Positions 1 to 47,582 of a stretch of 47,582 nucleotides of DNA are shown here, piece after piece (the stretch's first letter is position 1; each line of letters begins with the position of its first letter). The position numbers and the translations under genes are program-made. The notes under the pieces were generated by a model, which was not told the DNA's origin, searched no databases, and saw only the letters and a list, made by a program, of their open reading frames with translations. Origin of the DNA: Candidatus Enterosoma sp. (GTDB taxonomy: Bacteria > Bacillota_I > Bacilli_A > RFN20 > CAG-288); the NCBI GenBank assembly GCA_050874925.1, contig JBNMLQ010000003.1:1-47582 (forward strand). Direction: 5' to 3'.

Positions 1-1494
1 ATCGGTGCAAATGGTGCCGGAAAATCTACGTTGCTTAGAATCATCTCCGGAGACTTGGAACCGACGGATGGTCATGTTACCAAAGATCCAAAGGAACGTC
101 TTTCTGTCTTGAAACAGGACCATAATGCCTTTGACCAATATGAAGTCCTAAGGACTATCCTTATGGGTTATCCCAGGCTTGTCCAGGTCATGGATGAAAA
201 GGATGCCCTTTATGCCAAGACCGATTTCAGTGAGGAGGATGGTGTAAAGGCCGCGGAACTGGAAACGGAATTTGCCGAAATGGATGGTTGGAATGCTGAA
301 AATGATGCTGAGACATTGATGGTTTCCTTAGGCCTTTCCAAAGATGACGAACACACTTTGATGAAGGATATGGATGCCAAAGATAAAGTCAAGGTTCTTC
401 TTTGCCAGGCTTTGTTCGGCAATCCTGATATTCTGATTCTTGATGAGCCTACGAACAACCTTGATGAGAAAGCCTGCCGTTGGTTGGAAGAGTTCCTCAT
501 CAATTTTGAAAATACGGTACTTATCGTTTCCCATGACCGTTATTTTTTAAATAAGGTCTGTACGCGAATTCTGGATGTCGATTATAACGAAATCAATCTT
601 TTTGCCGGAAACTATGATTTCTGGTACCAGTCTAGCCAGTTGATTCAACAGCAGATGAAAGACCAAAACAAGAAGAAGGAAGAAAGAATCAAAGAACTGC
701 AGGATTTCATTCGTAGATTTGCTGCCAATGCTGCAAAATCCAAACAGGCCACCTCCAGAAAGAAGGCTCTTGATAAGATTCAGCTTGATGAAATGAAGCC
801 TTCCAGCCGTAAGTATCCCTTTATTTCCTTCCGAAGCGAATATCTTCTCGGCAAAGACGTCCTCGAGGTCAAGGAAGCTACCAAAAATGGTTATTTCAAA
901 AACCTTGAATTCACTTTAAAAAATACCGATAAAGTCGCTTTCATTGCGGATAATTCCCTTGCCATCACCAAATTGTTCGATATTCTTTCTGGTAAGGATA
1001 CCTTGGATGGAGGTAGCTACAAATGGGGAAAGACGACCAAGCCTATGTATATTCCTTCGGATTTTTCGGAATTTGATGGTATCGATACCTCTTTGGTCAA
1101 TTATCTTCGTCCGTATGCGAAGGAAACAACAGATGTCTATCTTAGAGGCTTCCTTGGCAGAATGCTGTTTACTGGAGAAGAGGCGTTGAAATCCGTCTCT
1201 GTTCTCTCTGGCGGCGAAAAGGTCAGGCTTCGTTTCTGCAGGGTGATGTTGGATCCGGGAAACGTCATCCTTCTTGATGACCCCACCAATCATCTTGACT
1301 TGGAATCCATCGAATCCCTTAACCGCGGAATGAAGGAAGCGGAGAAGAGTGTCATTCTTTTTTCTTCCCATGACCGCGAGTTGCTGAATACCATTGCCAA
1401 TCGCATCATCTATATCAAGGCAGACGGTAGCTTCATCGATAGGCAGATGACATACGAAGACTTCCTGGAATATCTGGATAATCAAAACGCCTAA
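1..1494 (+). CDS. ABC-F family ribosome-associated ATPase (YbiT/YkpA-like), 5'-truncated by the window edge
   Basis: Frame is open from base 1 with Walker A IGANGAGKST, then ILILDEPTNNLD, the inter-ABC linker (SKQATSRKK) and a second cassette (LSGGEK, LLDDPTNHLD). No TM segments. Confidence 0.93.
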   Translation: MGANGAGKSTLLRIISGDLEPTDGHVTKDPKERLSVLKQDHNAFDQYEVLRTILMGYPRLVQVMDEKDALYAKTDFSEEDGVKAAELETEFAEMDGWNAENDAETLMVSLGLSKDDEHTLMKDMDAKDKVKVLLCQALFGNPDILILDEPTNNLDEKACRWLEEFLINFENTVLIVSHDRYFLNKVCTRILDVDYNEINLFAGNYDFWYQSSQLIQQQMKDQNKKKEERIKELQDFIRRFAANAAKSKQATSRKKALDKIQLDEMKPSSRKYPFISFRSEYLLGKDVLEVKEATKNGYFKNLEFTLKNTDKVAFIADNSLAITKLFDILSGKDTLDGGSYKWGKTTKPMYIPSDFSEFDGIDTSLVNYLRPYAKETTDVYLRGFLGRMLFTGEEALKSVSVLSGGEKVRLRFCRVMLDPGNVILLDDPTNHLDLESIESLNRGMKEAEKSVILFSSHDRELLNTIANRIIYIKADGSFIDRQMTYEDFLEYLDNQNA

Positions 1495-1665
1495 AAACAT
1501 CGGCTGTGGGCATGATGCAATATTGTCTGCAGCCATTTCTTATGGGGAAACGTTCTTTCGTCTCAAACATTTGAAACATTAAAATGTGATGATTCCGTAT
1601 TCTGGGCAAGGCGACCCTTGGCACTACCTTTTCCGGACTGTCTTTGATAGAATAGACTCAGTATC

Positions 1666-3321
1666 ATGAGAAACGGAACCTTGATGGATTATGTCTCCTG
1701 GAGAGGCGATATCGGATTTGAACAAGATGGTTTCAATGATGTCGATAACCTTGTCTTTTCGTTTGTCGCATATTCGAATTTCATCAATATCCGTCTGACA
1801 AAGGAAGAAAACGAGGCGGGAATCACCCTGAAAGAGTATTATGACCGCCTGATGGAAGATGGCGGCTTTCCTAAAACACTCAGTTGGATCATCAAAGAGA
1901 AAGAACTTCAGGTCATTGCTGAAAGCAAGCGTTTTGGAACTGTTTTAGTGAAGAACTATGTCGACATCGTCAAAAGCGATGAAAATGATGCCATTCAGTT
2001 CGCGGCCATGGATTTTTGCTTTGGAAAGAACGAACATTATCTTGCTTTCCGTGGGACGGATGATTCCATTGCCGGTTGGAAGGAAGATATGGAGCTCACA
2101 TATAAAAAGGTCCCTGCCCAGGATCTCGGCGTGGATTATCTCGAATCCAATATCAAGGAAGGATCGCTTTATTATGTCGGAGGTCATTCCAAGGGGGCGA
2201 ATCTTGCCATCTATTCATCTGCCAAGGTATCCAAGGAAAAACGCAAATGCATCAAGAAGGTATATGACAATGACGGCCCTGGTATCTGCAGGGATGTCAT
2301 GGATCCCTCTTTCCTGAAGGATATTGACCCCGTCACTGTCCGTATCGTCCCGTCTTACTCTGTCATCGGCATGTTCTTTGCCTATCCTTTTTCGGATACT
2401 AGGATCGTATTGTCAAAAGAACGTGGTTTGATGCAACATGACATCAAATCATGGCTTGTCTTCAACAAAGAAATCGTGAAGACGGAAAAACTGGATCCTG
2501 AGGCTGAAAGAATAAACAAGGCGTTGGACACTTATATTTCAAATACAAAGATGGAAGATAGGCCGACTGTCATCAATGAACTGATTGACATTTTTGGAGA
2601 TAGCGGAAGGAAGAAGACAGTCACCAGTGTGACAGGAGGCGGACTCAAGGAACTTAACCGTATCCTTGTTCAGTTTACCGATAGAAATCTGAAGACGAAA
2701 AAGGTGATTGTCAGTCTTCCTTTCACAGTTGTCTTTGCAAAGACACTTTTGAAACTGAGACATATCAGGCCGGTGGAGTTCTTCCTCAGGAATCCTTCTT
2801 TTGTTTTGGGCGGAGGATTTCTTCTTCTTGGATTGATCTTTGTTCTCGTACCCTATAACTATATTCCGTATTTCATTGCCTCTTCCTTCCTGGTTGTGAC
2901 GATAGTTGAATTCTTTACCTTCTTCTATTTCTTTTATCTGACCCACTGGAATTTAAAAACGAACCTGACACGGCTTTATGTCACATTGATCTTCATATCA
3001 TTGTCCATCGCTTATTTTGTGTCGGGAGAAGTGATGTCCGGCTTTTCATCCGTCATCTTCGGCATCATCATGATGGCTCTCTCCTTTGGAGGAATCAACA
3101 GGGCACATGACATGTATCAGAAGAAAAACTATTTTTCCTTCGTCCTTGGCATTCTGGAAATCGCATCTCTTCTCATTCTTGGCCTGTATTTCATCCTGAT
3201 TGCCAGCTTCAAGAATGAATTGACATCGGATATCATGGGCTATGTCTTCCTTGGCTTAGGCGGCCTGAGAAGCTTTGAAGGAATCCTGGAAGCATATAAA
3301 AGAAAGCGCGATGGACGCTGA
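1666..3321 (+). CDS. DUF2974/Mbeg1-like alpha/beta hydrolase fused to a C-terminal multi-pass membrane domain
   Basis: AFRGTDDSIAGWKED, lipase-type GHSKG, DGPG and QHD motifs; about 6 hydrophobic helices in the last ~175 aa. Confidence 0.85.
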   Translation: MRNGTLMDYVSWRGDIGFEQDGFNDVDNLVFSFVAYSNFINIRLTKEENEAGITLKEYYDRLMEDGGFPKTLSWIIKEKELQVIAESKRFGTVLVKNYVDIVKSDENDAIQFAAMDFCFGKNEHYLAFRGTDDSIAGWKEDMELTYKKVPAQDLGVDYLESNIKEGSLYYVGGHSKGANLAIYSSAKVSKEKRKCIKKVYDNDGPGICRDVMDPSFLKDIDPVTVRIVPSYSVIGMFFAYPFSDTRIVLSKERGLMQHDIKSWLVFNKEIVKTEKLDPEAERINKALDTYISNTKMEDRPTVINELIDIFGDSGRKKTVTSVTGGGLKELNRILVQFTDRNLKTKKVIVSLPFTVVFAKTLLKLRHIRPVEFFLRNPSFVLGGGFLLLGLIFVLVPYNYIPYFIASSFLVVTIVEFFTFFYFFYLTHWNLKTNLTRLYVTLIFISLSIAYFVSGEVMSGFSSVIFGIIMMALSFGGINRAHDMYQKKNYFSFVLGILEIASLLILGLYFILIASFKNELTSDIMGYVFLGLGGLRSFEGILEAYKRKRDGR

Positions 3322-3436
3322 TGATGCCTTCTTTTTCCTCCGCCTTGCTTGCACGAAGAGCAATTGATGAAATTGCTTCTTTTTTTGTTGTGCGGATTGT
3401 ATAATACCAAGGCTGTTTTTGAGGGAGAGAAAGCGT

Positions 3437-4548
3437 ATGAACGAAGAAACCGGTCAGCAAAGCAAAGACGATTCTAAATGTAAGGTGTTTTTCCGCAAGC
3501 TCAGGCAGAATGCCATGACGACGACAAATGGTATGGCAATCGGCCTGTTTGGTACCTTGATCATCGGCACCATCCTTGACTTGTTCGCCCAGATTCCAGG
3601 CTTTTCGGCCATGTCATCCTTTACGAGCGTCATCAAGGGATTGATGGGGGCTGGTATCGGACTTGGGGTCGCTTTGTCTTTGAAACTTGACGGGGTCAAG
3701 GTCGTCAGCTGTATGGCAGCTGGTGCCATCGGAAACTATGCCTTCAGTTTCTCGACCATGAAGGTATCATCTATCGGTGACCTCTCTCTTGTTATATTTC
3801 TTCCGTCATCTGCCTTCTTGCCATCAAATACGTCATGCGGAAGAAGACTCCCGTGGATATCATCCTGATTCCTCTTGCCGGACTCTTCTTTGCCTTGGTA
3901 TATTCCTTCCTTCTGGCCAACTATGTTCATTACATCACGTTAGGTATCGGCTTTGTCATTGAAAAGACCTTCTCTGTCGTCCCCTTCCTTATGTGCATCA
4001 TCATCTCAGCACTGGTCGGTATGGCTTTGACGGCTCCGATATCTTCTGTTGCCATATGTGTTGCCATATCCATCGGCAACGTTCCGCTTGCCACCTATGC
4101 TGCATTGATTGGTTGCTGCACGCAGATGCTTGGTTTTGCCGTTGAAACGGCTTATGACAACAAATGGGGAAGCGTCTTGGCTGTTGGAATCGGAACGAGT
4201 ATGCTGCAATTCAAGAACATCGTCAGGAAACCCCTCATCTGGATTCCAACCATCATCTCTTCCATGATACTCGGACCTTTTGCCATGATCATGCCAATCC
4301 ATGATGCCCAGTATTATATCGACAATGGTTTCGTTTCTTCGATGTCCGTTGCCGGAGGAATGGGGACGAGCGGACTTGTCGGTCCACTCAACGTTCTTTC
4401 CAGCAATGGCTATGACTGGGTTCTTCTCTTGGAAATCCTTGCCTTTTGCATCGTCCTTCCAATACTTCTTGTGTTTCTCATTGACTTGCTGTTCAGAAAA
4501 CTCGGTTGGATTAAAAAAGGAGATTTCTCCCTTTCTTCGGATTTGTAA
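3437..4548 (+). pseudogene. PTS EIIC-like (PTS_EIIC_2) membrane permease with a single frameshift at about 3781
   Basis: N-terminal GMAIGLFGTLIIGTI (ORF 3419-3868) and C-terminal TAPISSVAI, GIGTSMLQFKNI, GMGTSGLVGP (ORF 3835-4548) are one protein. Adding 1 nt at GA-CCTCTCTCTT restores GDPLSCYISSVICLLAIKYVMRKKTPVD. May be a sequencing error. Confidence 0.85.
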
Positions 4549-4706
4549 ATATAAGATAGCCTTGGCTGATGTTGCCATGGCTTTTTTTTGATAAGAAAAA
4601 AGCCACCGACAAGGTGACTTGATATGAGCAGGTTTCTTTGAAGGATGACTTGCTGTTTATACTGACGAACTCTATGTAGATATAGATGGTTCGCATGGAT
4701 TTTCAA

Positions 4707-4780
4707 TGGCGGGGAAAGAAAGAATCGAACTCTCAACGACGGTTTTGGAGACCGTAGTTATGCCATTTAACTATTTCCCC
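4707..4780 (-). tRNA. tRNA-Trp (CCA)
   Basis: GGGGAAA/TTTCCCC acceptor stem, anticodon loop CT-CCA-AA, TTCGA T-loop, encoded CCA; promoter TTGACT-17-TAAACT at 4832-4804. Confidence 0.96.
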
Positions 4781-4900
4781 ACGAGATGTGGAAAGCATGA
4801 AATAGTTTAATGAAAAAGAGAATGAAAGTCAACCACTATCGAGTTTTTTCTCAATGCTTAGAGAAAAAGAAATAGGCTGCTTCTGTTTGTATATGCTAAC

Positions 4901-4918
4901 TTGTTGAATGGTCAACAA
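4901..4918. promoter_or_regulatory. Rex-like operator palindrome TTGTTGA-N4-TCAACAA
   Basis: Perfect 7-4-7 inverted repeat about 60 bp upstream of the oxidoreductase; close to the clostridial Rex consensus TTGTTAA-N4-TTAACAA. Confidence 0.65.
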
Positions 4919-4980
4919 ATTGTTTTGTAAAAGAAAGCGATTTCAAGTAGAATAGATATGATATAAGAGAGGACAACATC

Positions 4981-7032
4981 ATGGATGAATCGTTGAAACC
5001 GCTGTTTACTCCTTGGAAGATACGAGATTGTGAAATCAAGAACAGGATTGTCATGACTTCGATGGGTGGGACAGATATTTTCGGATGGATGGAAATCAAC
5101 CATTTTGACAAGGAAGCAGCCAAGTTCCTGCTGGATAAGGCGGAACATGATGTTGGATTGATTCTGCCTGGTTGCCAACCGGTCTATAACCCGATGCTGG
5201 GTCAGTGGCTTTATCGGAAGAAAGGCATGTATAAGAAACTGAAGCCGTTTATGGATGAAGTCCACTCTCATGGTGCAAAGTTATTTGTACAGCTGACGGC
5301 AGGTTTTGGAAGATCATTTACAATCTCTGATGATATGGAAAAATTGGCAACTAATCGTTTCCTTGCTTTTTTAGCAAAGCCAATCATGAACTTTTCAAAG
5401 ATCTGTGCGACTGCAAGCCCTTGCGAGAATCGTTGGTCTGATAAGGTTCCATCAAGAGAGATGACCATCAAGGAAATCAAGAAGTTCATCGATGCCTTTG
5501 CCAAGACCTCACGTCTTCTTAAGGAAGCAGGTGTTGACGGTGTCGAAGTCCATGCTGTCCATGAAGGCTATCTGTTGGATCAGTTCACATTGCTCTATAT
5601 CAATCATCGAAAAGATGAATATGGTGGCAGCTTTGAGAACCGTTATCGTTTTGCTGCTGACATCGTCAAGGCCATCAAAAAAGAGTGCGGTGAAGACTTC
5701 CCGGTATCTCTTCGTTATTCCGTAGAGTCAAAAACCAAGGGTATGAGGCAAGGTGCTCTTCCTGGAGAGGACTATGTGGAAGCTGGCAGAGACTTCGAAG
5801 AATCCAAGAAGGCAATCAAATTCCTTTCTGAAGCAGGATACGATATGTTCAACTGCGATAATGGCACCTATGATGCCTGGTATTGGGCACATCCTCCGAT
5901 TTATATGAAGGAAAACTGCAATCTTGAAGACGTCGAGAAAATCAAGCCGTTCACGGATAAGCCAGTCGTCTGTGCTGGTCGTCTGGATCCGAGGGTTGCA
6001 GCAAAATCCATTGCCGAAGGGAAACTGGATGCCGCAGGATTCGCCAGGCCGTTTTTGGCAGACGGGGCATGGGTCAGCAAGATGATTCAAGGAAAGGAGG
6101 ATGATATCCGTCCTTGCATCTGCTGCCATAATGGCTGCTTCAATATGTCTCATTACAAAGGGCATGCCAATGTCCAGTCTCTTTCGGATTCTCTTCATAT
6201 GTCACGCTGTGCCGTCAATGCTGAAACCATGCAAAGCAAGGTTCATTACATCAAAAAGACCGATACTCCCAAGATGATTGCCATCATCGGCGGAGGTATC
6301 GGCGGAATGGAAACGGCAAGAGTCCTCAAACTCAGAGGGCATCATCCGGTCATCTATGAGAAAAGTGACCATTTAGGAGGAACCTTTGTCGCCGCCTCCA
6401 AGGCAAGCTTCAAAGGAAAACTTCGTGAGTTGGAGACTTGGTATGAGCATGAAATGGATAAACTCGGCATCGAAGTTCGCTTGAATACGGAGGTGAAGGA
6501 TATTCATTCTCTTTCTGCCGACAAATATGTCATTGCGACAGGTTCCAAGCCGAGAAAGCTGAAAGTACCCGGATTTGATAAAACGATTGAGGCGATTGAT
6601 TATCTCAACGGCAGGGAAGTCGGTAAGAATGTTACTGTCATCGGTGGTGGCTTGACAGGCTGTGAAATCGCATATGAACTCTATCTTGACGGAAAGAACC
6701 CGACCATCGTGGAAATGAAGGACGACCTGATTGCCCAACCGGGTGTCTGCCTTGCCAATTCCTCCTATCTCAGGGAATTCTTTGCCTGGAAGAAAGTCCC
6801 GGTTTATCTTGAGACCGGTCTTGTCGAAGTGAAGGATGATGCCGTGGTTGTCAAAGATAAGGAAGGAAAGATGTTTGCAATCGACTCCGATTCCGTCATT
6901 GTCTCTGTCGGCTATATTCCAACGCCGCTTGTCAAGGAGGGAAAAGATGTCTACCTTGTCGGAGACTGCTGTGGCATTGGAAATCTGAGAAGCGTCATAT
7001 GGAAGGCATATGATGTCGCAATGAAGATATAG
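4981..7032 (+). CDS. Fe-S flavoenzyme, NADH:flavin oxidoreductase (OYE-like barrel plus FAD/NAD domains), 2-enoate reductase type
   Basis: KNRIVMTSM, EVHAVHEGYLLDQF, DEYGGSFENRYRF, Fe-S motif CICCHNGC...C, GGGIGGME and GGGLTGCE dinucleotide-binding loops. Confidence 0.92.
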   Translation: MDESLKPLFTPWKIRDCEIKNRIVMTSMGGTDIFGWMEINHFDKEAAKFLLDKAEHDVGLILPGCQPVYNPMLGQWLYRKKGMYKKLKPFMDEVHSHGAKLFVQLTAGFGRSFTISDDMEKLATNRFLAFLAKPIMNFSKICATASPCENRWSDKVPSREMTIKEIKKFIDAFAKTSRLLKEAGVDGVEVHAVHEGYLLDQFTLLYINHRKDEYGGSFENRYRFAADIVKAIKKECGEDFPVSLRYSVESKTKGMRQGALPGEDYVEAGRDFEESKKAIKFLSEAGYDMFNCDNGTYDAWYWAHPPIYMKENCNLEDVEKIKPFTDKPVVCAGRLDPRVAAKSIAEGKLDAAGFARPFLADGAWVSKMIQGKEDDIRPCICCHNGCFNMSHYKGHANVQSLSDSLHMSRCAVNAETMQSKVHYIKKTDTPKMIAIIGGGIGGMETARVLKLRGHHPVIYEKSDHLGGTFVAASKASFKGKLRELETWYEHEMDKLGIEVRLNTEVKDIHSLSADKYVIATGSKPRKLKVPGFDKTIEAIDYLNGREVGKNVTVIGGGLTGCEIAYELYLDGKNPTIVEMKDDLIAQPGVCLANSSYLREFFAWKKVPVYLETGLVEVKDDAVVVKDKEGKMFAIDSDSVIVSVGYIPTPLVKEGKDVYLVGDCCGIGNLRSVIWKAYDVAMKI

Positions 7033-7037
7033 AGGTA

Positions 7038-8339
7038 ATGAAAATGTATTTGCCAAAAATGAAACTGACGGACGAAGAGATGGATATTCTTCAGGGAAAG
7101 CAAGGTGAAACCAAAGCGAAGATGATGGAATGCCTTGTCAGGTATGGAGATATTTTCCATGCGAAGAGGATGGTCAAGGTCACGCATGGACAAGGACATC
7201 TTGTCACAAGCTTCGGACTTCAGCTGCTGACTCCAATCTATCCTTTGATGGACGAACTGATTCAGGCAGGGCTCAAGGCTGAAGAAGGTTTCACCGCCGA
7301 TCCCAGACCGCTTGATTATGAGAATATCTCTGCCGGCCCTCTTGAGAGACTTGTCTTCAATCATTTCATGTATTCTACTCAGGGACATTATGAAGAACAG
7401 CTCAAGAAAGTTGGAATGAAGGATGCAAACGGGTTCACCTGCACCTGTTATCTGAAGGAAAACGGCAATATGCCAAAGGAAGGAGACATCCTTTCCTGGG
7501 CAGAAAGCTCAGCTGTTGTATTTGCTAATTCCGTCCTTGGAGCAAGATGCAACCGAAATTCCGGGGTCTATGACCTCTTCGGAACCATTCTTGGTGTAGT
7601 GCCGGAATTTGGTTTCCTTACGGACGAAGGAAGAAAAGCTGATTATAGGGTTATTGTAAAGTGCATCCATCTTCCAGAAGCACAGATTTTGGGAAGCGCC
7701 ATCGGCATGAAAGTGATGGAAAAGGTTCCTTATGTCGAAGGACTTGATCAATACCTTAAGGACCTTCCGGATGAAGATACTATCGCTTATCTTAAAGACT
7801 TCGGTGCCGCGACGGCATCCAACGGTGCTGTCGGTCTATACCATATTGATGGTATCACGCCAGAAGCCAAGCGCCTTGGAAAAAGTCTTCTTAAAGAGGA
7901 TTGCAAGGAATATGTCATCGATGATGAAGAACTTGAGCGTGTCTATAAGAGCTATCCCATCATGTGGAAGAACCGTTCGGCAAAGCCACATAAGTGTTTT
8001 ATCGGGTGCCCACATCTCACCTTGAAGCAACTGAAAGACTGGACGGCCAAGATGGATGCCATGCTGAAAGCCCAGGGAAGGAAGAAACTTGTCATCAATA
8101 CCATCTTCACATCCGCTCCACACGTCATCGAAGAATTCAAGAAATGTCCGGAATACGAGAAATTTGTTTCGACGGGTGCCCATCTATCCTATATCTGCCC
8201 ATTGATGTATGCAGATAATCCGATAGCAGGCGCAAAACCGCTTCTTACGAATTCCAATAAGCTGAGGACATATACGTTTGCAAGATATGAAACGAATGAA
8301 AAGGTCTTGAGCCTGATCTGTGGAAAGGAACATTATTAA
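7038..8339 (+). CDS. Aconitase X catalytic (large) subunit, DUF521
   Basis: LTDEEMDILQGKQGE N-terminus, FTCTCY, WAESSAVVFANSVLGARCNR, GAVGLYHIDGITPEA, IGCPH, ICP. Confidence 0.9.
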   Translation: MKMYLPKMKLTDEEMDILQGKQGETKAKMMECLVRYGDIFHAKRMVKVTHGQGHLVTSFGLQLLTPIYPLMDELIQAGLKAEEGFTADPRPLDYENISAGPLERLVFNHFMYSTQGHYEEQLKKVGMKDANGFTCTCYLKENGNMPKEGDILSWAESSAVVFANSVLGARCNRNSGVYDLFGTILGVVPEFGFLTDEGRKADYRVIVKCIHLPEAQILGSAIGMKVMEKVPYVEGLDQYLKDLPDEDTIAYLKDFGAATASNGAVGLYHIDGITPEAKRLGKSLLKEDCKEYVIDDEELERVYKSYPIMWKNRSAKPHKCFIGCPHLTLKQLKDWTAKMDAMLKAQGRKKLVINTIFTSAPHVIEEFKKCPEYEKFVSTGAHLSYICPLMYADNPIAGAKPLLTNSNKLRTYTFARYETNEKVLSLICGKEHY

Positions 8340-8340
8340 G

Positions 8341-8784
8341 ATGAACGAATTCAAGGGTAGGGTCCTGTTCAAAGGAAATCTCAAGGGTGAGGCTGTGGTC
8401 AGCTCTCATGGCTTCAATACGCTTGCCTCTTTTCAGAAGTCTTTGCTGAGCAAGTCTTCCAAAAGCGTTGTCGTTTCTGATCAGAACAACCCGGATCTTT
8501 TCAAAAAGGAAATCACGGGAAAGATTCTTTGCTTGCCGCAGACCATCGGTTCTACGACAGGTGGCCTTGTCTTACAGACGGCTGCAAGAAGAGGACTGGC
8601 GCCTGCAGCCATGCTTTTTGCCGATGAAATCGATCCTCTTGCGGCAAGCGGTGTCATTCTAAGCAACGTATGGGAGAAGGTTCCTCTTATCTGCATCGAC
8701 GGGCTCGGAAGAAAATTCCTTGATACGGTCAAGACAGGTGATCAGATAGAAATCAAAGAGGACGGAACAGTCGTCATTCTTTAA
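8341..8784 (+). CDS. Aconitase X swivel (small) subunit, DUF126
   Basis: GEAVVS, ITGKILCLPQTIGSTTGG, GLAPAAMLF. ATG at 8341 follows the large-subunit stop by one base. Confidence 0.88.
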   Translation: MNEFKGRVLFKGNLKGEAVVSSHGFNTLASFQKSLLSKSSKSVVVSDQNNPDLFKKEITGKILCLPQTIGSTTGGLVLQTAARRGLAPAAMLFADEIDPLAASGVILSNVWEKVPLICIDGLGRKFLDTVKTGDQIEIKEDGTVVIL

Positions 8785-8790
8785 GAAGGA

Positions 8791-8848
8791 AAAGAAAAAG
8801 GACTGATGCGGATGAATTTTGGCTCATCTGCTTCAGCCCTTCTTTTTT
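8791..8848. terminator. Likely bidirectional intrinsic terminator between convergent genes
   Basis: Imperfect hairpin GGACTGATGCGGATGA...TCATCTGCTTCAGCCC flanked by A and T tracts. Confidence 0.65.
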
Positions 8849-9281
8849 ATTTGTTTTGGAACTCTTTGGCGATTTTGCTGACAGCAGCCATATCAGCCTT
8901 GCCAGCGTAATCCTTTTTGAATGTCATCATGATGTTTTTGATGGACTTGTCTTCCAATCTGGAAATGATGTCTTTGATTTCGTCTTCGGACATCATCTTT
9001 GGAAGATAGGCTTTGATGATGGCAATCTGGGCCTCGTCGTTTTTGGCTTCTTCCAGATGGTTGGCGGATTCATACATTTTCTTTTCGTCTTCCAGTTCCT
9101 TGATGACCTTGTTCAGCACGGAGACCATGTCGGCATCGGTCATCTCCTGATTCTTGACCCTTTTGTCAGATTCAGCCTTTTGATAATAGGCAATGGTGAC
9201 GCCTAAGACGTTCTGGGCATTGACGTCCTTGTTCTTCAAGGCAACCATTTTTGCCTTCTTTAATTCCAATAATGTAACCAT
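8847..9281 (-). CDS. GatB/YqeY domain protein
   Basis: AKMVALKNKD, EAQIAIIKAYLPKMMSEDEI, GKADM pattern of the YqeY family. Confidence 0.88.
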   Translation of the reverse strand: MVTLLELKKAKMVALKNKDVNAQNVLGVTIAYYQKAESDKRVKNQEMTDADMVSVLNKVIKELEDEKKMYESANHLEEAKNDEAQIAIIKAYLPKMMSEDEIKDIISRLEDKSIKNIMMTFKKDYAGKADMAAVSKIAKEFQNK

Positions 9282-9293
9282 GATGTTTTCCTC

Positions 9294-10277
9294 CTATTGA
9301 TTGATGACTTTGTCATAAGCTACAAAACCTTCCTGAATGCTTTCAAGAGGCTTTTCGACCACTCTTACAGGAATGGACAGGAGATGTTCGAAGTAATCCT
9401 TCATGCCGGCAATGAGTGCTCCTCCCCCGGAAAGGATGAGGCCGTTTCTCGTCAGGTCGCTGACAAGCTCCGGCGGCAGAGAGCTGATGACATCGGTGAT
9501 CTTCATTCCGATGAAGTTTGCCAACGGCACCAGGCAGCTTTTGATTTCGGATGCAGATACGACGACACTTGATGGAAGCGAAGTGATGGTGTCCTTGCCT
9601 TTGATTTCAGCGAGTCGGTTTTCGTTTATGGAAGATAGGCTTCCTATTTTCATCTTCAGGTATTCGGCGCTCTTGAGTCCGATGGCAAGATGCTGGTTGA
9701 TGGTCATATATCTTCGTATGGCTTCGTCGAAGGCATCTCCGGCAATATAGGTGGAATCCGCACTGACGATTTCACCCAAGGAAAGGCAGGCGATGTCACT
9801 GACCCCACTTCCGATATGACAGATCAGGGTTGCTGTCGGTGCGAATACATTCTTTCCCGCACCCAAGGCAGAGAGCCTTGCCTGAGATTCGATGTAAACT
9901 TCCTTGGCACCTAGCTTTTTTGCCAATTCAATCATCATTCTCCTATTGACTTTGGAACAGTTGGATGGAGCGCTGAAGACAAAGGCCGGCATTTTGCTTC
10001 TTTTATCAAAGTGGAGAGACTTCAAAACTTCGGATAGATATTGATAACATGCCTCATCATCATCGATAAGTCCGTTCTTTACCGGATGAATCACATCGAT
10101 ATTGTATGGGGTCTTTCCGGAAATCTTGCTTGCTAAAAAACCAGTCTCTCGGACTTCATGTGTGTAACGGTCAAGGGCGATACAGGTCGGTTCGGAATAG
10201 ATGACGCTTTCCATGGCGGAAGAGTAAATCAATGTGTTTTCACTTCCAAGGTCGATTCCGAGATATTCTTTCCTCAT
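9294..10277 (-). CDS. Divergent MreB/Mbl-family actin-like protein
   Basis: GIDLGS, GKTPYNIDVIHPVKNGLI, AGDAFDEAI, AEYLKMKIGS, LPPELVSD, GLILSGGGALI. Start placed at MRKEYLGIDLG. Confidence 0.88.
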   Translation of the reverse strand: MRKEYLGIDLGSENTLIYSSAMESVIYSEPTCIALDRYTHEVRETGFLASKISGKTPYNIDVIHPVKNGLIDDDEACYQYLSEVLKSLHFDKRSKMPAFVFSAPSNCSKVNRRMMIELAKKLGAKEVYIESQARLSALGAGKNVFAPTATLICHIGSGVSDIACLSLGEIVSADSTYIAGDAFDEAIRRYMTINQHLAIGLKSAEYLKMKIGSLSSINENRLAEIKGKDTITSLPSSVVVSASEIKSCLVPLANFIGMKITDVISSLPPELVSDLTRNGLILSGGGALIAGMKDYFEHLLSIPVRVVEKPLESIQEGFVAYDKVINQ

Positions 10278-10341
10278 ACCTACATAGTTTACTATGTTTT
10301 TTCTCAAAAGTGAAATTTTTGATTGTTTCATTATAAAACAA

Positions 10342-10391
10342 TTGCAATGTATGGAAAATGTACCTATAATTTCTACCATTATTAGCTAATA
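10342..10391 (+). promoter_or_regulatory. sigma-A promoter TTGCAA-17-TATAAT plus palindrome TATTAGCTAATA (candidate MarR operator)
   Basis: -35 at 10342-10347, -10 at 10365-10370, perfect 12-bp palindrome at 10380-10391 just downstream of the predicted TSS. Confidence 0.7.
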
Positions 10392-10413
10392 CTAGTAGGA
10401 AAGGAGTCGAAAA

Positions 10414-10866
10414 ATGAAAGATGAGACTGAAATCAAAACAGAGGCTGAGGGTTTCCTCAAGGACTTCTTCTTGAATCGAAACCTGAATCTCTCCTTTGCT
10501 TCGATGCCGAAGAATACCGGTGAGATCTCTGTCTTGGGGCTTCTTGCGTATAATGACGGAAAGCTGACGAGCGGAGATATATCCAGGAAGCTGAAATTGA
10601 AGACGGCAAGAGTTGCTGCAATTCTAAGAACTCTCGAAGAAAAAGGTGAAATCATCAGAAGGCAATCTGATGAAGACAAGAGAATCGTTGAAGTTTGCCT
10701 CACCCAGATGGGACAGATGAAATGTACGGCTGCCATCGCCAGACTGACGGATAGGATATCTGACTGCTATCGTGAATTCGGTGCGGACGAAATGAACCAT
10801 TTCAAGGATATGTTGATCCGTGTCTATAAAATCATGGGGAAGGAGAAAAGAACATGCTGCGCTTAG
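10414..10866 (+). CDS. MarR family transcriptional regulator
   Basis: wHTH pattern LTSGDISRKL..TARVAAILRTLEEKGEIIR..SDEDKR..LTQMG; RBS AAGGAG. Confidence 0.9.
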   Translation: MKDETEIKTEAEGFLKDFFLNRNLNLSFASMPKNTGEISVLGLLAYNDGKLTSGDISRKLKLKTARVAAILRTLEEKGEIIRRQSDEDKRIVEVCLTQMGQMKCTAAIARLTDRISDCYREFGADEMNHFKDMLIRVYKIMGKEKRTCCA

Positions 10867-13661
10867 ATCATATCGTCAAAGAATATAAGATGAAGGATAG
10901 TTCCGTTCAGGCATTGAAAGGAATCACCCTCAATTTCCGTAAAAATGAGTTCGTCTCCATTCTCGGACCTTCCGGATGTGGAAAGACGACGATGCTGAAC
11001 ATCCTGGGAGGCCTTGACCAATACACCAGCGGAGATCTCATCATCGAAGGAAAATCGACCAAGGATTTCAACGATCACGACTGGGACATCTATAGAAACC
11101 ACCGAATTGGTTTTGTCTTTCAGTCCTACAACCTGATTCCTCACGAGAACATTCTTGAAAATGTCGAGCTGGCCCTTACCATAGGCGGTGTTTCCAAGGC
11201 AGAAAGGGAAGAAAAGGCCAAAAAAGCCCTTGATAAGGTCGGACTCAAGGGAATGTACAAGAAGATGCCAAATCAGCTCTCCGGCGGTCAGTGCCAGAGG
11301 GTTGCCATCGCCAGAGCCCTGGTCAATGAACCGGAAATTCTTCTTGCCGATGAGCCTACCGGTGCCTTGGATAGCGTTACCTCCGTCCAGATTATGGACC
11401 TCATCAAGGAAATCAGCAAAGACAGGCTTGTCATCATGGTCACGCACAATCCTGATTTGGCCTATCGCTATTCGACGAGAATCGTCAAGCTTCTCGACGG
11501 AACCTTACAGGATGATTCCAATCCTTATACCGTCGAAGAAGAAATGCAGGAAAGAGATGGAAGCAATGAAATCACTTCCGAAAAAGAACGTGCCAGGCTT
11601 GAAAACGAAAAAGCCAAGATGAGTTGGTGGACTGCCTTCAAGCTTTCCAGCAAGAATCTTTGGTCAAAGGCAAAGAGGACTTTCCTGACGATTGTGGCTG
11701 CATCCATCGGCATCGTCGGGGTCTCGGCCGTTCTTTCCATCAGAAGCGGTGTGACGGGATATATCGATGACATGCAGGATGAAATGTTGTCAGGAAATCC
11801 GATTTCCGTGTCGCGTTCATCCATGGACCTATCTTCCATGATGGGCTCTGTCTCGACAGGTGAGCAGGCAACCATTGTCAGGAATGCGATGAAGGATGGC
11901 AAGATCAATATCGACTTTGTCACCAAGCAGTTGATCGATTCAGCCAAGACGATGGGATCGACGATGATTCAAAATGAAATCACGCAGGAATATGTCGACT
12001 TCGTCAAAGACATGCCTAAGGATTACTATGAGGACATCGTCTTTAGGTATGGTATCGATGTCACCAACAATATTTATACGTCTGAAACGAGAGATGATCC
12101 TGCCATCGAGGATTCTTCGACGACGCAGAAGACGGAGACGATGTCTCTTTCTGCCATCCGTTCTCTTGCCACTGAAATCCTCAACCAGAAGCTGAATGAA
12201 TCAGGCTATGGAGCTTATGCTTCCATGATTGAAGGATATTCCGGAACCTTTGCCCAATCCATCAACAATGCGGATTATCTTCTTCAGCAATATGACCTTC
12301 TTCCCGGTGGCAAGGTTGCCACAGAGGAAGATGAAATCATGGTCGTCTTGGATTCCAACGATGCCTTGACCGATTTCCTTCTTACGCTTCTCGGCTATTA
12401 TTCCCAGGAAGACTTTCTCAGTGTGGTCTATCATTATAATGATGTCAATGGGGAAGATTCCCATAAGAACGAAGATACGGAGAGAAGGTTTCAAGACATT
12501 CAGAATCTCGATGCCAAGAAGCTGATGGAAAAGAAGTTTACCTATTACCCCAACAACACGATTTTCAAGAGGCATACCAGGGAAACACCTTTGGATTATA
12601 AGTTCTTTGATTATTCTTATCTGGAAGATCCTTCCTGGAACGATGGCATCCAGCTAAAGATCGTCGGCGTTCTGACACCGAAGGAGGGAAGACAGTATAC
12701 GACGTTGTCTTCTGGCTTCTATTACACTCCGAAATTCACGCAGAAATTCATCGAGGACAACAATGATTCTGAGTTTACCAAGTTTGTAAGAGATGAAGAG
12801 GTTGAGGTATCTGGAAGCAAAATCAAATCCAAAGGCTCCCTCTCCAGCATGGAAGTGAATATGGTGACCAACATCAAGATGGGTGTCTACTATGATTTCG
12901 ATTACAAGCTTGAAGGAAAAGTATATAAGGATAAGACGGCCTTCTTAGGTTCCAGTGATTCCAGTCTTTCCAGCCTGATGAAAATCCTCTTGGGTGGTTC
13001 TTCGACGACGACATCCGGAGAGAAGACGATTTCTTCCAGGCAGGTCGGCGGTGAGAAGCTGCCATCCAGCATTCATTTCTTTCCCAAGTCGTTTGAAAGC
13101 AAGTATCTTGTGACGGACTATCTTGATCAATGGAACGCTGACAAGGATAAGGACGTGACGTTTGGTGATGTCACGGCACCGAAGAACAGAGCTGACATCA
13201 AATATACTGATAATCTTGCCGTCGTCATCTCCATGGTCAACAACGTCATCAACATCGTCTCCATCTCTTTGATTGCTTTTACGGCACTGAGTCTTGTCGT
13301 CTCTACGGTTATGATTGCCATCATCACATATGTTTCCGTCATGGAACGTATCAAGGAAATCGGTATCATCCGTGCACTCGGAGGAAGGAAGAAGGATGTC
13401 TCTCATCTCTTCAATGCTGAAACCTTCATCATTGGATTCTTAAGTGGTGTCTTCGGTATCGCCATCACTTATATACTTCAAGGCATACTCAACATCATCA
13501 TCCACGCCAATTTCCCGATGATATCCATGATTGCCAATCTTCCCTTCTATATCGCCCTGATTGTCATCTTGATTTCCGTTCTTCTTACGACCATTGCAGG
13601 TTTCATCCCTGCAAGAAGCGCGGCTAAGAAGGATCCTGTCGTAGCTCTTCGCTCTGAATAG
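10854..13661 (+). CDS. MacB-like fused ABC transporter ATPase/FtsX permease
   Basis: GPSGCGKT, LSGGQ, LLADEPTGALD, one TM, a large extracellular loop, then SVMERIKEIGIIRALG and AAKKDPVVALRSE. Confidence 0.93.
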   Translation: MLRLDHIVKEYKMKDSSVQALKGITLNFRKNEFVSILGPSGCGKTTMLNILGGLDQYTSGDLIIEGKSTKDFNDHDWDIYRNHRIGFVFQSYNLIPHENILENVELALTIGGVSKAEREEKAKKALDKVGLKGMYKKMPNQLSGGQCQRVAIARALVNEPEILLADEPTGALDSVTSVQIMDLIKEISKDRLVIMVTHNPDLAYRYSTRIVKLLDGTLQDDSNPYTVEEEMQERDGSNEITSEKERARLENEKAKMSWWTAFKLSSKNLWSKAKRTFLTIVAASIGIVGVSAVLSIRSGVTGYIDDMQDEMLSGNPISVSRSSMDLSSMMGSVSTGEQATIVRNAMKDGKINIDFVTKQLIDSAKTMGSTMIQNEITQEYVDFVKDMPKDYYEDIVFRYGIDVTNNIYTSETRDDPAIEDSSTTQKTETMSLSAIRSLATEILNQKLNESGYGAYASMIEGYSGTFAQSINNADYLLQQYDLLPGGKVATEEDEIMVVLDSNDALTDFLLTLLGYYSQEDFLSVVYHYNDVNGEDSHKNEDTERRFQDIQNLDAKKLMEKKFTYYPNNTIFKRHTRETPLDYKFFDYSYLEDPSWNDGIQLKIVGVLTPKEGRQYTTLSSGFYYTPKFTQKFIEDNNDSEFTKFVRDEEVEVSGSKIKSKGSLSSMEVNMVTNIKMGVYYDFDYKLEGKVYKDKTAFLGSSDSSLSSLMKILLGGSSTTTSGEKTISSRQVGGEKLPSSIHFFPKSFESKYLVTDYLDQWNADKDKDVTFGDVTAPKNRADIKYTDNLAVVISMVNNVINIVSISLIAFTALSLVVSTVMIAIITYVSVMERIKEIGIIRALGGRKKDVSHLFNAETFIIGFLSGVFGIAITYILQGILNIIIHANFPMISMIANLPFYIALIVILISVLLTTIAGFIPARSAAKKDPVVALRSE

Positions 13662-13668
13662 AAGCATG

Positions 13669-13706
13669 GAAAAGGCTTTTCGCGGCTGTGAAAAGCCTTT
13701 TCTTTT
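13669..13706 (+). terminator. Intrinsic terminator
   Basis: GAAAAGGCTTTTCGC-GGCT-GTGAAAAGCCTTTTC followed by TTTT. Confidence 0.8.
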
Positions 13707-13761
13707 GGCAAAATACGATATTTCTTTTCAATGATGATAAGAAGTATAGAATATATTCCGT

Positions 13762-15135
13762 ATGAAAAAAATCGAACTTGGAAGTGAGAAGACCTGGCCA
13801 GTCATCCTGAAGCTTGCCTTACCTGCGATGCTCGCCCAGCTTGTTTCAGTCTTATACAACATCGTCGATAGAATCTATGTTGCCAATATGCCTGTCAATG
13901 GAGACATGGCATTGGTTGGCATGGGCATCGTATCCCCTGTGGCAACCTTCATTTCATCCTTTGCCTTTCTTGTCGGACTTGGCGGGGCACCTTTGTTTTC
14001 CATTGCGCTAGGTGAGAAAAACGAAGAGAGGGCAAAGAAGATTCTGAGCAATGCCTTTCTTCTCCTTCTGTGCCTGAGTGCTGTCCTGATGGTCCTGTTC
14101 TATAGCATCATGAGACCGATGCTCTATCTTTTCGGAGCGTCTGACACATCCTATCCTTTTGCCAGTGCTTATCTGAAGATATATCTGATCGGTACCTTCT
14201 TTTCCGTCTTGTCCTTGGGACTCAACCAGTTCCTCTCGGCTCAGGGAGAATCATTCAAGGCCATGGTCACGACGACATCAGCCTGCATTCTCAATGTCGG
14301 ATTGGATCCTCTTTTCATCTATGCCTTCGGCATGGGAATCCAGGGTGCGGCAATCGCTACGATTCTCTGTCAGCTTCTTTCTTTTTTGCTGGTGCTTTTC
14401 TTTCTGCTAAAAGGAAGCCGTATCAGACTTTCCTTCGGCCAATATGATATCAGGACGATGCTTTCGATTCTGAAGCTCGGCTTTTCCCCTTTCCTCATTT
14501 CGTCTACCGACAGTGTCATCATCATTCTGCTCAATGCCATGCTGAAGCAGTTTGGCGGTGCGGATGCCGATTTTTATATCGAAGTGGCAACCATTGTCTC
14601 CGCCTTTGAATCATTGCTTACCGGTCCGCTTCTTGGAATCTCATCGGGGACTCAGCCGATTCTTGGATATAACTATGGAGCCAAGAGAATTGACCTGCTC
14701 AAAAAGGCAGAAAAACAGCTTCTCCTTTTTGCACTTGCTTTCTGTTGCTGCGGATTTGGGTTGTCGTTTTTACTCTCAAGACCGTTTGCGGAAATCTTTG
14801 CCGGCTCATCTGGCAATGAGGCCGTCATCGATGGCGCAGTGAAGTATATCCGATGGTATATGTATGCCATCATTCCTCTTGCCTTCCAATATGTCTGTGT
14901 GGATGGACTGACTGGAATGGGTCAGGCAAAATATTCGCTTTGGCTTTCTTTGAACCGAAAGGTGTTCATCTTGGTTCCTCTGACGATTCTTCTTCCGCTT
15001 TTGACCGGAAATGCCAGCTTTTGCTTCATGGCACAGCCGATTGCGGATGCGTGTTCCGGAATCGTCAGCCTCATCGCCTATTATATCGTGACGCCAAGGA
15101 TTTTTAAGAAAAGGGTGGCTGAGACGGCTTCGTAA
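13762..15135 (+). CDS. MATE family efflux transporter (MepA-like)
   Basis: LALPAMLAQLVSVLYNIVDRIYV, LNVGLDPLFI, GIQGAAIAT, QPILGYNYGA; about 12 TM. Confidence 0.93.
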   Translation: MKKIELGSEKTWPVILKLALPAMLAQLVSVLYNIVDRIYVANMPVNGDMALVGMGIVSPVATFISSFAFLVGLGGAPLFSIALGEKNEERAKKILSNAFLLLLCLSAVLMVLFYSIMRPMLYLFGASDTSYPFASAYLKIYLIGTFFSVLSLGLNQFLSAQGESFKAMVTTTSACILNVGLDPLFIYAFGMGIQGAAIATILCQLLSFLLVLFFLLKGSRIRLSFGQYDIRTMLSILKLGFSPFLISSTDSVIIILLNAMLKQFGGADADFYIEVATIVSAFESLLTGPLLGISSGTQPILGYNYGAKRIDLLKKAEKQLLLFALAFCCCGFGLSFLLSRPFAEIFAGSSGNEAVIDGAVKYIRWYMYAIIPLAFQYVCVDGLTGMGQAKYSLWLSLNRKVFILVPLTILLPLLTGNASFCFMAQPIADACSGIVSLIAYYIVTPRIFKKRVAETAS

Positions 15136-15358
15136 AAATACCAGGACACAGCTTTGAAAGTCGGACATCAAAGCTTTCTTTTCAAGGCGGAGTTATATTT
15201 CATGTCATTTTTGCCAATCTTGAAAAAGCCCGTAAATGATGAGGGAATGAAGTGCAAAAGTGAACGATGGTGCAAAAAACTTAAATTGCAAATTTACTCT
15301 ATACTTTTCAAATGGTTTGGCATATAATTTTTTTCGGTACTTGGAGGTATTATAATTT

Positions 15359-15583
15359 ATGAGTTGGTTTAACAAACAGTCTAGACTTGTTCAGATCATC
15401 CTTCTTATCATTCCGTTCGTCGGATGGGTTGTCGAAATCTTCGTCCGCCTTACTGCAATGCTTGAGAAGACTACGACTGAAAACATCTTAGGCTTCGTCC
15501 TCTTCCTCTTCTTCGGTTCCGTCCTTGCCTATGTTGACCTTGTCTGGGTCCTTCTCTTCAATCATCTTATTCTTTGCAAGTAA
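15359..15583 (+). CDS. Small (74 aa) membrane protein of unknown function
   Basis: Strong RBS GGAGGT, biased codon usage, 2-3 hydrophobic segments, own terminator at 15585-15632. Confidence 0.8.
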   Translation: MSWFNKQSRLVQIILLIIPFVGWVVEIFVRLTAMLEKTTTENILGFVLFLFFGSVLAYVDLVWVLLFNHLILCK

Positions 15584-15681
15584 TCAAAAAAACATGGACA
15601 TGAATGTTCTGCATCGGTCCATGTTTTTTTTGTTGTCTGTTTTTTGAATCAAAAAAGGCAGCCATGACGACTGCCCGTTTT

Positions 15682-17517
<1,836 letters not shown>

Positions 17518-17626
17518 ACTGATCTCCTTACACGCGAAAAACGCATTTGAAAAAACTTATTTATTATAATAACTGAAATGGTAGAAATAAATATATTTTT
17601 CAGTGAAAATGTTTACAGGTTGGAAC

Positions 17627-19543
17627 TTATAATGCCATGTCGAGGTCAGCGTAAAGTTTTTCAAGCTGAGCCGTGAGCTTGGCTATCTCGGCAGAGATGG
17701 CTTCCATCTTCTTGCTGTCGGTATAGTTCTCTTCAAGATAGCAGGCGTCGGAAAGCTCCTTCTTTCTTTTCTCGGCACGTTCGATCTTCTCCATGATCTT
17801 CTCCGGCGATTCCTTTGTGAGCCTTGTCTTTTTGAAGGCGGGCTCTTCCTTTTTTTGCTGAAGCTGAGCGATTCTCTCTTCCTTCTTCTGCTGGTTTTCC
17901 AGTTCGAGTTCCTCTTTCTCCTCGTTCATGATCTGAACAAGTTCTTTTTCCTTGAAGCTGGAATATGGCCCTTCATAGTAATAGCCTTTTCCGTGATAGA
18001 GATACAGCAGCTTGTTGCAGGTCTTGTCGATGAAGTCACGGTCATGGGAGATGATGACAAGGGTGCCCTCATATTCGTTGAGGGCATCGATGAGTTCTGA
18101 AATGGAAAGCATATCGAGATGGTTTGTCGGTTCATCCAAAAGAAGAAGGTCATAGTCTTCCAGGGAAAGCTGAAGGATTTCAATTCTCATCAGTTCTCCA
18201 CCCGAGAGATCGCAAAGGTGTTTTTCGTTGGCTTCCTTATAGGTGAAGGCATATCTTGCAAGGCCGGAATAGATCTCTTCGTTTTCCATCCTCGGATACA
18301 GGTTTCGGAAGTGCTGGAAAAGCGTTTCGTCTGATTCATAGGAACGGATATCCTGTCTGAGGACGCCCATCGTCATATGGAAATATCTTCGGATATCTCC
18401 CGAATAGGGCTTTAGTTCGTTGAAAAGGACTTTTCCGAAAGTGGATTTGCCGATGCCGTTTGCACCCATGACGGCTAGATGGTCTTTGCCAAAGAGAGTG
18501 AAGGTGATGTCCTTGATGAGCGGCTTGTCATAACCGACGGATACATTGTTGAAATCCAAAAGCTTCTTTCCTTCACGGATTTCGCCTTTGAGACCGATGG
18601 AAAGGGACTTGCTTTTCTTGAGACTCGGATCACTGATGGAATTGGCTTCAAGCCTGGCAAGCTTCTTGACTCTGTCCTGGGCTCTGGATGCGAATCGTGG
18701 CTTTGGCATATAGAAGGTGATGAAGCGTTCCAGCCTTGCCTTTTCTTCTTCCTGTGCCTTGAACCTGGCAAGTTCGTTTTCATACCGGTTCTTCTTTTCG
18801 ATGGCGAAATTGTCGTAGGTGCAATTATACATGGTGTAGATTCCATGGTCGATGTCCAGGATGTGGTCGGCAAGGTGCTTGACAAACGTTATATCATGGG
18901 AAACAAAAAGAACAGCACCTTGATAGGATTTCAAATAATCTTCAAGCCATTCTATTGAAATAATGTCGAGATGGTTCGTAGGCTCGTCCAAAATCAGGAT
19001 ATCCGGATTCAAGAGGAGGAGCTTTGCAAAGGCAACCCTGGTCTTTTCTCCGCCAGAGAAGGTTGAGATTTTTCTTTCATAGTCGTCCTTGGAAAAGGAG
19101 AACATGTTGAGAATCATGGCTATCTTGTAGCGATATTGGTATCCTTCCTTGACTTCGAAGGCGTTTTGAAGACGTGCATATTCTTCCAGCTTTGCATTGT
19201 CATTTTCATTTTGGGCGATTTCCTTGGATAGTTCGGAAAGCCTGTTTTCCATGCCGATGAGGTCTTTGAAGACGGAGAGGGCTTCTTCATACAGCGTATG
19301 GTTTGGATTTTCGATGACATCCTGTGAAAGATATCCGATCTTGATGTTTTTGGAGAAAATGATCTGACCACCGGAAACTTCTTCCTGACCAAGTATCATT
19401 TTGATCAGTGTGGATTTTCCGGAACCGTTCGGACCGAGAATGGCGGTCCTGTCATGGTCTCTGACGATGAAGGATGTCGGCTCGAAGAGCTTTACACCCG
19501 AAAACTCCTTGTAGACATCCTGCAATGATAATACGACGTTCAT
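17627..19543 (-). CDS. ABC-F family ATPase with C-terminal coiled-coil extension (YdiF/Uup-like)
   Basis: Two cassettes (GPNGSGKS, FSGGEK, LDEPTNHLD; GANGIGKS, LSGGE, LLDEPTNHLD), no TM. Confidence 0.92.
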   Translation of the reverse strand: MNVVLSLQDVYKEFSGVKLFEPTSFIVRDHDRTAILGPNGSGKSTLIKMILGQEEVSGGQIIFSKNIKIGYLSQDVIENPNHTLYEEALSVFKDLIGMENRLSELSKEIAQNENDNAKLEEYARLQNAFEVKEGYQYRYKIAMILNMFSFSKDDYERKISTFSGGEKTRVAFAKLLLLNPDILILDEPTNHLDIISIEWLEDYLKSYQGAVLFVSHDITFVKHLADHILDIDHGIYTMYNCTYDNFAIEKKNRYENELARFKAQEEEKARLERFITFYMPKPRFASRAQDRVKKLARLEANSISDPSLKKSKSLSIGLKGEIREGKKLLDFNNVSVGYDKPLIKDITFTLFGKDHLAVMGANGIGKSTFGKVLFNELKPYSGDIRRYFHMTMGVLRQDIRSYESDETLFQHFRNLYPRMENEEIYSGLARYAFTYKEANEKHLCDLSGGELMRIEILQLSLEDYDLLLLDEPTNHLDMLSISELIDALNEYEGTLVIISHDRDFIDKTCNKLLYLYHGKGYYYEGPYSSFKEKELVQIMNEEKEELELENQQKKEERIAQLQQKKEEPAFKKTRLTKESPEKIMEKIERAEKRKKELSDACYLEENYTDSKKMEAISAEIAKLTAQLEKLYADLDMAL

Positions 19544-19546
19544 GGC

Positions 19547-20884
19547 TTATTCTTTCTCGATGACGAAGGTACCGGTCGAATTGAGAGAGATTCTCTCTTC
19601 GACGGGGGAAGGGACTTCGATCGGATCGTCGCTGAAGTCGAAGTTGTTCAAAATAGAGGAGACGAGGCTTTCCATGCCAGGCTTCTCGGTATATAAAGTC
19701 AGGATGACATCACCTTTGGCGACTTTGTCACCAAGCTTCTTGGACAGGATGATGCCTGCTGCCGGATCGATGACATCGTCAAGTGTCTCTCTTCCGGCAC
19801 CGAGTGTCATGCTGCTGACACCCAAAGCCATCGTATCAATCTTGCTGATATATCCGGATTTGACGCTTCTGACCGGAATGGAATACATGCTGACAGGGAA
19901 TTTCGAAGGATCGTCGATGTAGGATATGTCACCATTTTGTGCCTTGACAAAGGAACGGAAGATCTTATAGGCACTATCATCTTCCAAGGTCTGCTTCAAT
20001 GCAGCGACGGCTTTGTCTCTTTCGCTGTAGATGCCTGCCTGAAGAAGCATAGTGGCACCGCTGGAAAGGCAAAGTTCGACGAAGTCCTTCGGTCCTCTGT
20101 TATGAAGGGTATCGATGGCTTCCTTGACTTCAAGGATGTTTCCGATGGCCAGACCGAGAGGCTGGTTCATGGATGTGATTTCAGCCTGTACGTTCTTGCC
20201 AAAATGGTTTCCGATTTCGACCATGAGCTTGGCAAGAGTCTCAGCTTCTTCTTTTGTGTGCATGAATGCTCCGCTTCCGTATTTGACGTCGAGAAGGATG
20301 CAGTCGCATCCGGCAGCGAGTTTCTTTGACATGATGCTGGAAGCAATCAAGGGCATCGAATCGACGGTTCCTGTGACATCCCTGAGGGCATATAGTTTCT
20401 TGTCAGCCAAATCGATATCGGCACTCTGACCGATGATGCTCATACCAACCTTGTTGACCGTATCGATGAAATCCTTCGGGGAAAGGGAAATGGTCATTCC
20501 GGGAATGGACTCGAGTTTGTCGAGTGTGCCACCGGTGAAGCCGAGTCCTCTTCCGGACATTTTGGCTACTTTGATGCCTAGGGCTGCGACCATCGGGCAG
20601 AGAACCATGGAAGTCTTGTCTCCGACACCGCCTGTGGAATGCTTGTCACATTTTACACCATTGATTTTGCTTAAATCGAACATGACTCCGGAGTCCATCA
20701 TGGCCTTGGTCAGAGTGAAGGTCTCTCTCTTTGTCATCCCTTGGAAGCGAATGGCCATCAAAAGGGAGGAAACCTGATAATCTGGAATCGAATCATTGCA
20801 ATAGCCTTTGATCCAATACTGGATTTCCTCATCGCTCAGTTCTCTTCCGTTTTTCTTTTTTTCAATAATGGAAAGCATGTCCAT
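19547..20884 (-). CDS. pdp: Pyrimidine-nucleoside (thymidine) phosphorylase
   Basis: DKHSTGGVGDK, KMSGRGLGFTGGTLDKLE, LYALRDVTGTV, SIMSKKLA, DVKYGSGAFM. Confidence 0.96.
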   Translation of the reverse strand: MDMLSIIEKKKNGRELSDEEIQYWIKGYCNDSIPDYQVSSLLMAIRFQGMTKRETFTLTKAMMDSGVMFDLSKINGVKCDKHSTGGVGDKTSMVLCPMVAALGIKVAKMSGRGLGFTGGTLDKLESIPGMTISLSPKDFIDTVNKVGMSIIGQSADIDLADKKLYALRDVTGTVDSMPLIASSIMSKKLAAGCDCILLDVKYGSGAFMHTKEEAETLAKLMVEIGNHFGKNVQAEITSMNQPLGLAIGNILEVKEAIDTLHNRGPKDFVELCLSSGATMLLQAGIYSERDKAVAALKQTLEDDSAYKIFRSFVKAQNGDISYIDDPSKFPVSMYSIPVRSVKSGYISKIDTMALGVSSMTLGAGRETLDDVIDPAAGIILSKKLGDKVAKGDVILTLYTEKPGMESLVSSILNNFDFSDDPIEVPSPVEERISLNSTGTFVIEKE

Positions 20885-21023
20885 AAGAAGCACCTCTCTG
20901 AATGAAATGATATCGTTGTAAAATCAACTCATTATACCACGTAAAACATCGATTTTTTAAATTGGTCGAGGAATCAGAAAACAAAAAGGGACTGCGAATG
21001 AGCAGCCCCATGGTAAAATAAGA

Positions 21024-21512
21024 CTATTCTATATAGATGACGACCCAACGATCGTTGTCGTTTCCCTGGTTGTTGTCGTAGATTCTTAAGAAGATGGTAT
21101 GGACCTTCTCGTCTCCGACATAGAAGAGCTGGGAATATTGCGTGATGTAGATATATTCCTGGTCGTCGCTGGCTTCTCCCTGAGTGACAAGGGCACGTCT
21201 AGCCTCAAAGCATTTCTTGGCATTGCCGACAAGGGTATATCCGCAATTGGATACACCGCTCATGGGAATCTGCTTTCCGTCGTTGTGCACGAATTTGATT
21301 TCCGTGTTTGGATACAATACGCCGGTATAATAGTATTCCTTGGTTCCGTAGAGAGGCGAGATATGGGCAGAGAACTGATGCTTTTCGTTTTCCTGAACGA
21401 GATAGACATCTTCGCCGGTATCAGCTTCGGGTGCTCTGGTGACTTCGACAAGCGGTCTGCGTTCCAACGGCTTGACATTCTTGGAATGGCTGTTCTTTTT
21501 TACTTTGACCAT
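21024..21512 (-). CDS. Hypothetical beta-rich protein (162 aa)
   Basis: RBS AAAGGAG, host-like codon usage, downstream terminator-like hairpin; no family recognised. Confidence 0.75.
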   Translation of the reverse strand: MVKVKKNSHSKNVKPLERRPLVEVTRAPEADTGEDVYLVQENEKHQFSAHISPLYGTKEYYYTGVLYPNTEIKFVHNDGKQIPMSGVSNCGYTLVGNAKKCFEARRALVTQGEASDDQEYIYITQYSQLFYVGDEKVHTIFLRIYDNNQGNDNDRWVVIYIE

Positions 21513-21579
21513 GTATGTCTCCTTTGAGATAATGTATATATATTATATACCGACCTATAGGCGAAAACGAGAAAGAAAT

Positions 21580-22893
21580 ATGTCAAAGAAACAGAAATGC
21601 AAAAAAACAATCAAGGAAACGTATGACTTTTCCAAACTGCTTGAATATTGTGACGAGGAAGAGAAGGAAAGGTTTTGTAACAACCTTTCTTCCCATAGCG
21701 TTTCTTCTCTGATCAGGAATCCGGATGCCTTGTCAGAGGAGGAAATTCTGACAGCTTTTCCTAATCTTGTCAGGGATAAGGAAGACGGTCTTCTTTATCG
21801 GTTTGACAAAGAGGAAGATGCTATCGGCAGGACCTTGGAACACTTCCTTGGAGATTTTTATATTTTGGATCCAAGCAGCGCAGCCATCTCCTTTTATCTT
21901 GCCCCTTATCTTAGAAAAAACTTTCTATCCTTGGACCTCTGTGCAGCACCAGGAGGGAAAAGCATCGCTTTGGATATGAGAAGAAAGGATGGCTTGTATC
22001 TATGCAACGACATCTCCAGGGACAGGGCCTTGGAAATCAACAAGAATGCACAGAGGATGCATCTTGACAACATCCTGGTGATGTCCATGGATCCTCTCAA
22101 GATTGAAAAGAAAGAAATATTCGACCTTGTCATTGCCGATGTCCCATGTTCTGGAAGCGGAATGATCAGGAAAGACAAGAAGATGGCATTGGATTATTCC
22201 GATGAGAAGATGGAACGTCTTCTTCCCGTTCAGAAGAACATCTTCGAGAAAGCATATTCCATGGTGAGAAAAGGAGGAATCATCGCTTATTCTACCTGTT
22301 CTCTTTCGATGAAGGAAGATGAAGACCAGGTTGCTCTCTTTTTGAAGAACCATCCGGACTGCACCTTGCTTCCGCTGGAAAAGAAAGCAGGCATGGTCAA
22401 GGGAAAGGATGGATATGGGATTCATATGATTCCAGGCATCTATGATGGGGAAGGAATTTATTTTGCCTTGATTCGAAAGGAAGGAGAAAGCGATGTCGCT
22501 TTGACTCCGTATAGGAAGGCTATCGAATCCGCCCACGCGGATTGCCTTGAACTGCCTTATAGAGGCAACTCCTACTTTGTCTCCCGTTTTTATGAGGAAA
22601 TTTCTGATTTCTCCTATTTGGCGCCAGGGTTGAAAATAAAAGATGATACAGAACATCCGAAGTGCGAATACGATCATTCCTATGGAAAGCTCTGCAAGGA
22701 TCTCCCGGTGATCGGACTTGATAGAAGCCAGGCACTCTCTTTCATCCAGGGCAATGAGCTGAGATGCAAGGATGAGGCTGATGACGGGCTTGTCGTCCTT
22801 GCCTATGGAAAAAGACGGATTGGACTTGGAAAGAAGAGTCAGGGAAAAATCAAAAATTACCTTCCAAAAGGGTTGAGAGGATATCTTTCTTGA
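21580..22893 (+). CDS. RsmF/RsmB (NOL1/NOP2/Sun) RNA m5C methyltransferase
   Basis: LDLCAAPGGKS, ADVPCSGSG, YSTCS, C-terminal IKNYLPKGLR (RsmF/YebU-type). Start estimated at MSKKQK. Confidence 0.9.
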   Translation: MSKKQKCKKTIKETYDFSKLLEYCDEEEKERFCNNLSSHSVSSLIRNPDALSEEEILTAFPNLVRDKEDGLLYRFDKEEDAIGRTLEHFLGDFYILDPSSAAISFYLAPYLRKNFLSLDLCAAPGGKSIALDMRRKDGLYLCNDISRDRALEINKNAQRMHLDNILVMSMDPLKIEKKEIFDLVIADVPCSGSGMIRKDKKMALDYSDEKMERLLPVQKNIFEKAYSMVRKGGIIAYSTCSLSMKEDEDQVALFLKNHPDCTLLPLEKKAGMVKGKDGYGIHMIPGIYDGEGIYFALIRKEGESDVALTPYRKAIESAHADCLELPYRGNSYFVSRFYEEISDFSYLAPGLKIKDDTEHPKCEYDHSYGKLCKDLPVIGLDRSQALSFIQGNELRCKDEADDGLVVLAYGKRRIGLGKKSQGKIKNYLPKGLRGYLS

Positions 22894-22986
22894 CAAAACA
22901 ATAAATATGTAATTCATCATTATGCTTGTCATTTAAAATGAAATGTAATAACATATACGCGTTCTTTCAAGGAGGCGTGTTTGATT

Positions 22987-23745
22987 ATGCCAAAAAAGAA
23001 AGTCGTTCTCATCAAGATGATCTATGTTGCAATGTTCTCTGCTCTTTGTTTTGCCGGTACCTGTATCAGCATCCCAATCGGTGCATCCAAGGTTCATCTG
23101 GGAAACTTTTTTTGTCTTCTTGCCGGCCTTCTTTGCGGCGGTCTTGTCGGTGGACTGTCCGGTGCCATCGGCATGACGCTCAACGACATCGTCTTTGGAT
23201 ATCCTTATGATACGTTCTTAAGGACGATGGTCTTGAAGTTTCTGATGGGATTCATTGTCGGCACCCTCTTCCGCTTCATGCTGAAGCATAAGGCAAATGG
23301 AACTCTTTTTTCCTGGATCAGCACAGCCCTGTTAGGCGGTCTTTTTGCCTATAGCCTTACCATGTTTCTGACGGAGAGCCGAGATAAATATCTATGGACC
23401 ATGGTGTTTTCAGCCATTCTCTTTGGCTTGGTTCTGTTTTCGGCTATCTTCTCCTTCAAGCTCAACAATGTTCTCAAGTGCATATCTTTTTCCATCATCG
23501 TCGCATTATGTGTCAATGTCGTGGGTGAGTTCTATATCCGTATCTTCTTCAATACGCTTGTGCATGACATGATTTATGAGACTGCTCTTGCTACATCGGT
23601 TTCAAAACTTCCTGGTGCTCTCTTCACCAGTGTCGTGAGCATGGTCTTTGTCATTCCTATTTTCTATCCCTTGTATCGTGCAACCTACAAAATCAATAAG
23701 CTGAATGATTTGAAAGAATATATTGAGCCAGCTGAAAATAAATAA
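22987..23745 (+). CDS. ECF transporter S component (longer than usual)
   Basis: VAMFSALCFAGTCISIP..VHLGNFFCLLAGLL.GGLVGGLSGAIGMTLND; substrate unknown. Alternative TTG start at 22981. Confidence 0.82.
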   Translation: MPKKKVVLIKMIYVAMFSALCFAGTCISIPIGASKVHLGNFFCLLAGLLCGGLVGGLSGAIGMTLNDIVFGYPYDTFLRTMVLKFLMGFIVGTLFRFMLKHKANGTLFSWISTALLGGLFAYSLTMFLTESRDKYLWTMVFSAILFGLVLFSAIFSFKLNNVLKCISFSIIVALCVNVVGEFYIRIFFNTLVHDMIYETALATSVSKLPGALFTSVVSMVFVIPIFYPLYRATYKINKLNDLKEYIEPAENK

Positions 23746-23849
23746 AGCGATTTTCTAAGATAAGATAAAAGCGGTTTATGATCTGATGTATGCTCGTTTT
23801 CACCAAGAAAAAAGCCTGATACGAATGTATCAGGCTTATTGAACAAAGA

Positions 23850-23925
23850 TGGTGCCGACTGCCGGACTTGAACCAGCCACCTACTGATTACAAATCAGTT
23901 GCTCTACCGGATGAGCTAAGCCGGC
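23850..23925 (-). tRNA. tRNA-Thr (TGT)
   Basis: Cloverleaf, loop TT-TGT-AA, TTCAA T-loop, CCA end; terminator hairpin at 23808-23838. Confidence 0.96.
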
Positions 23926-23930
23926 ACGTA

Positions 23931-24005
23931 TGGTGAGTGCTACGAGGATCGGACTCGTGACCTCTTCCGTGTGAAGGAAGCGCTCTCCCGCTGAGCTAAG
24001 CACTC
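23931..24005 (-). tRNA. tRNA-Val (CAC), T-loop TCCGATC
   Basis: GAGTGCT/AGCACTC acceptor stem, loop TT-CAC-AC, CCA end; promoter TTGAAG-17-TAAACT at 24049-24021. Confidence 0.94.
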
Positions 24006-24090
24006 ATGAAGAGCCCGTATAGTTTATCATTGAATGGCGGGCACTTCAAGGATTGATTTTGATTTCGATGGAAAAATCAGCTTTTTATCC

Positions 24091-25140
24091 TTATTTGATG
24101 AGTTTTGACAATCGCAGCATGTTTTCGAATTCGGTGATGTTCTTCTCGTATCCGGAGATATCTTCCTTCACGAAATTCTCAAGGTGCGCATCAAAGTCCT
24201 TCTTTTCCAAGGCGTTGTTTTCCAGAATCTCTTTCGAGAGTCTGCTGATGTCACTTGTGACGAAGCCCTGTGTCTTTTCCATGAGCTCCTTTTCTTCCTC
24301 CGATGTCAGCTTGAAATCTTTGAAATATCGTTGGATGAGGAGGAACCTGGTATTGTCATCAGGAATGTGGATTCTAAGAAAATCATCGAACAGTTCGTTT
24401 CCGAATGCCTTTGGATTTATCTTGTCCGGAGCTGATGTCGTGGCGATGAAGAGGACGTTGAGCTTCTTTTTGCGGATTCTTTTGAGCTCGTTCCTGAAAA
24501 GGCGCATGAAGAGGTCACAGGTATCCTTTGAGAAATCATCTTCTCCGTTGGAGAAATAGGGAACTGGTGATTCCATGAAGAGGACGACGTTGTTTTCGTT
24601 CTCGATGGTATCAAAGACTTTCCTGAAGGAATATTCGACGTCCGGGAAGTCTGTCATGCGGAAGTGTTTCAAGGGTTGGAAGAAGTATGCTTTGGCATGA
24701 AGCTCCTTGATCAGAGAGTGTGCGAAGCGGGTTTTTCCGACACCATGCGGGCCATAAAGGAAGAGTCCGTTCTTTTCTCTTTCATAAAGAGTGTTCTCCT
24801 TCCAGGGTTTGATGATGGTGTCTTCAAGGTATTTCTTTTCTTTGTCAAGGCCGATGAAGTCGCTGAAGCCCTGGGTAGGAGTCTCTACTGGAAAGACACC
24901 TTTCTTCTTTGGGTCTCCGCTCATATCAAGATAGGCAAGCGCTTTGTCGTAGTAGTGTTCCTGAAGGTTTTTGTATTCCTGGGCATCCGTGACGTTATAG
25001 GAAATGTCGGCAAGCTGCTTACAGATTTTGCTGGCATTCATCATGTCTTCATAGGCCTGCTGATACTCCTCGTTCGAATAATGCTCGACGGCTGAAGAAT
25101 AGAATTTCATCATTTCAAGTCGAAGTTCGTTGAATTTCAT
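24091..25140 (-). CDS. Classic-clade AAA+ protein with N-terminal MIT-like helical domain and degenerate Walker B
   Basis: FSDFIGLD, GLFLYGPHGVGKT, VLFMES in the Walker B position, VLFIATTSAPDKI, GFVTSDI. Confidence 0.8.
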   Translation of the reverse strand: MKFNELRLEMMKFYSSAVEHYSNEEYQQAYEDMMNASKICKQLADISYNVTDAQEYKNLQEHYYDKALAYLDMSGDPKKKGVFPVETPTQGFSDFIGLDKEKKYLEDTIIKPWKENTLYEREKNGLFLYGPHGVGKTRFAHSLIKELHAKAYFFQPLKHFRMTDFPDVEYSFRKVFDTIENENNVVLFMESPVPYFSNGEDDFSKDTCDLFMRLFRNELKRIRKKKLNVLFIATTSAPDKINPKAFGNELFDDFLRIHIPDDNTRFLLIQRYFKDFKLTSEEEKELMEKTQGFVTSDISRLSKEILENNALEKKDFDAHLENFVKEDISGYEKNITEFENMLRLSKLIK

Positions 25141-25202
25141 ATCTTTCTGCCTCCTGGTATATATATTTTACCTAAATCGATATAGATTGACAATTTTTTC
25201 TC

Positions 25203-26657
25203 TCAGTCAGGATTCTTGCATTCTTCACGTATTTCCTGGAATGCTTTCTTTTGAATGTGGTGTACGATGAAGATATAGGTGATGTCGACCAATGTCCAGC
25301 TGATCGGATAGACGATGAAGAGCCAGAAGACCGTATGGAAGAAAGGCATCGGGAAAAGAACATAGAGGAAGAAGATACGGATGCCGACACAGCCTGAAAT
25401 GGTGACGGCAGCAGGAGCTACGGCATGCTTGAGTCCTCTCAAGTATCCGCTGCAGATGTCCATCACGCCATCCAGACAATAGGTTATGGCCATCAACAGC
25501 AGCCTTTCCTTTCCTGCAGCCAAGGCATTGTCAAGGACGATGCCTTCGCTTTCGGTGACAAAGATGCTGAGCACCTGATAGGGCCAGATACAGCAGATCA
25601 TGGTGCAGATTCCCCATAGAATCAACATCCAGGTCAAAGAATAAAGGAAGACCTTGCGGATGTTCTTGATTTTTCCGGCTCCATAGTTCTGGCTGACGAA
25701 GGCCGTACATCCGATGGCAAAGGCATCGATGAAGGCAAAGATATAATTTTCGATGGTGCTTGAGGCTGCCGATCCTGCAACGATTTCATCGACTGATATC
25801 GGAACGTTGTTGATGGCATAGCCGGTGATGGTATAAAGGGCTGACTGGATCAAGACGTTGGGAAGGGAGAAGCCGAGTTCCTGAATGGCGCTCGGGATAC
25901 CGACCTTCATGATATTCTTGAAGGAAATCATATCCATCTTCAGTTTGGAAAAGCGAAGGACGACAAACCCTTTTTTATAGAATGTCAGCCAAAGGACGAC
26001 CAATATGGCAGAAACGACTTCGCTTAAGACGGTTGCCCAGGCAACGCCTGCAACATCCAGTTCAAAGCCGATGACGAACCAAAAATCAAAGGCGACGTTG
26101 ATGATGCCTGATATCACCAATATATATAAAGGTCTGTTGGAGTCACCCAGGGCTCTGAGGATCTGCGAGCCATAGTTATAGACCATCAGAAAAGGAATGC
26201 CGATGAAATAAATTTGAAGGTAGAGGGTAGACTTTTCCATGATGGAAGCAGGCGTTCCCATCCAGGAGAGCATGATGGAGGACATGAAGTAACCGAAGAC
26301 ACCGACAAGGATTCCTGTCAGAACGGCAAGAATCATGGATGTATGGAGGACTTTGGATGCAGCTTCCTTGTTGTTGGCACCTTTGGCGTGTCCCATGGTG
26401 ACGTTGACACCCAAGGAAAGACAGACAAAGGTGGTCACAAGCATGGTGATGAGAGGCGTGTTGGAGCCGACGGCTGACATGGAGTTGCTTCCACCTCCGA
26501 AGTTGGCCACGGTATAAAGGTCGACGGTCGTATAGAGAAGCTGAAGAATCGTCGTAAAAGCCATCGGCAGACCGAATAATGGAACTTTCCAGAACAGGTT
26601 TCCACTGGTCAAGTCCATTTCCGACAGTTTTTTCTTTTTGGTATCAGATAGTCCCAT
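25203..26657 (-). CDS. MATE family efflux transporter
   Basis: LQLLYTTVD, LRALGDSNRPLY, NVAFDFWFV, VAGVAWAT, SQNYGAG; RBS GAGGAG before MGLSD. Confidence 0.92.
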   Translation of the reverse strand: MGLSDTKKKKLSEMDLTSGNLFWKVPLFGLPMAFTTILQLLYTTVDLYTVANFGGGSNSMSAVGSNTPLITMLVTTFVCLSLGVNVTMGHAKGANNKEAASKVLHTSMILAVLTGILVGVFGYFMSSIMLSWMGTPASIMEKSTLYLQIYFIGIPFLMVYNYGSQILRALGDSNRPLYILVISGIINVAFDFWFVIGFELDVAGVAWATVLSEVVSAILVVLWLTFYKKGFVVLRFSKLKMDMISFKNIMKVGIPSAIQELGFSLPNVLIQSALYTITGYAINNVPISVDEIVAGSAASSTIENYIFAFIDAFAIGCTAFVSQNYGAGKIKNIRKVFLYSLTWMLILWGICTMICCIWPYQVLSIFVTESEGIVLDNALAAGKERLLLMAITYCLDGVMDICSGYLRGLKHAVAPAAVTISGCVGIRIFFLYVLFPMPFFHTVFWLFIVYPISWTLVDITYIFIVHHIQKKAFQEIREECKNPD

Positions 26658-26773
26658 ACATAGATATCTCCTCGAAATAGCAAATGAAAAGTATAGCCCC
26701 TTTTTTCCAGGATGCAACGAAAAAGTGCATTTTTACCCTGTCTATCCTATAATTGAAGAAGGAGAAATGAAAT

Positions 26774-28069
26774 ATGAACCATATTGATAAAATGATGTCT
26801 CTTCTTGGAAAGAGCTATTCGACATTCCATGTCGTAGACAATATCAGGAAAGAACTTCTCGAACATGGCTTTGTCGAACTTGATGAGAAGGAAAACTATG
26901 CCCTGGAAGGTGGAAAAGATTATTTTGTGACCAGGAATTCGACTTCCGTCATCGCTTTCAGGGTGCCTGTGAATCTTAAGGATGCCCACATGCAGATCAC
27001 GGCTACACATAATGATTCTCCGACCTTCAAGATCAAGCCGAATCCGGTGAAGAAATCCTGTGGGCTTCTCCAGCTCAATACGGAACCCTATGGAGGACTC
27101 ATCATCAATACCTGGTTTGATAAGCCCCTTTCCATCGCAGGAAGGGTCTTTGTCCGTCAGGGAAATAAGATATCTTCCCATCTTCTTTGTGTGGACAAGG
27201 ACCTTCTTGTGATTCCGAATGTCTGTATCCATATGAACAGGAATATCAATTCCGGATATAACTATAATGCTTCCGTCGATACGATCCCTGTTCTTGGAAT
27301 GGAGGAAGACTTTGATTTCAATCAGTTTTTGCTCTCAGAGCTTGGCATGAAGGATGGGGAAGTCATCAGTCATGACCTGTATCTATATAATCGGGAAAAG
27401 CCTGCTCTCTTAGGTCTCCATGATGACTTCCTATGCAGTGGAAGAGAGGATGACCTGACGGCAGCTTATTCGGCATTGTTCGGCTTTTTGGAAGCCAAGA
27501 GCGAAGACCATATCTCCGTCTATGCTTCCTTTGACAATGAAGAGGTCGGTTCCCTTACCAAACAGGGCGCCAATTCCACCTTCCTGCAGGACAATCTGAA
27601 GCGTATTCTTTCTGCTTTGGGAAAGCAGGATGAATTCCAAAAGGCAATGGCTCAGTCCATGATGCTCAGCATCGACAATGCCCATGCCAATCATCCGAAT
27701 CATCCTGAGCTTTCTGACAAGACTACGGATGTCAGGCTCAACAACGGCATCGTCATCAAGTTCAATGCCAATCAGTCTTATACATCGGATGGTATCTCTT
27801 CGAGTGTCGTGAAGTATCTCTGCAAGAAGAATGGCTTGAATTATCAGGAATTCACCAATCGCTCTGACCTGCGTGGAGGATCGACGCTCGGAAACCTCTC
27901 CGAAAGCGAAGTCTCCATCACCACCGTCGATATCGGCATCGCCCAGCTTGCCATGCATTCCAGCTATGAGATGCTTGGAAAGAATGACATCGAAAACATG
28001 GTGCTCTTGACAAAGTCCTTCTTCGATAGCAATATTCTCTTTGAAGGACAGGACGTCATCATCGATTGA
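26774..28069 (+). CDS. M18 family (aspartyl) aminopeptidase
   Basis: ATHNDSP, EPYGG, TWFDKPLSIAGRV, FDNEEVGS, DNAHANHPN, GGSTLG, QLAMHS. Confidence 0.94.
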   Translation: MNHIDKMMSLLGKSYSTFHVVDNIRKELLEHGFVELDEKENYALEGGKDYFVTRNSTSVIAFRVPVNLKDAHMQITATHNDSPTFKIKPNPVKKSCGLLQLNTEPYGGLIINTWFDKPLSIAGRVFVRQGNKISSHLLCVDKDLLVIPNVCIHMNRNINSGYNYNASVDTIPVLGMEEDFDFNQFLLSELGMKDGEVISHDLYLYNREKPALLGLHDDFLCSGREDDLTAAYSALFGFLEAKSEDHISVYASFDNEEVGSLTKQGANSTFLQDNLKRILSALGKQDEFQKAMAQSMMLSIDNAHANHPNHPELSDKTTDVRLNNGIVIKFNANQSYTSDGISSSVVKYLCKKNGLNYQEFTNRSDLRGGSTLGNLSESEVSITTVDIGIAQLAMHSSYEMLGKNDIENMVLLTKSFFDSNILFEGQDVIID

Positions 28070-28185
28070 TAAAGAAAAAGTTGCTGTGGATATCAGATTG
28101 AACATCTGAGAAACAGCAACTTTTTTGATGTGCTTTTCGGAAAAACAAATAAAAAAGCCTGCATGATGCAGGCAATTTTCCGATA

Positions 28186-28262
28186 TGGTGGGCCTTAGTG
28201 GGCTCGGACCACCGACCTCCCGCTTATCAAGCGGACGCTCTAACCAACTGAGCTAAAGGCCC
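28186..28262 (-). tRNA. tRNA-Ile (GAT), T-loop TCCGAGC
   Basis: GGGCCTT/AAGGCCC acceptor stem, loop TT-GAT-AA, CCA end; promoter TTGACA-17-TATCAT at 28306-28278; terminator at 28151-28173. Confidence 0.95.
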
Positions 28263-28408
28263 AAATAGGCGAGAATTATGATACTAAATCCAAGCGCTGA
28301 TGTCAACAAGAATTTTCAAACTTGTGGTAAAATGTTGCCAAAGGCCATAAATGATGAGGAAAAGGATTTTATTGCAATAAAAAGGAAATTCGTCAAAAAA
28401 ACGTAAAA

Positions 28409-28474
28409 AGTTAGAAAAAGCTAACTAAAAATATTGCTTTTTCTCTTGTATTATGGCCGTTAGGATTCTAAAAT
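28409..28474 (+). promoter_or_regulatory. Ferredoxin promoter TTGTAT-17-TAAAAT with upstream palindrome AGTTAG-N6-CTAACT
   Basis: Palindrome at 28409-28426, -35 at 28446-28451, -10 at 28469-28474. Confidence 0.55.
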
Positions 28475-28505
28475 GATTCTAGAAGTACATTGGAGGTACA
28501 TGAAA

Positions 28506-28694
28506 ATGACTAAAGTTACTGTTAACAAGGATCTGTGCATCGGTTGCGGTGCCTGCACTGGAATCGCTGCTGATGTTTTCCAGTTTGCCGATGATGGCAA
28601 GGCTGAAGCTGTCGCTCCTGTCACTGCTGACAACGAAGCTTCCGTCGAAGAAGCTGTCGCTGGCTGCCCGGTTCAGGCCATCGAAGCTGAATAA
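28506..28694 (+). CDS. Monocluster [4Fe-4S] ferredoxin
   Basis: CIGCGAC ... CPVQAI; RBS GGAGG. Alternative start at 28500. Confidence 0.95.
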   Translation: MTKVTVNKDLCIGCGACTGIAADVFQFADDGKAEAVAPVTADNEASVEEAVAGCPVQAIEAE

Positions 28695-28712
28695 TTTCAA
28701 CCTTTTGAATTG

Positions 28713-28764
28713 AAAAGCTGTCAGAGAGGTTAGGTCAAAGGCCTGCTTGTCTGGCAGCTTTTTT
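28713..28764. terminator. Bidirectional terminator between ferredoxin and the HEPN-like gene
   Basis: AAAAGCTGTCAGA ... TCTGGCAGCTTTTT. Confidence 0.7.
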
Positions 28765-28768
28765 GCTT

Positions 28769-30277
28769 CTATTTTTGCTTTGGCTTGTTTTCAGCAGGTG
28801 CTTGCGATGGTTGATGCCTGAAAATCGAGCGGACAAAAGCCATGATTTTAGATATAAAGATGAATAATGGATGCTTTTGCTTCTTAAAGGCAACCCTGTA
28901 GATTTGGATTCTTCCGCTGATGTCTTTTATGAGTTCGCCTTGCAGATCTTTTAAATAGAATCCATTGATTTTTAACTGATACTCCTTTGGTAAATCGACG
29001 TCTGCGAGGCAGAAGTTCTTGTGTCGGGTTTTAAAATGCCCAATCTTAATGTTTTGGTTTCCATCGAATACAAAAATCCTAAGACTTTTGCAGACCGTCC
29101 TTCTTGTCCTATTGTCTTTGAAACTAAAGGCATTTATCACCCACTTCATATCTTCAGGATGATAGAGCTTGACTACGTTTTCAAGCGTTCCAGGTATTGT
29201 ATTTTGCAAATTTTGATAGGCTGTCCAGCTTTTAAGGATGCGATGGGGGAATTTCTCTTTTTGCTTGAGTCTCCTATCTATAATTTTATAAGTGATTTTC
29301 ACGAGACGTTGACAATAAGAGTCTAAGATCGATTTGGCAAAATCGTCTATCGCATTCAAGACATGAATGTATTGCCCTTTTTGCCTGAGGCATGCGTCTT
29401 GAAGAATGAACAAAGCTTCAAAAACTTCATCCAATGTGAATGACTTTGTTTTCTTGTCTTTTTTATAGTTATCATACAGACATACGCCATGGCACCACAT
29501 GTTTCTAAGGCTGATCAGTTTGTCTTTGTCCTCTTGACTATTGAAAATCTTGGATGCTTTTTTTGCTGTCTTTTTAAAAGGCTTATACTTTGTTTTTGCC
29601 TGGTCGTTGCTTACGCTGTCTTGTTCAAAACTGAAGAAAATTTTGGATAAGTGGTTTTGTAGCAGTAGATTCATTCTGTCAAGGGCACACTTATTCATCC
29701 CATCCGGATAGGAATAGTCTGGCTTGTAGCTTCTTGCTTTACTTGTATAAGCTTTCGAAATTAAACGGTGGAGAGCATCCATTTCCTTTCCGGACTGTAC
29801 ATGGATGTCACAAATCTTCTGGGTCAACAAAGCACCGATAAAAGCCTCTATGGATAATTTGTTTGCAAGCAATGCCACGATATGGAAGGCTCCATACAAT
29901 GTCAGCTCTCCGTCTTTGGAGATGGAATAAAAAGGCTTGACGATAGATGAAAGCAAGGGAACCATAGTTTCGTCAATGAATATTGGATCTGATGCATATA
30001 GATGGGCATTGTCGTTTCTTATGGAAAGGAAAATGCGCATGAGCTGGCTGAACTGATTCAAATCAAAGGAGGAAAAGCTGGGATAATAAGATAAAATCGA
30101 AGAGAACTGTGCTTGTGTCAATTTGTTTCCGATGATGAGATGAAGGGTTGTTCTGAAGAGCCTATTAATTTCAGCACACACTCCCATGAATGCCGATTTA
30201 CATATAACGATGGAATCTGTGATTATTGAATAGGAATTATGAACAGTCTCTTCCAGATGGAGTATTTTGCATTTCAT
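28769..30277 (-). CDS. Hypothetical 502-aa protein with two RNxxxH (HEPN-type) motifs; putative RNase
   Basis: R87-NDNA-H92 and R258-NMWC-H263, both at ends of predicted helices; basic, AT-rich gene. The ORF is solid, the function is inferred. Confidence 0.65.
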   Translation of the reverse strand: MKCKILHLEETVHNSYSIITDSIVICKSAFMGVCAEINRLFRTTLHLIIGNKLTQAQFSSILSYYPSFSSFDLNQFSQLMRIFLSIRNDNAHLYASDPIFIDETMVPLLSSIVKPFYSISKDGELTLYGAFHIVALLANKLSIEAFIGALLTQKICDIHVQSGKEMDALHRLISKAYTSKARSYKPDYSYPDGMNKCALDRMNLLLQNHLSKIFFSFEQDSVSNDQAKTKYKPFKKTAKKASKIFNSQEDKDKLISLRNMWCHGVCLYDNYKKDKKTKSFTLDEVFEALFILQDACLRQKGQYIHVLNAIDDFAKSILDSYCQRLVKITYKIIDRRLKQKEKFPHRILKSWTAYQNLQNTIPGTLENVVKLYHPEDMKWVINAFSFKDNRTRRTVCKSLRIFVFDGNQNIKIGHFKTRHKNFCLADVDLPKEYQLKINGFYLKDLQGELIKDISGRIQIYRVAFKKQKHPLFIFISKIMAFVRSIFRHQPSQAPAENKPKQK

Positions 30278-30321
30278 TGGACAATGTCCCGGCTTTGTTC
30301 TAAATCTATCCTTTCTGTTTG

Positions 30322-30350
30322 TTGACTATCTTATATTGCTTTTATAGAAT
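30322..30350 (+). promoter_or_regulatory. sigma-A promoter TTGACT-17-TAGAAT, divergent from the HEPN-like gene
   Basis: -35 at 30322-30327, -10 at 30345-30350; no convincing + strand CDS downstream. Confidence 0.75.
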
Positions 30351-30355
30351 AATAG

Positions 30356-30511
30356 CAAGAAGCAACCGCCTAGGGCATTAAGCCCCCTTAGCAGAGATGC
30401 GCTAGATCTCTGCTAATCGAATAACAGCGTTAACGGCTCGCTTCTTATTTTTTATTGTTGCCGTTGTCCTCGTTGTGATTGCGAGGATTACGAACAATAA
30501 GAATAAGAAGC
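30356..30511 (+). ncRNA. Candidate structured non-coding RNA
   Basis: Begins at the predicted TSS; stems 30357-30363/30440-30446, 30373-30376/30382-30385, perfect 11-bp 30388-30398/30406-30416, and a long alternative hairpin 30440-30511. Confidence 0.6.
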
Positions 30512-30812
30512 ACAACCAGAAGGATAAAGCAAAAGGTATCCAGGCTTCATTTTCTCGTAACATCCATATTTAGTGTCTGGAAATCATCTTCAGTGGTTGC
30601 TCTCACAATATTATTGACCTTAAAATAGCAAAATTAATCATCGGATTGTCTCAGGTTATCAACTTTTTGATTTTCATCTCGATTTTGAAGAGCTGAGCAA
30701 AAGCCTTCATGGGTGGTAAAAAGGTTGAGATGTATGATAAATGTCCTGCCAAACAAACATGGAAAGTCCTACATGACCAATTCCTGGTCTTTGGAAGAAC
30801 TGTTTTCTCAGC

Positions 30813-31862
30813 TTATTTATTCCTAAGATACTTGATGTTTCTTGCTGAACCGATTTTGATGATTTGCCTGCTCTTTACCATTCTGCCAAGTACTGCCTCG
30901 ATTGTCGTTGGACTTACGTCAGGAAGGATTTCACAAATCTCTTTTTTTGAAATAGGTGCAAGACTATTTAAAACTGTTGCTTCAATCCTCGCGGATTTTG
31001 AAATGCTGCCATCATTGATGACGGCAAATCTTTTATCCAATTCCTTATAGCACATATAAAGCGTTGATAAGAAATTCTCCATAAACGGAGAATAATTATT
31101 TTTGTTCTCATGCCAGCTTATGGATGATTGTCGTAATGCTTCGTAATAGCAGCTTTTATATTTGTTTATCTGTTCTTCGAAAGAAATATATTTGCCTGCG
31201 TCAAAGCCATTTTTATATAGCAGCAGAAGGGAAAGAAGTCTTGACATTCTTCCATTTCCATCTCGAAACGGGTGAATACATAAAAAGTCTAAAATCACGC
31301 ATGGGATAAGCAGCAGCTGATTTATTTCGGAATCGTTTGCTGCCGACATATATGCCAATACAAGCTGTTCCATCGCGTGCTTTGTTTCACTTGCTGGGGT
31401 AGGGGAAAACCGAATCCTTCTATTTCCGTGTGAATCTATTTCTATAATCGCATTGTCAAAATCCTTGTATCTACCGCCATATTCGTAACCAGTTTCAGAG
31501 AGTAATACTTCATGAAGATGTAGAATGTCCGACTCGTTAAAATCGATATACTGATTGTTGGTATGGATTTCATTCAATGCGTCGCGATAACCGGCGATTT
31601 CAGCTTCGTCATGGTTTAGAGGCGCACTGCTTTGTGTAACGATAGCCTTGATGCGCTCATCGCTCGTAACTATGCCCTCAATGGCGTTGGAGTTCTTTAC
31701 CGATTGAATCTTAGCTATTTTTTCAAGTTCCGTAAAAATTTTCAAATGGTCGGCCTTTCTTATGCTAGCCATTGTTTTCAACGAGTAAATGCTCATAGCC
31801 ATATTAAACGTTTTTGTCGAAACAGTGCCGTTTTTCAAGAAGGAATAATCAAATTTATGCAT
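30813..31862 (-). CDS. Fic family protein (class II-type) with C-terminal wHTH
   Basis: Canonical HPFRDGNGRMSR active site, N-terminal inhibitory motif SNAIEG, C-terminal ISKKEICEILPDVSPTTIE. Confidence 0.93.
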   Translation of the reverse strand: MHKFDYSFLKNGTVSTKTFNMAMSIYSLKTMASIRKADHLKIFTELEKIAKIQSVKNSNAIEGIVTSDERIKAIVTQSSAPLNHDEAEIAGYRDALNEIHTNNQYIDFNESDILHLHEVLLSETGYEYGGRYKDFDNAIIEIDSHGNRRIRFSPTPASETKHAMEQLVLAYMSAANDSEINQLLLIPCVILDFLCIHPFRDGNGRMSRLLSLLLLYKNGFDAGKYISFEEQINKYKSCYYEALRQSSISWHENKNNYSPFMENFLSTLYMCYKELDKRFAVINDGSISKSARIEATVLNSLAPISKKEICEILPDVSPTTIEAVLGRMVKSRQIIKIGSARNIKYLRNK

Positions 31863-32065
31863 AATGAGCCTCTTAATCTGCATATATTATAGCAAAAATA
31901 ATGCAGAAATTCATAAGGAATATGCATATTATTTTTTTGGTATCATGCAGATACTGGTTTTTTGAATCATGTACCATAAATTGCATGACCTTGTTCTTTT
32001 TTTTCTTGTGATGTCAATCGACTTTTAGGTGTGCCTTATGATATGGTGATGGCAGCGAGTCACAT

Positions 32066-32518
32066 CTATTGTAGATATGGATAATCTCTTGATTTGTCGA
32101 TGTATTTCGACATCTTATCATTCGGATTGGCAGGTACGACTTCTTTGTCGATTTTAGGGTCGTATTTTACAAAAGTATTACTGTCATCTACCCATATCAA
32201 TACCTTCTCAACTTCCCAAAAGGATTTGCCTTCGAATACCTTGGCACGGAGAAAACGATACAAAAGTTCGTCCATGGAGTTCCCTGTGATGTGGTATGAA
32301 TCATCATAGTTCATGACATCCCCTGTATCATCTAGCAGGTAGTCTGCCGTGTTAGTTGTCTTATCCAGTCTTCCTGCAAAGCGACGGATGAAAAAATGGC
32401 AGGAATTTTCCTTATCGTCATAGTATCCTTCGCACCAATAGACGTTGCCTTTGTAATAAAGACAAGATTCATTTTTCCATCCTGTGTTTAAGAAAATGTT
32501 GAGTATACCGTTAATCAT
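32066..32518 (-). CDS. Hypothetical acidic/aromatic protein (150 aa)
   Basis: RBS GGAGGT; FLRAKVFEGKSFWEVE..IWVD looks like a conserved motif; function unknown. Confidence 0.7.
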   Translation of the reverse strand: MINGILNIFLNTGWKNESCLYYKGNVYWCEGYYDDKENSCHFFIRRFAGRLDKTTNTADYLLDDTGDVMNYDDSYHITGNSMDELLYRFLRAKVFEGKSFWEVEKVLIWVDDSNTFVKYDPKIDKEVVPANPNDKMSKYIDKSRDYPYLQ

Positions 32519-32599
32519 GATAACCGACCTCCGTTAGGTAGATGTAATACTCCTTAATCAAATCAGGCGTTTTATGTCGATTTGTCTTGATAAAAATCC

Positions 32600-32815
32600 T
32601 TCAGATGGTATTCAGTCTGTATCTGCTTTGACGGTCTTGCAGCAGTTCCCAGACGACATTTGCCTTTTCTGCTGCCTTGCCTTCATAACCTTCAAGGCTA
32701 CTGATTTTTTAATACGGCATTCTCCGCTTTCAGCTGTTCGTTCTCTGATTTGAGTTGCTCGATTTCGTTTTCTGCCGTATCCGTGTTCTCTCTTTTCTCT
32801 GTTTCAGGCATCGTG
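32600..32815 (-). mobile_element. Degenerate IS3/IS150-family transposase remnant (OrfA C-terminus/OrfB N-terminus junction)
   Basis: EIEQLKSENEQLKAENAVLK leucine zipper ending in an A6 run, then shifted-frame VALKVMKARQQKR and KANVVWEL..YRLNTI; stops present and no DDE domain. Confidence 0.6.
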
Positions 32816-33013
32816 CTTTCCTCTTTCGCATTACACTCTACCTGATTCTCGAGAAGAATGGAATAGTTTCTGCATAGATTTGTTTTGTGGATTGCCATCA
32901 TCCATAGAAGTTTGATTGGTTTGGTATGATTTTTGTCATTCTTCCAATCAAATGAAAACTGCAGCAGGGGCAGCTGCTGCAGCCTTCAGAAAAGAAAAGA
33001 TTAAGAAAAAGGT

Positions 33014-35941
33014 TTATCGGACCTTTGTCTCCGTGTCAGGATTGTCCTTCTTATGGAATGTCAGGAACAATACGATCGCTCCATAGATGAGCATGCCACC
33101 GGCAAGGACACAGTCGATGACAATCATGAAGATTTTCCAGTCAGACATTCTATATCCCGTGATCTCGCTGTTGGTTGCACAGGAGTTGCATACGGTATAG
33201 AGAATGTTGTGTGTAGCATTGCGGATGGCAGTGACCTGTGTAGCGGAAGTGTCCTTGAGGCTTGGATTCTTGCCTTCCTGATTTAGGACCAGGTCGCCTC
33301 CGGCACGGATCATCTGATTCTGGTTCATATAGCGGGAGAGGTTATAGTCGGTGACGACTTCGCCACGGAATCCCCACTCTTTTCGCAAGATGCCGGTCAG
33401 GAGATTGTAGTTTCCTCCTGCCCAGACGGTTCCGATTCTGGTGAACGAAGACATCATGGCGGTAGTCTTGCCTTGCTTGACGATCATCTCAAACGGCTTG
33501 AGATAGATTTCTCTCATCGTCTGTTCGTCAAGCCAGTTGAGGCAGCCTTCGGTGTCGCGGTTTGTTTCCTGCTCGTTGATGGCAAAGTGCTTGACGAAAC
33601 AATAGACACCCTTGGACTTGGCTCCTTTGACGACTTCTGTTCCCATGATTCCGGAAAGATAGGGATCTTCGGAATAATATTCCCAGTTTCTTCCTCCAAA
33701 GGGTGAACGATGGACATTTACGGCCGGTGCATACCAGCCGGAATATGGAAGATGATCGCCCCTTTCGTTTCCGATGAGTCCTTCGTTTCCGATGAGGACA
33801 CCCATCCTGTTTGCGAGTTCCTTGTTCCATGTGGAGGCAAGGACTGTCTCGGCAGGATAGGAAGCGCATCCATAGACGGGCACGGTATCGCTCATGGCCA
33901 TGAAGGAAGTGAAGCCGCTTGGGCCGTCAGGCTCGTTGGTGACAGGCTTTCCGATGTTCTCGATGGCGATGGAGCCATAGGCGCCTTTTCCGATGAGCGT
34001 GCTCATCTGCTCGACGGTGAGCTGATCAAGGAGCTCATCCCATTTTTTGTCATCGTAGTCAAGACCGACTAGGTCAGCAAGTTTCAATGTCGGATTATCG
34101 ACGACCTTATCAGCCTGTGAAGGCATCTTGTCTTCGGATACCTGCCAAGGTTTTCCTTCGTCATTCTTGGAATATGTGAGGGAACTGATGAAGTCGGAAG
34201 TGACATTTCTTTCCTTATCCGTAGGAGTGGTAGGGAATGTATTATCCATATCATTTCTTTTCATGACGGATACTTTGGAAGAAACATCATCGAATAGGTT
34301 GGTGACTTTGGTTCCGGTCGTCGTATCGTTTTCAATACGGATGTCTTTACCTAGGGCAAAGTCTTTGTTTGCTTCAAAGACATGTGCATCATGTCCGATA
34401 TGAAGGGTGTAGTTACCCTTTTCAAGGATATAGCCTTTGTAATCACTGCTGTTTTTTCCTGAAAAGTCATAGGACTTCATGTCTTCCGCTTTGAGGGTGA
34501 GGGTCAGCGTCTCACTTTCATTCGGTGCAAGGAGCTTGGTCTTGGCAAAACTTCCAAGATTGACATAGCTCTTTTCGATGCCGCCTGCCGTATATGGTGC
34601 TGTGTAGTAGAGTTCGACGACATCCTTTCCAGATACGTTTCCTGTGTTCTTGACGGTGACGTGGACCTGGAACTCATGCTCGATGGAGTCAAAGGCAGTT
34701 TCACTAGGCCAGCTGACGCTCCATTCGAAGTTGGTGTAACTCAGTCCATATCCAAAGGGGAAGACGACATTCTTTTGATACCAGTCTTCACCTGCAGCGC
34801 CCATGTCGTGGGCCTTGGTCTCATAGTAACGATATCCGCTGTAGATACCTTCTTCATATTCGACGAAGCGGTATCCGGTATCGGCATTGTTGTTTAAATA
34901 GGCGTTTCCGTTTTCCTTGTTGTTGTTTCCGAAGTTTGGCCATGTGGGATCGTTCTTGAAATTCCGTACATAGGTGTCGACGGTGTGTCCGCTTGGATTG
35001 ACTTTTCCGGATAGAACCTCACCTAGGGCTGAAGCACCCTTCTGGGCGGGAAGTCCCATCCAAAGGCAAGCCTTGATCTTTGGCTGATAGGCATAATAGG
35101 TCGGGTCATCCAAGAAGCCGAGTTCGATGGTCTGGGCTGTGTTGAGGACGACGATGACGTCATCGAAGTTGTCACAGGCTTCCTTAAGCATGTCCGTCTC
35201 GTTTTGGTCAAGCTGCAGATAGTGGTCAGAGGCGTTTCTTGCTCCGTCGACTTTTGGAGAATCCTCCTTGAAGCCTGTCTTCATCGTCCTGGGAAGGTCA
35301 TATCCTTCGCCTCCGGAACGGGAGATGACGACGATGGCAGCATCATGGTATTTGGAGTAGGAGGAGCGAAGGCTTGCATCATAGGAGGAGATGGGAGTCT
35401 CACCTGTGATCATGCCAGAAAGGATGGTTCCCATGGCAGGGGCTTTGTCTCTTCCGTTTCCGCTCTTGCTGTTGTTCTTATAGAAGGCTTCCATGGTCGG
35501 ATTGACATCAAATCCGGCATTCCTAAGAGAATCGTAGATGCCGATGCTGGAATCCGTGCTTGTGGCGGAGGAACCAGATCCACCAAGGACAGGATTGACA
35601 GAATTCTTTCCGAAGACCGTGACACTCCGCTTTCCTTCTTTGAGTGGTAAAGTGTTGTCTTCGTTCTTTAAAAGGGTGATTCCTTCCCTGACGACGTCTT
35701 TTCCGAATTCTTCGGCAGCGGTCTTGGCTTCGGCTTTGCTTTCATAATCGGCAACATAGGTTCCCTTGTCTTCACCCTTGATGGCTTTATCTCCGCCAAA
35801 GGCGATGTCAAAGGTACCGGAAATCAAAGGGTTGAGTGTGATGACAAGGGATACGACGAGGGCTAAGACGAGGACGATGGGACAAATGATCATCCAGATT
35901 CTGGTCTTCTTGGTATGCCACATTTTCTTGAATAGGTTCAT
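33014..35941 (-). CDS. GH3 glycoside hydrolase (inverted domain order) with N- and C-terminal TM anchors
   Basis: EGITLLKNE, SRSGGEG, VNPSGHTVDT, FPFGYGLSYT, Fn3-like domain, DGPSG, GRNWEYYSEDP, KHFAIN, nucleophile VTDY. Confidence 0.95.
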   Translation of the reverse strand: MNLFKKMWHTKKTRIWMIICPIVLVLALVVSLVITLNPLISGTFDIAFGGDKAIKGEDKGTYVADYESKAEAKTAAEEFGKDVVREGITLLKNEDNTLPLKEGKRSVTVFGKNSVNPVLGGSGSSATSTDSSIGIYDSLRNAGFDVNPTMEAFYKNNSKSGNGRDKAPAMGTILSGMITGETPISSYDASLRSSYSKYHDAAIVVISRSGGEGYDLPRTMKTGFKEDSPKVDGARNASDHYLQLDQNETDMLKEACDNFDDVIVVLNTAQTIELGFLDDPTYYAYQPKIKACLWMGLPAQKGASALGEVLSGKVNPSGHTVDTYVRNFKNDPTWPNFGNNNKENGNAYLNNNADTGYRFVEYEEGIYSGYRYYETKAHDMGAAGEDWYQKNVVFPFGYGLSYTNFEWSVSWPSETAFDSIEHEFQVHVTVKNTGNVSGKDVVELYYTAPYTAGGIEKSYVNLGSFAKTKLLAPNESETLTLTLKAEDMKSYDFSGKNSSDYKGYILEKGNYTLHIGHDAHVFEANKDFALGKDIRIENDTTTGTKVTNLFDDVSSKVSVMKRNDMDNTFPTTPTDKERNVTSDFISSLTYSKNDEGKPWQVSEDKMPSQADKVVDNPTLKLADLVGLDYDDKKWDELLDQLTVEQMSTLIGKGAYGSIAIENIGKPVTNEPDGPSGFTSFMAMSDTVPVYGCASYPAETVLASTWNKELANRMGVLIGNEGLIGNERGDHLPYSGWYAPAVNVHRSPFGGRNWEYYSEDPYLSGIMGTEVVKGAKSKGVYCFVKHFAINEQETNRDTEGCLNWLDEQTMREIYLKPFEMIVKQGKTTAMMSSFTRIGTVWAGGNYNLLTGILRKEWGFRGEVVTDYNLSRYMNQNQMIRAGGDLVLNQEGKNPSLKDTSATQVTAIRNATHNILYTVCNSCATNSEITGYRMSDWKIFMIVIDCVLAGGMLIYGAIVLFLTFHKKDNPDTETKVR

Positions 35942-35996
35942 TTTACAGCTCCATTTTTATAAAGCGTCTGGAGTGATCCTCCAGACGCTGATCTGC

Positions 35997-36668
35997 TTAT
36001 TCTTCTTCAGGAAGGTTGGAAGTCTTCGGAGTCCAGCTCAGATTGGCTTCCGATGTGACCTTGACGTAGTCGAAGGTCGGACCGCCGGTCGAACCATTGA
36101 GGTATTCGTTATCCTGTGCGATGGTGACGATGAGGGTGTTTTCACCTTGAAGGAGGTTTGCCTTACCTGCAGGATAGGCACGATATCCTGTGGCATAGAG
36201 GGTGAAGTCGGCATAGTCCAGATTGGTACCGTTGAGGTTGACGGTCAAAGACTCATCGGTGAACTTCATGCCGGTTCCGATTTCGTTTCCAAGTCCGAGC
36301 ATGAAGGATGCTTCCTTGGCGCTGTCAGACTGGAAATTGTAGGTGAGGGCGAAACCTTTCCTGTGTGTGAAGGAAACGAAGTATCCTCCATGGGCATCCT
36401 TGGATGCCTGAATCATGTTCACACCACTGGAGGAACCGGAAATTCCTGCTCCGATGATGCCATCCAGGTTGGTGAGCTCGCTCTCCATGTAGAAGTCTTT
36501 GGTACCGCCTTGCTGAGTGGTGCTGCTTTCATCTTTCTTTTCGGATGAAGATGCGGAAGGCGTGTTGCTTGCGCTATCCTTCTTCGCTTCTGAGCTGGAT
36601 GCAGTGCCCTTGCATCCACAAAGAGCAGTCATAGACAACAAGACAAAGGTCAACAATTTCTTTTTCAT
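35997..36668 (-). CDS. Lipoprotein with Ser-rich linker and CBM6/CBM35-like beta-sandwich
   Basis: MKKK plus hydrophobic core and lipobox LCGC; FYMESE..AHGGYFV..NLLQGENTLIV..PTFDYVKV pattern. Confidence 0.72.
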   Translation of the reverse strand: MKKKLLTFVLLSMTALCGCKGTASSSEAKKDSASNTPSASSSEKKDESSTTQQGGTKDFYMESELTNLDGIIGAGISGSSSGVNMIQASKDAHGGYFVSFTHRKGFALTYNFQSDSAKEASFMLGLGNEIGTGMKFTDESLTVNLNGTNLDYADFTLYATGYRAYPAGKANLLQGENTLIVTIAQDNEYLNGSTGGPTFDYVKVTSEANLSWTPKTSNLPEEE

Positions 36669-36692
36669 TTTCTTTTCTCCTTCAATTCTGGA

Positions 36693-39600
36693 TTATTCTT
36701 CTCTCTTCTTCTTGAAGACGAGACCGAGAGCCAAGGCAGAGAGGCCTAAGACGGCAGAAGAAGCGGCGATGATGCTTCCTCCGCAGCCGGAAGACTTCTG
36801 ATTGGTGAGCTCTTCAATCTTCTTTTCAAGATCGGCAATCTTATCGGCATTACTCTTGTCACCGGAATCCTTTTCGGCCTTGAGGTCGGCAAGTTCCTTT
36901 TCAAGATCGGCGATGGTCTTTCCGGCTGCTTCGTTGACGACGAGGGTGATTTCCTGAATGCCATCTTCATAACCATCAGCGGAAGCGATGACCTTGAAGG
37001 TATACTTTCCAGCGGCCGTCGGAGTACCGGAGAGGACACCGGTCTTCTCATCGATGGTCAGTCCTGCAGGAACGTCTCCTTCCAAGGAATATTTGATTTC
37101 GGAGTAGACGGTCTTGGTATTCACTTCGGTGGCAAAGCTGACGCTATAGGCGGAACCGACGGTGGCAGAAGTGATTTCGGCATTCGGATTGATGACCTTG
37201 CTTCCATAAGGAACGTCCATGGCGTGGGAGTTGCAGACGGTGTAGAGGATGGCTTTGCAGGCTCTTCTCATGGCAGCGACCTGAGTCGGCTTATCATCAT
37301 GGTTGGAATCGTCAGAAGCCCATTTGCTGAGTCCGACGCTGTTGCCTGTGGAGTTGATGCCACTGGTCAACAGGCAGTCTCCGCCGGCACGGATCATTTG
37401 GTCGACGTTGAGGAAGCCGTAGATGCTGATGTCGGTGACGACATAGCCCTTGAATCCCCATTCGTCTCTCAGCGTGGTGGTAAGTAGGCTGTAGTCTCCG
37501 CCTGCCCAAGTGCTTCCGATTCTGGAGAAGCTGGACATGCAGGCACCTGCCTCACCTTTTTCGACGGCAATCTGGAATGGCTTGAGATAGATTTCACGGA
37601 GAGCCTGTTCGGTGACCCAGTAACCGGTTGCAGAATGTGCATCGCTGGAACCTCTGTATCCACTGATCTTCCATTTTCCATCGGCGCCGACGCTGATGCC
37701 GACACCGCCTCCGTCCTCGTGGAGGGCATAGTGCTTGATGAAGAGGAAGGCTCCCTTGGATTTGAGACCGAGGGACTGGTTGGCAGCCATCTCGCCGGTG
37801 AGGAGCGGATCTTCAGAAAAGTATTCAGTGATTCTTCCTTCAAACGGTGAACGATGGATGTTCATGCCTGGGGCATACCATCCGGTATAGGCATAGATTT
37901 TTCCACCGACATCGGTGTCTGTTCTGTCAGAGCATCCCCAGAGAGCCTGGTCTCCGACGACCTTGCCCATCTCATAGGCGAGTTCCTTGGAGAAGGTGGA
38001 GGCGATGACAGGCTCAGCAGCAAAGGAATTGAACTTCGAACCTGCGGTACCTGTACCTGTCCATCCTTTTGGACCATCGGTGTCGAGAGAATACGGCTTG
38101 CCGATATAGTCGATAGCCTGTGTACGGAAACCGGCGTTGGTGATGAGATCCTTCATTTCATCGAGGGTGAGCTCGTCAAGGAGGGCATCCCATTTCGGAT
38201 CGTCATAGTCAAGACCGACGAGGTCTTTGAGCATGACATCGGCTGTTGGCTTTGCGGCTCTGTCTTCGGCGGTCATGTATTTCGGCATCTTGTCGGTGTA
38301 CCAAGGGTCTGTGGTCTTGTCGCTGACCTGGTAGGCAAGAGCATCATACTCAGCTTGGGTGAGCTTGGCTTCGGCTTCGGTCTCTTCTTTCGGGAAGGTA
38401 CCGGCAAAGTTTGCTCTGGTGAAGGAACCGACATCATGTTTCTCGGCGGCTGTTTTGGTGACGTCATCAAAGGCATTGGTAATCTTGTTTCCGGTGACGG
38501 CTGTATCGGCCTTGGTAAGCTCGGCAAGATTGTAGGTGGCAGTAAGACTGTCGTCCTTGATGTCGTGAGCGCTGGTACGGAAGGAGAAGGTATAGTCACC
38601 CTTGTCGAGGACATAGGTCTTGGCGGCTGTGTAGTCATAGCTTGCCATGTCATTGACATCGACGGAGAGTCTCAGATATTCGGATTCGCCAGGATTCAGG
38701 AGGCCGGTCTTGGCAAAGTCACCTAAGACGATGGAACTCTTTTCAATCTTGTTGGTCTTGTCATAGTCTGTGTATGGAGCAGAGTAGTAGAGCTGGACGA
38801 CTTCCTTGCCTGCTCTATCTCCTTTGTTGGTGACTTTGACGACGAAATTGAGGGTGTTTCCGACCTTGATGGCATCGCTTGCCGGTTTCGAGACGATGCT
38901 CCATTCGAAATTGGTGTAGCTTAAGCCATAGCCGAATGGATAGGAGACCTGGGAATCATAGTCGAAGCCGCTGTAATTGCCCTTCTTTGCTTCATAATCG
39001 GCCGTTTCCCAATAACGATAGCCCACATAGATGCCTTCGTCATAGTCGCAGAAGTAGGAGTCGGCCGTTTCTTCGCCGTCATCCTTTTTTCCATTGTTGT
39101 TCTTATCAACCCAGTATCTCGGATTTCCGTTGATGGGGTCACCTTTGACGTTGATGTTGTTGTAGGAAGGATCCTTGGTGAAATCGGCAGCATAGGTGTC
39201 GACGAGATGACCGGATGGATTGACTTCGCCGTTGAGGATTTTTCCGACGGCAGTGAAGCCGTTGTCACCAGGCTGACCGATGACGAGGATGGCATCTACG
39301 CCGGTATCCTTCTTCAGCGTATCAAGTTCGACCGGAGTGGAATTGTTGATGAGGACGATGACCTTGTCAAAATGAGCCTTGGCTTCATCGATGAGATCAT
39401 ACTGTTCCTTGTCGAACTGAAGGGAATGGGTTCTCTTGGCATCCGTTCCGCTGCTTAAGACGATGATGGCAGCATCAGAATAATGACCGAAGGAAGCTTC
39501 CAATTTGCTCTTGCTGTCTACCTTCTTGAACATCTCGTTGTAGAGAGAAATGTCGTTGGAATAAAGCGCATTGCCCTTGTCATCCGTTTTTGCAAGAAGT

Positions 39601-40031
39601 TCCTCGTAGGCATTTTTGACGACCGGATTGACCATAAAGCCGGCATCTTCAAGGGAAGAATATAAGTCAGCCGTGAGCTTGACCTTGCCTGCAGAAGCGT
39701 CACCTGTGGAGTCGGCACCGCCCTGTGGCCTGGCTCCCCTGTAACCTAAGAGTGTGACTCTTCCGCCTGCTGTGCCCTTTTTCGAAGAAAGCGGGAGTGC
39801 GTTGTTGTCGTTCTTCAGAAGAACCATGCCTTCTTCGGAAATCTGTTCGTTGACCTTGAGTCCTGCTTCCAAGGCTTCTTCCTTGGAAGAATAATCGGAC
39901 TTATAAGTCCTTTCGCTGCTGTCGTTTGCTTTCAACAGCTTCCCTCCGGCCTGGAACCCCTGGCTTTGACCGAGCGTGAAAACGGTCGCTGCCATTGCCA
40001 ACACTGCTAATGAGACGATACTTTTTTTCAT
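36693..40031 (-). CDS. Secreted GH3 glycoside hydrolase with Ig-like domain, coiled coil and C-terminal membrane anchor
   Basis: Signal peptide, EGMVLLKND, YPFGYGLSYT, DGPKG, EYFSEDP, KHYA, VTDI, VPAGLTID..GVLSGTPT, tail GCGG-TM-KKKREE. Confidence 0.95.
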   Translation of the reverse strand: MKKSIVSLAVLAMAATVFTLGQSQGFQAGGKLLKANDSSERTYKSDYSSKEEALEAGLKVNEQISEEGMVLLKNDNNALPLSSKKGTAGGRVTLLGYRGARPQGGADSTGDASAGKVKLTADLYSSLEDAGFMVNPVVKNAYEELLAKTDDKGNALYSNDISLYNEMFKKVDSKSKLEASFGHYSDAAIIVLSSGTDAKRTHSLQFDKEQYDLIDEAKAHFDKVIVLINNSTPVELDTLKKDTGVDAILVIGQPGDNGFTAVGKILNGEVNPSGHLVDTYAADFTKDPSYNNINVKGDPINGNPRYWVDKNNNGKKDDGEETADSYFCDYDEGIYVGYRYWETADYEAKKGNYSGFDYDSQVSYPFGYGLSYTNFEWSIVSKPASDAIKVGNTLNFVVKVTNKGDRAGKEVVQLYYSAPYTDYDKTNKIEKSSIVLGDFAKTGLLNPGESEYLRLSVDVNDMASYDYTAAKTYVLDKGDYTFSFRTSAHDIKDDSLTATYNLAELTKADTAVTGNKITNAFDDVTKTAAEKHDVGSFTRANFAGTFPKEETEAEAKLTQAEYDALAYQVSDKTTDPWYTDKMPKYMTAEDRAAKPTADVMLKDLVGLDYDDPKWDALLDELTLDEMKDLITNAGFRTQAIDYIGKPYSLDTDGPKGWTGTGTAGSKFNSFAAEPVIASTFSKELAYEMGKVVGDQALWGCSDRTDTDVGGKIYAYTGWYAPGMNIHRSPFEGRITEYFSEDPLLTGEMAANQSLGLKSKGAFLFIKHYALHEDGGGVGISVGADGKWKISGYRGSSDAHSATGYWVTEQALREIYLKPFQIAVEKGEAGACMSSFSRIGSTWAGGDYSLLTTTLRDEWGFKGYVVTDISIYGFLNVDQMIRAGGDCLLTSGINSTGNSVGLSKWASDDSNHDDKPTQVAAMRRACKAILYTVCNSHAMDVPYGSKVINPNAEITSATVGSAYSVSFATEVNTKTVYSEIKYSLEGDVPAGLTIDEKTGVLSGTPTAAGKYTFKVIASADGYEDGIQEITLVVNEAAGKTIADLEKELADLKAEKDSGDKSNADKIADLEKKIEELTNQKSSGCGGSIIAASSAVLGLSALALGLVFKKKREE

Positions 40032-40112
40032 GTGGTATGAAATCCTTTCTTTATCTGCTGCGTCTTTTTTTGAAAATGGAATTTTAGGGCTTTCAATTCC
40101 GTGTTTTTCAAA

Positions 40113-40199
40113 GTGAAACGCTTACATCCTTTATATATGAAAAAAGGCCACGGATGCAATTCCGTGGCAAAATCCGTATCTTAACAGGCAAAGTCGGTT
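40113..40199 (-). promoter_or_regulatory. GH3 operon promoter: LytTR-type direct repeat pair plus cre/LacI-like site
   Basis: + strand TGGCAAAATCCGTA (40165) and AGGCAAAGTCGGTT (40186), 21-bp period; TGTAAGCGTTTCAC on the - strand at 40126-40113. Confidence 0.72.
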
Positions 40200-40204
40200 G
40201 CCTT

Positions 40205-41560
40205 TCAGTGTTTTGGAAGGATGATCTGGACGATGAAGATCTGGTTGTCGGTCTTGATGAGCATCCTTCCGTCATAGCGGGTTACGATTTCCTTGATGCT
40301 TTTTAGACCATATCCGTGGTATTCCTTATCCTTCTTGCTGGTCATGATGGTCTTGTCGACCATCTGGATGGAACCTTCGTAGTAGTTGTTGCTGTGGATG
40401 GATACCATTCCTTGGACTTCGCTTAAGGTGATGGATATCGTTTTTTTGTCGGTAAGCTTTTCAACGGCTTCGATGGCGTTGTCCAAGAGGTTTCCAAAAA
40501 GGACCAGGATGTCCATCTTGTCCATGAAGGACAATAAATTTCCGTTGATGATGGCTGTCAGGGTGATTCCGTATTTCTCGCATAGCAGCTTTTTCTCTGT
40601 CAGTATGGTGTCGATGACCTCGTTTCCGGTATGGAAGGTAGAATCGTAAATGCGGATGCCTTCATAGACATCGTGGAAGGCTTTGGACTGCTCTTCTTTG
40701 CTCATGGTCATGAGGGCGCTCATCTGGTGCTTCAGGTCATGCACCTTGTGATTGATGATGTCGATGCTCTGTTTGTTCTGCAAAAACTGTTTTTCTCTTT
40801 CGGCAAAGAGCATCTCGGCTTCCTTCTTTTCGATGTTGGCCTTGTTGATGCGCATGATTAGAGTCTGCATGATGATGAAGACGATGCAGATAAGTCCATC
40901 ATACATGACGGCCTGGTAATTGTAGTTGCCTTCCATCGTCCAATAGAAGACACTTTGGCAGAAGAAGGTGAAGGAGATGAGGACGATTAGAAGAACAATA
41001 TATGCAAATATGGCATATTTTGACTTAAAATCATCGATTTTTGGGAATTTGATATATTTTTTAAGCAGTTTGTAGAAAATGAAATAGTAGATAAAACAGG
41101 TGAAGATGGATAAAAGAATGTAGGGAAGGAGCAGTTGTTCTCTTTTATTGTCCCAGAATCCGATACCGATCATCTCGTTGCAGAAACAGTATTCAAAATG
41201 TTGGATGCACCATCCTAGAAGCGACCTTGAAAGAACCGTCGTCCATGATGCCTTGTATAATAGCTTCAGGGATATGACCGTCAAGGCGAAGAGGAACATA
41301 TACCAATATTTGAAGAACTTGTTCCATTGCCAGGAAAGAGAATCTGAGGAGACGATCGGAAAGTTCGTGTTCAGATAGTTTATGCCGGTTGATATCGGAA
41401 AATACAAGAAACTCATGCCGATGAAGATGGCTATCGACAAGGGGAAATTCCATTTGAATCCTTCTTTCTTTTGAATCGGCGTCCATAGGAAAAGGATGTG
41501 TTCGGCAATCAGAAGTTCGATGATGAACCTCAGCTCTTCGAAAACCTGGTAGCCTTTCAT
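40205..41560 (-). CDS. GHKL sensor histidine kinase (AgrC-like)
   Basis: Multi-TM N-terminus, H-box HDLKHQ, GNLLDNAIEA, HGYGLKSI. Confidence 0.93.
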   Translation of the reverse strand: MKGYQVFEELRFIIELLIAEHILFLWTPIQKKEGFKWNFPLSIAIFIGMSFLYFPISTGINYLNTNFPIVSSDSLSWQWNKFFKYWYMFLFALTVISLKLLYKASWTTVLSRSLLGWCIQHFEYCFCNEMIGIGFWDNKREQLLLPYILLSIFTCFIYYFIFYKLLKKYIKFPKIDDFKSKYAIFAYIVLLIVLISFTFFCQSVFYWTMEGNYNYQAVMYDGLICIVFIIMQTLIMRINKANIEKKEAEMLFAEREKQFLQNKQSIDIINHKVHDLKHQMSALMTMSKEEQSKAFHDVYEGIRIYDSTFHTGNEVIDTILTEKKLLCEKYGITLTAIINGNLLSFMDKMDILVLFGNLLDNAIEAVEKLTDKKTISITLSEVQGMVSIHSNNYYEGSIQMVDKTIMTSKKDKEYHGYGLKSIKEIVTRYDGRMLIKTDNQIFIVQIILPKH

Positions 41561-41564
41561 GGGT

Positions 41565-42287
41565 CTATTTCAAGGCTCCGATATAGCAGGCAAACGCATC
41601 GAGAAATTCTGATTTCCGTGCCCGTGAAATGGGGAGTGGATTGTGATTGCCACGGATGACGACGTCATCCTTGGTGATATATTCGATGTGCTTCATGTTG
41701 ACGATATAGCAGGAGTTGGTTCTATAGAAGCCGGGCAAGGAGAGCTCCTGGGATGCTTCTTTCATAGAACCGCGTACGACGACATCCGTTCCATTGGACA
41801 AATGGTAGGTCAGGTAGTGCTTGACGATTTCGACATAGAGGATGTCCTTTGCCTGGATGATGGCAGTCCTTCCGCAGATATCGGTCTTGATGATCTTTGC
41901 ATCGCCGTCTCTTGTAAAGCGTCGGATGGCTTTGTCCATCTTCATGACGAAGTCCGGATAGGATAACGGCTTGAGACAGAAGTCCATGGCGTCGACTTCA
42001 TATCCGTTGATGGCGTATTGGCTGAGGTTGGTGACGAAGATGATGTTGATGTCTTTGTCGGTTTCTCTCAGTTTCTTTGCCATCTCAAAACCATTCATGC
42101 CTTCCAACTCGATATCAAGAAAGACGAGATCGAAGCTATCGGAAGCTTCTGCTTCAAGGAAAGATTCTCCGGAAGGAAAAGATTCGGACTCATATGAAAA
42201 ATAGGAATTCTCCTTCTGGAATTGCTCCAGATATTTCAGGATGGAATCTCTCGGCCCTGGTTCGTCTTCGACAATTGCAATTCTCAT
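41565..42287 (-). CDS. LytTR family response regulator
   Basis: IAIVED, LVFLDIE, IIFVT, LKP, ILYVE, FYRTNSCYIVNM, PISR. Confidence 0.95.
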   Translation of the reverse strand: MRIAIVEDEPGPRDSILKYLEQFQKENSYFSYESESFPSGESFLEAEASDSFDLVFLDIELEGMNGFEMAKKLRETDKDINIIFVTNLSQYAINGYEVDAMDFCLKPLSYPDFVMKMDKAIRRFTRDGDAKIIKTDICGRTAIIQAKDILYVEIVKHYLTYHLSNGTDVVVRGSMKEASQELSLPGFYRTNSCYIVNMKHIEYITKDDVVIRGNHNPLPISRARKSEFLDAFACYIGALK

Positions 42288-42320
42288 AATTTTTTAGTTG
42301 AAAGCTTTAAAAACGAAGTA

Positions 42321-42407
42321 ATAAAGCGTTTACATTTTAGTATATATAAAGGGAAGCAAGAATTCCTCATGCTGGCATATTCGGTATTGTATCTGGCAAA
42401 AACGGTA
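42321..42407 (-). promoter_or_regulatory. Two-component operon promoter: LytTR-type direct repeat pair plus cre/LacI-like site
   Basis: + strand TGGCATATTCGGTA (42373) and TGGCAAAAACGGTA (42394), 21-bp period; TGTAAACGCTTTAT on the - strand at 42334-42321. Confidence 0.72.
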
Positions 42408-42426
42408 ACTATTATGTTAATTAAAA

Positions 42427-43215
42427 TCACTCTTCCTCATCATAGTTTCCGTAATATTTTCCGTTTTGGAATGATTCCTTCTGGTTTTCGTAGCAGTCTT
42501 TCTTGATTGCCTCAATCTCTTCCGGAGCAATTTCATAGAATTCGCCTGGCTTGAGCTTTCCAAGCAGAATGCTTCCAATCCTGACTCGCATCAGTTGCTT
42601 GACGGGATGGTCAAGGGTATCCATCATATAACGGATTTCCCTCTTCTTCCCTTCGTGGAGGATGAGGTCGAAAATGACAGCATCCTCTTCTTCACGCAAC
42701 ACTCTGGCTTTGCATGGGGCAGCTGTATAGCCTTCCTTCATGACATAGAGGCCCTTTTCCAGCCTTTCAATCTCATCTCCTCTCAGTTTTCCCTTGACCT
42801 TGACGACATATTCTTTTTCAGGTGCACTGCTGGGGTGGGTGATGAGATTGGCAAACTCTCCGTCATTGGTAAGAAGAAGCAAGCCGGTGGAGTTGTGATC
42901 GAGTCTTCCAACAGGGAAGAGCCTTCCATATTGGCCGGGAACATAATCCACGACCGTCTTTCTTCCTTGTGGATCTTTGGCAGTGGATACGACGTCATAG
43001 GGCTTGTTGAAGGCAAGGTAGACCTTTCTTTGGCCTTCTTTTTGGCTGATGATTTTTCCATCCACTTCGATTTCATCTTCCAGTGTGCATTTTTCGCCAA
43101 GGCCGACGATGATGCCGTTGACCTTGACTTTTCCTTCAGTAATATATTCCTCTGCCTTCCTTCTCGAGCAGACGCCGAGCTGGGAGAGAATCTTCTGTAT
43201 TCTTTCAGTTTCCAT
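42427..43215 (-). CDS. rluB: RsuA/RluB-family rRNA pseudouridine synthase
   Basis: S4 domain ERIQKILSQLGVCSRRKAE, FPVGRLD, GLLLLTNDG, HEGKKREIR. Confidence 0.88.
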   Translation of the reverse strand: METERIQKILSQLGVCSRRKAEEYITEGKVKVNGIIVGLGEKCTLEDEIEVDGKIISQKEGQRKVYLAFNKPYDVVSTAKDPQGRKTVVDYVPGQYGRLFPVGRLDHNSTGLLLLTNDGEFANLITHPSSAPEKEYVVKVKGKLRGDEIERLEKGLYVMKEGYTAAPCKARVLREEEDAVIFDLILHEGKKREIRYMMDTLDHPVKQLMRVRIGSILLGKLKPGEFYEIAPEEIEAIKKDCYENQKESFQNGKYYGNYDEEE

Positions 43216-43275
43216 GTTCTATATTTTTCCTTATAATCTTAACGGCTATTATTTTATCAAATGAAGGGTGACAAA

Positions 43276-43818
43276 ATGAACGATATCGATGGATTCTATC
43301 AAATGGATGCGGATGAGAACCATGTCTTCCAGTTCCTAGAAGACAATGATATTCCCTTTTCCAGAATCGACCATGAAGCTATGGTTGACATGGAATCATA
43401 TATGAAATTGGAAGAGGAATATTCCGTCTGTGTCCCTAAGAATCTGTTTCTTTGTAACAGACAGCAGACGAAATTCTATCTTCTGCTCATGAGAGGAGAC
43501 AAGAAGTTCCTGACGAAGGACCTTTCCAAACAGATTGCCTCGGCAAGGCTGTCTTTCGGAAGCGAAGAAAGACTCAAAACGATGTTGCATTGCTTCCATG
43601 GAAGTACGAGTCCTTTCGGCCTGATATTTGATAAGGACGATCAGGTCAGCCTGCTTGTCGATGACGATCTTCTTTGCCAGGATAAACTAGGCTTTCATCC
43701 TTGCATGAACACTTCCACTCTCATTCTTGACAGGACGGTATTCTTTGAAAATTATCTGACAAAAGTACATCATGAGCCGACTTTTGTCCATCTGCCAAAA
43801 GAAAACGACCCGGCATGA
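43276..43818 (+). CDS. YbaK/ProX-type prolyl-tRNA editing protein
   Basis: KNLFLCNR, ARLSFGS, GSTSPFGL, FHPCMNTST. Confidence 0.9.
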   Translation: MNDIDGFYQMDADENHVFQFLEDNDIPFSRIDHEAMVDMESYMKLEEEYSVCVPKNLFLCNRQQTKFYLLLMRGDKKFLTKDLSKQIASARLSFGSEERLKTMLHCFHGSTSPFGLIFDKDDQVSLLVDDDLLCQDKLGFHPCMNTSTLILDRTVFFENYLTKVHHEPTFVHLPKENDPA

Positions 43819-43836
43819 CCGGGTCGGAATATCCTT

Positions 43837-43913
43837 TGGTGGAACAAGCAGGGTACGATCCTGCAACCGCTCGGTTATGGGCCGAGAGCTCTAACCAGTT
43901 GAGCTATTGTTCC
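43837..43913 (-). tRNA. CAT-anticodon tRNA, probably tRNA-Ile2, with atypical C33 and T-loop ATCGTAC
   Basis: All four stems pair; anticodon loop CC-CAT-AA; CCA end; promoter TTGATT-17-TACAAT at 43956-43928. Confidence 0.88.
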
Positions 43914-44057
43914 AAGAAGCAACAAAAATTGTATACAATCCTGATGTCAAAATCAAGGAAATGACAGAAATTCAAGAAAAAAGGCGACCTTTCGGTCAAC
44001 CCTTATGATTCCTGATGGAATCTATTCAGAATCCTTTCGAATCCGCCAATAAGCTAA

Positions 44058-44133
44058 TGGTGGCTGTAGGGAGGATCGAACTCTCGACATATCGGGTATG
44101 AACCGACCGCTCTACCAGCTGAGCTATACAGCC
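44058..44133 (-). tRNA. tRNA-Met (CAT), elongator type
   Basis: GGCTGTA/TACAGCC acceptor stem, loop TT-CAT-AC, TTCGATC T-loop, CCA; promoter TTGCAA-17-TATCAT at 44180-44152. Confidence 0.94.
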
Positions 44134-44266
44134 AAAAAACAGGCGTTTGTAATGATATAACAATTCCTGTTTGATTGCAAGAGATAATTTTGCTTTTTTT
44201 AGCCAAAACCTCTCTTGGATAGACATCCCTCCTATAAAAGTATGGATTGCTGATGGGAGGATGCAT

Positions 44267-44644
44267 TTAAAACAGTGTTTCCTGAAAGGAAAAGTTCTGT
44301 GTGATTTCATCATCGATATAAGTCCATACCTTGCCATTCTTTTTGATTTTCACTGGGGATGAAAGACACTGTGGATTCTTGAAATCGTAGGCATAATAGG
44401 TTCTCTTTTCATCGGCACGGAAGATAAAATCCTTCCATTTTCCGGACTGATGCCATAGGCAATATTCCTTGGCAGAGATGACATGGGTCGAGACCAACTC
44501 GATGGTTGCGATGATTTCTGATTTCCTTGTATCGACAAGAGCGATGGCACCTCTTTTTGAAGTGTCATAGCTTCTGGCATCATAGGTCTTCTCTCCGCTT
44601 ATGATTTCTTCAAGGTATTCTCTTAGCATGATGAGTCCGTACAT
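44267..44644 (-). CDS. ASCH (PUA-like) domain protein
   Basis: YLEEIISGEKTYDARSY..RGAIAL..IIATIELV..YAYDFKNP pattern (GxKxxExR motif with D in place of E). Confidence 0.78.
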   Translation of the reverse strand: MYGLIMLREYLEEIISGEKTYDARSYDTSKRGAIALVDTRKSEIIATIELVSTHVISAKEYCLWHQSGKWKDFIFRADEKRTYYAYDFKNPQCLSSPVKIKKNGKVWTYIDDEITQNFSFQETLF

Positions 44645-44818
44645 GTTTTCAATCCTAAAAAGCCATTATACATCCTGGTTTCCGAAAGCTGGAAATGATT
44701 GTTGTTTTATTTGAAAGAGATTGGTCGGATGGTAGGACATAATATCTTAAATCCATAAATCCATTTTTGAACGAAACAATGGAATGTTTTATCAGAGATA
44801 AGGAATGGGTTTCTTTGA

Positions 44819-46243
44819 TTATTGCTTTTTGAAATATCGTTTTCCTTTTGTCTTTTTTCCGTTTGTCGTCAGTTTGTCTGTCAAGATAAGTTCCGACAGG
44901 ATTTGGGCGGTCATGGTTCTTTTCATATGGATTAATAAAGAAAGCTCGGCAATTGTTGCCCCTTCCGGGCAATTTGAAAGATAGGAAAGGATTTTCAGTT
45001 TTTCCGTGAGATGCGGGGTATCTTTTGGCAACCGGGAAAAATCCAGGCTCAATGTCGTTCGTAAGGGAGTGTTTTCGATACGAAGGTCCGGAGTGGCAAA
45101 CTCATAGGATTGGAAAACCTGAAAAATATTCGGAATACCGGTCCCGGCTCTGTCGGATACTTGCAGAATTCGGAAATAATTCATGATGTTTTTATTGAAG
45201 GGATCGCTGATTCCCCCGGTGATGGCCTGATTCAGGCCGATGGGAATGTCACCGGAATTGGTGAATGTAATCGAGTGTTTTTGCTTTTTGATGAGTATGC
45301 CCGGCAAAGAAGAAAAATCACAGTTTGTGATGGCATTGACAAGTGCTTCTATTACAGACCGCCTGATATCAGAGCCATTGAGATTTGTGATTCCGTCTGT
45401 CTTGAATGGATTGGGTAAATCTTCTGTGATTCTTTTACTGACGGCAACAAAGAAATTATATAGATTGCCGTTTAAGCTAAAGTCATCGGATACGATTCTT
45501 TTATCCCATCTTGTCATTCCTGAAATATTTTCTTGGTAATCCAAAAAATAGTTTGGGCATAGCTGCATGATATCGCTGATGTAGCCAAAGAACAGGATTG
45601 CGCCGTTCCTTAAAACTTCTTTTCCGTTGTTTGTTGTCAAAGCCCCAATCCGTAAGAGAAAATCATGGTTGCTGAGATTTCGAAAAATATTATCTGGGTT
45701 GGTATCATTCAGCCTTTCTCTATAGTCTTTCAGTGATGATTGGTCGATTCTGGTTTCGTCTATGTCAAGATAATTCGGAATAGTGTCGAAAGCAAAGCCT
45801 TTCTTTTTCAAAAGCAGGGATGCTATTTCATCTTCTGACATGAGAAAATCTCCGTCTCCTACTCTGACATAGGATTTTGAAAGATTTCCGTCAATGTAAA
45901 CAGGTTTTGCCTGTAAGGGAGCCTTTCTTATGTTTACGCGAATTACTTTTTTGCCACTCACATCAAGTATTTGAATATCACTATCCGAAATGGAACAATA
46001 GCTTACTTTGTTTTTCGAATGCAGTGCAGAGATAAGATTGGTTTTAATTTCCGTAGGATTTGACACGCCGATAATCGTATTCCTGCTTCCTTCTTTTATT
46101 CCTAAATATATGATGCCGCCTTCAGTGTTGGAAAAAGATGAATAAGTTTCATAAAGATTTTCAGGAATTTTCTTGTTGGATTCCTTCAATTCGGTTTGAA
46201 AGTCTTCTTTTAGGTAAATCAGTTCTTTTTCAAGTTCGGTCAT
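44819..46243 (-). CDS. Schlafen/AlbA_2 domain protein with HATPase_c_4 and C-terminal wHTH
   Basis: EDFQTELKES, ETYSSFSNTEGGIIYLGI, YVRVGDGD, EALVNAITNCDF, DRAGTGI; RBS AGAGG before MTELE. Confidence 0.88.
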   Translation of the reverse strand: MTELEKELIYLKEDFQTELKESNKKIPENLYETYSSFSNTEGGIIYLGIKEGSRNTIIGVSNPTEIKTNLISALHSKNKVSYCSISDSDIQILDVSGKKVIRVNIRKAPLQAKPVYIDGNLSKSYVRVGDGDFLMSEDEIASLLLKKKGFAFDTIPNYLDIDETRIDQSSLKDYRERLNDTNPDNIFRNLSNHDFLLRIGALTTNNGKEVLRNGAILFFGYISDIMQLCPNYFLDYQENISGMTRWDKRIVSDDFSLNGNLYNFFVAVSKRITEDLPNPFKTDGITNLNGSDIRRSVIEALVNAITNCDFSSLPGILIKKQKHSITFTNSGDIPIGLNQAITGGISDPFNKNIMNYFRILQVSDRAGTGIPNIFQVFQSYEFATPDLRIENTPLRTTLSLDFSRLPKDTPHLTEKLKILSYLSNCPEGATIAELSLLIHMKRTMTAQILSELILTDKLTTNGKKTKGKRYFKKQ

Positions 46244-46284
46244 ATTTAGGACACCTCTTTTCAAATCTATAATAATTGTATCAT

Positions 46285-46344
46285 TAATCTGCCGGTAAAT
46301 TAAATAATCTGTCGAAAAATTAAATAATCTGCCGGTAGAATATG
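46285..46344. repeat. Three tandem 20-bp imperfect direct repeats (TAATCTGCCGGTAAATTAAA)
   Basis: Copies at 46285, 46305 and 46325, followed by palindrome TATTGGTAT-TGCG-ATACCAATA at 46351-46372. Confidence 0.85.
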
Positions 46345-46582
46345 TAAGAATATTGGTATTGCGATACCAATAATCGCCTCTCCATGAATTTGAATTACGA
46401 TATTTCAGTCATGCAAGTTCGTTGATTTCTTGAAATTTTATTATGAAATCTGGGGGACTTTGGAATTTATCCATGGTGAATGGAAAACTCCTTTGTGGAA
46501 GGATTGTTCTCGGATATTGCAAAAAGCAAGGCGTTTTGACGGATTTTCAGTTACAATATAAGTATCTTAAGGAGATATTTCC

Positions 46583-47008
46583 ATGGAATACCAAAGATTT
46601 GGAAGTGACATCGTCGTCAGAATGGATAGGGGAGAAGAAATCCTATCTGGTTTGAAGGAAGTATGCCTGAAGGAGAAGGTGAAACTGGCCTCCATCAGTG
46701 CCATCGGAGCCGTCGATGAATTTCAGGTAGGACTCTATGACGTCGAAAAGAGGGAATATGAATCCAGGACCTACACTGGTCCCTATGAGATTCTTTCGCT
46801 TTTGGGAAATGTCACGACAAAGAACGGAGAATATTATGCGCATCTCCATATGTCCTGTTCCGGAGAAGACGGAAAGGCTGTCGGAGGACATCTCAATATG
46901 GCAAGGATTTCCGGGACTTTGGAGATGTTCATCCATGTCATCGATGGCAGTGTAGACAGGAAGGTCGATGAAGCTACCGGCCTGAATGTCTTTGACTTTG
47001 GGAAGTAG
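46583..47008 (+). CDS. PPC/DUF296 domain protein
   Basis: VVRMDRGEEI, AIGAV, EILSLLGNV, AHLHM, GGHL. Confidence 0.9.
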   Translation: MEYQRFGSDIVVRMDRGEEILSGLKEVCLKEKVKLASISAIGAVDEFQVGLYDVEKREYESRTYTGPYEILSLLGNVTTKNGEYYAHLHMSCSGEDGKAVGGHLNMARISGTLEMFIHVIDGSVDRKVDEATGLNVFDFGK

Positions 47009-47011
47009 AAG

Positions 47012-47582
47012 ATGAACAGCATTCTGATTGCTGACTATGTCCAGCCGACAAGGAACTTTTCTCTCGCCTATGTGATTTTAGACTCTCTTTTTGTCATCTT
47101 CTTTGTCTTCTTCCTCTTCTTTACGAAAAGAAAGGTGACAGGAGTCTTTTCTTTGATTGGAGGTATCCTTTATTTCTTAGTCGATTTTCTGATTTTCTAT
47201 CTGGCTACGAAATCAAGAGCCATCTATTATGCTGCCGGAAATACTGGTATCCATGAGGCAGATGCCTTGATTACGGCGTTGGTTCTATTCTGGATGTCGA
47301 TGTCCTATGGCATCACCAACTTTGCCTTTATCTGGCTTTGGCTTTCCAAAGACAAAAAGGCATTGTCTTTTACGGCTTTGATCGTCGTATGGTGGATATG
47401 CTGCCCTTTGATAGCTTCTTTTATAGATGGATTGGTTCCCGATATGCTCTATATCATGACAACCAGATCGACGGGGAAATATCACGGCGTCATGGGAATC
47501 ATCATGGTGGCAGGATACTTCTTCCTTTTGATCAAGGATATCCTTGGGAAGGAGAAGATTCCTCTTATTCGATTGTTTGTCA
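47012..47582 (+). CDS. Polytopic membrane protein, 3'-truncated by the window edge (absent from the ORF track)
   Basis: MNSILIADYVQPTRNFSLAYVILD..GGILYFLVDF..LFWMSMSYGITNFAFIW; frame stays open to the end of the window. Confidence 0.8.
   Translation, partial: MNSILIADYVQPTRNFSLAYVILDSLFVIFFVFFLFFTKRKVTGVFSLIGGILYFLVDFLIFYLATKSRAIYYAAGNTGIHEADALITALVLFWMSMSYGITNFAFIWLWLSKDKKALSFTALIVVWWICCPLIASFIDGLVPDMLYIMTTRSTGKYHGVMGIIMVAGYFFLLIKDILGKEKIPLIRLFV

Follow-up and report, generated by a model that had tools for sequence, protein, structure and literature searches.

The promoter and the structured RNA on the plus strand next to a dual-HEPN gene, in the 47,582-nucleotide stretch of DNA analysed here (the window), probably represent the gene for an antitoxin-type antisense small RNA (sRNA) in a module resembling type I toxin-antitoxin systems, whose peptide gene has decayed at this locus and which is separate from the HEPN gene. 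The module belongs to a repeated unit of about 370 bp, and intact copies of this unit encode a small hydrophobic peptide opposite the RNA (Table 1). The original prediction, which regarded the RNA either as serving the HEPN protein next to it, in the role of antitoxin or scaffold, or as an antisense regulator, is partly supported by these data.

Table 1. Positions in the window of the elements of the repeated unit and of its HEPN-family neighbour
Feature	Position	Strand	Basis
Whole repeated unit (type I toxin-antitoxin-like module), ~370 bp	30311..30679		homology to intact copies
Putative sRNA promoter: -35 TTGACT (30322-30327), 17-nt spacer, -10 TAGAAT (30345-30350)	30322..30350	+	10/12 matches
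Putative antitoxin-type antisense sRNA in its short form (~100 nt); P1 closes a three-way junction, which U6 follows	30357..30456	+	folding, consensus fold, covariance model
P1 stem	30357-30363/30440-30446	+	predicted fold
GCC/GGC stem	30368-30370/30435-30437	+	predicted fold
GGGC/GCCC stem	30373-30376/30382-30385	+	predicted fold
Perfect 11-bp stem	30388-30398/30406-30416	+	predicted fold
Long alternative hairpin, 72 nt	30440..30511	+	predicted fold; on the minus strand falls within the peptide coding frame
T6 tract	30448-30453	+	sequence
Decayed counterpart of the gene for the hydrophobic 39-40-aa peptide, with ATG at 30567-30565, TGA in frame at 30549-30547 (codon 7) and stop TAA at 30447-30445	30445..30567	-	alignment to intact copies
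Remnant peptide-mRNA promoter: TTGATA 30662-30657, 18 nt, ATTAAT 30638-30633	30633..30662	-	alignment; hexamer coordinates read from sequence
Neighbour, 502-aa dual-HEPN Cas13-like gene (context only, outside the module)	28769..30277	-	motifs, predicted fold

The repeated unit and its plus-strand RNA

Scanning of positions 29800-31200 for promoters returned six promoter-like sites, the best of which was the TTGACT-17-TAGAAT site that had originally been proposed to drive the RNA. The number of such sites alone is not above chance, because shuffled versions of the region yielded 4.5 +/- 2.1 of them, but this particular site does rise above chance because the arrangement TTGNNN-17-TAGAAT recurs at the equal position in all four copies of the unit. 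This arrangement is still kept where the spacer has diverged (18 of 32 positions identical between the window and the C72 copy of a sister species), and the hexamers of the window copy stay near consensus despite their diverged surroundings. Judged by its -10 box, the sRNA would start near 30357, and its 3' end would lie at about 30456.

Folding of the RNA between 30356 and 30456 gave -33.1 kcal/mol (z -4.12), a value that none of 200 shuffles equalled, and the four stems listed in Table 1 reproduce the multibranch structure as it had been drawn; the U-tract expected behind it was found as T6. The terminator scan made no call at this site in the window. The terminator proposed for the sRNA consists of the three-way junction and U6, with no simple hairpin. 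When the RNA was lengthened to 30520, the hairpin spanning 30440-30511 dominated (-60.5 kcal/mol, z -6.42, 0/200 shuffles). The GCTTCTTATT strand is common to P1 and to this hairpin and the short and long folds are therefore mutually exclusive, in agreement with the original prediction. The long hairpin is present in all four copies, and its plus-strand version is the stabler one in each of them, by 6.4-10.8 kcal/mol. Ten of its pairs involve G.U and two A.C, a count that we do not regard as evidence because the hairpin was predicted on the plus strand, which biases it. A consensus fold contained two compensatory pairs, both within the 11-bp stem, and a covariance model of the sRNA (R1) scored 119-132 bits in all four copies. 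Both this covariation and the coding evidence presented below are low in power, because they derive from only four copies in two closely related species.

Two copies of the unit reside in the own genome (in the window and on contig C37) and at least two in the genome of the sister species, G006 (contigs C72 and C41), so that the four copies make up two orthologous/paralogous pairs. The window unit matched a three-copy nhmmer profile over model positions 2-418 with an E-value of 1.4e-104, a score that is partly circular because the window copy is itself in the profile. Copies are located at contig ends, and one adjoins ORFs that we take, by reading alone and with no Pfam scan, to be transposase-like. 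The C37 copy is flanked by housekeeping genes, presumably deoB-like and pfs-like as read from their translations, and this chromosomal locus is syntenic between the two species.

The distribution of the unit is narrow. It was detected in 2 of the 67 genomes of the family; model R1, applied under stricter filters, had no match when 150 further genomes of the order were scanned (130 of them unlisted; G006 does not appear in the list), and blastn of the whole unit against phage and plasmid collections gave no match either. Exact 20-mers of the unit occurred in no stretch of the viral contigs and in two stretches of the metagenome contigs, which show the same 380 nt as the window and C37 copies. 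Among genome contigs three stretches were found, two of which are the G006 copies; the third, in a Paenibacillus chromosome, was taken as a chance match, the similarity ending at the 20-mer itself.

Relatives of the RNA or of the peptide were sought in several collections. At the gathering score, Rfam reported only five tRNAs in the window; at E<=10 it returned only chance-level rows of the miRNA/CrcZ type for 30100-30900, and at E<=1 no match in loci L002 and L003. The type I antitoxin families, of which Rfam includes 13 according to the T1TAdb description (PMC8594479), had no match in the window, in 30100-30900 or in L002 and L003. The peptide yielded only chance-level rows of unrelated families against Pfam and NCBIfam at E<=10 and no known toxin family; the Fst toxin family was absent from its Pfam scan at this threshold, which returned two chance-level rows of other families. 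A word-based search provided no candidate, the best score against the Atlas was an uninformative 0.80, and 158 pattern matches in viral contigs included none that was confirmed. A full HMMER search of 1.84 billion representatives produced a single match, to a 448-aa protein with five matched stretches, which we took as a low-complexity match and rejected as a relative. A peptide profile run on 400 genomes of the class gave weak matches in 15 genomes other than the own one (E 2.8e-4 to 0.009), the best of which was an unrelated 80-aa membrane protein. Because no Rfam, Pfam or database relative was found, the RNA and peptide together are a candidate new type I family of one small clade.

The peptide gene and its decay in the window

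In the paralogues, the minus strand carries a small (<60 aa) hydrophobic ORF with translation signals, which is broken in the window. The intact ORFs encode 40 aa (C37) and 39 aa (G006 C72), and both peptides contain an 18-residue apolar run with a best 15-aa Kyte-Doolittle mean of 3.75, that is, one apolar segment of transmembrane length followed by a polar tail. At C37, the Shine-Dalgarno (SD) sequence GGGAGAAGGGG, as read from the sequence, is followed after 8 nt by the ATG. Indels within the ORF measure 3 and 6 nt, against 1-2 nt in the non-coding part of the RNA. In-frame indels leave all three frames intact; the other two frames of the peptide region are not open throughout the copies. 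By our own count, the C37 and G006 C72 ORFs differ by three synonymous and four non-synonymous codon changes. The promoters of the unit converge, with 10/12 and 10/12 matches in C37 and 10/12 and 9/12 in G006 C72.

Based on these signals, we infer transcription of both strands and the positions of the transcript ends. In the intact copies, the two promoters would face each other, the one on the minus strand giving an mRNA of ~330 nt in which a leader of ~112 nt precedes a strong SD and the ORF of the 39-40-aa peptide. Within the leader of the C37 mRNA, GGCCC is predicted to pair with the SD, although the fold of the leader is no better than that of shuffles (z -0.94). A perfect 9-bp long-range pairing between the two ends of this mRNA, AGCAACCGC/GCGGTTGCT, is also predicted; only two sequences are informative for it, and the single difference between them, C to U, maintains the pair as a wobble. 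SD burial and long-distance 5'-3' pairing are described in T1TAdb as typical determinants of type I systems (PMC8594479). At its other end, the peptide mRNA has only a weak U-rich tail.

Convergence places the predicted antisense RNA gene, with its own promoter, over the end of the peptide mRNA. In the peptide mRNA, the final three codons and the whole 3' UTR are perfectly complementary to the plus-strand sRNA because the two overlap; if the sRNA reads past the U-tract into the long hairpin, its complementarity would extend over all of the 3' half of the ORF. As in txpA/RatA, bsrG/SR4 and yonT/SR6, pairing of the sRNA would be expected at the 3' part of the mRNA, and it might lead to cleavage of the duplex and/or to a refolding that leaves the SD buried. 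The peptide is presumed to be toxic and the sRNA to neutralise it. The original suggestion of an antisense regulator is borne out in another sense, as an RNA antisense to a decayed hydrophobic-peptide gene.

In the window, a 31-nt gap relative to the intact copies covers the start and SD region of the peptide gene, and the tblastn and profile matches to it contain one TGA. This codon is read as a stop in the organism, whose tRNA-Trp has the anticodon CCA and whose long Pfam-covered ORFs are read under table 11. The -10 box of the peptide promoter (ATTAAT) is degraded compared with TAAAAT in the intact copies, and the promoter scan does not report this site. The sole intact ORF across the element in the window, of 53 aa (30402-30563, minus strand), was rejected as a gene because by reading it has no SD, and its frame is closed in G006 C72 and from the comparable start in C37. 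The core comprising the sRNA and the long hairpin (30353-30512) is identical to G006 C72 at 147 of 160 positions (92%), as against no more than 60% outside it. These alignments reveal asymmetric decay in the window, with the peptide gene reduced to a pseudogene and the RNA gene kept intact together with its promoter. With only the sRNA gene intact, the window RNA would therefore be an orphan antitoxin. It may have been retained through cross-neutralisation of the intact C37 paralogue and/or through gene conversion, and the sharp boundary of conservation could mark a gene-conversion tract rather than selection.

The antisense RNA gene might also have outlived its toxin and now serve a new role, either trans-immunity against the C37 toxin mRNA or an antisense gate on minus-strand transcription from Fic to HEPN, a proposal that we regard as unlikely. 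The 22 consecutive invariant bases at the 5' end of the sRNA would form a perfect duplex with the paralogous toxin mRNA. Were the gate to prove true, a HEPN RNase would have come under the control of a co-opted type I antitoxin.

The dual-HEPN neighbour and alternative explanations

The 502-aa neighbour, originally described as a dual-HEPN gene, does encode two Rx4H motifs, and by its predicted structure the product is a compact dual-HEPN protein with a fold like that of Cas13. Pfam, NCBIfam and PADLOC did not recognise it, and a Foldseek search of its model against PDB found nothing at E<=0.001, the best match being Cas13h1 (E 0.11). Its fold resembles AbiF more weakly than Cas13 (PbAbiF-ncRNA, 8vz6_B, Z 6.9). 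No CRISPR array accompanies the gene. Of the 66 other genomes of the family, 8 contain a homologue. The Fic gene (30813-31883) is also on the minus strand, and the element lies between it and the HEPN gene. A conserved operon of Fic and dual-HEPN genes was considered and rejected, because the ORFs of ~360 aa that adjoin the homologues encode a DNA methylase, periplasmic-binding proteins or products with no Pfam family.

This neighbourhood is the ground for the reading in which the HEPN protein is bound and neutralised by the RNA, acting as an antitoxin or scaffold of type III or AbiF-like kind. In AbiF systems, an ncRNA encoded in cis neutralises the toxin (PMC12737573; PMC12373285), and the present RNA shares with AbiF/RCd22 and with other type III antitoxins of HEPN or ToxN toxins a structured length of ~100 nt, a SigA-type promoter and a position beside a gene of the HEPN family. 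Its distribution largely refutes this reading, which we consider extremely improbable. Three of the four copies with flanks (C37, G006 C72 and G006 C41) have no HEPN gene next to them, G006 retaining only a remnant of such a gene away from its RNA copies; conversely, no RNA was found within 1.5 kb on either side of the HEPN homologues in any of the eight other genomes, the best non-self match of the model reaching 16.2 bits. Upstream of the closest homologue (51% identity), at a distance of 24 nt, a methylase gene is found in place of the RNA. The abiF motif (RF03085) was absent from the window at the gathering score, from 30100-30900 at E<=10, and from seven homologue loci and the window's own locus at E<=5; the Rfam search of the HEPN loci returned nothing, and the flanks of the window gene and of its homologues had no non-coding motif in common at E<=0.05. 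Tandem repeats were absent from 28000-32600 at score 30, with one unrelated array in the whole window. AbiF ncRNA RCd22 is described as lying upstream of its toxin gene on the same strand and being co-transcribed with it (PMC12373285), whereas here the RNA and the HEPN gene occupy opposite strands, plus and minus, respectively. The RNA promoter is divergent from the HEPN gene, as originally stated, in geometry only; the RNA is part of a repeated module of its own, independent of that gene.

A link to the HEPN gene might still exist at the level of transcription. The RNA would be antisense to any minus-strand read-through transcript towards that gene, and in an exapted regulator the decayed module could gate HEPN through pairing of the antisense RNA, through cleavage by RNase III or through interference from convergent transcription: transcription on the minus strand from Fic or from the residual peptide promoter would cross the element, and HEPN starts 80 nt beyond it. 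All three are oriented on the minus strand, with no terminator-like site called on that strand from the Fic stop to the element and no promoter-like site from the element to the HEPN ATG, and the RNA gene has been kept while the peptide gene decays. Gene conversion can also account for the retention of the core, HEPN homologues elsewhere do without the element, and a TTGCTA-17-TATAAG site, read by eye and failing the T6 rule of the scan, could be HEPN's own promoter. We consider this regulatory role unlikely. That the element is instead a non-functional relic or a plain repeat, its hairpins serving at most as a bidirectional Fic/HEPN terminator, its promoters unused and its small ORF untranslated, appears quite unlikely. 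Promoter-like sites are no commoner here than in shuffles, the spacer is AT-rich, and the very narrow distribution, the copies at contig ends, one of them beside transposase-like ORFs, and the 12-nt inverted repeat that joins both -10/start regions in G006 C72 all fit a relic. It accounts poorly for intact copies that hold both promoters at conserved positions with near-consensus hexamers, for an SD, ATG and open frame that survive 3- and 6-nt indels, for the compensatory changes in the 11-bp stem, and for sRNA promoter hexamers held in the window despite a diverged spacer. Lastly, the peptide may be a harmless small membrane protein, and the RNA may act in trans as an sRNA or be an ordinary cis-antisense RNA, the pair lacking any toxin-antitoxin behaviour. 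Small membrane proteins are in many cases non-toxic, this one resembles no experimentally toxic peptide, and the C37 locus is syntenic in both species; nevertheless, multiple copies, a patchy occurrence, inactivation of the peptide with retention of the RNA, and a convergent 3' overlap are typical of type I systems as described in T1TAdb (PMC8594479), and we judge a harmless peptide very unlikely.

Relation to known systems and implications

As a predicted type I module, the unit most resembles the txpA/RatA, bsrG/SR4, bsrE/SR5 and yonT/SR6 systems of Bacillus subtilis, in which, as reported, the mRNA of a small hydrophobic peptide is overlapped at its 3' end, and over the last part of the ORF, by a convergent antisense RNA (PMC8594479; PMC3834814; PMC5848175). 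According to the same sources, these systems also share with it a strong antitoxin promoter, a leader predicted to sequester the SD and a location in accessory regions, and their antitoxins include SR6 with 100 nt and SR4 with about 180 nt (PMC8594479; PMC3834814; PMC5848175). The present unit differs from them in that neither the RNA, by sequence or covariance model, nor the peptide shows similarity to theirs, its sRNA is closed by a three-way junction beside the U-tract, a 72-nt hairpin within the ORF competes for the same strand, and the window copy has lost its toxin.

In the par system of Enterococcus plasmid pAD1, whose fst mRNA and RNAII share a bidirectional terminator, toxin mRNA and antitoxin RNA likewise converge, 3' end to 3' end, the peptide consists of a single hydrophobic segment and a charged tail behind it, and short repeats near the RNA ends take part in pairing. 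RNAII is described as pairing through two separated regions, at the 3' and 5' ends (PMC3834814). In contrast, the present unit has no Fst-family match in Pfam and no match in Rfam, and the AGCAACCGC stretch common to the 5' end of the sRNA and the mRNA leader is in the same sense rather than complementary; competition for the mRNA 3' end is therefore predicted, not pairing of the sRNA with the leader. The predicted pairing of the leader with the mRNA's own 3' end, in the full-length mRNA of the intact copy, recalls hok/Sok and aapA/IsoA, which differ in having their antisense RNAs within the 5' region of the mRNA and in occurring in Gram-negative bacteria. Pairing of this kind is a determinant that T1TAdb applies to several families, as stated in its description (PMC8594479).

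This analysis removes an attractive but mistaken connection of the RNA with the HEPN nuclease, and its removal matters because the nuclease looks like a very compact Cas13/AbiF-type protein, whose real partner RNA, if any, would be a different one. If confirmed, the module would constitute a new sequence family of type I modules in an uncultured lineage with small genomes, and the window would hold a natural toxin-dead, antitoxin-alive copy, useful for understanding why orphan antitoxin RNAs persist.

Predicted promoter and folds of the sRNA

The structured plus-strand RNA (sRNA), predicted to start at about 30356/30357, has the putative promoter assigned to it in the original prediction, TTGACT-17-TAGAAT, which is the top promoter-like site (10/12) within 29800-31200. 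This region contains 6 promoter-like sites against 4.5 +/- 2.1 in shuffled sequences, so the site count alone does not exceed chance. The multibranch fold was recovered as drawn: the RNA 30356-30456 forms a three-way junction closed by stem P1 (-33.1 kcal/mol, z -4.12), equalled by none of 200 shuffles. With the RNA lengthened to 30520, P1 gave way to a 72-nt hairpin in which its 3' strand pairs with 30493-30511 (-60.5 kcal/mol, z -6.42), as had likewise been foreseen. This long hairpin is stabler on the plus strand in all four copies of the element (by 6.4, 10.8, 7.3 and 7.8 kcal/mol), an excess that may stem from the GT-richness of that strand. The intact copies carry terminator-like sites further downstream on the sRNA strand, antisense to the start codon and 5' end of the opposing mRNA, so that a longer read-through sRNA is possible. 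The two mutually exclusive folds may represent terminated and read-through isoforms; the ends of both sRNA and mRNA are predictions. An Rfam search, proposed with the original prediction, returned nothing resembling the sRNA.

Features of the sRNA, its module and the surrounding region
Feature	Position	Strand	Remark
tRNA-Ile	28186-28262		near island
73-aa ORF	28473-28694	+	between tRNA-Ile and HEPN gene
HEPN gene	28769-30277	-	502 aa
Variable island	28972-32876		most of HEPN gene, module, Fic gene, 150-aa ORF
Module (window copy)	30311-30679		nhmmer, E 1.4e-104
sRNA promoter	30322-30350	+	TTGACT-17-TAGAAT
P1 stem	30357-30363/30440-30446	+	encloses GCC/GGC, GGGC/GCCC and 11-bp stem
Perfect 11-bp stem	30388-30398/30406-30416	+	fold of RNA 30356-30456
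T6 tract	30448-30453	+	after P1
In-frame TGA	30549-30547	-	homologous frame of peptide gene
Fic gene	30813-31883	-	PADLOC SoFic, E 1.3e-31
150-aa ORF	32066-32518		no family match
Glycoside hydrolase family 3 gene	33014-35941	-	large
Glycoside hydrolase family 3 gene	36693-40031	-	large

The repeated unit and its relation to the HEPN gene

BLAST searches of relatives with 30280-30660 located a second copy in the window's own genome, on contig C37 (82% identity), and copies in the same-genus genome G006 on contigs C72 (91%) and C41 (80%), together with a 28-base overlap at the start of contig C91; in total, the element was found this way in 2 of the 67 family genomes. The nhmmer profile that delimited the window copy was built from three copies, the window copy included. 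A covariance model of the sRNA matched none of the 150 further genomes searched from the order. Scanning genome, metagenome and viral collections for exact 20-mers gave just the known copies and one chance match, and phage and plasmid collections yielded no match to the element. The C37 and C41 copies occupy orthologous loci (90.75% over 1427 bp), flanked by genes whose translations we take to be phosphopentomutase-like on one side and nucleosidase-like on the other, and the C72 copy adjoins ORFs that are, on reading, presumably transposase-like. In the latter copy, a 12-nt inverted repeat (TTAAAATAATAG / CTATTATTCTAA, positions 31-42 and 363-374 of its locus L002) has one arm in the -10/start region of each of the module's two convergent promoters, making the ends of the unit nearly symmetrical; this may reflect mobility or just promoter similarity. 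The element is a repeated unit and does not belong to the HEPN gene.

One of the two readings in the original prediction made the sRNA an antitoxin or scaffold of the neighbouring HEPN protein, in the manner of AbiF or type III systems; the comparative data do not support it. Of 66 other genomes in the family, 8 carry HEPN homologues, none with the sRNA in its fetched flanks: the window scores 127 bits and the best non-self match 16.2. A DNA methylase gene lies 24 nt upstream of the closest homologue, which has 51% identity. The window's own genome encodes one HEPN protein against two sRNA copies, and G006 has at least two sRNA copies but just a 3' remnant of the HEPN gene. No abiF motif was detected in the window, at the element or in the searched HEPN loci, nor any tandem repeats around the HEPN gene or the sRNA. 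According to PMC12373285, the AbiF ncRNA RCd22 lies upstream on the strand of its toxin gene, is co-transcribed with it and carries two abiF motifs, whereas the present sRNA is on the strand opposite the HEPN gene.

The label "dual-HEPN" itself proved correct. Two Rx4H motifs lie at residues 87-92 and 258-263 of the protein, with H92, N259 and H263 invariant in nine aligned HEPN proteins and the first arginine missing from two distant homologues. Its AlphaFold model (nine-sequence alignment, pLDDT 87.4) aligns best to Cas13, in line with this label: among the first 15 structural matches, the top 14 are all Cas13 (Cas13bt3 7vti_A: Z 16.2, rmsd 3.9, 246 aligned) and the fifteenth is the PbAbiF-ncRNA complex (Z 6.9). 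Foldseek with the model gave no match at E<=0.001, the protein matched nothing in Pfam, NCBIfam or PADLOC, and a search of 5.8 billion proteins retrieved only 3 relatives. The window contains no CRISPR array and, one unrelated array aside, no tandem repeat. The protein may be a compact RNase of the Cas13/AbiF type, possibly with a partner RNA. In G051 and G078, a 358-360-aa ORF without a Pfam family abuts the HEPN homologue upstream with zero intergenic gap (L016 419-1501 and L018 386-1462, respectively), and a periplasmic-binding-protein gene follows the homologue; the ORF and the homologue may form a conserved two-gene unit.

Contig C2 of G006 matches window 27347-28971 and 32877-34397 at 94-95%, lacks the intervening segment and retains just ~200 nt from the 3' end of the HEPN gene, which identifies a 3.9-kb variable island of the defence type near tRNA-Ile. 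The Fic gene, the peptide strand of the module and the HEPN gene share one direction, and the minus strand has no called terminator-like site from Fic to the element and no called promoter-like site from there to the HEPN ATG. The sRNA may therefore also act on minus-strand read-through transcripts running from the Fic side toward the HEPN gene, a less probable rival of the reading preferred below. The 73-aa ORF shows a CxxCxxC pattern on reading and is presumably ferredoxin-like. In both glycoside hydrolase family 3 genes the C-terminal domain precedes the N-terminal one in Pfam match order, and one also has He_PIG/Ig-like domains.

A predicted peptide gene opposite the sRNA and its decay in the window

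On the strand opposite the sRNA, the intact copies carry a promoter (TTGAAA-18-TAAAAT in C37 and TTGATA-18-TAAAAT in C72, both 10/12), a predicted leader of ~112 nt, an SD GGGAGAAGGGG and, 8 nt on as read from the sequence, the ATG of a short ORF. Its predicted products, of 40 aa in C37 (METLKDLLGLFAFILLVVLLILIVRSPRNHNEDNNGNNEK) and 39 aa in C72 (METLKDLLGLLAFILLVVLLILIVRNPRNHNEDNDNNKK), consist of an apolar run of 18 residues (Kyte-Doolittle mean of up to 3.75 over 15 residues) and then a polar tail. The C41 copy, ended by the contig edge, has lost 6 nt but still reads in frame over its last 22 codons, and the C37 ORF has a 3-nt insertion; indels in the non-coding RNA part are of 1-2 nt. The sRNA promoter is TTGNNN-17-TAGAAT in 4/4 copies. 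Across these copies, two base pairs of the 11-bp stem have changed in a compensatory way (G-C to A-U; U-A to C-G) and one is mismatched. With four copies from two close species, neither covariation nor coding statistics carry much weight.

The ORF stop codon falls inside the 3' strand of P1 and the last Lys/Asn codons form the U-tract of the sRNA, which consequently matches the final three codons and the complete 3' UTR of the peptide mRNA with perfect complementarity. In the C37 mRNA, GGCCC is predicted to pair with the SD (z only -0.94), and the leader motif AGCAACCGC with GCGGTTGCT at the 3' end of the same mRNA. The 5' end of the sRNA contains AGCAACCGC too, so that sRNA and leader would be competitors for the mRNA 3' end.

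In the window, the homologous frame reads MDVTRK, a stop, SLDTFCFILLVVLLILIVRNPRNHNEDNGNNKK and a second stop. TGA acts as a stop here, given the tRNA-Trp anticodon CCA of this organism and its long, fully Pfam-covered ORFs read under table 11. The window copy further has a 31-column gap where the intact copies have the start/SD region, an additional 15-17-nt gap in the leader and, by reading of the hexamers, a peptide -10 box of ATTAAT versus TAAAAT. Its sRNA gene is intact, with a promoter nearer consensus than that of G006. Identical over aligned positions between the window and C72 are 18/32 in the sRNA promoter, 95/104 in the sRNA body, 52/56 in the rest of the long hairpin, 15/25 in 30513-30537, 19/69 in the 5' ORF and SD region, 31/76 in the leader and 18/31 in the peptide promoter, so that the conserved core has the sRNA start and the base of the long hairpin as its exact limits. 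C37 and C72 share 87-91% per segment, the sRNA body excepted (76/105, partly an alignment effect). Either selection on the plus-strand RNA through the hairpin or a gene-conversion tract ending there accounts for this core.

Comparison with type I toxin-antitoxin systems

Among the key determinants of the mRNAs, PMC8594479 lists SD/anti-SD pairing, terminator stem-loops and long-distance 5'-3' interactions. As described by Jahn and Brantl (PMC3834814), bsrG/SR4 combines a hydrophobic 38-aa toxin with an antitoxin of ~180 nt complementary to the mRNA 3' end, a toxin promoter weaker than the antitoxin promoter, and control by RNase III-dependent decay and by refolding that buries the SD. The layout of bsrG/SR4 is that of the present module. 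None of the Rfam antitoxin families matches the sRNA, and none of the Pfam or NCBIfam toxin families matches the peptide; no protein relatives of the peptide were found, and predicted toxin ORFs in T1TAdb or the Fozo supplementary tables could include one. The module is a candidate new family of the type I toxin-antitoxin kind, outside every named family, and on sequence grounds the sRNA is best read as its antisense RNA gene, with the toxin gene decayed in the window copy.
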